The notes beneath the pieces are model-generated. The model did no database searches and was not told the DNA's origin. It was given only the letters and a program-made list of their open reading frames with translations. A stretch of 64,000 bases of DNA from an uncultured Bacilli bacterium (GTDB lineage: Bacteria; Bacillota_I; Bacilli_A; RF39; UBA660): contig CAKOOV010000001.1 of assembly GCA_934098435.1 (NCBI GenBank), positions 118,185-182,184 on the forward strand. The letters run 5' to 3'. Below are positions 1-64,000 of the stretch, piece after piece (the first letter of the stretch is position 1; each line of letters starts with the position of its first letter). Position numbers and translations under genes: made by a program.

Positions 1-2
1 TT

Positions 3-641
3 ATATTTGACTTAGATGACTTCTATTTGTTGTCACATCTTCGAATGGAAGGAAAGTATTTTTTTAAGACAAGTAATGATGAAATTTCTAAACATGAGCA
101 CGTTATATTTGATTTGGATGATGGCTCTGAACTTAGATATATGGATACAAGGAAATTTGGTAAAATGTATCTTATAAAGAAAGATGAAATTGATAAAATT
201 GGGCCTTTACGAGAACTTGGTTTAGAACCTTGGGATAATAAACTTAATAGTGAATATCTACTAGAAAAATATAAAAATAAAAAATTACCTATTAAGAGTG
301 TACTATTGGATCAAAGTATTATTGTTGGAATAGGAAATATTTATGCTGATGAAATATTATTTTTATGTAAAATTAATCCTTTAAGAAAATGTAATACTAT
401 TACTGAAATTGAAGCTGATAATATAATTAAATATACTAGAAAAGTATTGGAAAAAGCTATTAAAATGGGTGGTACCACTATTAGAACATATAGTTCTGTT
501 GATGGGGTACATGGGTTGTTTCAACAAGAACTTCTTGTGCATGGTAAGGATAATGGTACTTGTCCTGAGTGTCATAGTAAAATACAAAAAATTAGAGTTG
601 GTGGTAGAGGAACCTACTATTGTGAAAAGTGTCAGAAATAA
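3..641 (+). CDS. mutM: Formamidopyrimidine-DNA glycosylase (Fpg/MutM), 5' end cut by window edge
   Basis: The frame is open back to base 3. The translation contains HLRMEGKY, the H2TH-like LLDQSIIVGIGNIYADEILF and a C-terminal zinc finger CPEC-x16-CEKC. Confidence 0.85.
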   Translation: MFDLDDFYLLSHLRMEGKYFFKTSNDEISKHEHVIFDLDDGSELRYMDTRKFGKMYLIKKDEIDKIGPLRELGLEPWDNKLNSEYLLEKYKNKKLPIKSVLLDQSIIVGIGNIYADEILFLCKINPLRKCNTITEIEADNIIKYTRKVLEKAIKMGGTTIRTYSSVDGVHGLFQQELLVHGKDNGTCPECHSKIQKIRVGGRGTYYCEKCQK

Positions 642-662
642 TATTTACAATAATTTGACATA

Positions 663-699
663 AAAAATGTAACTTATTTGGTTACATTTTTGTTTTTTT
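663..699 (+). terminator. Rho-independent terminator after fpg
   Basis: Stem AAAATGTAAC / GTTACATTTT with a 7-nt loop, followed by a T-run. Confidence 0.7.
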
Positions 700-744
700 A
701 TTGATATTGTTTTTATGTTGTGTTAATTTATACTTGGTGGTATT

Positions 745-1152
745 ATGAATGATGAATGTTTTAGACTTGCGCTTATTGATATTATGCATGCAGGTTTATT
801 AAATGATTTTGTTAATTTAGTATTTGGTTATAATTTAAAAAGCAATGAAGATGTTTATATGCAATATAAAATTGCTTCAGGAAATATAATTCTTAATATA
901 TTTGATAATTGTAATAATAATAGATTTAATGGGTATATATTTTCTAATAATAATATTATTGATGATAATAATGAAATCACCTATATTGATATTAATGATG
1001 CTTATAAAAAATATAAAAATGATAATAATTATAATAATCTTATTTTAATTGGTGCATTACTTAAAAGTAATAACGAAGATGAAAAGATTCATATAATTAA
1101 TTTGCTTTTTGATGGTAAGATGAAAAAAATTATTAGTAGAAATTTTTTATAA
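745..1152 (+). CDS. Hypothetical protein, N/D-rich, no recognised domain
   Basis: 135-aa ORF following the fpg terminator. I recognise no motif. Confidence 0.4.
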   Translation: MNDECFRLALIDIMHAGLLNDFVNLVFGYNLKSNEDVYMQYKIASGNIILNIFDNCNNNRFNGYIFSNNNIIDDNNEITYIDINDAYKKYKNDNNYNNLILIGALLKSNNEDEKIHIINLLFDGKMKKIISRNFL

Positions 1153-1161
1153 AATATATTT

Positions 1162-2292
1162 TTATTTTTTTATTATTGGTTTTTTATTATATTCTTTTTT
1201 TGATATATCTACCGCTACTAAAGAATAAATATTTGTAACTCTTAATTCTATATCTAATAATTTAGATATGTTTTTTTTATATCCTGTTAATAATGGGATT
1301 TCTATTTTTCTTTTGATGGTATTTAAATATTTTTGACCTTTTGTGTTAAAACCTAATATTCTTATATAATCTATATTTATGTTTAGAGCTTCTTCTTTGG
1401 TTAGATTAATAAGTATATGTAGTAACATTCTGGATATTTTATTGTATGTATAGCGTTTAGTCTTTATATTTTTTATTAATTCTTCATAGTTATTAGATGT
1501 ATATACGGCTTTTATAACTCGATTTTCTATTCCTTCCTCTACGGTATGATATTTATTAATATTATTACCAGTGGATATTATTTTATATTTTAAGTATGGA
1601 TAAAATGAATTCATGCTTATTTTTTGTAATAATTCTGGAGAGTATGGTATTAAGTTTGATATATTTTCGTTATTTAAATATTTATTTCTAATTGCAGTAG
1701 CTGAAGCTATATTATCTTCTGATGATAGACTGTGATATGAATTTGTTCTTTTTATATTTATGATATTAATATCTTTATTTATTTTTTTTACTTCTTTAAT
1801 ATATGAAAGAGCTAATAAATCATTAGGTGTATCTATTTTAACACCTGATAGTTTCATAATAGCTTTATTTGTGGCTGTTGGATAATTTAATCCTTCTTTT
1901 AAGTATTTTTTTACTAAACTGTCGTATTCTCGATTGTTTAATTGAAGGTCCGCTACTGATGATATGATATCTATGTTATCACTTTCTGTACCAAATACTA
2001 GAGTATCTATGCCTAATTTGTTTAATATTGTTACTGCTCCATTAGCAAATATATCTGAACTTTGTGTTGAATAAACAAATGGTAATTCTACTATTATATC
2101 TATATTATTATTTAATGCTATTTCTGTTTTTGTCCATTTATCTAATATGGATACATCACCTCTTTGTGTAAATGATGATGATACTACTGCTATTAAAATG
2201 CTATCTGGATATTTTTCTTTTATTTTATTTATTTGATATAAATGACCATTATGAAATGGATTATATTCTGCTATTAAACCTATTATATGCAT
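1162..2292 (-). CDS. tmcAL: tRNA(Met) cytidine acetate ligase (TmcAL/YlbM, nucleotidyltransferase family)
   Basis: N-terminus HIIGLIAEYNPFHNGHLYQI is the HxGH nucleotidyltransferase motif. Full-length collinear resemblance to B. subtilis YlbM (KTKRYT, IRILG). The ATG at 2292 is preceded by GGTGA. Confidence 0.8.
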   Translation of the reverse strand: MHIIGLIAEYNPFHNGHLYQINKIKEKYPDSILIAVVSSSFTQRGDVSILDKWTKTEIALNNNIDIIVELPFVYSTQSSDIFANGAVTILNKLGIDTLVFGTESDNIDIISSVADLQLNNREYDSLVKKYLKEGLNYPTATNKAIMKLSGVKIDTPNDLLALSYIKEVKKINKDINIINIKRTNSYHSLSSEDNIASATAIRNKYLNNENISNLIPYSPELLQKISMNSFYPYLKYKIISTGNNINKYHTVEEGIENRVIKAVYTSNNYEELIKNIKTKRYTYNKISRMLLHILINLTKEEALNINIDYIRILGFNTKGQKYLNTIKRKIEIPLLTGYKKNISKLLDIELRVTNIYSLVAVDISKKEYNKKPIIKK

Positions 2293-2356
2293 ATTTATCA
2301 CCGTTTATATAATATCATAAATAATATAATTATGCAAAAAAAATATAATAAAAAGA

Positions 2357-4405
2357 TCATTGTTTAAGATGATCTTTTTCTAAGTTCTTGGTATTTTCTT
2401 TTTCTGAAATGATTGTTTTAAAGTAATCATACTTTAATGTTAAATCATTTTTTCTTATTTGATAATTTATATAGTAATTTTTATCTTCTAATGATACTTG
2501 ATCTATATATTTATTATTTGTTACTTCACCACCATCTACATATACGTTTCCATCATACCATGAGTAATCATTAAAGAAAACATATCCATTGTAATTTGGA
2601 GATAAAGCATCTTGTCCTAAATAATAATTAGGATGATCTTCTAAACCAAATAAATTTATTAATGTAGGTAGTATATTTAGTTGTGATGTTACATCTTTTA
2701 CTTTTTTCTTAGTCTGTCCATTATCCCATATAAAGAATGGTGTATGATTTATTAGATTATTGTCGGTTTCTTTATATTTGTCTAAGATAGTTTGATCGGA
2801 TAATGTATATAGGTAATGATCTGTAAATACCACTATGATTGTATTATCTAGAAGATTTTTTTCTTCTAATTTTTGTAATAATAATTCCATCATATAGTCT
2901 GTTTCTTTTGATTGTCTTCTGACACATTCTTCTTCAGTATATGTTGGTAATACATAATCTTTTGGTAATTCATCTAGTTCTTGTTCTTTTAATATATCTT
3001 CAGTTACTAATTTTTTACAAACTCCTTTTTCGGTAGTAAATGGTAAATGTCCGGAATAAGTTATTATATAATCTACAAATTTATCTTCAGAATACATCTT
3101 TTCTGCGAAAGTTTCATTTAATATTAATTCTCTATCTAAAATATATGAATCGTCTTTATATGTTCCTAAATCTTTTAATCCATAATAATTATCGTAACCC
3201 CAATTTTTATAATTTATACCACGTGAATAATATTCACTAGTATTCATATGAAAGGCATTTACTGTGTAACCTTCATTTTTAAATAATTTGGCTAGAGAGT
3301 ATGGAAAATGATTTTTATTAAAGCTATATGCATTTTGTGTATATGATAATGGCGTAATAAAACCGGTATTTACTGCAAATTCTGAATTAAATGTTGATCC
3401 ACCACCATTGTAATATGAGTAATGATTAGTAAAATTTATTCCTTCATTCATCATTTTATATAAAGTAGGTGTTTCTTCTTCATTTAATAACCAACTATCC
3501 ATTCCTTCTAATTGAACTAGTATTAGGTTTTTATCTTTATATTTTCCTGTATAGTTATTATTTTCTGGTAAATCTTCTTTATTATACTCTGTTTCAAGAA
3601 ATGTTAAATCTTCTTCATTTGTTGTTTTTTTTGCTTTAATAAATGTTATGTAAAAATTTCTAACACTGTATTCATAGATTCCTGCTATAGTCATACTTTT
3701 ATTATTATCATTAAAGTTAATATATATATTTCTTGGGTTACGCCATGTACTCCATGTTAATTCATTATTGGCTTTTCCTAAAAATAAAGGAATTATACTA
3801 TGAAATATTAGAAATATAAAGAATATTTTAATAATATTTTTTAGGTTTGTTTTTTCTCTATTAGGAAATTTTTTTAATGCTAATATAAACGATAATAATA
3901 TTATTATACTAGATATATATACCCAAACATTACAATTTATTATAGCATCTAAGAAATAGTCTGAACCTTCTCCTGCTAATAATACTAAACTAAAGTCAAA
4001 GAATGAATTTGTCATAGAATAATAAATATTATTGGTGATAAATAAAGCAAATGCTAAAATAAAAAAGATTATATATAGTGTTTTGCCTTTCTTTTTGTTT
4101 GAATATATACAAATTCCTATCATCAAAAATATCCAAATTGCTGTAAATAGGTTTGGTACTAATTTCCATATACTGAAAAAATTTATTTTTCTTCCAAGTA
4201 TCCTGGTTATTATATCTATTAATACAAATGGTATTATCATGAATATTACATTTTTATAATTTATAATAAATGTCTTTATTTTACTTACTATTTTTTTTAT
4301 GTATATTTTAATGTTATCCACTTTATTTGTATTAGTTTTAGTTTTCTTTTTACTTTTATTACCTTTATTACCTTTTTTTTCTTTTTTCTTAACTTCTTTT
4401 TTCAT
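2357..4405 (-). CDS. LTA synthase family protein (N-terminal multi-TM plus extracellular sulfatase-type domain)
   Basis: Lys-rich N-terminus, about 5 hydrophobic segments, then LVQLEGMDSW, GGGSTFNSEFAVNTGF and VVFTDHY motifs typical of LtaS/phosphoglycerol transferases. Confidence 0.75.
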   Translation of the reverse strand: MKKEVKKKEKKGNKGNKSKKKTKTNTNKVDNIKIYIKKIVSKIKTFIINYKNVIFMIIPFVLIDIITRILGRKINFFSIWKLVPNLFTAIWIFLMIGICIYSNKKKGKTLYIIFFILAFALFITNNIYYSMTNSFFDFSLVLLAGEGSDYFLDAIINCNVWVYISSIIILLSFILALKKFPNREKTNLKNIIKIFFIFLIFHSIIPLFLGKANNELTWSTWRNPRNIYINFNDNNKSMTIAGIYEYSVRNFYITFIKAKKTTNEEDLTFLETEYNKEDLPENNNYTGKYKDKNLILVQLEGMDSWLLNEEETPTLYKMMNEGINFTNHYSYYNGGGSTFNSEFAVNTGFITPLSYTQNAYSFNKNHFPYSLAKLFKNEGYTVNAFHMNTSEYYSRGINYKNWGYDNYYGLKDLGTYKDDSYILDRELILNETFAEKMYSEDKFVDYIITYSGHLPFTTEKGVCKKLVTEDILKEQELDELPKDYVLPTYTEEECVRRQSKETDYMMELLLQKLEEKNLLDNTIIVVFTDHYLYTLSDQTILDKYKETDNNLINHTPFFIWDNGQTKKKVKDVTSQLNILPTLINLFGLEDHPNYYLGQDALSPNYNGYVFFNDYSWYDGNVYVDGGEVTNNKYIDQVSLEDKNYYINYQIRKNDLTLKYDYFKTIISEKENTKNLEKDHLKQ

Positions 4406-4610
4406 TTTTTCACCACTACAGAGATTATACTATATATTTCTTTTTTTGTAAATAGAACATATTTTTTTTATTTATATATACGTATTTTGATAAAAATTGT
4501 GAATTTTCTTTATTTATATACCTAAGAAAAGTTAATAAATTTTATAAAATATATTTCTTTTTTTTATTTTATTTGATATAATCAAGGTATAATAGGAAGA
4601 GGGCTAGAAA

Positions 4611-6368
4611 ATGTTTAAGGAAATTGTGGCTATTAGCAAAAATTATGCTATTGTCAAAATAGATAGTATAATTAACGATGACTTGCTAAATTTAAATGTT
4701 ATTTTTGAGGAAGAAAATAAAAAAATATTGGGTGAAATTGAAGAAGTAGCTAATAATGAAGTTAAAATAAATTTTTTAGGTGAATTTCATGGTGAAAAAT
4801 TTTATGATGGTATTATTAGAAAGCCTAGTACTACTGCTAAAATAAGGATAATTAATGCTAATGAACTTGCTGAACTTACCGGTTATAATGATCCTAAAGC
4901 AATGTTACTCGGATTATCCCCTTTATATAATGATAGCCCTATTAAAGTAAATATTGATGATATGTGGAGTAATCATAGTGCTATTTTTGGTAATACTGGT
5001 TCTGGTAAAACTTATGGCGTTGCTAGACTAGTTCAAAATCTTTTTACAATGCCTAATTATATTCCTTTTAATAGTGTTCTTTTTATATTTAATAATACTG
5101 ATGAGTATGATAACGCTTTTAATTCTATAAATAATTTTAATTTTAATTTTAATTATAAACTTTACACAACAAATTTAGAAAAAAAAGATAATATATTAAA
5201 GTTACCTTTGTGGCTTTTATCTGTAGATGATTATGCAAATTTACTTGATGTTACTGAATATACACAAATTATGATAATTGAAAAAATGCTTACATATGTT
5301 TCTTTATTTGCAAAAAATGATGAAGAATCAAATCGGTATAAGAATCATTTAATAGCTAGTGCGATTGTTTCAGTTTTATATTCTAATCAAGTGTCCGCTA
5401 GAATTAGAGATCAGATATTTTCTATTTTGACTGATTGTCACACTAAAGAACTAAATTTAGATGTAGAAGTTCCTGGTATCGGTTATACTAGACAGTTCAG
5501 AAAATGTTTTGATATTGATAGTCAAGGACAATTTGTTGAACGAATTTTAATTACTGAATATATCAACAAATTTGTCGATAATGATACTAAATGGGTAGAA
5601 GAATATACACCTACATATTTCACTCTTGATGATTTAGAGGTTGCACTTAATTTTACTTTAATTTCAGAGGGATTATTACTTAACGAAAAATCTTATGCTG
5701 AGGCTTCAGCATTAAAAGTTAAATTACACACAATTGCTAATAGTTCATTAAAAAATTATTTTAATTATGATAAATTTATTACTTCTAGTGAATTTATTTC
5801 TAGCCTTATTTTAGTTGATAACAATAAAAGAGCACAAATTATTAATTTTGTTTTAGAAGACGTTGATGACAGATTTGCTAAAGCTCTTGTTAAAATTTAC
5901 TCGAGAATTATATTTATGTTTATGAAAGGACTTCCTACTAGAGGTTCTATGCCTGTACATTTAATGTTGGAGGAGGCTCATAGATATGTGCAAAAAGACA
6001 ATGATATTAATATACTTGGATATAATATATTTGAGCGAATTGCCAAAGAGGGTAGAAAATTTGGGGTTGTAATTGATCTTATTACACAAAGACCAACTGA
6101 GCTTTCTGAAACTGTTTTATCACAGTGTAGTAATTTTCTTATTTTTAAGATTAATCATCCTAGTGATTTAGAATATATTGAAAAGATGGTTCCAAACATA
6201 AGTAGTGATGTTATTGAGAAACAGAAGTCTCTTCAATCTGGTACTTGTGTTGCTTTTGGTAAAATGATGAAGATTCCTATGATTGTTAAATTACCGTTAC
6301 CTGATCCTACCCCTATGAGTTCTAATGCTAGTATATTTAATAAATGGATGATACAGTGGAAAAATTAA
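4611..6368 (+). CDS. HerA-like / DUF87 P-loop ATPase (FtsK-HerA superfamily), orphan
   Basis: N-terminal HAS-barrel-like segment, Walker A AIFGNTGSGKTYG, Walker B HLMLEEAHRYV, and GRKFGVVIDLITQRPTELSETVLSQCSNFLIFKI. Confidence 0.7.
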   Translation: MFKEIVAISKNYAIVKIDSIINDDLLNLNVIFEEENKKILGEIEEVANNEVKINFLGEFHGEKFYDGIIRKPSTTAKIRIINANELAELTGYNDPKAMLLGLSPLYNDSPIKVNIDDMWSNHSAIFGNTGSGKTYGVARLVQNLFTMPNYIPFNSVLFIFNNTDEYDNAFNSINNFNFNFNYKLYTTNLEKKDNILKLPLWLLSVDDYANLLDVTEYTQIMIIEKMLTYVSLFAKNDEESNRYKNHLIASAIVSVLYSNQVSARIRDQIFSILTDCHTKELNLDVEVPGIGYTRQFRKCFDIDSQGQFVERILITEYINKFVDNDTKWVEEYTPTYFTLDDLEVALNFTLISEGLLLNEKSYAEASALKVKLHTIANSSLKNYFNYDKFITSSEFISSLILVDNNKRAQIINFVLEDVDDRFAKALVKIYSRIIFMFMKGLPTRGSMPVHLMLEEAHRYVQKDNDINILGYNIFERIAKEGRKFGVVIDLITQRPTELSETVLSQCSNFLIFKINHPSDLEYIEKMVPNISSDVIEKQKSLQSGTCVAFGKMMKIPMIVKLPLPDPTPMSSNASIFNKWMIQWKN

Positions 6369-6374
6369 TTTATT

Positions 6375-6403
6375 AAAGCCTTATTTAATAAGGCTTTTTT
6401 TGT
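6375..6403 (+). terminator. Rho-independent terminator after the HerA-like gene
   Basis: AAAGCCTTA / TAAGGCTTT stem, 5-nt loop, T7 tail. Confidence 0.75.
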
Positions 6404-6434
6404 TTGTCAACAATATCAACAGGTATGTTGATAA
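6404..6434. promoter_or_regulatory. oriC part 1: DnaA-box cluster upstream of dnaA
   Basis: TTGTCAACA (6404-6412), ATATCAACA (6413-6421) and TGTTGATAA, which is the reverse complement of TTATCAACA (6426-6434). Weaker TGTTAATAA-type repeats continue to about 6560. Confidence 0.65.
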
Positions 6435-6570
6435 CTATTGTGTAAACTGTTAATAATAAAAAATGTCTAAATTTGTTGAAAAGTGTTTAAAAACCTTTAT
6501 TTATATGTTATTATATTGTTGAAAAACTGTTAATAACATGTTATTTTATCTGTTAATTATAAATTTATAC

Positions 6571-6598
6571 TAGACAAATTTTGATTTTGAGATATAAT
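6571..6598 (+). promoter_or_regulatory. Candidate sigma-A promoter of dnaA
   Basis: TAGACA, 16 nt, TATAAT, about 37 nt upstream of the dnaA ATG. Confidence 0.4.
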
Positions 6599-6634
6599 AA
6601 TTGTAATGGGAACTTGAAGTAAGGAGGTTTTGCG

Positions 6635-8002
6635 ATGAATACAGATATTCTTTGGAACAATTTTCTTGATAAAATAAAAGATCGTATATCTCCTTTATCT
6701 TATGATACCTGGTTTAAAGATACTAAATTATATAAAATAGATAATAGTACCGCTATTATCGAAGTACCAATGATTTTACATAAAAAACATTTAGAAGAAA
6801 ATTATTTGGATGAAATTGAAGAAATATTTAATTCTATTACTGGTACAAATTTTAATTTTAAATTTAAATTAGAAAATGAATTATTAGAAGAAGAAAAAAA
6901 TAATAAAAATGAAATAACAACAATTGTTGAAACTACTGGTGTTCCTTATCATAGTAATATTAGTGCTAATTTAAAATCAGAATATACTTTCGATAGTTTT
7001 ATTGTTGGAGATTCTAATAGGTTTGCTTTTACTGCAGCAAGGGCTGTAGCTGAAAAACCTGGTAAAGCTTACAATCCTTTATTTTTATATGGAAAAAGTG
7101 GATTAGGTAAAACCCATTTAATGCATGCGATTGGTAATTATATTTTAGAAAATTCTAATAAAAAGGTGTTATATGTATCTAGTGAACAATTTGTTAATGA
7201 TTATATATATGCAGTTAGAAATAACGATAAAAATAATTTTGATAAAATTGATTCTTTTAAGGATAAGTATAGAAATATAGATGTTTTGATTATTGACGAT
7301 ATACAATTTTTAGGTTCCGCCACTAAGGGACAAGAAGAATTTTTTCATACTTTTAATCAATTACACGATTCAAACAAACAGATTATTATTGCTTCTGATA
7401 GATCTGTAGATGATTTAAAAATGTTAGAAGATAGGTTAATCACTAGATTTAATTGGGGACTTACTGCTAATATTACACCACCGGACTTTGATTTAAGGGT
7501 TAATATTATTAGAAAAAAAATATCGCATCAAGAAGCTGCAAGTGATATTCCTAATGAAGTTATTGAATACATTGCTAATATTAATGACTCAGACGTAAGG
7601 CAACTTGAAGGAGCTATTACTAGAGTATTTGCCTATGCTTCTATGATGAATCGCGGTATTATTACTTTAGATATTGCTATTGATGCCCTGAAAGATAAAG
7701 CTTCTGAAAAAAGTGTATATAAAAACGATGTACATAGAATTCAAAGAATTGTTTGTGAGTATTTTAAAATTGATATTGAAGAACTGAAAGGTAAAAAAAG
7801 AAGTAAAGATATTAATTATCCACGACAAATTGCTATTTATTTATGTAGAATTATGACTAATGAGTCATTTCCTAAAATGGGGACATACTTTGGAGGTAGA
7901 GATCACTCAACAATTATATCTGCTTATCAAAGAATTGAGCGTGATTTAAAGACAAATACACAACTTCAAACGGTAATAAATGAATTGAAAAATAAAATAT
8001 AG
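6635..8002 (+). CDS. dnaA: Chromosomal replication initiator DnaA
   Basis: AAA+ Walker A GKSGLGKTHL, Walker B LIIDDIQF, and C-terminal DNA-binding GGRDHSTIISAYQRI. GGAGG RBS. Confidence 0.97.
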   Translation: MNTDILWNNFLDKIKDRISPLSYDTWFKDTKLYKIDNSTAIIEVPMILHKKHLEENYLDEIEEIFNSITGTNFNFKFKLENELLEEEKNNKNEITTIVETTGVPYHSNISANLKSEYTFDSFIVGDSNRFAFTAARAVAEKPGKAYNPLFLYGKSGLGKTHLMHAIGNYILENSNKKVLYVSSEQFVNDYIYAVRNNDKNNFDKIDSFKDKYRNIDVLIIDDIQFLGSATKGQEEFFHTFNQLHDSNKQIIIASDRSVDDLKMLEDRLITRFNWGLTANITPPDFDLRVNIIRKKISHQEAASDIPNEVIEYIANINDSDVRQLEGAITRVFAYASMMNRGIITLDIAIDALKDKASEKSVYKNDVHRIQRIVCEYFKIDIEELKGKKRSKDINYPRQIAIYLCRIMTNESFPKMGTYFGGRDHSTIISAYQRIERDLKTNTQLQTVINELKNKI

Positions 8003-8091
8003 TTGATAAATATAAAACTATCAACATATGTTGTTGATGAAATAAGCCTTAAAAATAAAGAAATATTATGTAGATTTACACAATATCAACA
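8001..8091. promoter_or_regulatory. oriC part 2: DnaA-box cluster in the dnaA-dnaN spacer, followed by an AT-rich stretch
   Basis: AGTTGATAA (8001-8009, reverse complement TTATCAACT), CTATCAACA (8018-8026), TGTTGATGA (8032-8040, reverse complement TCATCAACA) and ATATCAACA (8083-8091). These are followed by TATAATAATTATAATAATAAAATTAAA. Confidence 0.65.
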
Positions 8092-8135
8092 GTATAATAA
8101 TTATAATAATAAAATTAAAGAAAGAGGATGATAAA

Positions 8136-9251
8136 ATGAAATTTATAGTAAAAAAGGAAATATTATTGGAAAGTTTAAATAATACAGCAAGAGCAATTTC
8201 TACAAAAAATTTAATACCTATATTAACAGGAATTAAATTTGATTTAAAAGATGATGGTTTATATTTATATGCAAGTGATACTGATGTATCTATTAGGTCT
8301 TTTATACCTAAAGATAAACTTACTAGTTTAGATGAAATTGGTAGTATTGTTATTGGTGGTAAATATATTGTTGAAATAGTTAGAAAATTACCTAATTCTG
8401 ATATTTCTATTGAGGTTATTGATGGATATAAATTAATTATTAGTACAGACAATACTGAATTTAATTTAAATGGTATTAATCCAGATGAATTTCCAAATTT
8501 AGATTTAGATGAGACTAAGGAACCTATCATTATAAATAATGGAGTTTTTAAAGATATTATTAACCAAACTGTTTTTGCTACTTCACAGAGTGAGACTAGA
8601 CCTTTACTAACTGGTATTAATTTTAGACTTTTTGATAACACTCTAGAAGTTTTAGCTACTGACTCTTATAGATTAGCACGAAAGATTGTTAATATTGATC
8701 ATAGTGTTGAAAATGAAATAAATATCGTTATTCCAGGTAAAAATTTGATTGAACTTACTAAAATGTTAGATGATGATACTGATAATGTTGAACTACATTT
8801 ATTTAGTAATAAGGTTTTATTTAAATATAAGAATATAGTATTTTTATCAAGACTTTTAAGTGGTACTTATCCAACTACTTCAAATATTATCCCTAAGGAA
8901 TTTCATATTGAACTTGAATGTTCTTTTGATGATTTATTTAATATGATTGATAGAGCATCTTTATTAACTTCAGATAGAGAAAAAAATACTATAAAACTTT
9001 CTCTTAATAGGGATGAGCTTATGATTTCTTCTAATTCTCCTGAAATTGGTAAAGTAGAGGAAAAAATATTTGTTTCTTCAGATAAAGAAATTAATATAGC
9101 ATTTAGTTCTAAATTTATGTTGGATGCAATAAAAAGTTTTAATAAAGAAAAAGTTATTCTTTGTATGAATAATGATAGTTCTCCAATTGTTATAAAATGT
9201 AGTGATGATGAATCATTAATACAATTGGTTCTTCCTATAAAAACATGTTAA
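8136..9251 (+). CDS. dnaN: DNA polymerase III beta sliding clamp
   Basis: 371 aa with collinear beta-clamp features (LLTGI, ATDSYRLA, LSGTYP) and the canonical position after dnaA. Confidence 0.95.
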   Translation: MKFIVKKEILLESLNNTARAISTKNLIPILTGIKFDLKDDGLYLYASDTDVSIRSFIPKDKLTSLDEIGSIVIGGKYIVEIVRKLPNSDISIEVIDGYKLIISTDNTEFNLNGINPDEFPNLDLDETKEPIIINNGVFKDIINQTVFATSQSETRPLLTGINFRLFDNTLEVLATDSYRLARKIVNIDHSVENEINIVIPGKNLIELTKMLDDDTDNVELHLFSNKVLFKYKNIVFLSRLLSGTYPTTSNIIPKEFHIELECSFDDLFNMIDRASLLTSDREKNTIKLSLNRDELMISSNSPEIGKVEEKIFVSSDKEINIAFSSKFMLDAIKSFNKEKVILCMNNDSSPIVIKCSDDESLIQLVLPIKTC

Positions 9252-9254
9252 TAT

Positions 9255-9280
9255 GACTCTCAATTTGAGAGTTTTTTATT
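9255..9280 (+). terminator. Rho-independent terminator after dnaN
   Basis: ACTCTC / GAGAGT stem followed by a T-run. Confidence 0.6.
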
Positions 9281-9290
9281 TTTTTATCTT

Positions 9291-9320
9291 TTTCGACAAA
9301 ATTCTACAAATTTCGACAAA
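9291..9320 (+). promoter_or_regulatory. Two TTTCGACAAA direct repeats phased exactly 20 bp apart, upstream of the ComK-like gene
   Basis: TTTCGACAAA at 9291-9300 and 9311-9320. A nearby imperfect palindrome TCTACATAT-ttt-TATATGTGGA lies at about 9340-9361. Confidence 0.3.
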
Positions 9321-9376
9321 TATTTGTGCTTTAATAGGTTCTACATATTTTTATATGTGGAAAGGGGGATTTTTTT

Positions 9377-9835
9377 ATGGAGGGGTATATTTTAAATAGT
9401 GATGTTTTATGTTTTACACAAGATATAGACAATGAAAAGAAAGTTTTAATTGTTGAAAAGAATAAAAAATTTAATATTGATGCTGATTGCTTTAAATTTA
9501 TCAAAAAATGCTGTATGGTATATGGTCATTCTTATGCTATGCAAAGGCAATTTGTTATTGATGTTTTCAATTATTATATTAAAACACCTATTATTGTTTC
9601 TGATTATAATATGATTATTTTCTTTCCAACAGCTGCTCCTAATTCTAAGGATTGTATATGGATTTCTTATAATAATATTGATAGATATGTTCAGGAAAAT
9701 AATTATACTAAAATATTTTTCAAAGGTGGAAAAGTTATTAAAATTAATACTTCTTTTAGTACTATTGATAGTCAAATTACTAAGTGTATTAAAATAGAAA
9801 AATATTTAACAACTAAAAGGTATGTAAACTGTTGA
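9377..9835 (+). CDS. ComK-family protein (short, 152 aa)
   Basis: It aligns by eye with the B. subtilis ComK core: C..YGHSY, K.PIIV, IIFFPT, and a Cys followed by WIS (CIWISY here), plus an FKGG..I.I..SF....Q tail. GGGGG RBS. Confidence 0.6.
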   Translation: MEGYILNSDVLCFTQDIDNEKKVLIVEKNKKFNIDADCFKFIKKCCMVYGHSYAMQRQFVIDVFNYYIKTPIIVSDYNMIIFFPTAAPNSKDCIWISYNNIDRYVQENNYTKIFFKGGKVIKINTSFSTIDSQITKCIKIEKYLTTKRYVNC

Positions 9836-9840
9836 TTTTA

Positions 9841-9887
9841 AAGGAAAAAAAGATATGAAAAATATCTTGTTTTCCTTTTTTTTTTTC
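9841..9887 (+). terminator. Rho-independent terminator after the ComK-like gene
   Basis: About 16-bp imperfect stem AAGGAAAAAAAGATAT / ATATCTTGTTTTCCTT plus a long T-run. Confidence 0.7.
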
Positions 9888-9971
9888 TTTTTTTGTGGTA
9901 TAATTATATATGTATAGAGGAGTACGTAATTTTAGAAAAGGTGAAGCAATGGGCAAAAAAATGGTTTTAAA

Positions 9972-13017
<3,046 letters not shown>

Positions 13018-13024
13018 GAGGTTT

Positions 13025-15538
13025 ATGATGGAAGATAAGAATATAGATAAAAATTTAAATATAGAAGATATGGGAGAAGATAATAATCATGAGAGAGATA
13101 GAAAAGTAGCTGTTAATATTGTTGGTGAAATGAGGAAGTCTTTTCTTGATTATTCGATGAGTGTTATTGTTGCTAGAGCTCTTCCTGATGTTAGAGATGG
13201 TCTTAAGCCTGTTCATAGAAGAATTTTATATACTTTATATGAAGAGGGTATGACTCCTGATAAGAAATATCAGAAATCTGCTAATGCTGTTGGTGCTGTT
13301 ATGGGTCATTATCATCCACATGGTGATTCTGCTATTTATGAATCTATGGTAAGAATGGCACAAGATTTTACTTATCGACATACTCTTGTTGATGGACATG
13401 GTAATTTTGGCTCTATTGATGGTGATGGTGCTGCTGCTAGTCGTTATACTGAAGCTAGACTTGCTAAGATATCGATGGAACTTTTAAGAGATTTAAATAA
13501 GGATACTGTTGATTTTTCAGAAAATTATGATGGTCAGAGAAAGGAACCTGTTGTTTTGCCTAGTAGATTTCCTAATATATTAGTTAATGGTAATATGGGT
13601 ATTGCTGTTGGTATGGCTACTAATATTCCACCACATAACTTGGGTGAAGTTATTGATGGATGTGTTGCTTATATTGATAATCCAGATATTACTGTTACTG
13701 AACTTATGCAATATATTAAGGGACCTGATTTTCCTACTGCTGGTGTTATTCTTGGTAATAGTGGTATTAAAAGGGCGTACGAGAGCGGTAGAGGAGCTAT
13801 TACTATTAGAGGTATGGCTACTGTTGAAGAAGCTCATAATAAGCACAGAATCGTTATTACAGAGCTTCCATATCAAGTTAATAAGAAGGCTTTGATTCAA
13901 AGAATTGGTGAACTTGTTAGAGATAAGGTTATTGATGGTATTTCTAATTTAAGTGATGAATCGGCTTTAGAGGGTATTAAGATTGTTATTGATGTTAAGA
14001 AAGAGGCTAATGCTAATGTTGTTTTAAATAATTTATATAAGCATACACAGCTTCAAACTTCTTATGGTATTAATTTTTTAATGCTTGTTGATGGTAGTCC
14101 TAGAACTCTTGGTTTAAGAGAGATTATTGAGAAGTATATTGATCATCAGAAACATGTTATTTATCGTAGATGTCAATTTGATTTAAAGAGATATAAAGAT
14201 AGATTACATATATTAGATGGTTTAAAGATTGCTCTTGATAATATTGATAGAGTTATTAAGATTATTAGAGAGTCTGCTGATGACGATGAGGCTAAAGCTG
14301 GACTTATGTCTAATTTTGCTTTATCAGAGGTTCAATCTCAGGCTATTCTTGATATGAGATTAAAGAGACTTACTGGACTTGAAAAATCTAAGATTGAAGA
14401 AGAGATTGCTGAACTTGAAAAATTAGTTAAGGAATTAGAAGAAATATTAGCTAGTGAAGAGAAGATTCTTGATGTTATTAAGACTGAAATGCTTGAAATT
14501 AAAGATAAATATGCTGATGAGAGAAGAACACATATTGATATGACTGCTATTGATTATATTGAAGATGAATCTTTAATTCCTGTTGAGAATGTTGTTATTA
14601 CTTTAACTAATAAGGGGTATATTAAGAGATTACCTGCTGATACTTATAAAACTCAAAATAGAGGTGGTATGGGTGTTAAAGGTATGGCTACTAATGAAGA
14701 GGATTTTGTAGAGCATTTGATTAATGCTACTAGTCATGATTATATTCTTATGTTTACTAATAAGGGAAAGGTATATAGAATTAAGGGTTATGAGATTCCT
14801 GAATATAGTAGACAATCTAAGGGATTACCTATTATTAATTTATTATCTTTAGATAAAGATGAAAAGGTTACTTCTTTATTGAAAATATCTAATGATGATG
14901 AATACAAATGTTTAGTATTTGCTACTAAGAGTGGTTTAATTAAAAGGACTGATATATCTGAATTTGATAGTATTAGGACTAATGGTAAGAAGTTTATTAC
15001 TTTAAAAGATGATGATGAACTTGTATCTGTTAAAAAGACTACTGGTACTGATGAGATATTGATGGCTTCTTCTAATGGTAGAATGGTTAGATTTAATGAG
15101 GATGCTGTTAGAATTATGGGTAGAAGTGCTTCTGGTGTTAGGGGTATTAATCTAGATGATGGAATACTTGTTGGTATGGAGATTGTTGAACCTAATGAGT
15201 ATGTACTTGTTATTACTGAAAATGGTTATGGTAAGAAGACTCCTGTTGATGAATATAGAATTACTAATCGTGGTGGAAAAGGTGTAAAAACGGTTAATAT
15301 TACAGAAAAGAATGGTTCTATTGTGTCATTTAAGACTGTTGATGATAGTAAGGATTTAATGATTATTACTGATTCTGGTATTATTATTAGATTGGCTGTT
15401 GATAAGATATCTACGATGAGTAGAGTTACTCAAGGTGTTAAGCTTATTAATTTAAAAGAAGATAGTATTGTTAGTTCTACTGCTATTGTTGATAAGGAAA
15501 AAAATTATGATAATGATGATGAAAAGGAAAGTGAATAA
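13025..15538 (+). CDS. gyrA: DNA gyrase subunit A
   Basis: [36 protein letters not shown] and the active-site region [12 protein letters not shown]-terminal beta-pinwheel repeats. Confidence 0.97.
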
Positions 15539-15646
15539 TATATTTGCTTTCTTTTATTTTATGTATTTATATAATAATTTAAATACATTTGTTCGTTTGT
15601 TTTAATATATTTTATTTACTTGTTGATAGATAATTATTTATTTTAA

Positions 15647-15675
15647 TTGCATTTCTTTTAATTTTATTGTAAAAT
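15647..15675 (+). promoter_or_regulatory. Promoter of the SRP RNA gene
   Basis: TTGCAT, 17 nt, TG-TAAAAT (extended -10). A G lies about 7 nt downstream at 15682. Confidence 0.55.
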
Positions 15676-15681
15676 GATATT

Positions 15682-15760
15682 GATACAACGTTAATTGATG
15701 GAACCAAGTCAGGGGCGGAAGCCAGCAGCTTTAACATTACATTGGCGTGTGTATCTTTTT
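15682..15760 (+). ncRNA. ffs: Signal recognition particle RNA, short (4.5S-like) hairpin form
   Basis: Conserved domain IV core GTCAGGGGC-GGAA-GCCAGCAGC (compare E. coli GUCAGGUCC-GGAA-GGAAGCAGC). The 5' GATACA.ACGTTAAT pairs with the 3' ATTGGCGT.TGTATC. A T10 run follows directly. The position upstream of tadA/dnaX matches B. subtilis scr. Confidence 0.8.
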
Positions 15761-15826
15761 TTTTTATATTCTATATGTGATTCACTTTTCTTTATTGATT
15801 ATTAAAATTAGAATATTTTTAAATCA

Positions 15827-15842
15827 TGTTTCATGTGAAACA
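15827..15842. other. Degenerate parS-like site (TGTTTCATGTGAAACA), inside a longer 13-bp-arm inverted repeat
   Basis: One mismatch to TGTTTCACGTGAAACA. Arms AAATCATGTTTCA / TGAAACATGATTT span 15821-15848. No adjacent DnaA box. Confidence 0.4.
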
Positions 15843-15932
15843 TGATTTTTTATTACTTTATTATAATATAATCATATGTATTTATATTTATTAATATTAT
15901 TTTTTGTTTTTATTTGTAAGATTACTATTTAA

Positions 15933-15960
15933 TGTTTCACGTGGAACGTAGCTGTTAATA
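15933..15960. other. Decayed parS + DnaA-box module
   Basis: TGTTTCACGTGGAACG has one mismatch to the degenerate consensus TGTTTCACGTGNAACA. It is followed by TA-GCTGTTAATA, where the other copies have AG-TTATCAACA. Confidence 0.5.
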
Positions 15961-16071
15961 GTTTTATTATTATTAATTAATTAATTTTGTATTTATAAAA
16001 TATATGACTATGATATTTAATTGTAGTTTAGTGAAAAAATTATTAACATTCTTAATAATAATTTTTTATTA

Positions 16072-16099
16072 TGTTTCACGTGAAACATAGTTATCAACA
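16072..16099. other. parS (perfect 16-mer) + 3 bp (TAG; 2 bp after the 18-mer palindrome) + DnaA box TTATCAACA
   Basis: TGTTTCACGTGAAACA at 16072-16087 (the 18-bp palindrome ATGTTTCACGTGAAACAT spans 16071-16088), then AG, then TTATCAACA at 16091-16099. Confidence 0.85.
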
Positions 16100-16282
16100 A
16101 TTTTTTGTTTATTATTATTTTTATATCATAAATATTAATATGTTTTATTAGATTTTAAATAATAAAATTTTATATTTATTTTTTTACAAAATTTAAAAAT
16201 TATTCTTATTTAATATTTTTTTTAATAAGAATAATAATGTTTAATATTATTTTTTGCTTTTATTTGTTAGATTACTATTTAA

Positions 16283-16310
16283 TGTTTCACGTGAAACATA
16301 GTTATCAACA
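16283..16310. other. parS (perfect 16-mer) + DnaA box TTATCAACA
   Basis: TGTTTCACGTGAAACA at 16283-16298, then T-AG, then TTATCAACA at 16302-16310. Confidence 0.85.
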
Positions 16311-16363
16311 GTTTCTTGTTTATTATTATTTTTATATTATAAATATTAATATATTTTTTATTA

Positions 16364-16391
16364 TGTTTCACGTGAAACATAGTTATCCACA
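16364..16391. other. parS (perfect 16-mer) + consensus DnaA box TTATCCACA
   Basis: TGTTTCACGTGAAACA at 16364-16379, then T-AG, then TTATCCACA at 16383-16391. This is the only perfect canonical DnaA box I found in the window. Confidence 0.85.
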
Positions 16392-16488
16392 AAATTATTA
16401 ATATATTTTAAAGATTTGTATTGATTAAATGTATATTTATATGTTAATATTGTTATTAATTTGAATCAAATTAGTGATGGTGATATTG

Positions 16489-16914
16489 ATGAATGAAAGT
16501 TTTATGATAATTGCTATAGAAGAGGCAAGAATTGCTTACAAAAATGATGAAATACCTGTTGGATGTGCTATCTTTTATAATGGTAAGTTGGTTTCAAAAG
16601 CTCATAATTGTCGTGAGAAGACAAATAATAGCATTATGCATGCTGAAATTGTTGCTATTAGTGATGCTTGTGAAAAACTTTGTAGTTGGAGACTTAATAA
16701 TTGTGTTTTATATGTCACTTTGGAGCCTTGTATGATGTGTATGGGTGCTATTATTGAAAGTCGTATAAAAAAAGTTTATTTTGGAACTAAAAATAATAGC
16801 GAACAAATGTATGATGCAAATGCTATTAAGAAAGCAGTGAATGCTGAATTTGTTGATAACAAAGAATGTTCTAAATTATTATCTGATTTTTTTAAAAATA
16901 AGAGAAAAAAATAA
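16489..16914 (+). CDS. tadA: tRNA adenosine(34) deaminase TadA
   Basis: CDA zinc motifs HAE(IVAI) and PCMMCMGA. About 141 aa. The ATG at 16489 follows GGTGA. Confidence 0.85.
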   Translation: MNESFMIIAIEEARIAYKNDEIPVGCAIFYNGKLVSKAHNCREKTNNSIMHAEIVAISDACEKLCSWRLNNCVLYVTLEPCMMCMGAIIESRIKKVYFGTKNNSEQMYDANAIKKAVNAEFVDNKECSKLLSDFFKNKRKK

Positions 16915-16969
16915 TTATTTCTCTTGTTTTTATGTTATAATATAGGCAGTGGAGGTTGATTTTGTTTAT

Positions 16970-18634
16970 ATGAGTTATTTGGCTTTATATCGTAAATATA
17001 GACCTATCGATTTTGATGATGTATATGGTCAAGAAGAAGTTGTAACTGTTATAAAAAATGCTATTGCTAATGGTAAAGTATCTCATGCCTATCTTTTTAG
17101 TGGTCCTAGAGGAACTGGTAAAACTACTGTAGCTAAAATAATTGCTAGACTTGTTAATTGTGAACATTTAGTTGATTCTAAGCCTTGTGGTAAATGTTAT
17201 AATTGTTTAAATTTTAACAATAGTAATGATATTGTTGAAATAGATGCAGCTTCAAATAATGGTGTTGATGAAATTAGAGAACTTAGGGATAAAATTAATT
17301 TGGTTCCTAGTAGTGCTAAATATAAAGTTTATATTATTGATGAGGTTCATATGCTTACTAATCAGGCTTTTAATGCTTTATTGAAAACTTTAGAGGAGCC
17401 TCCTAGTCACGTTATTTTTATTTTGGCGACTACAGAACCTTCTAAAATTCCACTTACTATTTCATCAAGGTGTCAAAAATTTAGATTTTCTAAGATTAGT
17501 GATAATAAAATTGTTGATAGATTAAAAGATATAGTAAAATTGGAAGATATTAATATTGATAATGATGCTTTATTTGAAATAGCAAGGCTTTCCGATGGTG
17601 GTATGAGGGATTCTATTAATATGTTAGATCAACTTATTTCTTATAGTAATTCTAAAATTACTTTAAATGACGTTTATGATGTTAATGGTTCTGTTTCCTA
17701 TGATGAATTATTTACTTTAATTAATGATATATATAATAATGATAAAGTTGATATTATTGATTTTGTTGATAATTTGGATAACGAAGGGAAAGAAATTATT
17801 AAATTCCTTCAAGAATTATTGATTTTTTTAAAAGACGTTATTTTATATAAAAATGCAAAGATATTATCTAATGTTGAAATAAAAAATGATTATATTATTA
17901 AAGTTTCAAAATTATATAGTGATAATTTGTTGTATGACTTGATTGAAAATTTAAATGATATTCAAACTACAATAAAATCTTCTACGCATGGTAGTATTGT
18001 ATTTATGACTTTTATTCTTAAATTTTCAGATGCAATATACAAAAAGAGTGATAATAATAATATAAAAATTGATGGAACTGTAGAAAAAAATGAAAACAAT
18101 GCTGTAGAAAATAATAAAAATGAGAAAAATATTTCCCGGGAAATAAAAAAAGTGGATAATATTCAAAAAATGTCTGATGATGAAATAAATGTGAGGGTAA
18201 ATAATGCACTTGCTACAGCTTCAAAGGATGTTTTAAATAAAGTTAAAAATAATTGGTCTTTGATAGATGATTATTTAACTGATGAAAAATTTTCGGTTGT
18301 TTCTGGATTGTTAAAAGACTTTGTGCCTGTTGTTGCTTCTGAGAAATATATTATTGTTGCTATCGATTTAAATTCAATGGTTGATAGAGTTAATGATGAT
18401 ATTATTGAGGTTGAAACATTTTTTAGGAAATTATTTGATTTTAATATTTCTGCTGTTGCTATTACTAATGTTCGTTGGCAAGCCGAAAAAAATAAATATG
18501 TTAGTAATATTAAAAAAGGTATTAAGTATTCTGTTAAAGAAATGCATAAAAGTAATGTTGATGAGATAAAAAATAATAATCCTGTTGATGAATTGATTGA
18601 TTTATTAGGGGATAGTGTAATAGAATATAAATAG
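16970..18634 (+). CDS. dnaX: DNA polymerase III subunit gamma/tau
   Basis: MSYLALYRKYRP, GPRGTGKTT, IIDEVHML, LKTLEEPP and SRCQKF. Confidence 0.93.
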   Translation: MSYLALYRKYRPIDFDDVYGQEEVVTVIKNAIANGKVSHAYLFSGPRGTGKTTVAKIIARLVNCEHLVDSKPCGKCYNCLNFNNSNDIVEIDAASNNGVDEIRELRDKINLVPSSAKYKVYIIDEVHMLTNQAFNALLKTLEEPPSHVIFILATTEPSKIPLTISSRCQKFRFSKISDNKIVDRLKDIVKLEDINIDNDALFEIARLSDGGMRDSINMLDQLISYSNSKITLNDVYDVNGSVSYDELFTLINDIYNNDKVDIIDFVDNLDNEGKEIIKFLQELLIFLKDVILYKNAKILSNVEIKNDYIIKVSKLYSDNLLYDLIENLNDIQTTIKSSTHGSIVFMTFILKFSDAIYKKSDNNNIKIDGTVEKNENNAVENNKNEKNISREIKKVDNIQKMSDDEINVRVNNALATASKDVLNKVKNNWSLIDDYLTDEKFSVVSGLLKDFVPVVASEKYIIVAIDLNSMVDRVNDDIIEVETFFRKLFDFNISAVAITNVRWQAEKNKYVSNIKKGIKYSVKEMHKSNVDEIKNNNPVDELIDLLGDSVIEYK

Positions 18635-18648
18635 AGAGGATGATTTAA

Positions 18649-18945
18649 ATGAATATGCAAAATTTAATGATGCAAGCAAAAAAAATGCAAAAAGATATTG
18701 AAAAAGCTCAGACTGAGTTGGAATCTAAAAAATATGAAGGAAAATCTCAAATGGTCACTGCTGTTATCAGTGGTAAAGGAAAACTTATTTCTTTAAATAT
18801 TGATATGAATGATTTTTCTTCTGATGATAAGGAAATTATTGAGGATATGATTTTAGTAGCAGTTAATAGTGCAATTGAAAAGATGGAAGCTGATAAGGCT
18901 GATAAATTTGGTAAATATGGCCAAATGTTTAATGGTTTGATGTAA
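18649..18945 (+). CDS. ybaB: YbaB/EbfC nucleoid-associated protein
   Basis: 98 aa, MQNLMMQAKKMQKDIEKAQ, and the canonical position between dnaX and recR. Confidence 0.85.
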   Translation: MNMQNLMMQAKKMQKDIEKAQTELESKKYEGKSQMVTAVISGKGKLISLNIDMNDFSSDDKEIIEDMILVAVNSAIEKMEADKADKFGKYGQMFNGLM

Positions 18946-18946
18946 A

Positions 18947-19540
18947 ATGTATCCTAAATGTATTAGAAATATAATTGACTGCTTTAAGGATTTGCCTGGT
19001 ATAGGAGAAAAAACTGCGGAAAGACTTGCTTTTTCTTTGATTAGTTTTAATAAAGAAAAACTTACTTCTTTTTCTGATGCTATTATAGATATTAGGGATA
19101 AGATTACTACTTGTGAAATTTGCGGTAATATTGCTGATTCTGATATTTGTAGTATTTGTTCAGATAAAGAAAGAAATAGTAATATAATTTTTGTTGTAGA
19201 AAAGGCAAAAGATATTTCCTTGTTTGAAAAGATTAATATTTATAATGGTAAGTATCATGTTCTTGGTGGTCTTATTTCTCCTTTAGATGGTATTGGACCT
19301 GATGATATTAATATTAATAAATTAATCGATAGGGTAGATAAGGAATCTATTAATGAAATTATTATGGCACTAAAACCTTCTATAGAAGGAGAAACTACTA
19401 TGCAATATATTAAAAAGATATTAGAAAATAAGAATATTAAGGTTACTAGAATTGCTACTGGTATTCCTATGGGAACTGATATTGAATATATAGATGCAAT
19501 GACGCTAGAATTTGCTTTAGAAGGTAGAAAAGACATATAA
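18947..19540 (+). CDS. recR: Recombination protein RecR
   Basis: LPGIGEKTAERLAF (HhH), a C4 zinc finger CEICGN...CSIC and a Toprim domain. Confidence 0.93.
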   Translation: MYPKCIRNIIDCFKDLPGIGEKTAERLAFSLISFNKEKLTSFSDAIIDIRDKITTCEICGNIADSDICSICSDKERNSNIIFVVEKAKDISLFEKINIYNGKYHVLGGLISPLDGIGPDDININKLIDRVDKESINEIIMALKPSIEGETTMQYIKKILENKNIKVTRIATGIPMGTDIEYIDAMTLEFALEGRKDI

Positions 19541-19569
19541 AATTTATAATATCATATATTTTAGTGGTG

Positions 19570-19767
19570 ATGTTTATTATGTTTTCTAAAATTATCTGGT
19601 TTATAAAAAAAATTATTTTTGGTATTTTGTTTATTTATGCTTTTAATATTGTTGTATTTCCTTTAAATGTTATATTACCTATTAATATTTTTAACGTTAT
19701 GTTAACTGCTTTTTTAGGTTTTCCTTTTATTTTAATGTTTTGTTTATTTTCATTATTTATTTTTTAG
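19570..19767 (+). CDS. bofA: BofA-family small membrane protein (pro-sigma-K processing inhibitor family)
   Basis: Two hydrophobic segments. LPINIFNVMLTAFLGFPF resembles B. subtilis BofA VPINLVTTAISGILGIPG. It has the same post-recR position as in Bacillus. The start codon is ambiguous (19564, 19570 or 19579). Confidence 0.5.
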   Translation: MFIMFSKIIWFIKKIIFGILFIYAFNIVVFPLNVILPINIFNVMLTAFLGFPFILMFCLFSLFIF

Positions 19768-19778
19768 GTGGTGATTTG

Positions 19779-20708
19779 ATGTTAGATATTTATAAAAATG
19801 GACAGGCTATTGCCTATAATACTATGATGAATGCTATAAATAATAATAAACTTTCACATGCGTATTTGTTTAATTCTAATGGCAATCCTGATGTTATGGA
19901 TATTGTTTTGTCTTTTGTTAAATCGATTGTTTGCTTGGAATATGATGATGAAAGTAGTGCTATTAAAGTATGCATGAGAATAGATGAAGGAAACTATTTA
20001 GATGTTATGGTTATTGAGCCTGATGGACTTTGGATTAAAAAAAATCAGATAATTGATTTACAAAATGAATTTAGCAAAAAGGCTGTAGAAGGAAGAAAAA
20101 AAATATATATTATTAAATCTGCTGATAAAATGAATGTTCAAACTGCAAATTCTATTCTGAAATTTTTGGAGGAGCCTGTTGACGACATTATAGCTATTTT
20201 GATTGTTGATAATATTAATTTGGTTTTACCAACTATTCTTTCTAGATGTCAAATTATTAAACTTAATAAGAAAAAATTGTCAGATTATTCTAATGACAAC
20301 TTTCGTTATTTGTTTAATAATGGTAAATATTTTGATAATGATAAAATTAGTAATATTATCGAATGTGTTATTAATTTCATATGTTATATTGAAAAAAATG
20401 GTATGGATGCTATGATTTATACTAGAAAATTATGGCATAATAATTTTAAAGATAGAGAAGATAATATTATGGCAGTTGAACTTATGATTAATTTCTATTT
20501 TGATGTTATTAAATATATAGCTAATGGTAAAATTGATTTTTACCGTGATAAAACTTCTGATGTTTGTAACATAGCTAATTTTAATTCTATTGAAAGTGTA
20601 GCAAATAAAATTGAAATACTTGATAATGTAAAAAATAATTTGAAAAAAAATTTGAATATTAATTTGATTATAGATAAAATGATTATAGATATGTGTGGTG
20701 ATTATTAA
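19779..20708 (+). CDS. holB: DNA polymerase III subunit delta prime
   Basis: LSHAYLF, ANSILKFLEEP and PTILSRCQ. The ATG at 19779 follows AGGTGG. Confidence 0.8.
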   Translation: MLDIYKNGQAIAYNTMMNAINNNKLSHAYLFNSNGNPDVMDIVLSFVKSIVCLEYDDESSAIKVCMRIDEGNYLDVMVIEPDGLWIKKNQIIDLQNEFSKKAVEGRKKIYIIKSADKMNVQTANSILKFLEEPVDDIIAILIVDNINLVLPTILSRCQIIKLNKKKLSDYSNDNFRYLFNNGKYFDNDKISNIIECVINFICYIEKNGMDAMIYTRKLWHNNFKDREDNIMAVELMINFYFDVIKYIANGKIDFYRDKTSDVCNIANFNSIESVANKIEILDNVKNNLKKNLNINLIIDKMIIDMCGDY

Positions 20709-21484
20709 TGAAAGTAGTTGGTGTAAAAATTAATGAAAATGGAAAAATTTTATATTATGATTCTAATGATCTTAATTTAAAAATTAATTTAATGGTAATT
20801 GTTCTTGATGAAAGAGGATTACAAATTGCTAGAGTTATTGATTTTATGGATGTTCCTGAAAATTCTGATTATGAGAAAATTGTTAGGATTGCTACTAAAA
20901 AGGACTATCTTCAATATTTAAAAAATATTGAAGCTGCTAAAGTTGCTTTAGAAAAATGTAGATCTATTGTAATGAAAAACAATTTGAATATGAATATTAT
21001 TGATGCTACATATAATTTTGATAAAAGTCAGTTATTATTTAGATTTTTGTCTGATGAAAGAGTTGATTTTAGAAATTTGGCAAAAGAATTGGGAGCAAAA
21101 CTTAGAACTAGAATAGAACTTAGGCAGATAGGAATTAGAGATAAGGCGAAGGAAATAGGTGGTATTGGTCCTTGTGGACGTTTTTTATGCTGTAGCACTT
21201 TTCTTACTAATTTTGATACTGTTTCTATTAGTATGGCAAAAAATCAAGGACTAGCTCTTAATCCTACTAAAATTAATGGTGTTTGTGGTAGACTTTTGTG
21301 TTGTTTAAATTACGAGAATGAGCAATATTTGGATGCTAAAAAAGATATTCCAGATGTTGGTAAAAAGGTTATAATTAATGGCAAAGAAGGAAAAGTAATT
21401 ACTTCAGCACCACTTTTACATAAATATAAAATCTTAGTTGATGATGAATTGATTGAAGTTGATAAAAATGATAGTACGAAATAG
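20708..21484 (+). CDS. ricT: PSP1-domain protein YaaT/RicT
   Basis: PSP1 C-terminal features including the Cys-rich GPCGRFLCCSTFL and CGRLLCCLNYE. Position after holB as in Bacillus. Confidence 0.85.
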   Translation: MKVVGVKINENGKILYYDSNDLNLKINLMVIVLDERGLQIARVIDFMDVPENSDYEKIVRIATKKDYLQYLKNIEAAKVALEKCRSIVMKNNLNMNIIDATYNFDKSQLLFRFLSDERVDFRNLAKELGAKLRTRIELRQIGIRDKAKEIGGIGPCGRFLCCSTFLTNFDTVSISMAKNQGLALNPTKINGVCGRLLCCLNYENEQYLDAKKDIPDVGKKVIINGKEGKVITSAPLLHKYKILVDDELIEVDKNDSTK

Positions 21485-22190
21485 ACTTTTAAATTATGCT
21501 GATAGTTATATTTTTCAAGATACTGATTATTTTAAGTTCTCTTTAGATTCTGTTCTACTTGCTAATTTTGTTACTATTAATAAAAGAGATAAAATGTTAC
21601 TTGATATTGCTACAGGAAATGCTCCTATTCCTATGTTGTTATCTTTTAGGACTAATGCTAAAATATATGGTGTAGAAATTCAAAAAGTTATTTATAATTT
21701 GGGAGTTATTTCTATTAACGAAAATAATATGAAAGATCAAATTAAGCTTATTAATGATGATGCAAAAAGTTTGGTTAATATGTTTGATTCTGATACGTTT
21801 GATGTTATTACTTGTAATCCGCCTTATTTTAAAACTAATGATAATAGATTTAAAAATAATAACTCTGTTAAATCTTTGGCAAGACATGAAGATACACTTA
21901 AATTGGAAGATGTTTTTGCTATTAGTAGAAAGTTATTAAAAAACAATGGTAGAATAGCTATAGTTCATAGAACTGAAAGATTGGTTGAAATTTTAAATGT
22001 TATGAATAAATATAATCTTGAACCTAAAAAGATTAGATTTATTTATTCAAAAATTAATAAAAAAAGTGAATTGTTTTTGATTGAAGGTATAAAAAACGGT
22101 AAACCTGGTTTGAAATTATTACCACCATTAATTATTTATGATGAAAATGGTAATTATACTGATGAGGTTAATTTTATGTTTGGAGAGTGA
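21468..22190 (+). CDS. Class I SAM-dependent methyltransferase, YabB/TrmN6-like (tRNA m6A37 family)
   Basis: LLDIATGNAPIP (SAM motif I) and the CNPPYF catalytic motif. Syntenic with B. subtilis yabB. Confidence 0.7.
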   Translation: MIVRNRLLNYADSYIFQDTDYFKFSLDSVLLANFVTINKRDKMLLDIATGNAPIPMLLSFRTNAKIYGVEIQKVIYNLGVISINENNMKDQIKLINDDAKSLVNMFDSDTFDVITCNPPYFKTNDNRFKNNNSVKSLARHEDTLKLEDVFAISRKLLKNNGRIAIVHRTERLVEILNVMNKYNLEPKKIRFIYSKINKKSELFLIEGIKNGKPGLKLLPPLIIYDENGNYTDEVNFMFGE

Positions 22191-22194
22191 TTAT

Positions 22195-23034
22195 ATGTTA
22201 CAAAATAGTTATGATGGTAAGCCTACTTTATATTTGGTATCTACGCCTATTGGAAATTTGGATGATATTACTTATAGAAGTGTAAAAGTCTTAAATGATG
22301 TTGCTGTTGTTTTTTCTGAGGATACTAGAGTAACTTTAAATTTACTTAATTATTTGGGAATTAATAAAAAACTTATTTCTCTTCATGAACATAATGAAGA
22401 TGTTGTAAAGGAAAAGGTATTGGAATATTTGAAAAATGGTGATAATATTGCTTTGGTTACTGATAGAGGGACACCTATTATTAGTGATCCGGGTTACAAA
22501 ACTGTTAAATATATAACAGATAATAATTATAATGTTGTTGCTCTTCCTGGACCTACTGCTTTTGTTCCTGCTCTTATTACTTCAGGACTTGCTCCGCAAC
22601 CTTTTTTGTTTTATGGCTTTTTAGATAGTAAGGATAGTTTAAAAAAGAATGAACTTGAAAGGTTATCAGATGAAGAGGAAACTATTATATTTTATGAGGC
22701 ACCACATAGGATAATTAGAACTTTAAATATGATGCTTGATATATTTGGTGATAGAAATATTAGTATATCTAGAGAAATATCAAAAAAATTTGAGACTGTT
22801 TATCGTGGTAAAATTAGTGACGTTATTAATATTATTCCTGAAATGGGTGAATTTGTTATTGCTGTTGATGGTGTTAAAGATAAAATTGTTGATAATAATA
22901 TTACTATTAAGGACGCTGTTGATAATTATATTAGGACTGGCTTTGATATAATGACTTCAATAAAAAAAGTTGCTAAAGATAGAAATGTTCCTAAAAACGT
23001 TATTTATAAAGAATATCATAAGGAGGATAATTAA
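22195..23034 (+). CDS. rsmI: 16S rRNA (cytidine1402-2'-O)-methyltransferase RsmI
   Basis: LYLVSTPIGNLDDIT, EDTR, and TDRGTPIISDPG tetrapyrrole-methylase-fold motifs. Confidence 0.85.
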   Translation: MLQNSYDGKPTLYLVSTPIGNLDDITYRSVKVLNDVAVVFSEDTRVTLNLLNYLGINKKLISLHEHNEDVVKEKVLEYLKNGDNIALVTDRGTPIISDPGYKTVKYITDNNYNVVALPGPTAFVPALITSGLAPQPFLFYGFLDSKDSLKKNELERLSDEEETIIFYEAPHRIIRTLNMMLDIFGDRNISISREISKKFETVYRGKISDVINIIPEMGEFVIAVDGVKDKIVDNNITIKDAVDNYIRTGFDIMTSIKKVAKDRNVPKNVIYKEYHKEDN

Positions 23035-23603
23035 TGAAATTAATTGTTGGTCTTGGTAATCCAGGAAGAGATTATAGTAATACAAGGCATAATGTTGGCT
23101 TTAACGTTATTGATTTGCTAGTAAAAAAGTATGATTTATCATTTAATGAAAATAAAAAGTTTAATGCTTTAGAATGCTATTTTAATTTAAATGACGAAAA
23201 AGTAATTTTTATTAAACCTTTAACTTATATGAATTTATCTGGTAGTTCTGTTGTTTTATATGTTAATTATTATAATATAGAATTATCTGATATTTTGATT
23301 ATTCATGATGATTTGGATATGGTGCTTGGCAAAATTAGATTTGTATTTGATAGTTCTAGTGGTGGTCATAATGGTATTAAAGATATTATTAATAAACTTG
23401 GTAGTCAGAGGTTTTCTAGGTTAAAAATAGGAATTTCTAATGATAAGGCTATTGATACTAAAGATTATGTTTTGGGTAAATTTAGTAATGATGAAATTAA
23501 AATACTTAATAATTCTTATGAAAAATTATATGATCTTGTAGAAGATTTTATTTCATATGATGTTAATACTTTAAAACAAATTTATAATAATAAAAATAAT
23601 TAA
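23034..23603 (+). CDS. pth: Peptidyl-tRNA hydrolase
   Basis: LIVGLGNPGRDYSNTRHNVGF and GGHNGIKDI. Confidence 0.92.
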   Translation: MKLIVGLGNPGRDYSNTRHNVGFNVIDLLVKKYDLSFNENKKFNALECYFNLNDEKVIFIKPLTYMNLSGSSVVLYVNYYNIELSDILIIHDDLDMVLGKIRFVFDSSSGGHNGIKDIINKLGSQRFSRLKIGISNDKAIDTKDYVLGKFSNDEIKILNNSYEKLYDLVEDFISYDVNTLKQIYNNKNN

Positions 23604-23643
23604 GATACACATAGTTGTATCTTTTGTCTATGGAGATGATAAT

Positions 23644-26600
23644 GTGAGTTTTTTTGATAACTTATTTATGATTGATAATAAGAGTGAATATTTGGTTACT
23701 GGACTTAACAGGGAACTTAATAGTATATATGTATATGACTATTTTAAAAAGAACAATTGTAATATTTTACTTGTTACTAATTCTTTATATGAAGCTAATG
23801 ATTTGTATAATAGAATTAGTAATTATACTAATAAGGTTTTGTTTTTTCCTATGGATGATTTTATGTCTAGCGAAGTTTCTGCCTTGAGTCCTGAATTAAT
23901 GATTGAAAGACTTAATACATTAAACAAAGTTATAAATAATGATAAATATATTGTAATTTGTAATTTAATGGGTTTACTTAGATATTTGCCTAATAAAAAT
24001 TTATATAAGAGTAAAATTGTTAATTTGGGTGTAAATGATGATGTAAATAGAGATGAACTTATTAATATTTTTTTTGAATTAGGTTATGATAAGGTACCAC
24101 TTGTTACTAAAACTGGTGAAATGGCTATTAGGGGGTATGTTATTGATATTTTTCCTATTGGTTTTGATAATCCTATTAGAATTGAGTTTTGGGGTGATAC
24201 TATTGATAGTATTAAATATTTTGATTTGGATAGTCAATATTCAAGTAAAAGTATTGAAAAAGTTAGTATTTATCCTTTTACAGAATTTTTAGTTGATAAT
24301 AAAAATAGTATTGATAGTAGTTTGTATAAACAAAAATATCTTTCTAATTTTTCTGATATTGTTTATGGTATATGGAACTATTTGGATAATTTTACTCTTA
24401 TTTATTATGATTATAATCAGATTATATCTGGTTATAGACTACTTAGGGAAAGTATTATTAATTATGATAATGAAATGTCTGATAGTATTAAGACTAATTA
24501 TATGTTTGATATTTCAGATGTTAAATATGATAATATAATTTATATATTGGAATTTGATAATTTAATTGATCTTGATGTTAAGTTTAAACATAATTTTTTA
24601 TCTTATAATATTGATAATTATATGGGTAATTTTGAAAAGATTAAAATAAGTATTCATAAATATATTTCTAGTGGTAAAACAGTTATTATGTGTATTGATG
24701 ATAAGAATGTTGTTAAGAGAATTATTACTTATTTGGATATTTTAAATGATGTTATTATTACTAATGAAAATGAAATTGTTAAAAATAAAATTAATATTAT
24801 TAATAAATATATTGTTAATGGTTTTATATATGATGATTATGTTGTTATTTCTTCTAATGATTTATTTGGTAAAATTGAAAATAGGAAAAAAGTTAAAAGT
24901 AAATATAAAGTTGGTAGTAAAATTAGTAATATTGATAACTTAGAAAAAGGTGATTATATTGTTCATATTGATCATGGTATAGGTCAATATATTGAAATTT
25001 GTACTTTAACTAAGAATGGATTAAAAAAAGATTATATTAAACTTCTTTATGCTGATGGTGATATTTTATATTTACCAGTAGAAAAAATTGATAAAATTAC
25101 TAAATTTACTGGTAGAGACGGTGCTATTGTTAGACTTGATAAGCTTGGTGGTGATTCTTGGAATAAGAAAAAGGCAAGGGTTAGAAGTAAGCTTGAAAAT
25201 ATTGCTAGTGATTTAATTAGAGTGTCCGCTGAAAGAGAAAATTCTGTTGGTTATGCTTTTAGTCATGATGATGAAAATCAAATTTTGTTTGAGAGTAAAT
25301 TTAAATATGAACCTACTGCTGATCAAATTAGAGCTACACAAATTATTAAGACGGAAATGGAAAAAAGTAAACCTATGGATATGCTATTATGTGGAGATGT
25401 TGGATATGGTAAAACAGAAGTTGCATTTAAGGCTATTTTTAAAGCAGTTAATGATGGTAAACAGGTAGCTTATCTTTGTCCGACTACTATTTTGTCTAGT
25501 CAACAGTATAATGCTGCTATAGAAAGATTTAGTGATTTTCCTATTAATATTGCACTTCTTAATAGATTTACTTCTATTCGGGAGCAAAATATTATCTTTG
25601 ATAAACTTAAGACTGGTAAGATTGATATTCTGTTTGGTACGCACAAGCTTTTAAATGACAAAGTTGATTTTAAGGATTTGGGTCTTCTTATTATTGATGA
25701 GGAACAGAGATTTGGGGTTGTTCATAAAGAGAAAATTAAGAAGTATAAGACTAGTATTGATATTCTTACTTTATCTGCTACACCAATACCTAGAACTCTT
25801 CAAATGTCAATGTCTGGTATTAGGGGACTTGCACTTATTGAGACACCACCTGAGAAGAGAAGACCTATTCAAACGTATGTTATGCCCGAGAGCATTAATA
25901 TTATAAAAGATGCTATTTATAAAGAATTATCAAGAAATGGTCAAATATTTATGCTTTATAATAGTGTTGAAAGAATTGATAATAAATTAGATGAAATTAA
26001 AAAGCTAGTACCTGAGGCTAGTATTAGATATGCTCATGGTAGAATGACTAAAATGGAACTTGAAAATATTATGATTGATTTTACTAATCATGAATTTGAT
26101 ATTCTTTTATGTACTACTATAATTGAGACTGGTATTGATATTCCTAATGTTAATACTTTAATTATTCTTGATGCTGATAAGTTTGGATTATCTCAATTAT
26201 ATCAAATTAGGGGTAGAATAGGTAGGAGTGATAGAATTGGTTATGCATATCTTATGTATGATAATAGGAAAGAACTTAATGATTTAGCTGTTAAAAGACT
26301 TAATACGATAAAAGAATTTACTGAACTTGGTAGTGGTTTTAAAATTGCTATGAGAGATTTATCTATTAGGGGAGCTGGTGATGTGCTTGGTAGTGAACAA
26401 TCTGGATTTATCGATAGTGTTGGTATTGATTTGTATCTTAAAATGTTAAAAGAAGAAGTTGACAAATTAAAAGGAATTAATGTTTCTTCTGATAAAGAAG
26501 AAAGTGTAAAACCATTGATAGAGGTTGAGACTCATATTTCTTCAGAGTATGCTCCTGATGATGAGATTAAAATTGGGGTTCATAAGCTCATTAATGACAT

Positions 26601-26961
26601 AAATTCTAAAGATGATATAGACAAACTTATTAATACTTTAAAAGATAGATTTGGTAATGTTACTGATGAAATGATTGTTTATATGCATGAAGAGTGGTTT
26701 GAGAAACAGGCTAAATGTCTTGATATTACTGAGACTAAACAAACTAAAACATATGTTGAAATTGTACTTCCAGAGTATTTGTCAAAAGAAATTGATGGTG
26801 AAAAATTATTTTTTGATGCTTATGAGATATCTAAGTATTTTAGATTTTCTTATAATAATAATCAGATTCATATTATATTGGATACAATTAAGTTGAATAA
26901 ACATTTTGTATATTACTTAAATGATTTGCTTGATTTAATCATTAAAGATGTAAAGAAATAG
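23644..26961 (+). CDS. mfd: Transcription-repair coupling factor Mfd
   Basis: 1105 aa. CarD-like GDYIVHIDHGIGQY, helicase motifs GDVGYGKTEVA, IIDEEQRFGV and QLYQIRGRIGRS. GTG start. Confidence 0.93.
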   Translation: MSFFDNLFMIDNKSEYLVTGLNRELNSIYVYDYFKKNNCNILLVTNSLYEANDLYNRISNYTNKVLFFPMDDFMSSEVSALSPELMIERLNTLNKVINNDKYIVICNLMGLLRYLPNKNLYKSKIVNLGVNDDVNRDELINIFFELGYDKVPLVTKTGEMAIRGYVIDIFPIGFDNPIRIEFWGDTIDSIKYFDLDSQYSSKSIEKVSIYPFTEFLVDNKNSIDSSLYKQKYLSNFSDIVYGIWNYLDNFTLIYYDYNQIISGYRLLRESIINYDNEMSDSIKTNYMFDISDVKYDNIIYILEFDNLIDLDVKFKHNFLSYNIDNYMGNFEKIKISIHKYISSGKTVIMCIDDKNVVKRIITYLDILNDVIITNENEIVKNKINIINKYIVNGFIYDDYVVISSNDLFGKIENRKKVKSKYKVGSKISNIDNLEKGDYIVHIDHGIGQYIEICTLTKNGLKKDYIKLLYADGDILYLPVEKIDKITKFTGRDGAIVRLDKLGGDSWNKKKARVRSKLENIASDLIRVSAERENSVGYAFSHDDENQILFESKFKYEPTADQIRATQIIKTEMEKSKPMDMLLCGDVGYGKTEVAFKAIFKAVNDGKQVAYLCPTTILSSQQYNAAIERFSDFPINIALLNRFTSIREQNIIFDKLKTGKIDILFGTHKLLNDKVDFKDLGLLIIDEEQRFGVVHKEKIKKYKTSIDILTLSATPIPRTLQMSMSGIRGLALIETPPEKRRPIQTYVMPESINIIKDAIYKELSRNGQIFMLYNSVERIDNKLDEIKKLVPEASIRYAHGRMTKMELENIMIDFTNHEFDILLCTTIIETGIDIPNVNTLIILDADKFGLSQLYQIRGRIGRSDRIGYAYLMYDNRKELNDLAVKRLNTIKEFTELGSGFKIAMRDLSIRGAGDVLGSEQSGFIDSVGIDLYLKMLKEEVDKLKGINVSSDKEESVKPLIEVETHISSEYAPDDEIKIGVHKLINDINSKDDIDKLINTLKDRFGNVTDEMIVYMHEEWFEKQAKCLDITETKQTKTYVEIVLPEYLSKEIDGEKLFFDAYEISKYFRFSYNNNQIHIILDTIKLNKHFVYYLNDLLDLIIKDVKK

Positions 26962-26993
26962 AGTGTAAAATTTTATTTCTTTTTTGTTTATTT

Positions 26994-27022
26994 GTATATT
27001 TCTTTCTTTATTTGACAGAATA
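26994..27022 (+). promoter_or_regulatory. Candidate forespore-type (sigma-F/G-like) promoter of spoVT
   Basis: GTATA, 17 nt, CAGAATA, compared with my recollection of the sigma-G consensus GHATR-N17/18-CATnnTA. Confidence 0.3.
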
Positions 27023-27044
27023 TTAAAGAAAGTATGGTGAATGT

Positions 27045-27575
27045 ATGAAAACAACTGGTGTTATTAGAAGAATAGATGAACTTGGTAGAATTGTTATACC
27101 AAAAGAAATTAGAAAGAATTTAAGAATTAAGAATGGTGATAGTTTAGAAATTTTTTTAGAAAGTAATAATATTATTTTGAAAAAGTATTCTCAACTTGAG
27201 ACTATTGAAAATGTTTCTGTTGATTATGTTGAAGCTTTTAATACAATTATTAAGCATAATATTATTGTTACTGATAGGGATAAGGTTATTGCAGTGGCGG
27301 GTCCTCTTAAGAAAAAATATTTAGGTAAAGAAGTAAATGAGTTTACGGAAAGAAGTATTGAGAGACGTGATTCTTTTTCGGAAAAGCAGAAGAAAATATT
27401 TCAAATAATTAAGGAAGAGGATGAAAATGGGTATTATTCTTTTTCTTCAATAGTGGATAATGGTGATGCGATTGGTAGTGTTATTATTATTTCTACTGAT
27501 ACACCTATTACTGATGTAGAAGATAAAATGGGAATTATTTTGTCTAGATTACTTAGTACACAGTTTGCTGATTAA
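27045..27575 (+). CDS. spoVT: Stage V sporulation regulator SpoVT (AbrB-type N-domain plus GAF-like C-domain)
   Basis: TGVIRRIDELGRIVIPKEIRKNLRI swapped-hairpin motif. 176 aa. Follows mfd as in Bacillus. Confidence 0.8.
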   Translation: MKTTGVIRRIDELGRIVIPKEIRKNLRIKNGDSLEIFLESNNIILKKYSQLETIENVSVDYVEAFNTIIKHNIIVTDRDKVIAVAGPLKKKYLGKEVNEFTERSIERRDSFSEKQKKIFQIIKEEDENGYYSFSSIVDNGDAIGSVIIISTDTPITDVEDKMGIILSRLLSTQFAD

Positions 27576-27576
27576 T

Positions 27577-27600
27577 CATAGTTTAAACTATGGTTTTTTT
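27577..27600 (+). terminator. Rho-independent terminator after spoVT
   Basis: CATAGTTT / AAACTATG palindrome followed by T7. Confidence 0.65.
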
Positions 27601-27686
27601 GATACGTGATAGTATTTTGAAAAAGAGACAATGAACTCAATTTTTTTTTGATAGAATTAAACTCTTTAAGAAATAATAAAAAGTAC

Positions 27687-27715
27687 TTGAAATTATATTT
27701 TTTATATGATAAAAT
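27687..27715 (+). promoter_or_regulatory. Sigma-A promoter of the T-box leader
   Basis: TTGAAA, 17 nt, TAAAAT. Confidence 0.6.
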
Positions 27716-27721
27716 ACTTTC

Positions 27722-27935
27722 TGTAAAGCGATGAAGGAAAGAGTAATAGTAATATTTATAGAGAGTCTATGTTGGTGGAAATTAGATAAGAAAAGCTATT
27801 ATAGATGGTTCTGGAGCTATTATATCTAATAGGTATAGTCGGTTGTTACGTTAGAACTTAATGAGTGTATTATTATAAAATAAGGTGGTACCGCGGATTG
27901 TTTATTCGTCCTTTGACTACTTTATTTTTTTGCTT
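27722..27935 (+). promoter_or_regulatory. T-box riboswitch leader (candidate Met specifier)
   Basis: GA/K-turn AGCGATGAAGG, AGAGTA, AGAGAG distal element, GGTGGAAA, and the conserved T-box AAATAAGGTGGTACCGCGG (27878-27896), followed by a T-run at 27923-27931. The candidate specifier ATG at 27805-27807 is followed by a purine. Confidence 0.8.
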
Positions 27936-27952
27936 TATAGGAGGTGTTTATT

Positions 27953-28438
27953 ATGAGAAAATTTGAAAAGATAAGTAAGAGTGAGTTTTTGAAAGATGTA
28001 CCTGATGCTAATTATGATGATATTATATTGCCTAAAAGAAGTACTTTAAATAGTGCTGGTTATGACTTCTATAGTGTTATATCGTTTACTTTAAGTCCTG
28101 GAGAGAGAAGAGTTATTCCTACTGGTATAAAAGCTTCAATGAATAGTAATGAATTTTTGGGTATTTATATTCGTAGTAGTTTGGGATTTAAGTGGAATAT
28201 ACGGATGTGTAATCAGGTTGGTATTATTGATGCAGATTATTATAATAATAGTGAGAATGAAGGTCATATTTTTGTATGCTTGATGAATGAGGGAGATAAG
28301 GTTTTAGAAATTAAAAAAGGTGATAGAATAGTTCAAGGTATTTTTATGCCATTTTTAATTACTGACGATGATGAAACTACTGATATTAGATTGGGTGGTA
28401 TTGGTAGTACTAATAAGGGAGATGATAATAATGAATAA
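27953..28438 (+). CDS. dut: dUTP diphosphatase (trimeric dUTPase family)
   Basis: Five dUTPase motifs: SAGYDFYS, IRSSLG, GIIDADYYNN, GDRIVQGIF and RLGGIGSTNKG. Confidence 0.8.
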   Translation: MRKFEKISKSEFLKDVPDANYDDIILPKRSTLNSAGYDFYSVISFTLSPGERRVIPTGIKASMNSNEFLGIYIRSSLGFKWNIRMCNQVGIIDADYYNNSENEGHIFVCLMNEGDKVLEIKKGDRIVQGIFMPFLITDDDETTDIRLGGIGSTNKGDDNNE

Positions 28439-29960
28439 TAAGAAATTTTATATTACAACACCTATATATTATCCAAGTGCAAATTTTCATATTGGACACT
28501 GTTATACTACTATTATAGCGGATGCTATTGCTAGGTATAAAAGGCTTACTGGGTATGATGTATTTTATTTAACGGGTACTGATGAGCATGGTCAAAAAAT
28601 ACAAAAAAAGGCTACTGAAGCTGGAGTTACTCCAAAAGAATATGTTGATGAAATTGTTGGTAATGCTAAAGATTTATGGAAAAGTTTAGATATTAGCTAT
28701 GATAAATTTATTAGAACTACTGATCCAGAGCATGTTGAATGTGTACAAAAAATATTTAAAAAGTTATATGATAAGGGAGATATTTATAAAGGTGAATATA
28801 AGGGGCTTTATTGTACACCATGTGAGTCTTTTTGGACTGAAACACAGCTTATAGATGGTAAATGTCCTGATTGTGGTAGAGATGTATATGAGGTTAGTGA
28901 AGAGGCTTATTTCTTTAATCTTTCTAAGTACCAAGATAGACTTATTAAATTTTATGATGAGAATCCTGATTTTATAGAACCTATTTCTAGAAAAAATGAA
29001 ATGATTAATAATTTTATTAAACCAGGACTTGAGGATTTATGTGTGTCTAGAACTTCTTTTGATTGGGGAATACCGGTTACATTTGATCCTGGACATATTG
29101 TTTATGTTTGGGTAGATGCTCTTGCTAATTATTTGTCCGCTTTAGGATATTTAAGTGATGACGATTCTTTATTTAAAAAATATTGGCCTTGTGATTTACA
29201 TATTGTTGGTAAAGAAATTGTTAGATTTCATACCATTATTTGGCCAATTATGTTAATGGCACTTGATTTACCATTACCTAAAAAGGTTTTTGGTCATGGT
29301 TGGCTTGTTATTAATGGTGGTAAAATATCTAAGAGTTTAGGTAATTATAAAGATCCTAGAGAATATATTGATAGTTATGGTGTAGATGCTGTTAGATATT
29401 TTGCTTTGAGAGAGGTTCCTTTTGGTAGTGATGGTAATTTTTCAGAAGAAGCTTTAGTGGCTAGAACAAATGGTGATTTAGCTAATATTCTTGGCAATTT
29501 GGTTAATAGAACAATCGGAATGGCTAATAAGTATTTTGATGGTGTTGTTTATGATAAAGGCGTATCTAACGATATTGATGATGTGCTTATTAAGCATACT
29601 TTAGAACTTAAGGATAAAGTTGATTTGCATATGGATAAGCTTGAGGTGTCTAAGGCTTTAGAATGTATATTTGATTTACTTAGAGAATGTAATAAATATA
29701 TTGATGATACTATGCCTTGGGTACTTTATAAAGAAGAGGATAAGAGAGATAGACTTGCTACTGTTATATATAATTTAGTTGAATGTATTAGAATTAATGC
29801 TATACTTCTTGAAGCTTTTATTCCTGGTACTAGTGCAAAGATTTTTGAACAAATTAATACGGATGTTACTGATTATGATTCTATTTGTAAATTTGGTGGA
29901 TATAAAAGTGGGACTAAGGTTAATAAACCTGAAGTATTATTTAAAAGAATTGAAAATTAA
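28431..29960 (+). CDS. metG: Methionine--tRNA ligase (short form without C-terminal tRNA-binding domain)
   Basis: PIYYPSANFHIGH (HIGH), KISKSLGN (KMSKS) and the CPDCG zinc knuckle. Overlaps the dut stop by 8 nt. Confidence 0.93.
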   Translation: MNNKKFYITTPIYYPSANFHIGHCYTTIIADAIARYKRLTGYDVFYLTGTDEHGQKIQKKATEAGVTPKEYVDEIVGNAKDLWKSLDISYDKFIRTTDPEHVECVQKIFKKLYDKGDIYKGEYKGLYCTPCESFWTETQLIDGKCPDCGRDVYEVSEEAYFFNLSKYQDRLIKFYDENPDFIEPISRKNEMINNFIKPGLEDLCVSRTSFDWGIPVTFDPGHIVYVWVDALANYLSALGYLSDDDSLFKKYWPCDLHIVGKEIVRFHTIIWPIMLMALDLPLPKKVFGHGWLVINGGKISKSLGNYKDPREYIDSYGVDAVRYFALREVPFGSDGNFSEEALVARTNGDLANILGNLVNRTIGMANKYFDGVVYDKGVSNDIDDVLIKHTLELKDKVDLHMDKLEVSKALECIFDLLRECNKYIDDTMPWVLYKEEDKRDRLATVIYNLVECIRINAILLEAFIPGTSAKIFEQINTDVTDYDSICKFGGYKSGTKVNKPEVLFKRIEN

Positions 29961-29965
29961 GTTTG

Positions 29966-29996
29966 AACAATAGATTTTACGTCTATTGTTTTTTTA
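29966..29996 (+). terminator. Rho-independent terminator after metG
   Basis: AACAATAGA / TCTATTGTT stem plus a T-run. Confidence 0.75.
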
Positions 29997-30090
29997 TGTG
30001 TAAAGTTTTTTTATTTTTCTTTACTATGTTATATTTTTATGTTATATTTTTTTTGTAGCTCTGATGTAACAAGAAAGGGAGAAGAATGCG

Positions 30091-30255
30091 ATGCTTAGAA
30101 TTAAGAGTAGCAGTATATTTGATGTTTTAATTTGTATATTAGGAGTTATTATTTTAATAGTATTATATTTATATGGTAATTTTATTGATTTTATATATGT
30201 TGGAATTATCTTTTTATGTATTTTATTATTTTATATTGAAAAAAGTTTTAAATAA
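30091..30255 (+). CDS. Small hypothetical two-TM membrane protein (54 aa; below the ORF-track cutoff)
   Basis: Hand translation MLRIKSSSIFDVLICILGVIILIVLYLYGNFIDFIYVGIIFLCILLFYIEKSFK. AAGGGAG lies upstream. Confidence 0.35.
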   Translation: MLRIKSSSIFDVLICILGVIILIVLYLYGNFIDFIYVGIIFLCILLFYIEKSFK

Positions 30256-30298
30256 TTGTACTATATGGTTATAGTATAATTTTTTTATGGAGGTAGTT

Positions 30299-31060
30299 AT
30301 GTTTATTGATACACATGCTCATTTGTTTAAAGAGTATTATAATGATTTAGATAGTGTTATTTTGGAATGTTTAAATAATGGAGTTAGTAAGATTATTGTT
30401 AGTGGTTGTGATATTGCTTCAAATAAAGAAGTATTAGAACTTGTTAATAAGTATGATTGTATTTATGGTACACTTGGATTTCATCCAAGCGAACTTGATG
30501 GCTTTAAAGATGAATATTTTGATTGGTTAGAGGAAAATATTAATAATAATAAGATTGTTGGAATTGGTGAAATTGGTCTTGATTATCATTATGAAGATAC
30601 TAATCGTGAACTTCAAAAAACGATATTTAAGAGACAACTTGATATTGCTTCTAAAAATGAAAAGCCTATTATTGTACACAGTAGAGATGCCGTAGGGGAC
30701 ACATATAATATATTAAAAGATTATAAATTAAGGGGTAGTATACATGCTTTTAGTGGTTCGGTGGAAATGGCTCATGAATTTATTAAACTTGGATATATGA
30801 TAGGAGTAGGCGGGGTTGTTACTTTTAAGAATGCTAAAAATATTAAAGAAGTGGTAAAAAGCGTTCCTTTAGCATATATATTATTAGAGACTGATTCTCC
30901 TTATTTGACTCCTGAACCTTATAGAGGAGAAATTAATAGTTCTAAAAATATTTCTTTTATAGCAAATAAAATTGCAGTGCTTAAAGAAGCCTCAATCGTA
31001 GATGTTTCAAGGGTTACGAGTGATAATGCAGAGAGGATATTTGACTTTTCTTCTAAATAA
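30299..31060 (+). CDS. tatD: TatD-family metal-dependent hydrolase
   Basis: FIDTHAHL, GEIGLDYHY, IVHSRDA and LLETDSPYL. Confidence 0.88.
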   Translation: MFIDTHAHLFKEYYNDLDSVILECLNNGVSKIIVSGCDIASNKEVLELVNKYDCIYGTLGFHPSELDGFKDEYFDWLEENINNNKIVGIGEIGLDYHYEDTNRELQKTIFKRQLDIASKNEKPIIVHSRDAVGDTYNILKDYKLRGSIHAFSGSVEMAHEFIKLGYMIGVGGVVTFKNAKNIKEVVKSVPLAYILLETDSPYLTPEPYRGEINSSKNISFIANKIAVLKEASIVDVSRVTSDNAERIFDFSSK

Positions 31061-31102
31061 TGATACAATTAATATGCTGAAAATATTAATGAGGTGAGAT
31101 GA

Positions 31103-31777
31103 ATGAAGAAAATAACTACTATGGTTATAACTGTTTCTTCACAATTATTAGTAGTTTTTGTATTTTTGTTTTTATTATTTGGCACTGTTGGAAGTAATAA
31201 AAATGTGACTATTATTGCTAATAATAATTTTAATAAAATGGCAGATAGAACTTTGGTTCTTTTTGAAGAAGAAAAGAAAAATGAATCTTCTACTGATGAT
31301 ACTGTTGTTCCTTTAGAAGATGAAAAAACTAAAGCTCAAGATGTAGTAGAAGAAAAGAAAGAAGAAGATAAAAAGGAAGAAGAAGAAATTGTTGTTACTC
31401 CTGAACCTAATTTATTTTATGATAGAGCTGTAATAAAAACTGAAGTTGGTACTATTACAGGTTATGGACCAGATTGTGCTGGTTGTTCTGGAATTACTGC
31501 TAGTGGTCATAATTTACATGAATCTATTTATTATAATGATTTAGAATTTGGTACTGTTAGAATTTTAGCTGCTGATAAGAGTATTCCTTTTTATTCAATA
31601 TTTAGAGTAAGTAATATTCCTGGCATGGATCCTTTTCTTGCTATTGTTCTTGATACTGGTGGTAATGTTGGATATGGTAAAGGTACTTTATTTGATTTGG
31701 CACATGCTAATGAACAAAATGGCGTTCTTCCAAAAACTTCAAATGTTACTTTTGAAATGTTAAGAAGTGGTAAATAA
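31103..31777 (+). CDS. 3D-domain (MltA/RlpA-like fold) cell-wall protein, YabE-like position
   Basis: Signal anchor, E/K-rich linker, then TGYGPDCAGCSGITASG ... VLDTGG, typical of 3D domains. Confidence 0.65.
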   Translation: MKKITTMVITVSSQLLVVFVFLFLLFGTVGSNKNVTIIANNNFNKMADRTLVLFEEEKKNESSTDDTVVPLEDEKTKAQDVVEEKKEEDKKEEEEIVVTPEPNLFYDRAVIKTEVGTITGYGPDCAGCSGITASGHNLHESIYYNDLEFGTVRILAADKSIPFYSIFRVSNIPGMDPFLAIVLDTGGNVGYGKGTLFDLAHANEQNGVLPKTSNVTFEMLRSGK

Positions 31778-31832
31778 TTATTACTTCTTTTTTTTGACAT
31801 TTTTTTTAATATTTGAGGAATATAATTATTAT

Positions 31833-32768
31833 ATGAAGAAGATATTATTAATAGTTATAATTGTTATTTTTGTTCCTTTTTTGATAGTTAACTTTTATAA
31901 AACACCAAAAATTAAAGAAATTAAGCTTAATTATGAATCTAATTATTTTATTAGAGTTAAAAGAACTTCTACTAATGAAATACAAAATATACCTTTTGAG
32001 GAATATATTGTTGGTGTTTTAGCGGGGGAAATGCCTATTTCTTTTGAAAAAGAAGCTTTTAAGGCACAAGCTGTGGCTGCTAGGAGCTATGCTCTTAAAC
32101 GTATCTTATATAACAAAGAAAATGATTATGATGTTGTTGATTCTGTTATGAATCAAGTCTATTTAGATGATAGTTATTTAAAGAATGCTTGGGGTGATAA
32201 TTATATAGTTAATATTAATAAACTTAGAGAGGCTGTTAATGAAACAACTTTGGAATATTTGGATTATAATGGGGAGGTTATTGATGCTATGTTTTTTTCT
32301 ACTAGTAATGGTTATACGGAGGATGCAGCTACGGTATTTAGTGTTGATTTGCCTTATTTGAAAAGTGTTAAATCAGGTTGGGATGAAAATACTAGTTCAG
32401 CTTTTAGATCTACTACAACGATGAGTATTAATGATTTTTATAGTAAACTTGGATTGGAAAATTCTGATAATTTTGATGTTAAGGTTTTAAAAAGAAGTAG
32501 TACTAATCGAATTATTACTATTAGTATTAATGGTAAAGAATTTTCTGCAAGAACTTTATATGATAAGCTTTCTTTAAAGTCGACTGATTTTTCTTTAAAG
32601 CGTGATGGTGATAAGGTAATTATTGATACTGTTGGATACGGTCATGGTGTTGGTATGAGTCAATATGGTGCTAAAGGTATGGCAGAAGAGGGATATAATT
32701 ACAAGGAAATTCTTAGTTATTATTATAGTGGTACTTCTATTAAAAAAATTAAAAATTTTGGTATATAA
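31833..32768 (+). CDS. spoIID: Stage II sporulation protein D (SpoIID/LytB domain lytic transglycosylase)
   Basis: AQAVAARSYAL, FFSTSNGYTEDA and GYGHGVGMSQYGA. Confidence 0.85.
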   Translation: MKKILLIVIIVIFVPFLIVNFYKTPKIKEIKLNYESNYFIRVKRTSTNEIQNIPFEEYIVGVLAGEMPISFEKEAFKAQAVAARSYALKRILYNKENDYDVVDSVMNQVYLDDSYLKNAWGDNYIVNINKLREAVNETTLEYLDYNGEVIDAMFFSTSNGYTEDAATVFSVDLPYLKSVKSGWDENTSSAFRSTTTMSINDFYSKLGLENSDNFDVKVLKRSSTNRIITISINGKEFSARTLYDKLSLKSTDFSLKRDGDKVIIDTVGYGHGVGMSQYGAKGMAEEGYNYKEILSYYYSGTSIKKIKNFGI

Positions 32769-32806
32769 TTATTTATTTAGGAAACAATTATATTAGAGGT
32801 GATAAT

Positions 32807-33448
32807 ATGAGAAAGGTAAGAATTAGAAACTCTTTTGTTCCTATAATATATGGAACTATTGTGGTAGTGTTTTTATTTGGTATGTATTTTGCTCAAAAAT
32901 ATGCTAAGGATTTGCTATTTAAAAATGATAGTAATCATAGATATGTTGATGGCGAAATTACTGAAAAAAGAGACAATGATATTCCTGTTGTTAATACAAG
33001 TAATTCTATTGTTAGACCTTATTTAGATAGTTCTGTTTCTATTGCTAAAACATTTTATGATTATACTGGAGATGAAAATGAACAAGAAAATTCTATAATT
33101 TATTATGAGGGTACTTATATGCAAAATAGTGGTGTTGATTATGCTAGTGATAATGTTTTTGATGTTATTAGTATTTTAGATGGTACTGTAATATTAGTGG
33201 AAAATAATGATCTTCTTGGTAGTACTATTCAAATAAGGCATAGTAACGATCTTATTAGTGTATATCAAAGTTTATCAGATGTTTCTGTAAAAAAAGATGA
33301 TAAAATTATTCAGGGACAAATAATTGCTAAGAGTGGAACTTCTAATATTAATAAAGAGCTAGGTAATCATTTGCATTTTGAATTATATTATAAGGGTAAG
33401 ATAGTTAATCCTGAAGAATATTATAATAAATCTATCGATGAACTTTAG
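32807..33448 (+). CDS. Membrane-anchored M23/LytM peptidase-domain protein, SpoIIQ-like by context
   Basis: N-terminal TM segment. LytM core GVDYA ... IRHSNDLISVYQSL ... GNHLHFELYYKG. It lies between spoIID and spoIIID, as in clostridial spoIIQ loci. Confidence 0.6.
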   Translation: MRKVRIRNSFVPIIYGTIVVVFLFGMYFAQKYAKDLLFKNDSNHRYVDGEITEKRDNDIPVVNTSNSIVRPYLDSSVSIAKTFYDYTGDENEQENSIIYYEGTYMQNSGVDYASDNVFDVISILDGTVILVENNDLLGSTIQIRHSNDLISVYQSLSDVSVKKDDKIIQGQIIAKSGTSNINKELGNHLHFELYYKGKIVNPEEYYNKSIDEL

Positions 33449-33507
33449 GCAGTAATGCCTTTTTTCATAATAATTCTTTTCTTTAATATTATATATTAGG
33501 TGATAAT

Positions 33508-33765
33508 ATGAGAAAAGATATTTATGATAGAGTAATTGGTGAAGCAAAATATTTGATTGATACTAATTCTACTATTAGAGAGATTGCTAGATTATTTGAT
33601 GTTTCTAAAAGCACTGTACATATGGATATGAGAGATAGACTTCCTTTGGTTGATGTTAATATGTATAATGAAGTGTCAAGTATTCTGAAATATCATATTG
33701 ATATTAAACATATTCGTGGGGGTGAGGCAACAAAAAGAAAGTTTTTAAGAAAAAATGTCGACTAA
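33508..33765 (+). CDS. spoIIID: Sporulation transcriptional regulator SpoIIID
   Basis: 85 aa. HTH TIREIARLFDVSKSTVHMDM and C-terminal IRGGEATKRKF. Confidence 0.88.
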   Translation: MRKDIYDRVIGEAKYLIDTNSTIREIARLFDVSKSTVHMDMRDRLPLVDVNMYNEVSSILKYHIDIKHIRGGEATKRKFLRKNVD

Positions 33766-33819
33766 GTAGTATAAAAAAAAGGTAAAATGTGGTAAAATGG
33801 TAATAAGGATGGTGATTTT

Positions 33820-34812
33820 GTGTTTAATAAAGATATTGGAATTGACTTGGGAACTGCGAATGTACTTATATATATTAAGGGTCAGGGTATTGTACTTAAT
33901 GAACCATCTGTCGTTGCTATTGATGCAGATACAAAAAAACCTTTGGCTGTTGGTACTGAGGCAAGAGAAATGTTAGGGCGTACACCTGGTAAAGTTAAAG
34001 CTATTAAACCTATGAAGGATGGAGTTATAGCAGATTATGATACTACTGAAGTTATGCTTAATTATTTTATTAAGAAAGTTAATGGAAAAAGTTTCTTTTC
34101 TAGACCTAGAATTTTGATTTGTTGTCCTTCTAATATTACTCAAGTTGAAAAAAATGCTATTAAAGAAGCTGCCGAAAGAACTGGCGCTAAAAAGGTTTAT
34201 TTGGAAGAAGAACCTAAAGTGGCTTCTATTGGTGCAGGAATGGATATATCTAAGCCTAGTGGTAATATGGTTATTGATATTGGTGGTGGTACTACTGATA
34301 TTGCTATTTTATCTTTAGGTGGTATTGTTGGAAGTTCTTCTATTAGAATTGCTGGTAATGCATTTGATAATGATATCGTTAAATATATTAAGGATAAATA
34401 TAAATTATTGGTTGGGGAAAGAACTGCTGAAGATATTAAGATTACTATAGGAACAGTTTTTCCTGGTTCAAGGAATGAAAAGATGGAAGTTAGAGGCCGT
34501 GATTTAGTTACTGGGCTTCCACATACTATAACTCTTACTAGTGATGAAGTGGAAGAGGCTTTAAGGGAAAGCATATATACTATTATACATGCTGTAAAGG
34601 GTATACTTGAACAGACTCCTCCTGAGCTATCTGCTGATATTATTGATAAAGGAATTGTTCTTACTGGTGGTGGTGCAATGATTGATGGTATTTCACAAAT
34701 TTTGGGTCAGGAATTAAAAGTACCTGTATTTATTGCAGAGTCTCCACTTACTTGTGTAGCGGAAGGAACAGGTATTCTTTTAGATAATTTATACATGTTA
34801 GAAAGGCAATAA
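33820..34812 (+). CDS. mreB: Rod-shape determining actin homologue MreB/Mbl
   Basis: IGIDLGTANVLIY, DIGGGTTDIA and LTGGGA. GTG start after AAGGATGGTGA. Confidence 0.92.
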   Translation: MFNKDIGIDLGTANVLIYIKGQGIVLNEPSVVAIDADTKKPLAVGTEAREMLGRTPGKVKAIKPMKDGVIADYDTTEVMLNYFIKKVNGKSFFSRPRILICCPSNITQVEKNAIKEAAERTGAKKVYLEEEPKVASIGAGMDISKPSGNMVIDIGGGTTDIAILSLGGIVGSSSIRIAGNAFDNDIVKYIKDKYKLLVGERTAEDIKITIGTVFPGSRNEKMEVRGRDLVTGLPHTITLTSDEVEEALRESIYTIIHAVKGILEQTPPELSADIIDKGIVLTGGGAMIDGISQILGQELKVPVFIAESPLTCVAEGTGILLDNLYMLERQ

Positions 34813-34915
34813 TAATTGTCTTTTTTTATTTTATTTGTGTAAATTATTTGTAAAAATTGTCTTTTTTGTTTTATTTATATATTTTTTTTGATACAATTAA
34901 GTGGAGGGTGATAAT

Positions 34916-35350
34916 ATGAAAATAGGTTTAGCAAGTGATCATAGAGGATATAGAGCTAAAGAAATGTTAAAGGAATATCTTGATGAATATAATATTATAG
35001 ATTATGGTACTGATAGTGATGAATCTACTGATTTTCCAATATATGCTACTAGGCTTGGAAAAGCTATTGCTAACCATGATGTCGATTTAGGTATTGCAAT
35101 ATGTGGTACTGGTATTGGTATGAGTATTTGTCTTAATAAAATTAAGGGTGTATACTGCGCTAAGGTTTCTAGTGAAAGTGAAGCTATATTATGTAGGAGT
35201 CATAATAATGCAAATGTTATTGCTATGAGTGAAGATATTAGTCCTGAACTTATGAAAAATATAGTTAATAAATTTATAGATACTTCTTTTTCTAATGTTA
35301 ATAAATATGTTAGAAGAAATGATATGATTAAGGAACTTGAAAATGATTAA
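34916..35350 (+). CDS. rpiB: Ribose-5-phosphate isomerase B
   Basis: KIGLASDHRGY and ICGTGIGMSI. Confidence 0.88.
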   Translation: MKIGLASDHRGYRAKEMLKEYLDEYNIIDYGTDSDESTDFPIYATRLGKAIANHDVDLGIAICGTGIGMSICLNKIKGVYCAKVSSESEAILCRSHNNANVIAMSEDISPELMKNIVNKFIDTSFSNVNKYVRRNDMIKELEND

Positions 35351-35531
35351 ATTTATTTTATATTTATTTATTATTCCATTAGTTATTTATGCTATGGATG
35401 GTATTAATATTAATGGTATATTTAAAAAGAATAAGATATATCAAGCTAGAATATTATATATTCTTTTTGTATTTGGTTTATCTTATTTGGTTTGTAATTT
35501 TTTATATGATTTTTTATATATTATAAAGTAA
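35343..35531 (+). CDS. Small two-TM membrane protein, DUF1146/YwzB-like
   Basis: 62 aa with two hydrophobic helices. The family assignment is from memory and uncertain. Confidence 0.4.
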   Translation: MIKFILYLFIIPLVIYAMDGININGIFKKNKIYQARILYILFVFGLSYLVCNFLYDFLYIIK

Positions 35532-35599
35532 GCATTATTTTGCTTTTTTTCTTTTATTTTTTGTAATACTATGATAAAATACTTACAGCAGGTGATTTA

Positions 35600-36583
35600 A
35601 TGATTAAAATTGGTAATATTGTTCTTGATAATAATGTTTTTTTGGCCCCTATGGCAGGTGTTTGTAATAGTGCTTTTAGAAGAATTATTAAAGAGGAAGG
35701 TTGTTCTTTAGTTTTTGCCGAAATGGTTAGTGATAAAGGACTTATACACGATAGCCAGAAGACTAAAGATATGCTTTATTGTGATGAATGTGAGAGGCCT
35801 ATTGCACAGCAAATTTTTGGTAGTGATAAAGATACTTTTGTGGAGGCTGCTAAAATGGTATATGATATTATGAGACCTGATATTATTGATATTAATATGG
35901 GGTGTCCAGTTCCTAAAGTTGCTATTAAATCACAAGCTGGAGCAGCACTTCTTAAATCTCCAGAAAAGATTAGAGATATTGTTAGTGCAGTAGTGGATGC
36001 TGTCCCTTGCCCTGTTACTGTTAAAATTAGAAGTGGCTGGGATAGTAATAGTATTAATGCGGTAGAAGTCGCTAAAATTTGTGAAGAGGCTGGTGCTAGT
36101 GCTATTACTATTCATGGTAGGACTCGTAGTCAAGGTTATAGTGGCACTGTTGATTTAGATATCATTAAAAAAGTTAAAGAAGCTGTTTCTATACCGGTAA
36201 TAGGTAATGGTGATATTAGAGATATTAAAAGTGCAGAGAAGATGTTATCTTATACTGGTTGTGATGCTATTATGATAGGTAGAGGTGTTTTAGGGAATCC
36301 TTGGCTTATGAAAGAAATTATTACTTATTTAAATACTGGTCTAGTTATTCCTAAACCCACTTATAAAGAAAGAATTGATATGTGTATTCATCATTTGAAT
36401 TATTTACTTGAAATTAAATGTGAGAAAGTAGCTGTACTTGAAATGAGAAGTCATGTATCTTGGTATTTAAAAGGTCTTCCTAATGTGCAAAATGTAAAGA
36501 ATGATATTTTTAAGGTTAAAACTAGTGATGAAATGATGAAAATTCTTAATAACTATTTAAAAGAACTTGAAAATGATGTATAA
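35600..36583 (+). CDS. dusB: tRNA dihydrouridine synthase (DusB type)
   Basis: LAPMAGVCNSAFRR, INMGCPVPKV and TIHGRTR. Confidence 0.88.
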   Translation: MIKIGNIVLDNNVFLAPMAGVCNSAFRRIIKEEGCSLVFAEMVSDKGLIHDSQKTKDMLYCDECERPIAQQIFGSDKDTFVEAAKMVYDIMRPDIIDINMGCPVPKVAIKSQAGAALLKSPEKIRDIVSAVVDAVPCPVTVKIRSGWDSNSINAVEVAKICEEAGASAITIHGRTRSQGYSGTVDLDIIKKVKEAVSIPVIGNGDIRDIKSAEKMLSYTGCDAIMIGRGVLGNPWLMKEIITYLNTGLVIPKPTYKERIDMCIHHLNYLLEIKCEKVAVLEMRSHVSWYLKGLPNVQNVKNDIFKVKTSDEMMKILNNYLKELENDV

Positions 36584-36603
36584 TGTATTAAGGAGCTGAT
36601 TTT

Positions 36604-37191
36604 ATGAAAACAAGTTTTTTTAAACGCGTAATGGCTTTTTGTTTTGATTATTTTATTTTAACTTTAGTTTTGTCTTTTATTACTATGGGGTTTAATACTG
36701 ATAGTAGAAGTTTTTATACTGAAATTGGAAATATTGAAAAAGAATATAAAAATGGAAATATTGACATTTTAGAATATAATAATAGGTTAATGGAATTAGA
36801 ATATGATTTTCAAAAAAGCAATCTTCCAGTTAATGGTATTAATTTAGCATTATTTGTTGGTTATTTTATTGTTTTTTGTTATTTGAATAAGGGACAAACC
36901 TTAGGTAAAAAATTATTTAAAATAAGAGTTGTTGATAAAGATGGTGGTAATGTTAAGTTGTCTTCTTTAATTGTTAGAAGTTTGTTTATATATGGTATTG
37001 TATCATGTATTTACTCTATTATTTGTACTTTGTTTTTACCTAGTAATGTGTTTATTTATAGTTATAAATGGGTTGTTAATATAGAAACTATGTTATTATT
37101 TGCTTGTTTTCTTACTGCTATGTATAGGAAAGATGGTAAGGGGTTACATGATTTGATTAGTAAAACTAATGTTATAGGAGAGGTGAAATAA
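36604..37191 (+). CDS. RDD-family membrane protein
   Basis: FKRVMAFCFDYFIL N-terminus, GQTLGKKLFKIRVV and three or more TM segments. Confidence 0.6.
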   Translation: MKTSFFKRVMAFCFDYFILTLVLSFITMGFNTDSRSFYTEIGNIEKEYKNGNIDILEYNNRLMELEYDFQKSNLPVNGINLALFVGYFIVFCYLNKGQTLGKKLFKIRVVDKDGGNVKLSSLIVRSLFIYGIVSCIYSIICTLFLPSNVFIYSYKWVVNIETMLLFACFLTAMYRKDGKGLHDLISKTNVIGEVK

Positions 37192-37192
37192 A

Positions 37193-38659
37193 ATGGAAAG
37201 AAGTGAACAGGAATTAGTTAGAATTGAAAAATTGGATAAGATTAGTGAATTTTGTAATCCTTATCCTGATAGATATGATAGAACTCATACATTGAAAGAA
37301 GCTAGATTGCTTTCTGATGGTACTACTGATGTTAGAATTGCTGGTAGAATTGTTTTTATGAGAAAGATGGGGAAGCTTAGTTTTATTCGTATTCGTGATA
37401 TTGAAGCTGATATGCAACTTGAAATGAAGATTGATGTTGTTGGCGAAGATAATTATGATTTCTTTAAAAAGCAAATAGATACTGGTGATTTTATTGGAGC
37501 AGAAGGTGAAATATTTACAACTCAAACTGGTGAAAAAACTCTAAGAGTACATAATTTTAATTTCTTAGGTAAAGCTTTAAGGCCTTTACCTGAAAAATTC
37601 CATGGTCTTACTGATACTGAAATAAAGTATAGGCAAAGATATGTTGATTTAATTATGAATGAGGAAACGAGACGTGTTTTTTTAGGTAGAAGTAAATTAT
37701 ATGCTTTTATACATAGATATTTAGGAGAAAATGGTTTCTTGGAAGTTGAAACTCCTATTTTACAAAATGCTGTTAGTGGTGCTTCTGCTAAACCATTTTA
37801 TACTCATCATAATGCTTTGGATATTGACTGTAATCTTAGAATTGCACCTGAAACTTACTTAAAGCAATGTATCGCTGGTGGTTTTGATAGGGTATATGAG
37901 GTTGCTAAATGTTTTAGAAATGAGGGAATGGATCCTCAGCATTTACAAGAGTTTACTCAAGTAGAATGGTATGTTTCTTATTGGAATTATGAGGATACTA
38001 TTAAATTCTACAAGGGATTTATGCAAAATTTATTATTGGAACTAGTAGGAAAGACAGAGATTGAATATCAAAGTCATGTACTTGATTTTGGTGATAGAGA
38101 ATGGAAGAGAATTAACTATGTTGAAGAAATGAGAAAGGTATTTGGTTTTGATTTTCTTGATATAGATGAGCCTAGTGTTCTTAAAGATAAGATTGTTCAA
38201 AGCGGTTTATATTCTTATAATGATTTGGAAGAGTATAAATCTGTTAGTCAAATTATTGATTTTGTATATAAGAGACAAATCCGTGAGAATATTATTGAGC
38301 CTACTATTATATATAACTATCCTGCTGTGATGATGCCACTTACTAGAAGAAATGATGAAGATAGCAGAATGGTTGATATGTTCCAGGTTGTTGCATGTGG
38401 TACTGAACTTTGTAAGGCTTATTCAGAACTTGTTAATCCTAAAACACAAAGAGAGGCTTTTGAAGATCAACTTAAAGCTAAGGCACAAGGCGATGATGAG
38501 ACTATGGATGTTGATGAAGGATTTTTGCTTGCTATGGAACAAGGAATGCCTCCTATTAGCGGGCTTGGTTTTGGTATTGATAGACTTCTTATGATAATCT
38601 TTGACCAACCTTCTATTAGGGATGTTGTATTATTTCCTCAAATGAAGGATAAAAAATAA
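37193..38659 (+). CDS. lysS: Lysine--tRNA ligase (class II)
   Basis: OB-fold N-domain and class II motifs FLEVETPIL, CFRNEGMD and GLGFGIDRLLM. Confidence 0.95.
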   Translation: MERSEQELVRIEKLDKISEFCNPYPDRYDRTHTLKEARLLSDGTTDVRIAGRIVFMRKMGKLSFIRIRDIEADMQLEMKIDVVGEDNYDFFKKQIDTGDFIGAEGEIFTTQTGEKTLRVHNFNFLGKALRPLPEKFHGLTDTEIKYRQRYVDLIMNEETRRVFLGRSKLYAFIHRYLGENGFLEVETPILQNAVSGASAKPFYTHHNALDIDCNLRIAPETYLKQCIAGGFDRVYEVAKCFRNEGMDPQHLQEFTQVEWYVSYWNYEDTIKFYKGFMQNLLLELVGKTEIEYQSHVLDFGDREWKRINYVEEMRKVFGFDFLDIDEPSVLKDKIVQSGLYSYNDLEEYKSVSQIIDFVYKRQIRENIIEPTIIYNYPAVMMPLTRRNDEDSRMVDMFQVVACGTELCKAYSELVNPKTQREAFEDQLKAKAQGDDETMDVDEGFLLAMEQGMPPISGLGFGIDRLLMIIFDQPSIRDVVLFPQMKDKK

Positions 38660-38769
38660 TTAATTAACTTTAATAAATCGTTATAAAATAAGGGAAAAAC
38701 TATATAAATTTTCTCTTTTTTATTTACTTTTATTCTAGTTGTGCTATAATTATGTTAGAGGAGGTTATT

Positions 38770-40227
38770 ATGAAAAAACATAGTTTATTTAAAGTAATAT
38801 TAATTGTTTTAGGTTCACTTATAGCAGTAGATGCAGTTTTAGCTATACTTGGTGTTTGTGGTGTAAAAGGTTTAAAAGATGTTTATACTATGATACCACT
38901 TGGTGATGTTTTGATTAACTTTGTACAATCATTTTATTATTTCTTTGATACTGTAGTTTATTTATTAGTACTTGGAGCTTTCTATGGTGTATTAAATAAA
39001 GTTCCTGCTTATAAGAAATTAGTAGATAATGTAGCACAAAAAGTTAAGTCTAATAGTAAATTATTTGTATTTATTATTACTGGCATATTTGCTGTTTTAA
39101 CTTCACTTACTGGTTTAACTAATGTACTTCTTATATTTGTACCATTTGCAATTGCTATAATCTTATTACTTGGTTATGATAAGTTGGTTGCTATTAGTTC
39201 TACAATTGTTGCAATGTTAGTGGGATTTATGGGTGGTTTATATGTAACATTTAGAGATCCTAGTAATTATTATGGCTATTCTGCTACTACAATTGAAGGA
39301 TTGACTGGTATTGAACTTTCTAGTACTATATGGTTCAAACTTGCTATATTAGTATTTGGTACTGCTTTACTTATTTTCTTTATTAATAGGTATATTAATA
39401 ATGTTAAGGATAAGAAAGTTAAATATGAATTAAACGAGAATGACTCTGTAGTTGCTACTGAAGTTAAAGGAGATTATAAAGAAATTAGAACTTGGCCTAT
39501 GATTGCTATATTTGCTATTATATTTGTTATATTATTATTAGGACTATTACCTTGGAATTCTTTGTTTGGTATTACATGTTTTGATAGTTTTAACGAATGG
39601 TTATTAGGTTTGAAAATTGGAGAATTTACTATATTTTCTAATATTATTTCTAATAATATGACTGCATTTGGTAATTGGGCAAGTTTAGGTTCTTATATGT
39701 CAATTATTATAACTTTGATTTTATTTACTTTATTAATTAAATTTATTTATAAAGTTAAATTTAATGATGTTATTGATAATTTTGTAAGTGGATCTAAAAA
39801 AATGGTACCTATGATATTTATTATTATTCTTAGTTATGCTATATTGGTTAGTACATATAATCATGGCTTTATAGCTAATATTATTAATTGGCTTAATGAT
39901 ACTAAATTGGGTATTAATGTTGTTACTGCTTCATTAATTACTATGCTAGGTACTTTGTTACATTCTGATTTATATTATACTATAGCGGGAGTATATTCTA
40001 ATATCATCGCTACTATAACTGATAAATCATTAATGTCATTATATGCTATTACTTTTCAAAGTGTATATGGTTTAACTTCAATTATTGCACCTACTAGTTT
40101 CTTAGTAATATTTGCACTTAAATATTTTGATGTTCCTTATACTACTTGGTTTAAGTATATATGGAGATTTGTACTTATGCTATTCTTACTTGTAATATTA
40201 GTATTACTTGTACTTGCATTGGTATAA
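38770..40227 (+). CDS. Multi-pass membrane transporter, YfcC-family-like
   Basis: About 12 hydrophobic segments. LVLGAFYGVLNK ... LLLGYDKLVA resembles the YfcC pattern from memory. ATG after AGAGGAGG. Confidence 0.45.
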   Translation: MKKHSLFKVILIVLGSLIAVDAVLAILGVCGVKGLKDVYTMIPLGDVLINFVQSFYYFFDTVVYLLVLGAFYGVLNKVPAYKKLVDNVAQKVKSNSKLFVFIITGIFAVLTSLTGLTNVLLIFVPFAIAIILLLGYDKLVAISSTIVAMLVGFMGGLYVTFRDPSNYYGYSATTIEGLTGIELSSTIWFKLAILVFGTALLIFFINRYINNVKDKKVKYELNENDSVVATEVKGDYKEIRTWPMIAIFAIIFVILLLGLLPWNSLFGITCFDSFNEWLLGLKIGEFTIFSNIISNNMTAFGNWASLGSYMSIIITLILFTLLIKFIYKVKFNDVIDNFVSGSKKMVPMIFIIILSYAILVSTYNHGFIANIINWLNDTKLGINVVTASLITMLGTLLHSDLYYTIAGVYSNIIATITDKSLMSLYAITFQSVYGLTSIIAPTSFLVIFALKYFDVPYTTWFKYIWRFVLMLFLLVILVLLVLALV

Positions 40228-40465
40228 TAATCTTATTTTAGATATCTATCTTTTGATAGATGTCTTTTTTTGATATTATTATTTTTATTTCTTTTTATTG
40301 TACTTATTAATTTTTTTGTTATATTTTTTTGTTATAAATAAAATTTTTGCGATAATCAAAAGCATTTTATTGATTATATTATAAAATGTCTTTTTTTATT
40401 GTTTAAAATATTTAATTATATATCATTATATTCATAGGATATATATGAAAGGAGAAATTAGAATA

Positions 40466-42775
40466 ATGATAGGTAATTTTAATGATGAAGCGCAAAATAT
40501 ATTAAATAATGCAAAGAAAGAGATGAATAATTTGGGGCATCCTTATATTGGTACTGAGCATTTGCTTCTTTCTATTTTAAATAGTGATTGTGATATTGTT
40601 AATAGGCTTAATGAATATGGTCTTACTTATAGTTCTTTTAAAGAAGAGTTATGTAAAGTAGTTGGTGTTACAAACAAAAAGGCTGAATTTTTTTTATATA
40701 CTCCTTTGCTTCGTAAGGTTATTTCTTCTTCAATTATTGATGCTAAGGAAAATAACAATGGGGAAATTACTATTGAGCATTTATTTTTTGCTATGTTAGA
40801 AGAGGGGGAAGGTATTGCTATTAGAATTCTTATAGGAATGGAAATTGATATTGAAGCTATGTATGATGATTTTTCTATTAGTTTAGTTAGAAATTCTAAG
40901 AAAAATAAAAAAAAGAATCTACTTATATATGATTTAGGAATTGACCTTACCAAACAGGCTATGAACAATGATCTTGATCCAGTCGTTGGGAGAGATAAAG
41001 AAGTTAGGAGAGTTATGGAAATTTTATGTCGTAGGACTAAAAATAATCCTATACTTATTGGAGAAGCTGGTGTAGGTAAGACTGCTATTGTAGAGGAATT
41101 GGCTAGGTTTATAGCCAATAACGATGTTCCTAATCTTCTTATAGGTAAAAGAATTATTTCTCTTGATATGGCTACTATGGTTGCAGGTACTAAGTATCGT
41201 GGTGAGTTTGAAGAAAGAATGAAAAAAATTATTAAGGAGATTGAGGATAATAATGATATTATTTTATTTATTGATGAAATTCATACTTTAGTTGGCGCTG
41301 GTGGTGCAGAAGGAGCTATTGATGCTTCTAATATTTTAAAACCCGCTTTGGCTAGGGGAAAAATTAGATGTATTGGTGCTACTACTACTTCTGAATATAA
41401 AAAATTTATTGAAAATGATTCGGCATTAGAAAGAAGATTTCAAAAAGTTATTATTGAGGAACCATCTGTTGATAAAACTAGAAATATATTAATTAAGCTT
41501 AAACCTATATATGAAAAATATCATAATGTTATTTTATCTAATAATATGATAGATACTATTATTAATTTATCTGAAAAATATGTTTTTGATAGAAATAGAC
41601 CTGATAGAGAAATTGATATTTTGGATGAGGTTTCTTCAAGAGTGGGTATTAGGGAATGTAACAATATTAGTGAGTTTAATAATATTAAGAAGAAATTAGA
41701 TGATCTTCAAAAGAAAAGAAATAGTTATATTATTGACAATAATATTGAAAAAGCATATGAGATAAGAAAAAATGAGACTAAGCTTATGGCTCTTCTTAAT
41801 GAAATGGAACTTAATAATAAGAAAGTTAAGAATGAAGTTCTATTTAGCGACGTTGCTAGTGTTATTAGTGATAGGACTGGGGTTCCTATTGATGAACTTA
41901 CTGATTTTAATGGAACTTTTATTAATAATTTGTCTTTAATTTTACATGCAAGTATTATAGGGCAGGATACTGCTATTAATTCTCTTATTTCTGTGACTAA
42001 AAAGATTAAAATGGGATATCGAGATAAGTGTTATTCTTTCTTATTTGTTGGACCTAGTGGAGTTGGCAAGACAGAAATGGCAAAACGTTATGCTTCTTTA
42101 TTGGTGGGGGAGGATAATTTTATTAGGCTTGATATGAGTGAATATTCTGATGCTACTTCTGTTAACAAGATTATTGGTTCTTCTCCGGGATATGTCGGCT
42201 ATGATGATAATAGAAATTTTTTGGAAGAGGTTAGAAGTAAACCTAATTGTGTAATACTTTTAGATGAAATTGATAAGGCACATCCAAATGTTATTAATTT
42301 GTTTTATCAGATATTGGAGGAAGGGAAAATTAAAAATTCTAAAGGGGTAACTGTTAGGTTTGATAATTCTATTATTATTATGACTTCTAATATTGGCTTT
42401 GAGAGAAATGGTATTGGTTTTAATTGTTCTAATAATAATGTTATTAATAGTTTAAAGAATTGTTTTAATTTGGCTTTTATTAATAGAATTGATAATGTTA
42501 TTACTTTTAATAGACTTAATATTGATAATATTAAATATATTATTGATAAGGAAATTGAAAAAATTAAGAATAAATATACTGATATTGATATTGTTTTATC
42601 AGATAATATTATTAATGATATTGTTATGAAAAGTGAATATGAAGAATTTGGCGCCAGGAGAATTTCAAAGATTATTTCTAAGTATATTGAAAATGTTGTT
42701 ATTGATTCTGTTATTAGTAATAATAAAGTGGTTGTTATTGATTCATTAGATAATAAAAACAATATCACTATTTGA
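40466..42775 (+). CDS. clpC: ATP-dependent Clp protease ATP-binding subunit (ClpC-like class I AAA+)
   Basis: Clp_N repeats ([15 protein letters not shown]), two Walker A motifs ([12 protein letters not shown] and [12 protein letters not shown]), and [10 protein letters not shown]. Confidence 0.85.
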
Positions 42776-42785
42776 TATTGTTTTT
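42756..42785. terminator. Hairpin between convergent clpC and the CapA-like gene
   Basis: AAAACAATATCA / TGATATTGTTTT stem overlapping the clpC stop, flanked by A- and T-runs. Confidence 0.55.
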
Positions 42786-42797
42786 ATTAATATGATT

Positions 42798-44051
42798 TTA
42801 TTCAGCAGCATCTTTTACTGTTATTTCATTATCCATTTTTTGTACTACTGCTTTATATGTATTATATACTTCTTTATAGTTTGGTAAATATTCTTTGATT
42901 TTTGGGTTAGAGAATGGTATTATTTTGAAATTACGCCATGTTGATTGATTATAATAGTTATATAGTAATTCATTTTCTACGTTTGTTATTTTTATGCTTG
43001 TTTGATTGTCTTTTATGTCTTTTTCTATTTTTAAACTGGTCATTAGTTCTGTTGTGCATTTATAGTTTGTACATGTACTTTTATTTTGATATTGTGCTGA
43101 TATAAAATTACCTAATGAATATATTACTAATGTATCATCTATCCACGTCACTGGTTGTATTACATGCGGATGTGTACCTATTATTAGATTTACTCCTAAT
43201 GATGCTAAATATGATGCCATATCTTTTTCATATGCTGTTGGTTCATGGGTATATTCTACCCCCCAATGCATTGCTACTATTAGAAAATCTACTTTGTCTT
43301 TTACTTTATCTATATCTTCTTTTACTTGTTTTTTATATGCTTGATATTTTGTGTCTTTTTCTGGATTGTTTATATTATCTATATCGGTTGGCCATACGTT
43401 TACTAGATAATCATTTGGTACTGGCATTCCATTTGTTCCATATGTATAATTTAGCATCGTATATTTTATGTTGTTTATTTCCTTTATGTTTATTTTGTTT
43501 CGTTCTTCTTCACTGCAGTAACTTCCTGCTGTTAATACATTTTCTTTTGATTGCCAATATTTGCATGAATTTTCTACGGCTTTTTTTCCACTATCCATAG
43601 TATGGTTTGTTGCTAGACTTACTAAATTGAAACCTGCATCTAACATGGCATCTCCAGCTTCATATGGTGAATTAAATGTTGGATAGTCTGATAATCCTAA
43701 TTCTGTTCCACCTAATATTGTTTCTTGATTATAGTATGCTATATCGTAATTAGATACTATTTCTTTTATGTCTGAAATCATTGGTTTGAAGTCATATCCA
43801 TTTCCATTTGCTAAACGATTGGCGTCTTTATAAACTGATGAATGAATTAGATAATCACCTACTGCTATTAGTGATGCTTCATAATGCTTGGTTTCGTTTT
43901 TATTTATTATATTTGGCTTAGTATTTGATTTGTTATTATTTTCTGGTTTTATTACTATATAACTTATTATTGCTATTAATGCTATAATAAATATTATTAA
44001 GAATATTTTAAATCCTTTTTTTAATTTTCTTCTTTTTCTTTTTTTTGTCAT
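42798..44051 (-). CDS. CapA-family metallophosphatase-fold protein, membrane anchored
   Basis: Basic N-terminus plus TM. AVGDYLIHSSVY, ATNHTMDSG, MHWGVEYTHEP and GTHPHVIQP. Confidence 0.7.
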   Translation of the reverse strand: MTKKRKRRKLKKGFKIFLIIFIIALIAIISYIVIKPENNNKSNTKPNIINKNETKHYEASLIAVGDYLIHSSVYKDANRLANGNGYDFKPMISDIKEIVSNYDIAYYNQETILGGTELGLSDYPTFNSPYEAGDAMLDAGFNLVSLATNHTMDSGKKAVENSCKYWQSKENVLTAGSYCSEEERNKINIKEINNIKYTMLNYTYGTNGMPVPNDYLVNVWPTDIDNINNPEKDTKYQAYKKQVKEDIDKVKDKVDFLIVAMHWGVEYTHEPTAYEKDMASYLASLGVNLIIGTHPHVIQPVTWIDDTLVIYSLGNFISAQYQNKSTCTNYKCTTELMTSLKIEKDIKDNQTSIKITNVENELLYNYYNQSTWRNFKIIPFSNPKIKEYLPNYKEVYNTYKAVVQKMDNEITVKDAAE

Positions 44052-44131
44052 TTTTAATCACTACCTTACTTATTTATAGTATAACAAAATTACTTAGTTT
44101 TGTAAATAAAAAGCTTAGTTATTAACTAAGC

Positions 44132-45163
44132 TTATGGTATTAATCCCCATCCTGTTACAACATATCTTCCACCTTGTTTTTTTGCTGCTGCAGGGGGATT
44201 ATTATATAATTTATTTTCTATTACTAATGATGATGATTGTCCTCCATCAAGATTGGCTGCATTATATGCGCCATATCTTTCTAATACGTCTACCATATCT
44301 TGAAGGCTAGCACCATTGATATAGTTTTCTCCGTCTACTACTAAAAATAACATAATTCCATCTTTTGTTTGCCCTATAGCAACTCTTGGAGCTTGTCCCC
44401 AAGGATCTCCTACTATTTCTAGTGGTTTGCCATTGACTATTAAGAATGGTCCAAATACCATACCTTCATATACTCCTGCTTCGAGAGCTTCATTGCCTGT
44501 GGCATTTGTCATTAATTTTAATTTTCCGTCTTTGGTTATGCCTATTATGTTTTCTCTTGCAGAGTCTGCTACTTCAGAAGCCCAAGTTATTTTTCCATTT
44601 TGAATTACATATCCGGTTGGAATATCTGAACCCATACCATTGTCATAGAATCCGCCACCATTTATACATACTTTTCCATTATATCTTTGGCACATTGTGA
44701 TAATTCTTTCACCATAGCCACCTACGTTGAATTGTTTTGTTGATATTAGTTTTACTTTTTCTGGTTCATATATTGCTACTAAATATCCGTTTGATGTTCC
44801 TATTTTTAGATTTATTACTTTATATAAATCATTTCCTGGGTCTCTTGTAAACAATTCTTCTTCATATTTATCTTTATATTTTGTTTTTTCTTTAGTGTTT
44901 ATTATTACATCGTCAGTATTGGCATCTTCTTCTATGGATACAAAATAGTTACTATTCATTATATTTTCTATTGTTTTATCACTATAAAATATTTTAGCAA
45001 AATATTGGTGATGCATTGTTTTCATGGCGGTATTTACATACATATTTCTTACTTTGTCCCATGGTCCATACATTATGAAGAAACAGATTGCAGCACATAA
45101 ATCTAATATTATAAATAATATAGTTGTTTTGTATATTTTTCTTTTTTGTCTTTTTCTTGTCAT
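44132..45163 (-). CDS. Phosphodiester glycosidase (NAGPA/DUF2233) family protein, membrane anchored
   Basis: Basic N-terminus plus TM. CINGGGFYDNG and AANLDGGQSSSLV. Confidence 0.65.
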   Translation of the reverse strand: MTRKRQKRKIYKTTILFIILDLCAAICFFIMYGPWDKVRNMYVNTAMKTMHHQYFAKIFYSDKTIENIMNSNYFVSIEEDANTDDVIINTKEKTKYKDKYEEELFTRDPGNDLYKVINLKIGTSNGYLVAIYEPEKVKLISTKQFNVGGYGERIITMCQRYNGKVCINGGGFYDNGMGSDIPTGYVIQNGKITWASEVADSARENIIGITKDGKLKLMTNATGNEALEAGVYEGMVFGPFLIVNGKPLEIVGDPWGQAPRVAIGQTKDGIMLFLVVDGENYINGASLQDMVDVLERYGAYNAANLDGGQSSSLVIENKLYNNPPAAAKKQGGRYVVTGWGLIP

Positions 45164-46500
45164 TATTTAGCCTCCAGTGGACTATTTTGCGAGCCGTCAC
45201 CACTAGTTAGTATTTCTTTATTAATTGTTATTACTGGGACTATCTTTAATTTGCTTGAAGCACTCTTAGTATATAGTTTGAAGTCATTTGTCATTACGTA
45301 TATTAGACTACTATTTGAATCTATACCAGTTGATAAGAAATAGTTCGTATTATCTGAATTTATGATGATATCTCCTACACTTAATACTGATACTTTTGTT
45401 GATATTGTTTTATTTAATACTTTTGTGTAGTCATAATCCGTTGTATTACTATATATTCCATTTGGATAATTAGCTTCTATTATGCTATTATTATAGGTTA
45501 GTTTTGATAGATAGTTTTTATTTAAATAATAGGCTAATGTTCCTTGCTTTGTATCGTTATGATAGTATCCTTTGTCTGAATATTTATATGTTATTTCTTC
45601 GTTGTTTATTTTTAAATAATTATCTAGTGATAATTTTAGTGTATTATCTTCTATACTATATACTCGCCATGTATCATTACCTAATTTTACGTAGCTTCCT
45701 AACATACTTTGTTCTTCTTCAAATGTATATGGATTTTCTTTTGTTCCATTGCCATCTAATAATTTATTTGTGCTTTTTAGTGTTATTACTGGTTTTATTC
45801 CTAATATATCTGTATTATCTGAATTTGTTACTCCACCATTATCATTTATATACCATGTTTTATTATCTTTACTAGTATTTAACAGGTAATAGTATGTTTC
45901 ATTATTCATAAAACTTTTTGTGTCTCCAGTATTTATATAGTCATATAGCGACGGTATTGTTATTAGTGTATCTTTTAGTGTCTCTTTACATGTGATGTTT
46001 TTGGTATTATCTATTTTGTCACTACATGAATTTGTGTATGTTAGATATTTGCTTGGGTTATTTAGATTGTTTTCTAAGATACCTGTATTTTCTTTATTTA
46101 AATTATTTAACCAATTATTTATATATGATGAGTTATAATTATTATTATTTCCTTTGGCTAAAGATGTTATTGGTTTATCTGATACTATTGTTATTGTATT
46201 ATCTTTATTTATTTTTATTATTCTAAAGATTATATTTGAATATTTTATATAGTTATTTACGTCTTTTCCTGTAAAATAATAGTCGCCATTTATGTTTTTT
46301 AATGTTTCGTTATTATTGTCTTTTATGTTGTCTGCTAGTACTTTTATTTCTTCTTTTTTATTGTTTTCTAAATATAGTTTTATGAATCTTGTACCATAAA
46401 ATATAATACATGCTAATATGAATGTAAAACTTATTAAATTAAATATTTTTTGCCAATTTAGTTTTCTTTTTTTTCTTACTACTTTTACTTCTTTATTCAC
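45163..46500 (-). CDS. Hypothetical N-rich membrane-anchored extracytoplasmic protein with two repeated modules
   Basis: GTG start after AAGGGATGA. Signal anchor. Two modules end in GIKPVITLKSTNKLLDGNGTKENPY and LKIVPVITINKEILTSGDGSQNSP. The stop overlaps the next start by 1 nt (TAATG). Confidence 0.5.
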   Translation of the reverse strand: MNKEVKVVRKKRKLNWQKIFNLISFTFILACIIFYGTRFIKLYLENNKKEEIKVLADNIKDNNNETLKNINGDYYFTGKDVNNYIKYSNIIFRIIKINKDNTITIVSDKPITSLAKGNNNNYNSSYINNWLNNLNKENTGILENNLNNPSKYLTYTNSCSDKIDNTKNITCKETLKDTLITIPSLYDYINTGDTKSFMNNETYYYLLNTSKDNKTWYINDNGGVTNSDNTDILGIKPVITLKSTNKLLDGNGTKENPYTFEEEQSMLGSYVKLGNDTWRVYSIEDNTLKLSLDNYLKINNEEITYKYSDKGYYHNDTKQGTLAYYLNKNYLSKLTYNNSIIEANYPNGIYSNTTDYDYTKVLNKTISTKVSVLSVGDIIINSDNTNYFLSTGIDSNSSLIYVMTNDFKLYTKSASSKLKIVPVITINKEILTSGDGSQNSPLEAK

Positions 46501-46620
46501 TTCATCATCCCTTTTCTATCTATAATATTATATCAAAGGTTTTTATTTTTTACAAGACTATGAATTATTAATTTACTAAAATGAATTTTAATGTTATAAT
46601 GAAAATGTGAAGGTGATTTA

Positions 46621-46815
46621 ATGAAATATAATTTGGGTGATATTGTTGTTATGAAGAAAAATCATCCGTGTGGTACTAATGAATTTGAGATTATTAGGGT
46701 AGGGGCGGATATTAAGATAAAATGTGTTAATTGCGGTAGAATTATTATGCTACCTAGAATTGATTTTAATAAAGGAATAAGAAAGGTGATTGTTAATGAA
46801 AAAAAAGAAAAATAA
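46621..46815 (+). CDS. DUF951 (YyzM-like) small protein
   Basis: GDIVVMKKNHPCGTNEFEIIRVGADIKIKCVNCGR closely parallels B. subtilis YyzM. ychF lies close by (two genes downstream here), recalling its ychF proximity in Bacillus. Confidence 0.75.
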   Translation: MKYNLGDIVVMKKNHPCGTNEFEIIRVGADIKIKCVNCGRIIMLPRIDFNKGIRKVIVNEKKEK

Positions 46816-48340
46816 GGTTAGATTACATCCTGCTTTAGTATTTTTGATACTTACTCTTTTGGTTATGATTATTAGTTGTTTGGGTAAGATTCTTAATCTT
46901 GAGGCAAGCTATTATTCTGTTAACGAAGTTACTGGTGATTTGACTAGCCAGGTTGTTACTATTAATAATTTGTTTAATAGAACTGGTCTTCAGTATTTGA
47001 TAAGTAACATGCTTAATAATTTTATTAATTTTGCTCCTTTGGGTAATTTGATTGTAGGACTTTTGGGAATTGGTGTTGCTTATAAATCTGGTTTTCTTAA
47101 TGCTTTGTTTAAAATGATTGCTGAGAAGGTACCTAGACGTTTTATTACTTTTATGGTTGTTTTTCTTGGTATTTTGTTTTCAATGATTTATGAGGTTGGT
47201 TATGTTATTTTAATTCCTTTAGCTGCTATTTTATTTATGAACTTGGGAAGACATCCTGGTGCGGGTATTTGTGCTGCTTTTTCTGGTATTACTTTTGGTT
47301 ATGGTGCTAATTTTATTATTAATAGGTTTGATAGTACTTTGGTTAGTTATGCTAGTAAGTCTGCGAAGATTCTTGATAGTTCTTATGCTATTCATTTAAC
47401 TGGTAATATTGTTTTTACTACCATTAGTACAATACTTCTTGCTTATGTTGGTATGGTTATTACTGAAAGATTTATTATTCCTAAACTTGGTAAATACTAT
47501 TTTGATGAAGAGGAACCATCTCAAAATGGTATCGTTAGTAAAAAGGAAAGAAAGGGGGTTATTCTTTCTCTTGGCGCTACTTTTATAGTTTTGTTATTTT
47601 TGGCCTATTGTTTAATTAAGGGACTTCCTTTCTCAGGTTTATTACTTGATTTGAGTCAAAATAGTTATGTTGATATGTTGTTTGGAGCTGATTCTTATTT
47701 TTATAAAGGTTCTGTTACTATATTTTCTTTTATACTTATGTTTAGTGGTCTTGTATATGGTATTAGAGTTGGTAGTATTACTAATAATAGGGATTTTGTT
47801 GATGGTATGAGTTATTATCTAAAAGATGTTGCTTCTTTACTTGTTCTTATATTTTTTGCAGCACAGTTTTGTTTGATTTTTAAGGAAACTAACATTGGTT
47901 TATTTATTGTTGCATCGTTTTCTGAACTTCTTAATGGTATGCAGCTATCTGGTCTCTCACTTGTTATTATTACTTTTTTGATTGTTTCTATATCTTCATT
48001 TTTTGTTCCTATGGGTTCTACTAAATGGGCTATGTTATCTCCTGTTATTGTTCCTATGTTTATGCAGGCGAGTATGACTCCTGAGTTTGCAATGGCAGTG
48101 TTTAGAGCTGCTGATAGTAGTGTTAAAGGTGTTACTCCTGTATTTAGTTATTTTGTTATTCTTATTGGCTTTTTACATATTTATAATAAAAGAAAAAATG
48201 ATGTTATTACTATTACTGATGCTATGAGTTTGATGGCTCCTTATACTATTGCTTTTAGTATTTTATGGTTTATTATTATTTTGGCTTTTTATATTATGGG
48301 TATTCCTATTGGTATTGAAAGGGGAGTTATGATTAATTAA
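46796..48340 (+). CDS. AbgT-family transporter (p-aminobenzoyl-glutamate/antimetabolite efflux family)
   Basis: About 515 aa and 12 or more TM segments. N-terminal LHPALVFLILTLL matches the AbgT N-terminal pattern from memory. Confidence 0.55.
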   Translation: MKKKKNKVRLHPALVFLILTLLVMIISCLGKILNLEASYYSVNEVTGDLTSQVVTINNLFNRTGLQYLISNMLNNFINFAPLGNLIVGLLGIGVAYKSGFLNALFKMIAEKVPRRFITFMVVFLGILFSMIYEVGYVILIPLAAILFMNLGRHPGAGICAAFSGITFGYGANFIINRFDSTLVSYASKSAKILDSSYAIHLTGNIVFTTISTILLAYVGMVITERFIIPKLGKYYFDEEEPSQNGIVSKKERKGVILSLGATFIVLLFLAYCLIKGLPFSGLLLDLSQNSYVDMLFGADSYFYKGSVTIFSFILMFSGLVYGIRVGSITNNRDFVDGMSYYLKDVASLLVLIFFAAQFCLIFKETNIGLFIVASFSELLNGMQLSGLSLVIITFLIVSISSFFVPMGSTKWAMLSPVIVPMFMQASMTPEFAMAVFRAADSSVKGVTPVFSYFVILIGFLHIYNKRKNDVITITDAMSLMAPYTIAFSILWFIIILAFYIMGIPIGIERGVMIN

Positions 48341-48431
48341 GATATAAGAAATTATATCTTTTTTTTGTTTATTATTGTTTATTTTATCTTTGATATTTGT
48401 TATAATAGTCTGGTAGAGGGAAGTGATATTA

Positions 48432-49529
48432 ATGAGTTTAACTGCTGGGATTGTTGGCCTTCCTAATGTTGGAAAGAGTACTTTATTTAATGCTATTACT
48501 AAAAAAAATATTTTGGCTGCTAATTATCCTTTTGCTACTATTGATCCTAATGTTGGTGTTGTTACTGTACCTGATAGTAGGCTTGTAAAATTAGAGGAAA
48601 TGTATATTCCTGATAGGACTATTCCTACTATTTATGAATTTACGGATATTGCAGGACTTGTAAAGGGTGCAAGTAATGGGGAAGGATTAGGTAATAAGTT
48701 TTTATCTCATATTAGAGAGGTTGATGCTATTGTTGAAGTTGTTAGGTGTTTTGATGATAATAATATTATTCATGTTGATGGAAATGTCGATCCTATTCGT
48801 GATATTGAGGTTATTAATGTAGAACTTATTTTATCTGATTTAGAGATTATTACATCTAGAATTAATAAGATTGGTAAAAAAGCTATGACTACTAAAAATA
48901 AGGATGATATTAAGGAAATAGAACTTTTGAATAAGATTAAAGATGGATTAGAAAAGAATATTCCTGCTAGAAAGTTAGGACTTGATGAGGAAGAAAAAAA
49001 GATAATTAGTTCATTTAATTTGATTACATTGAAACCTATTATTTATGCTCTTAATGTAGGTGAAAAAGACGTTTTAAATGGTAATTGTTATACTGAACGT
49101 GTTTCTTTATATGCAAAGAATGAGGGCTCTCTAACAGTTATATTATGTGCTAAATTAGAAAGTGAATTGTCTGAACTTAATGATGAGGATAAGAAGGAAT
49201 TTTTAAATGATATTGGTATTTCAAAGAGTGGACTCGATATGCTTATTCAAAAAACTTATGAATTACTTGGTCTCGCAACATTTTTTACTGTTGGTGCCGA
49301 TGAAGTTAGAGCATGGACCTTTAAAAAAGGTATGAAGGCTCCGGAATGCGCTGGTATTATTCATACTGATTTTCAAAAGGGTTTTATTAAGGCCGAAGTT
49401 ATGTCTTATGATGATTTGATTTCTGCTGGAAACGAAGCTAAAGTAAAAGAAAATGGTAAACTTAGAATTGAAGGCAAGGAATATATTATGCAAGATGGGG
49501 ATATTTGCCATTTTAGATTTAATTTATAG
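48432..49529 (+). CDS. ychF: Redox-regulated ribosome-binding ATPase YchF
   Basis: GIVGLPNVGKSTLFNA, DIAGLVKGAS and the C-terminal TGS-like RAWTFKKGMKAPECAGIIHTDF. Confidence 0.93.
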   Translation: MSLTAGIVGLPNVGKSTLFNAITKKNILAANYPFATIDPNVGVVTVPDSRLVKLEEMYIPDRTIPTIYEFTDIAGLVKGASNGEGLGNKFLSHIREVDAIVEVVRCFDDNNIIHVDGNVDPIRDIEVINVELILSDLEIITSRINKIGKKAMTTKNKDDIKEIELLNKIKDGLEKNIPARKLGLDEEEKKIISSFNLITLKPIIYALNVGEKDVLNGNCYTERVSLYAKNEGSLTVILCAKLESELSELNDEDKKEFLNDIGISKSGLDMLIQKTYELLGLATFFTVGADEVRAWTFKKGMKAPECAGIIHTDFQKGFIKAEVMSYDDLISAGNEAKVKENGKLRIEGKEYIMQDGDICHFRFNL

Positions 49530-49534
49530 GAGGA

Positions 49535-51322
49535 ATGATGAGGGATAGAAAAGATATTGATAAGAAGTATACATGGGATTTAGATAAAATTTATAGTAGT
49601 AGTGATTTATTTGATAACGATTATAATAAAGTAAAAGAATTTATTGCAGAACTTTCTTTATATGAAAATAATATGATGGATACTAGTAATAATTTTTATA
49701 ATACTTTGAAATTATCTTTTGATATTGAAAGAATTATTAATAAACTATATGTTTATGCTAGTTTATCTTTTGATTTAGATACTTCTGATAATAAAAAACA
49801 GGAAGTATGTGACAGGGTTAGTAATCTTTTGAATTTATATTCAAAGAGTAGTTATTTTATGATTCCTAGTATTCTTAAATGTGAGTATGATACTATTTTA
49901 AAATATTATGAAGAAGAACCTAAGCTTTATGAATATGACAGTTGTATTAAAGATATATATAGATATAAGGATCATACTCTTTCTGATTTAGAAGAGAAGC
50001 TTTTATCTAGTTTTGGAAAGGCGCTTGGTAATTCTTATGATACTTATGAATTATTTAAAGATTGTGATATGTCATTTGATGATATCTTAGATGAAAATGG
50101 AAATGTGGTTTCTCTTGATAATAGTAGTTATTCTTTGTATATAGAGAGTCGTGATAGGAATGTTAGAGAGAGAACTTTTAAGAGTTTGTATCGTGAATAT
50201 AAGAAGTATTCTAATACTTTTGCTTCACTTATTTCTAGCAATATGAAAGAATTATCTACTATTGCTAGTGTTAAGAAATATGACAGTGCTCTTTGTATGA
50301 GTTTATTTGCAGATGATGTTGATGTTAAGGTTTATAATAATTTGATAGATAGTGTTCATAAGAATATTGAATATTTATATGATTATTATGCACTTAAGAA
50401 GAGTATACTTGGATATGATGATCTTCATTTATATGATGTTTATACTCCTATTACTTCTAATTATGATAGGAAATTTGATTATGAAGAGGCTAAAAGTATT
50501 ATTCTTAGAGTTCTTGAGGTGTTTGGCGAAGAATATGTAAATAAGGTAAGAGAATATTTAGATGATAGAATAATTGATGTTTATCCTACTAAAAATAAGA
50601 GAACTGGTGGTTATTCTGGTGGTAGCTATGATACTGATCCTTATATACTTCTTAATTATCAGAATAAGTATAATGATATGTCTACTTTGATTCATGAAAT
50701 GGGACATTCTATGCATAGTTATTATTCTAGAAGTTATAATGAGTTTCAAAATAGTGAGTATCGTATTTTTGTAGCTGAAGTTGCTTCAACGGTTAATGAA
50801 TTATTGCTTAGTCATTATATGCTTGAAAATAGTGATAGTAAAGAAGAAAAATTATTTATTTTGAATAACTTAATGGAATTATATAAAGCTACTATATATA
50901 GACAAACTATGTTTGCGGAATTTGAAAGGGATATATCTAAAATTATAGATAGTGATGGTGCTTTGACTAGTGAGAAATTATCTAATATGTATTACGATCT
51001 TAATAAATTTTATTTTGGTGATAATGTTTATGTTGATGATGAGATTAGGTATGAATGGGAAAGAATACCACATTTCTACTATGATTTTTATGTATATAAA
51101 TATGCTACAGGGCTTAGTGCTGCTACTAAAATTGTAGACAATATTCTTAATAAAAAAGAAAATGCTGTAAGTAATTATATTGAGTTTTTAAAATGTGGTT
51201 CTAAATTATCTCCTTTAGAATCGCTTAAAGTTGCTGGTGTCAATCTTACTGATGATGAAGTTGTTACTTTGGCTCTTAAGACATTTGGTAATTATGTTGA
51301 TATGTATAAGAAAGAGATGTAA
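49535..51322 (+). CDS. pepF: Oligoendopeptidase F (M3B)
   Basis: HEMGH zinc motif within LIHEMGHSMHS. About 595 aa. Confidence 0.88.
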   Translation: MMRDRKDIDKKYTWDLDKIYSSSDLFDNDYNKVKEFIAELSLYENNMMDTSNNFYNTLKLSFDIERIINKLYVYASLSFDLDTSDNKKQEVCDRVSNLLNLYSKSSYFMIPSILKCEYDTILKYYEEEPKLYEYDSCIKDIYRYKDHTLSDLEEKLLSSFGKALGNSYDTYELFKDCDMSFDDILDENGNVVSLDNSSYSLYIESRDRNVRERTFKSLYREYKKYSNTFASLISSNMKELSTIASVKKYDSALCMSLFADDVDVKVYNNLIDSVHKNIEYLYDYYALKKSILGYDDLHLYDVYTPITSNYDRKFDYEEAKSIILRVLEVFGEEYVNKVREYLDDRIIDVYPTKNKRTGGYSGGSYDTDPYILLNYQNKYNDMSTLIHEMGHSMHSYYSRSYNEFQNSEYRIFVAEVASTVNELLLSHYMLENSDSKEEKLFILNNLMELYKATIYRQTMFAEFERDISKIIDSDGALTSEKLSNMYYDLNKFYFGDNVYVDDEIRYEWERIPHFYYDFYVYKYATGLSAATKIVDNILNKKENAVSNYIEFLKCGSKLSPLESLKVAGVNLTDDEVVTLALKTFGNYVDMYKKEM

Positions 51323-51351
51323 AAAAATATAACCAATGGTTATATTTTTTT
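51321..51351. terminator. Bidirectional terminator between pepF and the convergent small gene
   Basis: ATATAACC / GGTTATAT stem flanked by A7 and T7. Confidence 0.7.
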
Positions 51352-51775
51352 AATAAGTATTTATTAATTTGTTTATATAGGAATTTAATTCCTTTGAGTT
51401 TGTATAGTATTGTTCGCTTGTATTTGTAGATAATACGAAAGAATTTTCATCAATTAGTTTTATTGTTATATATTGTATTTGATTTTCTTTGGAATATGAT
51501 ATTGATAAATTATTATAGCATTTATCATTATCTCCGGTCCATGGCCCATTATCTGAAATATTATTTAGTTTGTTTGCTATTTCTTTTAATACTTCATTTG
51601 GGACTATTACTTCTTTTTCATTACAATTATTAATGGTTATTTGATAATTGTTTGATTTTTCTACTTCTTTTATCCAATTTATTTTACCTTTGCTATTTAC
51701 TGTTATTATTATTATTATTGTTATTATAAATATTGATAGTGTTGATAATATTATTATGTATTTTTTTTTATTCAT
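51350..51775 (-). CDS. Hypothetical membrane-anchored protein (141 aa)
   Basis: N-terminal KKK plus a hydrophobic anchor. No recognised domain. Confidence 0.45.
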   Translation of the reverse strand: MNKKKYIIILSTLSIFIITIIIIITVNSKGKINWIKEVEKSNNYQITINNCNEKEVIVPNEVLKEIANKLNNISDNGPWTGDNDKCYNNLSISYSKENQIQYITIKLIDENSFVLSTNTSEQYYTNSKELNSYINKLINTY

Positions 51776-51893
51776 TTTTACTCTCCTTATATTTTATAAT
51801 TTTATATTAACATTTAGTTTTGTTTATGTCAATATTTTGAGTTTAATCTTTATTTTTTTTGTTATTTCATGTATACTTATAGTAGGTGATTTT

Positions 51894-52989
51894 ATGGAAA
51901 TATTTGAATTAAAGAAGGAATACAAAAATCTTTATGATAGACTATTAAATATCAGGAGGTCTCTTTGACTTAGATAGTAAAATTAATAGAAAAAAAGAAA
52001 TAGAAGGGTTAATGCTTGATAGTTCTTTTTGGGATGATTCTGATAGAGCTAATGAGCTTACTTCGGAACTTAAAGGAATTAAGTTTGTTATTCAAAGTAT
52101 TAATAACTTAGATAATCATATTTCTAGTAATATTGATTTATTGAATGAGGTGGCAGATAATGAAGATGAATTATATGGACTTATTTTTGATGAATATATT
52201 GAACTTAAAAATGATGTTGATAAGCTTGAAATCCAAACTTATTTAAATGGTGAATATGATAATCTTAATGCTATTATTGAAATTCATGCTGGGGCAGGAG
52301 GTACTGAATCTTGTGATTGGGCTAATATGCTTTTTAGAATGTATTCTAGGTATGCTGATAAAAAAAATTATGGTTTTGTTTTACTTGATAAACAGGAAGG
52401 CGATGAGGCTGGTATTAAGTCTGTTATGTTTCAAATTAATGGTTTTAATGTATATGGGCGTTTAAAACATGAAAATGGTGTGCATAGACTTGTCAGAATT
52501 AGTCCGTTTGATTCTAATAAGAGAAGGCATACTTCTTTTGCTTCAGTGCTTGTTATGCCTGAAATTAATAAAAATATTGATGTTAAAATAGATGATAAAG
52601 ATCTTAGAATAGACATTTATAGAAGTAGTGGACCTGGGGGTCAAGGGGTTAATACTACTGATAGTGCTGTTAGAATTACACATATTCCTACGGGAATTGT
52701 AGTTACTTGTCAAAATGAAAGAAGTCAAATTAGGAATAAAGAAAAAGCTTTGGAAATTCTTAAAAATAAGCTTTATCTTGTTTTGCTTGATAAACAGAGT
52801 GATGATCTTAATGCTATTCGTGGCGAACAACTTACTAATGGTTGGGGAAGTGCTAAGCGCAGTTATGTAATGTGTCCATATACTTTGGTTAAGGATAATG
52901 ATTCTGGTTATGAAAATAGTAATGTTAATGATATACTTGATGGAAATATTGATGATATGATCCAGTATAATATTAAATTTAGCAAATAA
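51894..52989 (+). CDS. prfB: Peptide chain release factor 2, expressed via programmed +1 frameshift
   Basis: Frame 0 runs from ATG 51894 for 24 codons to an in-frame TGA at 51966-51968. AGGAGG-TCT-CTT-TGA-C spans 51954-51969. The +1 frame (GAC at 51967) continues LDLDSKINRKKEIEG into MLDSSFWDD. SPF and GGQ (SGPGGQGVN) motifs are present. Confidence 0.92.
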
Positions 52990-53004
52990 AAAGGTGGTGT
53001 TAGT

Positions 53005-53910
53005 GTGAAAATATTTGAATACTTTAGGAGAAAAAAAGTTGATAGTATTTTAGAAAGGGTTAATGCTAAAAATATTGGTAAGAGATATTTAATGCTTATT
53101 TCTGGTTGTTTGATTGTTGCATTTGCTTTTAATTTATTCTTTCTTAAATATGATATTGTTTGCTTTGGTGTTAGTGGTATTTCTATTGTTTTAAATGAAT
53201 TTGGTGTTAATCCTTCTATTTTTATTTTATTAGCAAATATATTTTTGATGATATTGGCTTATTTTGTACTTGGATTTGATAATATGAAAAATCAATTAGT
53301 TGGAGCTTTATCTTATCCTATATTTGTAGAAATTACTAGTTTTGTTACTAATAAAGTTGATTTAGGAAATACTGAACTTGTTGTTATTGCTATAATGGGT
53401 GGTGTATTTGCTGGTATTGGATATGGTCTTATATATAAAAGTGATTTTTCTACTGGGGGGACTGATGTTATTATAGAAATTATATCCAAATATGGTAAGA
53501 TATCTATGGGAAATGCTGGACTCATTGTTAATGGTATTATTGTTATTATTGGTAAAATAGTTTTTTCTTGGGATATTGTATTGTATGCTATACTTGTATC
53601 TTATTTAATATCTATATTTACTGATAAGGTTTTACTAGGAATTTCTAAAAGTAAAGTATTTTATATTGTTACTAATAAGAAAAATGATGATATAATTAAA
53701 GATTTTTTAATTTCTCTTCCTAATGTAGGGGCCACTGTAATTGATGCCGAGGGTGGTTATTCTAGTGATGATCAAACACTTTTACTAGCTGTTGTTCCTA
53801 CAAGAGAATATTTTATTGTTAAAGAGGGATTAAAGGAAATTGATAAGGATCTTTTCTTCTTAGTGTGTGATTCTTATGAAGTTAGTAATAATGGTGATTT
53901 ATATGAGTAA
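53005..53910 (+). CDS. YitT-family membrane protein (DUF2179 C-terminal domain)
   Basis: Multi-TM N-domain with STGGTD, and a C-terminal GATVIDAEGGYS ... VVPTREY. Confidence 0.75.
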   Translation: MKIFEYFRRKKVDSILERVNAKNIGKRYLMLISGCLIVAFAFNLFFLKYDIVCFGVSGISIVLNEFGVNPSIFILLANIFLMILAYFVLGFDNMKNQLVGALSYPIFVEITSFVTNKVDLGNTELVVIAIMGGVFAGIGYGLIYKSDFSTGGTDVIIEIISKYGKISMGNAGLIVNGIIVIIGKIVFSWDIVLYAILVSYLISIFTDKVLLGISKSKVFYIVTNKKNDDIIKDFLISLPNVGATVIDAEGGYSSDDQTLLLAVVPTREYFIVKEGLKEIDKDLFFLVCDSYEVSNNGDLYE

Positions 53911-54766
53911 TTTTAATGAATATATTTTAAATAATATTAAAAATAAGAATTTTTATAAGAATTTTTGCTTTTTTATGATTGGACTTTTTATTAATACTTT
54001 ATCTATTAATTTATTTTATATTCCTAACGATGTTGTTTCTACTGGTAGTACTGGGCTAGCTATTTTAGTTAATAATTTTATTAATATTCCTATCCCTTTA
54101 ATTGTATTTGTTATTTCATCAATTCTTTTGTTAATTGGTTTTATGGTTTTTGGGATGGAGTATGGTGCTAAAACAATATTAGGTACAATATTATTTCCTT
54201 TGTTTTTAGAAGGAACAAGTGTTATTAATAATTTTATTTCTTTTGATAATACTTCTTTGTTTCTTTTAATACTTATTGGTTCTGTTATTAATGGTGTTGG
54301 ATTTGGTTTGGTTAAAAGATCTGGGTATAGTATGGGGGGATTCTTTGTTTTATATGATCTTATGAGACGTAATTTTAAAATATCTGTTGGTAAATCTAGT
54401 TTGATATGTAATAGTCTTATTATTATATTTAGTGTCTTTATTTTTGGAATTGATAAATGTATTTATGCTCTTATTGCTATATATATTTCTACTTATGTTG
54501 GGGATAGAATTATGCTTGGTATATCTAGAAATAAAGCTTTTTATATTATTACTAATAAATCTAATCTTATTAAGGATTATATTATTAATAATCTTAATCA
54601 TACTGTTACTGTTGTTAATGCTAATGGTGGTTATACCGATAAGAAGAAAAAAATGCTTTTATGTGTTATCCCTACTACTGAATATACTAGACTTAAGGAA
54701 ATTATAAAGGAACTTGATAAGAATGCTTTCTTTTTAATTACTGATAGTTATTCAGTGTCTAAGTAA
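53903..54766 (+). CDS. YitT-family membrane protein, tandem paralogue
   Basis: Same architecture: STGSTG, TVTVVNANGGYT ... VIPTTEY. The start overlaps the upstream stop. Confidence 0.75.
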   Translation: MSNFNEYILNNIKNKNFYKNFCFFMIGLFINTLSINLFYIPNDVVSTGSTGLAILVNNFINIPIPLIVFVISSILLLIGFMVFGMEYGAKTILGTILFPLFLEGTSVINNFISFDNTSLFLLILIGSVINGVGFGLVKRSGYSMGGFFVLYDLMRRNFKISVGKSSLICNSLIIIFSVFIFGIDKCIYALIAIYISTYVGDRIMLGISRNKAFYIITNKSNLIKDYIINNLNHTVTVVNANGGYTDKKKKMLLCVIPTTEYTRLKEIIKELDKNAFFLITDSYSVSK

Positions 54767-54853
54767 TAGGAAAATTATGTAAAATTATGTGTAGGTATTT
54801 AAAAATAATATGAATAATGTTATAATATTATTTGCAGATATGGAGGAGTAGTT

Positions 54854-55549
54854 GTGGAATTAATTAGAGTTAATAATGTACAAAAAACTTATAAAACTGG
54901 TACTGTTGCTTTATATGATTTTAATCTTAGTATTAAAAAAGGTGAGTTTGTTTTTGTTATTGGTGCTAGTGGTAGTGGTAAGTCTACACTTATTAAGATG
55001 TTATATAGAGAAGAAAAACCTGATAAGGGTTCTATTATAATAGGTGGTATTGATGTTGCAAAACTTAAGAATAGAAAGGTATATGTATTAAGAAGAAAGC
55101 TTGGCGTTGTTTTTCAAGATTTTAAATTATTACCTAAACTTACTGTTTATGAAAATGTTGCATTTGCTATGGAAGTACTTGGATATGATAAAAAAGAAAT
55201 TCATAAGAGAGTAATGGAAGTTCTTAATTTAGTAGGACTTAAAAATAAAGTTAGACAATTTCCTGATCAGTTATCTGGCGGAGAGCAACAAAGGGTGGTT
55301 ATTGCTAGAGCTATAGTTAATAAGCCTAAACTTCTTATATGTGACGAGCCTACTGGTAATTTGGATCCTGATACTTCAATGGAAATTATGAAAGTACTTG
55401 ATAATATTAATGCATTGGGAACCACTATTATAATGGCTACTCATGATAGAGATATTGTTGATAGAATGAAAAAAAGAGTTATTGTATTAGATCATGGTAA
55501 ACTTGTTCGTGATATAGAGAAGGGAAGTTATAATAATGAAAGGGTTTAG
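54854..55549 (+). CDS. ftsE: Cell-division ABC ATPase FtsE
   Basis: GASGSGKST, LSGGEQQR and LLICDEPTGNLD. GTG start after GGAGG. Confidence 0.92.
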   Translation: MELIRVNNVQKTYKTGTVALYDFNLSIKKGEFVFVIGASGSGKSTLIKMLYREEKPDKGSIIIGGIDVAKLKNRKVYVLRRKLGVVFQDFKLLPKLTVYENVAFAMEVLGYDKKEIHKRVMEVLNLVGLKNKVRQFPDQLSGGEQQRVVIARAIVNKPKLLICDEPTGNLDPDTSMEIMKVLDNINALGTTIIMATHDRDIVDRMKKRVIVLDHGKLVRDIEKGSYNNERV

Positions 55550-56456
55550 AACTATTAATAGATATTTTAGGGATGCTTTTCATGGCGTTTTTAGAAATTT
55601 TTCATTGTCACTTGCTTCGATATCTTGTATAACTATAACATTAATAGTGGTTGCATTTAGTTTATTATTATCTATGAATGTCGAAAATTTTTCAGAATCT
55701 ATTAGAAAAGATGTTACTGTAGTAATGTTTCTTAAGAGTGATACTACTGCTGAAGATGTTAGTAAAATAAAGAAAGAATTAGAAAGCGTTTCAAATATTG
55801 AAAAGAGTACTATAGAATTTAAATCTAAAACTGATAGTGCACTTGAACTTAAAAAGGATAATGATATATTTGCTACTACAGTTGATAAATGGACAGAAGA
55901 AACAAACCCATTACTTGATAGTTATATGTTTAAGGTAAAGAATATTGAAGAAATAGATAACACTGTTAAAGAAGTTAATAATTTATCTTTTACTAAAGAT
56001 AAAATTAATAATATTAATTATGGTGAAGATATTGTTCATCAAATGATTGTTGTGTTTAATGTTGTTAAAAAAGTCTGCATTGTAGCGGTTGCTGCATTAG
56101 TGCTTGTAACGGCTTTCTTAATTGCTAATACTATTAAGCTTGCTATTTATTCTAGAAGAAGAGAAATAGAAATTATGAGACTTGTAGGAGCTTCTAATAC
56201 TTCTATTAAGGTACCATTTATTTTAGAGGGATTATTTATTGGTATTATTGGTTCTATTATACCTATAGTTATTACTATATTTGGATATTCTACTTTATAT
56301 GATTTCTTTGGTGGTAAGCTATTTGGTTCTGCTTTAGCGGCACTTATTGCTCCTATGCCATTTGTATATAATATTTCTGGTATACTTGTTTTAATTGGTA
56401 TATTAGTTGGTATGATAGGTAGTTATCAGGCTGTAAGGAAATACTTAAAAATATAG
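55536..56456 (+). CDS. ftsX: Cell-division ABC permease-like FtsX
   Basis: Overlaps the ftsE stop. One N-terminal TM, an extracellular domain, three C-terminal TM segments and EIEIMRLVGAS. Confidence 0.88.
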   Translation: MKGFRTINRYFRDAFHGVFRNFSLSLASISCITITLIVVAFSLLLSMNVENFSESIRKDVTVVMFLKSDTTAEDVSKIKKELESVSNIEKSTIEFKSKTDSALELKKDNDIFATTVDKWTEETNPLLDSYMFKVKNIEEIDNTVKEVNNLSFTKDKINNINYGEDIVHQMIVVFNVVKKVCIVAVAALVLVTAFLIANTIKLAIYSRRREIEIMRLVGASNTSIKVPFILEGLFIGIIGSIIPIVITIFGYSTLYDFFGGKLFGSALAALIAPMPFVYNISGILVLIGILVGMIGSYQAVRKYLKI

Positions 56457-56468
56457 TATTTCTTTTTT
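56438..56468 (+). repeat. Direct repeat copy 1 (ftsX last codons plus terminator hairpin)
   Basis: GAAATACTTAAAAATATAGTATTTCTTTTTT. Hairpin GAAATACT / AGTATTTC plus T6. Identical to 57379-57409. Confidence 0.9.
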
Positions 56469-56495
56469 GTTGTGCTAGTTATTTTTTATGTCGAT

Positions 56496-56524
56496 TTGAC
56501 AGATTAATAAAAGTATGATATAGT
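56496..56524 (+). promoter_or_regulatory. Near-consensus sigma-A promoter inside the repeat-bounded segment
   Basis: TTGACA, 17 nt, TATAGT with TG at the extended -10 position. It lies 30 nt upstream of the ORF at 56554. Confidence 0.6.
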
Positions 56525-56553
56525 AATGGCAATTTTCTGAAGGGGGAAATATT

Positions 56554-57348
56554 ATGGAAAAAGAAAAAAATATATTTTATAATTTGATTAGGAAAGAAGT
56601 TATAAAAAAAATTACATGTGGTTTAGGTGAAGTATCTGAGACTGATGATGCTATTGTCTGCTATGTGGATAAGAGTAAAATAGCTAAGGAAAAGGATGAA
56701 TATGTTATTGATTGTTATGGTTATAATGGAACTAATCTTGATTTAGCTAAAAAGTATAATATTAGTAAACCTATTTTTTATATTATTGATGATATTGATT
56801 TTAGTGATAGATTATGCACAGGTATATATGGATATAATGGTGTTACTATTGTTATTACTAATTGTAATTTTGGTGAATTAACTAATATTAGAAATGATGG
56901 TGCATGTAGATTATATTATTCTAAATTAAATAATTTGAATCTTTATACAGAAGATTTGGCTACTAATAGGGCTGATATTAGTGCATCAAAGCAAGTTGTT
57001 TTGTTTGCTAAGAAAATGAAATTGTTTAAAACAGGCATAACAAGTTCTAATGTAACAAAACTTTATGGTGATTTGACTTTATATTATACACATATTAATA
57101 GTAAAAATTGTAAATTTAGTTCAATTGGTACTATTAATGGTAATTCTAGTAGTGTTGAGGCTGAAGAAGTTTTTGATATTAAATGTAAAAATTTTGAAAG
57201 TGATCCTGAGCGTTATTTAGAGGTTACATCTTCTCGTATTATTTATAATAATTGTGAAGTTGGTAGCGGAAAAATGAGACTTACTAAAGATAAACAATTT
57301 TCTAATCCTGTTTTTGAAGTAATTAAAGATAATAAAAAAATAAGATAG
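56554..57348 (+). CDS. Hypothetical cytoplasmic protein (264 aa) with recurring N-C-x-F type motif
   Basis: GGGGGA RBS and no signal peptide. Recurring ITNCNFG, SKNCKFS, IKCKNFE and YNNCEVG suggest internal repeats. No family recognised. Confidence 0.5.
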   Translation: MEKEKNIFYNLIRKEVIKKITCGLGEVSETDDAIVCYVDKSKIAKEKDEYVIDCYGYNGTNLDLAKKYNISKPIFYIIDDIDFSDRLCTGIYGYNGVTIVITNCNFGELTNIRNDGACRLYYSKLNNLNLYTEDLATNRADISASKQVVLFAKKMKLFKTGITSSNVTKLYGDLTLYYTHINSKNCKFSSIGTINGNSSSVEAEEVFDIKCKNFESDPERYLEVTSSRIIYNNCEVGSGKMRLTKDKQFSNPVFEVIKDNKKIR

Positions 57349-57378
57349 ATAATGGTTATTAATTTATATAAATAAAAC

Positions 57379-57409
57379 GAAATACTTAAAAATATAGTAT
57401 TTCTTTTTT
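57379..57409 (+). repeat. Direct repeat copy 2 (terminator hairpin)
   Basis: 31/31 identical to 56438-56468. The next bases are also similar (T7 versus T6, then GTT). Confidence 0.9.
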
Positions 57410-57452
57410 TGTTATGTTATAATATATATGGATTAGAATGGGTGGTAAATTT

Positions 57453-58097
57453 ATGACGGAAGTATATTTAATTAGACATTCTGAAAAATATAGAAATTTT
57501 AACAATATTATAAACGATGATAGTTTTCAATTGTTTAATGAGAAAATAATTTTATCTATTAATGGAGAAATGTTGGCTAATAAACTTGCTAATATGGAAG
57601 AAATGAGTAATATAGATGTTGTGTTTGCTAGTAATTATGTTAGAAGTATTGGTACTGCTAAATATATTGCTTATAGAAATAAAATTGATGTTAATATTGA
57701 TAAAAATTTTGGTGAAAGAATATATGGTATTAATTCTATTGATGAAATTATGGATGATTTTAACGTTAAACAATGGAATGATATCGATTATAAGCTTCCT
57801 AATGGTGAGTCTAGAAGGGATGTTACTAATAGAATGTATAATGCACTTATTAGGGTTATTAGTGATTATAGGAATAAGAGAATTGCTATTGTTTCACATG
57901 GTACTGCTATTAGTTTTTTGCTTGATAAGTGGTGCGATGTATTTGTTAATTATAATAAGGATAATAAGATGAATACAAAAATTGTATTTAAAAATAGAAT
58001 TGTTTTTGATAATAATATTAGTGCTCCTTGTGTATTTAAAATTGTTTTTGATGATAATAATAATATTATAAGTATTAAAAATATAAATATCCACTAA
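57453..58097 (+). CDS. Histidine phosphatase (phosphoglycerate mutase-like) family protein
   Basis: VYLIRHSEK (RHG-type motif) and IVSHGTAI. Confidence 0.7.
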   Translation: MTEVYLIRHSEKYRNFNNIINDDSFQLFNEKIILSINGEMLANKLANMEEMSNIDVVFASNYVRSIGTAKYIAYRNKIDVNIDKNFGERIYGINSIDEIMDDFNVKQWNDIDYKLPNGESRRDVTNRMYNALIRVISDYRNKRIAIVSHGTAISFLLDKWCDVFVNYNKDNKMNTKIVFKNRIVFDNNISAPCVFKIVFDDNNNIISIKNINIH

Positions 58098-58645
58098 GAT
58101 GTGGATATTTTATGTATATAGTCATTTATACTATATTTATTTTCTATTGTATCATAGAATATATAATTATGTGGTGGATTATATGTTAAATAAATAAAGA
58201 ATATATAAATTGAGAATATTATTGGTACTGCTAATAAGTTTAGTACTTTTAATTTTTTTTCTTTTAGAAGGTTATAACTTATATATGCTTCTATTATATA
58301 TACTATTAGTAATAATAGTAATGATATTATTAGTTTTTCTCCTAATAATTTATATATTGGTATATATATTACTAGATATAGTGGTATGGAACTTATAGCG
58401 GTGAAATATAGTTGAAATGGAAAATTATTGTATTTAATATTATATTTATTTAATAAATATTTATCTATAAATCCATATATTAATGTTGATGTATATAGTA
58501 TTTTCATATGCTCCCATATGCTTTCATTTACCGGAAAGATGAATGAAAATATAATATTAGGAAATAAATCATACATAAAATGACTAATAAAAGATAATAT
58601 AAATATACCTAAAATAGAAATTGTTTTTATTTTTTTTAAGTTCAT
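58094..58645 (-). CDS. Hypothetical multi-pass membrane protein
   Basis: The ATG at 58645 follows GGAGG. About 5 hydrophobic segments. The longer ORF-track start lacks an RBS. Confidence 0.5.
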   Translation of the reverse strand: MNLKKIKTISILGIFILSFISHFMYDLFPNIIFSFIFPVNESIWEHMKILYTSTLIYGFIDKYLLNKYNIKYNNFPFQLYFTAISSIPLYLVIYIPIYKLLGEKLIISLLLLLIVYIIEAYISYNLLKEKKLKVLNLLAVPIIFSIYIFFIYLTYNPPHNYIFYDTIENKYSINDYIHKISTS

Positions 58646-58812
58646 GATGCCTCCTATTAATATTATATTATTAGTATTGGTAATTATTTTGAAAATATAT
58701 ACTTTAATTTTGAGATTATAAGCAATGTGACTGTGATGGGGGAGTGGGAAGAAATAAATAAAAAAGCCTTTATTTTTATGCACTTTTTTGGTAAAATAAT
58801 ATATGTGATGGT

Positions 58813-60060
58813 ATGAAAAAGATGTATATATTAGTTTTTATATTTTTTATTTTAATTTTATCTATTAGTATAGTGGGTAGTAGTATTGTATCTGGTGATA
58901 ACCGCATTAAAACTTATAAAGATATTTTTACTATTCAAAGTAATAAAGAGGTTTATTTTGATGGTTATGGTTATTCTATAGATAATCCTAATCTTATTGT
59001 TAATCCTTATGGTAATAGTCCTCTTACTGCTATTATTATGTTTGATACTAATGATTATAGTGAAGTTTCTATAACTATTAAAGGAAAAGATGATAATAGT
59101 GACATTAATTATACTTTTTCTTCTAATAAACATCATTTGATACCTATATATGGTTTGTATGCTGATTATGATAATACTGTTATTATTAGAAGCGAAAATA
59201 AAGAAAAAGTTATTAATATTAAAACTGATGCTTTACCTTTGGATTTTAAATTTGTGAATGATATTGGTAGTGATACTTTTTCTTTTTATAATGGTAATTA
59301 TCCTTATGCTGTTGATATAAATAATGATGTTAGATGGTATCTTAATAGTAATTATTATGGTAATATTACTTTTCTTTCTGATTCTAAAATAATTATTGGT
59401 AATGATAAATATAATGAGGATGGTACTACTACTGGGATTTATGAAATGAATTTACTTGGTAAGATATATAATGAGTATTTATTAAGTAATTCTTATTATG
59501 GTTATAACACTTTATATAAGGATAATATATTGGTATTAAGTGATAAGGTAGTATGTATTGATATTCAAACTGGTGAGGTTATAGATAAATTATTTGATAA
59601 TGATAATTATGATTATATTGATATTTATGATGATAGTATTATTGTACACAATGAAGGTGGTTTTTATAAATATTTTGATGGAAAGTTTGATAATATAGAT
59701 TATGTTTATAATATAACTTCTTTTAATTTATATAATGACACTAATAATTATAAAATTGTTCCTCCTAAAAGATATGGTATACTTAATAAGACTAAGACTA
59801 GTGATAAGAGGATATCCTTAATTAGATATGATGAAAGAGATTTAAAGGATATTGATATTTCTATGGATAACGAGAGAATTACTGTGATTTCTAAGGGTTC
59901 TGACAATGTATATGTTATTTTTGATAAGCTATTTGATAAGAAAATATATGAGGTTAGTGGCACCAAATATATTAATAATACTGATTTTAATGGTAAGTAT
60001 ACTATTTATTATAGTATTAATGATAAGGTATATAAAACTAATTATTATATAGAGGTATAG
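58813..60060 (+). CDS. Secreted arylsulfotransferase (ASST)-like beta-propeller family protein
   Basis: Signal peptide. VNPYGNSPLTAIIMFDT ... ITIKGKDD ... HHLIPIYGLYADYDNTVII resembles the ASST N-terminal domain pattern from memory. Confidence 0.45.
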   Translation: MKKMYILVFIFFILILSISIVGSSIVSGDNRIKTYKDIFTIQSNKEVYFDGYGYSIDNPNLIVNPYGNSPLTAIIMFDTNDYSEVSITIKGKDDNSDINYTFSSNKHHLIPIYGLYADYDNTVIIRSENKEKVINIKTDALPLDFKFVNDIGSDTFSFYNGNYPYAVDINNDVRWYLNSNYYGNITFLSDSKIIIGNDKYNEDGTTTGIYEMNLLGKIYNEYLLSNSYYGYNTLYKDNILVLSDKVVCIDIQTGEVIDKLFDNDNYDYIDIYDDSIIVHNEGGFYKYFDGKFDNIDYVYNITSFNLYNDTNNYKIVPPKRYGILNKTKTSDKRISLIRYDERDLKDIDISMDNERITVISKGSDNVYVIFDKLFDKKIYEVSGTKYINNTDFNGKYTIYYSINDKVYKTNYYIEV

Positions 60061-60063
60061 TAT

Positions 60064-61272
60064 ATGGATAGAATTATTTTACATATTGATGTTAATAATG
60101 CTTTTCTTAGCTGGACTGCTGTTAAGATGCTTAAGAGTGGTTATAAATACGATATTAGAAATAGATATGCTATTATTGGAGGAGATGAGTCACAAAGAAG
60201 AGGTATAGTGCTGGCTAAGAGTAATCTTTGTAAGAAGCGAGGTGTTGTTACTGCAGAAGCTATTTATTCCGCTAGAAGAAAATGTCCTTATCTAGAAGTT
60301 TATAAACCTGATTATTCTTTTTATAAGTATTGTTCTGATAAAATGTATGAATATTTATGTACATATACTGATATTATTGAAAGATATTCTATTGATGAAT
60401 GTTTTCTTGATTATACTAATAGTGCTTCTTTATTTGGCGATCCGGTGAAGGTTGCTTATAAGATTAAAGATGATATTTATAGAATGTTTGGTTTTACTGT
60501 CAATGTTGGGGTTGGTAATAATAAGTTATTAGCTAAGATGGCTTCTGACTTTGAAAAGCCTAATAGGGTACATACTTTATTTTATAATGAAGTTGAAAAA
60601 AAGATGTATCCCTTGCCTGTAAGTGATTTGTTTATGATTGGTAAGGCTAGCAGTAAGAAACTAGATGAGATGGGTATTAAAACTATTGAAGAACTTGCTA
60701 ATATGCCTTGCGATACTTTGATTAAGAAATTTAAATCGATGGGTAAGATGATGCATGAATATGCTAATGGTATTGATAATAGTCCAGTTTATTATGAAAG
60801 AGAAGAGGCTAAAAGTATTTCTTCTTCAACAGTACTTCCATATAATTATCACGATATTAATATGATTAATGAGGTTATTATGAATTTATCGATGGAGGTA
60901 GGAAGAAAATTAAGAAACAATAATAAATATACTGATACTGTTGGTATTTGGTTTAAATATAACTATTTTGATAAACTTAGTAAACAAGAAAAACTAGATG
61001 TTAGTATCTCAACTGATGAGGAAATCTATAAGATTGCTTCTAGAATATTTAATGGTATTTGGAATCATGATGATGGTATTAGAAGTATATGTGTATTTAT
61101 TAGTGGTTTTTCTAATGAAAGAAAGAAACAGTTATCTATATTTGATGTTTCTTCTGATGATAGTTATGATATAAAGAGGGATGATAAACTTCAAAGTGTT
61201 ATAGATGATATTAGGGATAAATATGGTAATAATGTTATTGGTTATGGTAGTAATAACAACGATAAAGGGTAG
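60064..61272 (+). CDS. Y-family (UmuC/DinB-like) translesion DNA polymerase
   Basis: ILHIDVNNAFLSW, SIDECFLD, VGVGNNKLLAKMASD and the little-finger region. Confidence 0.85.
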   Translation: MDRIILHIDVNNAFLSWTAVKMLKSGYKYDIRNRYAIIGGDESQRRGIVLAKSNLCKKRGVVTAEAIYSARRKCPYLEVYKPDYSFYKYCSDKMYEYLCTYTDIIERYSIDECFLDYTNSASLFGDPVKVAYKIKDDIYRMFGFTVNVGVGNNKLLAKMASDFEKPNRVHTLFYNEVEKKMYPLPVSDLFMIGKASSKKLDEMGIKTIEELANMPCDTLIKKFKSMGKMMHEYANGIDNSPVYYEREEAKSISSSTVLPYNYHDINMINEVIMNLSMEVGRKLRNNNKYTDTVGIWFKYNYFDKLSKQEKLDVSISTDEEIYKIASRIFNGIWNHDDGIRSICVFISGFSNERKKQLSIFDVSSDDSYDIKRDDKLQSVIDDIRDKYGNNVIGYGSNNNDKG

Positions 61273-61280
61273 GTACAAGT

Positions 61281-63284
61281 ATGGAATATAGTAATATGAG
61301 TTGTTTAGAAATTGTTAATGTACTTAAATATAAAAGTGATAAGGAAAAAACTGCTATTTTAAGTACTCCAGTTATAAAAGATAAATTAAAAAAAGAACTA
61401 TTAAAAGAAGCTGCTATGGGAAATGCTTATTATAATTTTAGAAATATTATTAATGTTCTTTCTTTGAATTATATATTTGATAATTTTGATTATGATGATA
61501 TACATGAAGCATTTAAAAAGCTTAGTTATAAGGATTTTTCTAATTATAATGGTATAGATGATAATATTTCTTTTGAAATTAATAATAGTGAAATTAGAAA
61601 TAGTAATGAATATAAATTCTTTGTTGTATTATGTGAAAATGATATCAATAATACTATTTTGTGGATTTTACAAAATGATAATCTTTTTAAAGAATTTTTT
61701 ATGAAGGCAGATAATTTTTATTCAATGTTTTGTGATCTTGATTATGATCTTATTGTAAAAATTATTTATAAACTAGATGAATATCGCGATTATTTTCATG
61801 ATAATGGTTATGATTTTTTATCTTTAATTAATAAAGATAATCAAAGGGCGCTATTAGGAGAAAATTTTAGTGATGATATTATTCTGAGACTTATTGGTTA
61901 TTTTAATATTGATACTCTATCTTACTTTTTTTTAAATGATCAGAGAAGTATTGATTTATTTGAAAAAATTCCTAATATAAATGGCTATATTAATTCTGGT
62001 GTTAAGTTTAATGATAGTATTTTATCTAGTCAGCGTTTTTTTAATAGACTAAAAAGTAGTAGTTTTGTCATTTTTAGAAAAAATATTAATACTGTTGAAA
62101 CTTATAATAATCCTATTATGATAGAGCAAAAACTTAAAAAATATTATGATGAGTTAATTTCTTCATATGATAGTGAGGAAGATATGTTTGGTGAATATTG
62201 GGATGTTTTGAATAATCCTTCATTACTTCATAATTATTATAATAAAGATACTTTTATTTTTTCTTATGATATTGTGCTTTTATTTGAAAAATATTTGAGT
62301 TGTGACGATAATGATAATTTATATTTTAAAGATAGGGATGCACTTATCCAAATTCTTAAAATGGAAACTAGTAAGAAAATTAGTGAAGTTGTTATTGATG
62401 CTCTGTTTTCTGATAATATTTATAATGTTGGGATTAATATTAGGGAAATGATTAGGTATAATAATAAATTAGATAAAAATGATAAGGTTTTAGATGACGA
62501 TAGAGTGGCTTTTTATAAAATGATTCTTGACTTTGATAATATTTCTTCAAAAGATAAGATTAAGCTATTTAATGAGCTTAAAGATAGGAATTTTAGTTTG
62601 ACTTTTTATGATGATTTAAGAAAATTAAAAGATGTATCTTATGACATGATTAAGAATGATTTACTAGATTTGTCTAAGTATAGTGATAAAGTTTCTTCTA
62701 TTGATTGTGAAAGAACGCAATGTCTTGTTTATGATTTGAGAGATAGTAAGTATACTATGCTTGTTAGAAGCAAGTTTCCACATAAAGATAAAAGTAATAA
62801 AAGAAGAAACTGTTATTCTATTATATCTGATGAGAATAATAATACTTTTGAACAAGGAGAAGATAATGATAAGATAATATATGGATATAATTCTTTCCTT
62901 AACGATAGGGTTATTCATATGCTTGAACAAGATGCTTTTAGTAGTGATGCATATAATGATAATAAAGATGTTAGTAACTATGTAAATAGAATTGTTTCAA
63001 AAGATGAACTTGTTCTTGGCAGTGATTGTTATAGTGAGGTTGAACTTGTTAATATACAAGATGAAAATGGCAAATATATTAATCAAAATCCAGATTTTAT
63101 TGTTGTTTATGATAATATAAGAGACATTGATATCGCTGAGAGTAAGAGACTTAATATTCCTATTGTTATTATTAGAAAGAATATATTAGATAAGAATAAG
63201 AGAATTGATATGGAATTTGATAGAGAAAAGGATAGATATGTTAATTCTTCAAGCGATGAGGTTGTTAGTAGAAAATTTAGATAA
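61281..63284 (+). CDS. Hypothetical 667-aa protein, no recognised domain
   Basis: Long uninterrupted ORF 8 nt after the polymerase stop. N/D/K-rich. No motif recognised. Confidence 0.5.
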   Translation: MEYSNMSCLEIVNVLKYKSDKEKTAILSTPVIKDKLKKELLKEAAMGNAYYNFRNIINVLSLNYIFDNFDYDDIHEAFKKLSYKDFSNYNGIDDNISFEINNSEIRNSNEYKFFVVLCENDINNTILWILQNDNLFKEFFMKADNFYSMFCDLDYDLIVKIIYKLDEYRDYFHDNGYDFLSLINKDNQRALLGENFSDDIILRLIGYFNIDTLSYFFLNDQRSIDLFEKIPNINGYINSGVKFNDSILSSQRFFNRLKSSSFVIFRKNINTVETYNNPIMIEQKLKKYYDELISSYDSEEDMFGEYWDVLNNPSLLHNYYNKDTFIFSYDIVLLFEKYLSCDDNDNLYFKDRDALIQILKMETSKKISEVVIDALFSDNIYNVGINIREMIRYNNKLDKNDKVLDDDRVAFYKMILDFDNISSKDKIKLFNELKDRNFSLTFYDDLRKLKDVSYDMIKNDLLDLSKYSDKVSSIDCERTQCLVYDLRDSKYTMLVRSKFPHKDKSNKRRNCYSIISDENNNTFEQGEDNDKIIYGYNSFLNDRVIHMLEQDAFSSDAYNDNKDVSNYVNRIVSKDELVLGSDCYSEVELVNIQDENGKYINQNPDFIVVYDNIRDIDIAESKRLNIPIVIIRKNILDKNKRIDMEFDREKDRYVNSSSDEVVSRKFR

Positions 63285-63301
63285 ATGGGAGATGTTTTTA
63301 T

Positions 63302-64000
63302 ATGAATGATGTTATTATTAATGGTATTGTAAATGATTTAAATATTAAAAAAGAAAGTGTGGTAGCAACTTTAAAATTGTTAGAAGAAGGAAATACAGTT
63401 CCTTTTATTGCTAGATATAGAAAGGAAGTTACTGGAGCTTTAAATGAAGAAGAAATTAGAAGTATTAATGAAGTATATGAATATCAAGAAAATTTACTTA
63501 AAAGAAAAGAAGATGTTATTAGATTAATTGATGAAAAGGGAATGCTTACTCCAGAGATTAGAGATAATATTATGAAATGTGATAAATTAGTTGAGGTAGA
63601 GGATATTTATAGGCCTTATAAGGAAAAAAAGAAAACTAAGGCTACTGAAGCTATTAAAAATGGTCTTGAACCTTTAGCTAAAATTATTATGTCTTTTAAA
63701 GATATTGATATTAATAAAATTGCTCTTTCTTATATAAATGATAATGTTAAGGATATTGATGCTGCTATTAAAGGGGCTAGTTATATTATTGCGGAATGGG
63801 TTAGTGATAATGCTAGTTATCGTAAGTATATTAGAAATAACATGATTAATCATGGAGTTATTTGTACTAAGAAAAAGAAAAATGCTATAGACGATAAGGG
63901 TACATATGAGATGTATTATGATTATGAGGAGAAAATAAAATTTATTAAGTCTCATAGGGTACTTGCTATTAATAGGGGTGAGAAGGAAGATGTATTGTCT
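63302..64000 (+). CDS. tex: Tex-family RNA-binding transcription accessory protein, 3' end beyond window
   Basis: Hand translation MNDVIINGIVNDLNIKKESVVATLKLLEEGNTVPFIARYRKEVTGALNEEEIR ... IYRPYKEKKKTKATEAIKNGLEPLA. The frame is open to the window end. Confidence 0.85.
   Translation, partial: MNDVIINGIVNDLNIKKESVVATLKLLEEGNTVPFIARYRKEVTGALNEEEIRSINEVYEYQENLLKRKEDVIRLIDEKGMLTPEIRDNIMKCDKLVEVEDIYRPYKEKKKTKATEAIKNGLEPLAKIIMSFKDIDINKIALSYINDNVKDIDAAIKGASYIIAEWVSDNASYRKYIRNNMINHGVICTKKKKNAIDDKGTYEMYYDYEEKIKFIKSHRVLAINRGEKEDVLS

Follow-up and report, generated by a model that had tools for sequence, protein, structure and literature searches.

In the window (the whole 64-kb stretch of DNA that was analysed), a non-coding array of about 570 bp lies 3′ of gyrA and includes five parS modules. 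The coordinates of these modules, of the neighbouring features and of the predicted DnaA boxes are collected in Table 1. Three of the modules are exact matches to the 18-bp palindrome ATGTTTCACGTGAAACAT; the other two are inexact copies, with one mismatch at 15826-15843 and two mismatches at 15932-15949. The 16-bp parS consensus TGTTNCACGTGAAACA is matched in full by the three perfect sites, and each member of the degenerate pair shows a single mismatch with respect to the palindromic consensus TGTTNCACGTGNAACA. Five sites between positions 15826 and 16380 compare with 0.01-0.03 expected by chance, and no parS-like site was found in the 64-kb window outside the array when up to two mismatches were allowed. 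The longest ORF of the spacer comprises 54 aa. AT-rich runs are present throughout the spacer, and the parS-1 palindrome together with its T-run has the look of a terminator.

Table 1. Positions of the array modules, predicted DnaA boxes, Noc-binding sites and neighbouring features in the window
Feature	Position	Strand	Remarks
Reference cluster, six predicted DnaA boxes upstream of dnaA	6426-6536	-	TTATCAACA, TTATTAACA (twice), TTTTCAACA (twice), TTTTAAACA
Noc-binding site, one mismatch	11060-11075	.	TATTTCCCAGGAAATA; recF 3′ end
ffs, small SRP RNA	15672-15770	+	Left neighbour of the array; Rfam RF00169, 58.3 bits
Whole array	15821-16391	.	Five parS modules; within the 950-bp non-coding gyrA/ffs-tadA spacer (15539-16488)
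parS-1, degenerate	15821-15848	.	TGTTTCATGTGAAACA at 15827-15842, within a 28-nt palindrome that has a T-run after it
parS-2, degenerate	15933-15948	.	TGTTTCACGTGGAACG
Weak DnaA-box-like 9-mer	16040-16048	+	TTATTAACA; variant present twice upstream of dnaA
parS-3, perfect 18-bp palindrome	16071-16088	.	
Predicted DnaA box	16091-16099	+	TTATCAACA; 2 bp past the 18-mer (3 bp past the 16-mer)
parS-4, perfect	16282-16299	.	
Predicted DnaA box	16302-16310	+	TTATCAACA; AG-linked to parS-4
parS-5, perfect	16363-16380	.	
Predicted DnaA box	16383-16391	+	TTATCCACA, consensus; the called tadA start (16489) follows after about 98 bp
Noc-binding site, perfect consensus	18130-18145	.	TATTTCCCGGGAAATA; inside dnaX, flanks the array

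The modules are set in a mosaic of repeats: segment 16071-16146 is 95% identical to 16282-16357, segment 15884-15999 is 78% identical to 16234-16349, and segment 16061-16100 is 98% identical to 16353-16392. All three perfect parS copies are followed by AG and then by a DnaA box, and the homology of modules 3 and 5 stops exactly past the box. The flank of parS-2, TAGCTGTTAATAG, corresponds to TAG plus the box flank in a decayed form. The three parS-linked boxes of the window are copies of one duplicated unit and hence represent a single event; the adjacency of both elements within the window alone is therefore uninformative. An explanation in terms of a structured RNA or of a simple tandem repeat was dropped, as Rfam searches of the spacer at a permissive threshold returned ffs only and the sole result of Tandem Repeats Finder was a 79-nt unit in two copies. 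Strains of the species that are separated by 42-72 SNPs elsewhere, over 10.6 kb (0.4-0.7%), have 0-1 SNP in the spacer.

With respect to the DnaA-box consensus TTATNCACA, the box at 16383-16391 is perfect, and those at 16091 and 16302 deviate at position 6 by one mismatch. When the local box type is defined by the cluster upstream of dnaA (6426-6536), the two densest clusters of the window are the dnaA upstream region and, in second place, the array, with four local-type boxes in 352 bp, all on the + strand. Boxes with up to one mismatch are not enriched across the whole window (37 versus 29.5 expected), and the dnaA-dnaN spacer of this window contains no box. TTATCAACA is the commonest one-mismatch variant in this 25%-GC genome, with 17 occurrences in the window. 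We consider the parS-adjacent 9-mers to be credible DnaA boxes, as predicted from their sequence, because their variants recur upstream of dnaA here and in the dnaA-dnaN spacers of relatives. What the first-pass annotation had described in the window is thus confirmed: the three perfect and two degenerate parS sites with AG and a box after each perfect copy, the repeat mosaic, the non-coding spacer and, as a prediction, the identity of the boxes.

About 80 related species, all of them uncultured gut Bacilli, keep the gene order dnaA-dnaN-comK-recF-gyrB-gyrA-(array)-tadA-dnaX. The gyrA-tadA spacer includes parS in 72 out of 81 of these species, with 1-18 sites each, and the arrays reach 3 kb in length. 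Only two of the parS-less spacers are complete, most of the others being contigs that end just past gyrA. Across these species (about 80) the core of the sites is invariant and corresponds exactly to the ParB consensus, and the arms vary; 100 of 323 lineage parS sites are located inside longer palindromes with variable arms. We found no description in the literature of a gyrA-tadA parS array, nor of a parS-DnaA-box composite in Firmicutes. Metagenome assemblies are broken by the arrays: many contigs stop within them, and the species representative stops in gyrA. The names that NCBI attaches to the relatives cannot be relied on ("Candidatus Scybalousia", for one, is placed under Bacteroidales), and no description narrower than uncultured low-GC gut Bacilli is therefore used here for the lineage. 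Its genomes with the labels Mycoplasma sp. CAG:956/877 and Clostridium sp. CAG:1193 probably fall within RF39-like orders.

Neither ParB nor Soj was found in the 64-kb window by tblastn with approximate Spo0J and Soj queries, and ParB was not found either in the 7.6 kb to the left of the window. The ParB genes of the lineage were located by a codon-biased GERRxRA pattern followed by a protein scan, and 80 loci of the lineage were found. soj-spo0J shares a contig with an array in L034 and L208, and it is also present in three more array-bearing MAGs; in one relative, the array is about 31 kb from parAB. The lineage ParB has the recognition motif GKSR, with arginine at the parS-specificity position (for the roles of these residues, see PMC7383237). 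In 672 kb of DNA around the lineage parB genes there is one parS-like site only. Taking into account that the parS array is syntenic in most of the species, that the lineage encodes soj-spo0J and that parS is nearly absent around the parB genes, the gyrA/ffs-tadA spacer is very probably the dedicated centromere of the lineage, with the DnaA boxes as an optional link to replication control. The suggestion made in the first-pass annotation that the locus is a dedicated ParB platform finds support in the arrays of the related species and in the Soj and parS-type ParB of the lineage.

In the 686 parS flanks of the lineage, 46 boxes are located at offsets 0-10 versus 8 at offsets 11-30; counting boxes within the arrays, 43 lie at 10 bp or less from parS versus 15.8 expected. 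For boxes of the type that each species has next to dnaA, density is about ten-fold higher within 10 bp of parS than beyond, with depletion at 11-80 bp. Perfect boxes in metagenome contigs of the lineage show the same bias: gaps of 0-8 account for 23 of them and gaps of 9-20 for 2. At parS sites from other AT-rich taxa, which served as a control, 180 flanks yielded a single box. The parS-adjacent variants (TTATCAACA, TTTTCCACA, TTATTCACA and TTATCCACA) coincide with those found in the dnaA-dnaN spacers; when 15 species were compared one by one, array and spacer variants matched in about 8; TTATCCAAA and TTATCCATA, chance variants present elsewhere in the window, are missing from this spectrum. 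The geometry of the window, i.e., parS, 3 nt and TTATNCACA reading outward, is common to eight species that differ in linker trinucleotides and in box variants.

A box adjacent to parS is present in 20 of 75 species, the arrays of the remaining 55 having none, which indicates that the boxes are dispensable for centromere function. Between species, spacing (0-10 bp), side and orientation of the boxes are variable. Among the nearest relatives, L007 and L009 show no adjacent box and L008 shows another spacing. As spacing and orientation vary between species and the closest relatives do not have the composite, the predicted boxes are a recurrent accessory of the array and not an obligatory fused unit. 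Variable spacing and orientation also weaken the claim of a defined composite element. The fixed parS-DnaA-box unit proposed in the first-pass annotation is accordingly not supported as a universal unit. Within the lineage the adjacency exceeds chance, and the control sites do not share this enrichment.

Outside the lineage, 47 boxes of metagenome contigs have gaps of 0-8 and 26 have gaps of 9-20, an excess that vanishes (about 26 versus 22) when contexts with a plain relationship are combined by eye; hence, no generality is claimed beyond the lineage. A search for the exact composite 24-mer in 185,579 species genomes gave five matches in unrelated phyla, about the chance level, two of which complete a perfect TTATCCACA.

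These data bear on an alternative explanation, namely that the array is a plain centromere that loads ParB, and that the box-like AT-rich 9-mers are passengers in a duplicated unit. The origin of the three boxes of the window from one copied unit, the lack of box enrichment in the window, where TTATCAACA alone is so frequent, and the many boxless arrays, those of L007 and L009 among them, together with the different spacing in L008, are all in keeping with it. A passenger would, however, hardly account for the ten-fold excess close to parS across species with depletion further out, for the lack of such an excess at the control sites, for a variant spectrum equal to that of the oriC spacers from which the chance variants are missing, or for a geometry that recurs in eight species despite different linkers and boxes. 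We therefore regard passenger boxes as rather unlikely, although this is the alternative that survives best.

The boxes could also be operators through which DnaA regulates the tadA-dnaX-ybaB-recR operon (or ffs), with the parS sites as mere neighbours. The short distance between the consensus box and tadA would suit such a role, as would the promoter-like hexamers that overlap the modules and the fact that B. subtilis DnaA acts as a transcription factor at DnaA-box clusters (PMC3245932). Against it, box copies extend to 400 bp upstream of tadA, the boxes of relatives are found to the left or to the right of parS and at any point of arrays of up to 3 kb, box position follows parS and not the tadA start, and the promoter-like matches barely exceed the shuffle expectation in AT-rich DNA. 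A function as operators is accordingly very improbable.

An equally slim chance is given to the spacer being part of the replication origin, either as a further oriC module or as the true origin. In its favour, the spacer is non-coding and has a very high AT content, the distance from the dnaA end to the start of the array is 7.8 kb, and the four local-type boxes share one orientation within 352 bp. GC3 skew, however, is positive on both flanks of the array and of dnaA, and its sign does not change anywhere between a point 14 kb left of dnaA (7.6 kb outside the window) and the right end of the window, which argues against the "third origin module" considered in the first-pass annotation; besides, most arrays of relatives are boxless, and canonical box clusters flanking dnaA exist. 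Of the "ori-proximal" status given there to the array, the linkage to dnaA is retained, and it is on this linkage only that the status is based; a skew switch at the array was not found. Lastly, the palindrome and T-run of parS-1 and the longer variable-arm palindromes of relatives might point to a generic repeat, dispersed or structural (such as hairpin terminators or an insulator), that has nothing to do with ParB. This can hardly be correct, as an invariant core equal to the exact ParB consensus persists across about 80 species with varying arms, no more than one locus holds the sites and the lineage has ParB.

The reading that we prefer, and consider reasonably probable, is that of a lineage centromere for ParB loading where, in this genome, three of the five modules would bring DnaA within a few base pairs of ParB, in a mechanism based on proximity. 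ParB (Spo0J) would load on the parS array and nucleate the partition complex, and DnaA and ParB would thus come close to each other at these three modules. In a first form of the mechanism, ParB loading or spreading would occlude the boxes, giving rise to a small DnaA sink gated by ParB; DnaA-box clusters of B. subtilis, which act synergistically with Spo0J, would be the analogue. In a second form, DnaA bound beside parS would be a roadblock that shapes the spreading of ParB clamps. Since the boxes stay 0-10 bp from parS with no fixed spacing, side or orientation, a mechanism that works by proximity, be it occlusion, a roadblock or titration, is more likely than a rigid, stereospecific ParB-DnaA complex. 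Binding by ParB and DnaA, as well as any effect on initiation or segregation, is what we infer from comparing sequences.

Noc may add to this picture in relatives. The 16-bp Noc-binding site (NBS) TATTTCCCGGGAAATA was not found in the spacer of the window (15539-16488), the nearest sites being those at 18130 and 11060. In 32 of the 81 related species the gyrA-tadA spacer includes NBS, with perfect 16-bp sites interleaved with parS, and the gene cluster rsmG-noc-soj-spo0J is present in at least one MAG, its Noc having Noc-type specificity residues. A bolder proposal, which we hold only tentatively and as somewhat less probable than passenger boxes, is that the centromere doubles as a DnaA platform gated by ParB and, in relatives, also by Noc. 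DnaA would then bind the boxes that abut parS or NBS only when no clamp of the ParB family is there, or bound DnaA would block clamp escape on one side. If so, partition-complex assembly would have direct control over how much DnaA is free or over the direction in which ParB/SMC is loaded, and initiation, segregation and nucleoid occlusion would be coupled in cis at a single locus.

Coupling of initiation and segregation is known mainly through trans-acting proteins (Soj-DnaA), plus one genetic case, the DnaA site of the Caulobacter centromere. The locus described here would represent a compact non-coding centromere of a large clade of uncultured gut Bacilli. Its approximately 80 species form a natural series in which DnaA boxes, Noc sites, both or neither accompany parS and in which the spacings vary. 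Such a series allows one to ask by comparison alone whether the initiator and clamps of the ParB family interact on DNA, and in what way, and the short fragments suit direct in vitro tests or transplantation to B. subtilis.

Among known systems, the ParABS systems of Firmicutes, those of B. subtilis (Spo0J-parS) and S. pneumoniae among them, share with the lineage an identical 16-bp parS, linkage to the dnaA region and the Soj/Spo0J genes. In model Firmicutes, however, parS sites are few, dispersed and mostly intragenic, eight of them being oriC-proximal in B. subtilis (PMC3245932), whereas here 1-18 sites are grouped in one non-coding spacer and none lies at parB. Grouped near-origin parS sites that form one nucleation zone of the partition complex are also known from Streptomyces, Pseudomonas (parS1-4) and Caulobacter, in the last of which ParABS is indispensable (PMC7022226); those clusters are kilobases wide and usually close to parAB, whereas the present array is tight, tandem-like and situated between gyrA/ffs and tadA.

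With regard to DnaA, the Caulobacter parS region resembles the array in having a DnaA box within the centromere (Mera et al., 2014). As described in reviews (PMC4468827, PMC6399470), that DnaA site within parS controls partitioning, and its importance was shown genetically, in another phylum. Unlike in Caulobacter, the boxes are here repeated, 0-10 bp from parS and present in about a quarter of the species, and their function is predicted. The DnaA-box clusters (DBCs) of B. subtilis and datA of E. coli are, like the array, box clusters outside oriC, in this case near dnaA. In B. subtilis, deletions of the clusters and of spo0J are synergistic, and both repress over-initiation (PMC3245932). Interleaving with parS is not a feature of the known clusters, whereas here each box is tied to a ParB site, with a putative role as a sink.

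Direct contacts between ParB and DnaA have been reported in Vibrio and Deinococcus (PMC7022226). V. cholerae rctA/parS2 and D. radiodurans cisII are like the array in that a single segment is a target of both an initiator and a ParB, which can occupy neighbouring sites (PMC3688505, PMC6399470, PMC7671480). Those sites belong to plasmid-derived replicons, whereas the array would combine canonical parS and DnaA boxes on a primary chromosome. The initiator bound at the Vibrio chromosome II site is RctB, and the cisII/cisMP repeats of Deinococcus, which bind DnaA plus ParBs, lie upstream of parAB in secondary replicons. Finally, elements of the Noc-NBS system of Bacilli recur in this lineage, but NBS are scattered around the chromosome of B. 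subtilis (PMC4331003), whereas those of the relatives studied appear to cluster at the centromere locus.

The palindrome ATGTTTCACGTGAAACAT occurs exactly at positions 16071, 16282 and 16363 of the window, and imperfect copies were found at 15826 (one mismatch) and 15932 (two mismatches), making five matches where 0.01 would be expected by chance. All three perfect copies are followed by AG and then by a 9-mer, in order TTATCAACA, TTATCAACA and TTATCCACA. The first-pass annotation had described three perfect palindromes with this arrangement and two decayed copies, and all were recovered. The mosaic of longer direct repeats that it had reported is real as well: 16071-16146 matches 16282-16357 (95%), 15884-15999 matches 16234-16349 (78%), and 16061-16100 matches 16353-16392 (98%), the homology of this last pair ending directly 3′ of the DnaA box. 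The spacer was likewise correctly said to contain no ORF of 60 aa or more, the longest being of 54 aa, and its sole Rfam match is ffs. Beyond the array, no further site within two mismatches of TGTTNCACGTGAAACA is present across the 64-kb window. The first parS of the window lies in a terminator-like palindrome.

Features of the window and of related loci (NBS, Noc-binding site)
Feature	Location	Position	Remark
Genes left of dnaA, in order	window		fpg, small ORF, nucleotidyltransferase (-), LtaS-like gene (-), HerA-like ATPase, dnaA
dnaA	window	6635-8002	
Genes after dnaA, in order	window		dnaN, ComK-like gene, recF, gyrB, gyrA, ffs, array, tadA
ComK-family gene	window	9377-9835	Pfam PF06338, E = 2e-24
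NBS, one mismatch	window	11060-11075	3′ end of recF
gyrA	window	13025-15538	
ffs	window	15672-15770	Rfam
First parS	window	15821-15848	28-nt palindrome, then T-run
Genes right of array, in order	window		tadA, dnaX, ybaB, recR, holB, ricT and onwards
NBS, perfect	window	18130-18145	inside variable linker of dnaX
Spacer with perfect NBS among parS	L083	3818-4292	
Spacer with perfect NBS among parS	L084	8670-9138	
Spacer with perfect NBS among parS	L073	8463-9368	
Spacer with perfect NBS among parS	L011	8461-9204	
Spacer with perfect NBS among parS	L007	8765-9088	
Repeat unit	L007	8466-9600	two half-NBS-like sequences, full NBS, TTATCAACA box, further on parS
Genes between polC and polA	L086	17764-20839	TraG/T4SS coupling-protein gene, AraC-type regulator, Fic gene

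Scanning by GyrA, with each species represented by one genome, yielded 80 loci in gut MAGs of uncultured low-GC "Bacilli/Tenericutes", with GyrA identities to the window from 99% down to 63%. The order dnaA-dnaN-comK-recF-gyrB-gyrA-[spacer]-tadA-dnaX-recR-holB-ricT is kept throughout. In the orthologous gyrA-tadA spacers, whose comparison the first-pass annotation had proposed, parS (up to one mismatch) is present in 72 of 81, the window included, with 1-18 sites per spacer and 334 in total. In five of the nine parS-less spacers the contig ends in or just after gyrA, and two others have parS just past tadA; only two of the 81 are complete spacers truly devoid of it. Contigs often stop inside or just before the array, that of the species representative L006 (CAAEWZ010000037.1) in gyrA itself. 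These arrays seem to be breakpoints in short-read assemblies and will then be under-represented in MAG-based surveys. Four other assemblies of the window's species also carry the 950-bp spacer, three with 0-1 SNP and one (L289) with one indel, its SNPs being uncounted; the flanking 10.6 kb differs by 42-72 SNPs. At least four additional symmetric base pairs surround parS in 100 of 323 lineage sites, against about 3 expected. Longer perfect palindromes often enclose these sites, with arms that differ in sequence. As a separate observation, locus L012 equals L008 in its match to the window for dnaA (89%), dnaN and recR, and its gyrB/gyrA identity is only 69%, compared with 91% and 87% in L008, which hints at gyrBA replacement or recombination in one lineage.

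Neither the window nor the 7.6 kb to its left contains ParB (Spo0J) or Soj genes. ParB was searched for in the lineage first with a codon-biased pattern for GERRxRA, which revealed soj-spo0J in several of its MAGs, and then by a protein scan, which returned 80 lineage ParB loci including three more array-bearing MAGs (L061/L214, L027/L250 and L025/L264). In L034, soj-spo0J shares a contig with the array, from which some 31 kb separate it, and is encoded on the other strand. The recognition motif of the lineage ParB is GKSR, whose arginine reads guanine 1 of parS (PMC7383237). In the 672 kb surrounding lineage parB genes, a single parS-like site was detected, with one mismatch. B. subtilis has parS at parB, whereas the parB loci of this lineage are without it. 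As parS is nearly absent from these surroundings, the gyrA-tadA array is very probably the lineage's main centromere and perhaps its only one. The earlier proposal of a dedicated ParB-loading platform is very well supported, both by the conserved arrays and by the occurrence of soj-spo0J and GKSR-type ParB.

The non-coding DNA upstream of dnaA contains six TT[AT]TN[AC]ACA boxes in 110 bp (TTATCAACA, TTATTAACA twice, TTTTCAACA twice and TTTTAAACA) and shares the 13-mer ATAGTTATCAACA with the composite of parS, AG and box, which makes TTATCAACA one of the box types in use beside dnaA in this organism. Under this relaxed pattern, boxes are most densely clustered in two places of the window (GC about 25%), the region upstream of dnaA and the array, which holds four boxes, all on the + strand. 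Window-wide, boxes with up to one mismatch number 37 against 29.5 expected, hence no overall enrichment, and as the composite boxes of the window are one duplicated unit, the answer must come from the relatives. In the 686 outward flanks of 343 parS, 46 such boxes fall at offsets 0-10 and 8 at offsets 11-30. Uniform placement inside the arrays would put 15.8 boxes no further than 10 bp from parS; the number observed is 43, and boxes are depleted at 11-80 bp. The control, 90 parS close to parB in other AT-rich taxa, gave one adjacent box in 180 flanks.

At least one adjacent box is present in 20 of 75 species. The exact geometry of the window, namely the parS 16-mer, 3 nt (tag, ttg or tat) and TTATNCACA reading outward, recurs in L004, L013, L021, L026, L032, L076 and L082, making eight species with the window; reverse-oriented boxes lie 1 bp from parS in L004, L038, L041 and L082, and 6-8 bp from it in L020, L023, L024 and L030. 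The parS-adjacent variants TTATCAACA, TTTTCCACA, TTATTCACA and TTATCCACA are those dominating the dnaA-dnaN spacers of the lineage, and about half of the compared species show the same variants in their own spacer; TTATCCAAA and TTATCCATA, chance variants elsewhere in the window, are absent beside parS. A metagenome scan for perfect parS-N{0,20}-TTATCCACA gave, among the matches listed, at least 14 further lineage contigs, with at least 23 boxes at gaps 0-8 and at least 2 at gaps 9-20; the gap is constant within a genome and varies from one genome to another, being 0, 1, 2, 4, 7 or 8. The other 70 contigs listed have 47 boxes at short gaps versus 26 at longer ones, an excess that disappears, among these matches, after merging related contexts by eye (about 26 versus 22), so that the adjacency claim is limited to this lineage. 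As DnaA sites the boxes are credible, and selection appears to keep them close to parS. The proposed fixed composite holds as an adjacency above chance, but not as a fixed arrangement. Judged by the sequences compared, the boxes are accessory to the array, since three quarters of the species and two of the three nearest relatives lack them (L007 and L009; L008 has TTATCAACA at 6 bp) and spacing, side and orientation vary.

The 16-bp Noc-binding site (NBS) sequence TATTTCCCGGGAAATA (PMC7383237) occurs 75 times in 32 of the 81 spacers, typically 24-49 bp from parS. In several species NBS and parS form strict tandem units, of 64 bp x 8 (L083), 84 bp x 6 (L084) and 117 bp x 6 (L073). No NBS was found in the 672 kb around lineage parB genes, and one in 885 kb of control loci. 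The window's own array has none. At least 14 relatives have the NBS in dnaX too, with up to three copies in L021, and three more matches lie just past the dnaX alignment; the site is read in different frames, mostly as ISREI and less often as YFPGN or FPGK, which suggests selection at the DNA rather than the protein level. One MAG encodes rsmG-noc-soj-spo0J; in its Noc-like protein, Q, K and R occupy three of four specificity positions. Eight boxes lie within 7 bp in 132 NBS flanks, and a single repeat of L007 unites all three site types. With NBS, parS and boxes together, the locus looks like a hub at which DnaA and ParB-family clamps come together.

With regard to the origin, GC3 skew, taken on the + strand, is positive in almost all genes, whichever strand encodes them, the lone exception being a 97-aa ORF that offers only 10 informative sites. 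Between polC, which lies 7.6 kb left of the window, and the window's right end, a span that takes in dnaA and the array, no switch is seen. Most genes left of dnaA point rightwards. Given the uniform sign, the long-term replication switch, and with it the skew-defined origin, lies over 14 kb to the left of dnaA, unless a recent rearrangement has affected the region. The skew does not support the array as a third origin module. Its description as origin-proximal rests on its linkage to dnaA, but the skew places no origin there; the distance between array and origin is probably still no more than a few percent of the chromosome. One relative has parAB on the strand opposite to dnaA, 24 kb upstream of it. 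Upstream, polC, a TraG-like gene, fic, polA and fpg share the strand of dnaA (window and L086, 7.6 kb to the left), and the TraG/AraC/Fic stretch of L086 may be a mobile-element remnant near the dnaA region. rpmH-rnpA is not upstream of dnaA, the HerA-like ATPase occupying that place. Many Firmicutes carry an S4-like yaaA between dnaN and recF; the ComK-like gene found there in the window has a tblastn match at the corresponding position in most relatives.

The first-pass interpretation is thus partly supported, the locus being best read as a parS centromere with DnaA sites; all functional steps past sequence and conservation we infer. As proximity alone is conserved, readings tolerant of variable geometry are favoured: ParB loading or spreading might occlude the box and so gate a DnaA sink; a DnaA roadblock next to the loading site might shape clamp spreading; or DnaA might simply be co-localised with the site of Soj conversion by ParB. 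Since the spacing would have to be fixed for a stereospecific ParB-DnaA complex, that reading is disfavoured. This unstudied clade offers a useful natural series of site combinations. In Caulobacter, DnaA-triggered partitioning requires a DnaA site inside the centromere (PMC4468827, PMC6399470). In B. subtilis, deleting both DnaA-box clusters and spo0J causes synergistic, Soj-dependent over-initiation (PMC3245932), and in S. aureus Noc restrains DnaA-dependent initiation (PMC5540599). ParB-DnaA contacts have been reported in Vibrio and Deinococcus (PMC7022226), and Deinococcus repeats bind both proteins (PMC7671480). The NBS of B. subtilis are scattered round the chromosome (PMC4331003), whereas those of the relatives are interleaved with parS in the gyrA-tadA spacers, and none of the Caulobacter, B. 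subtilis, Vibrio or Deinococcus parallels describes a repeated array in which boxes abut canonical parS.
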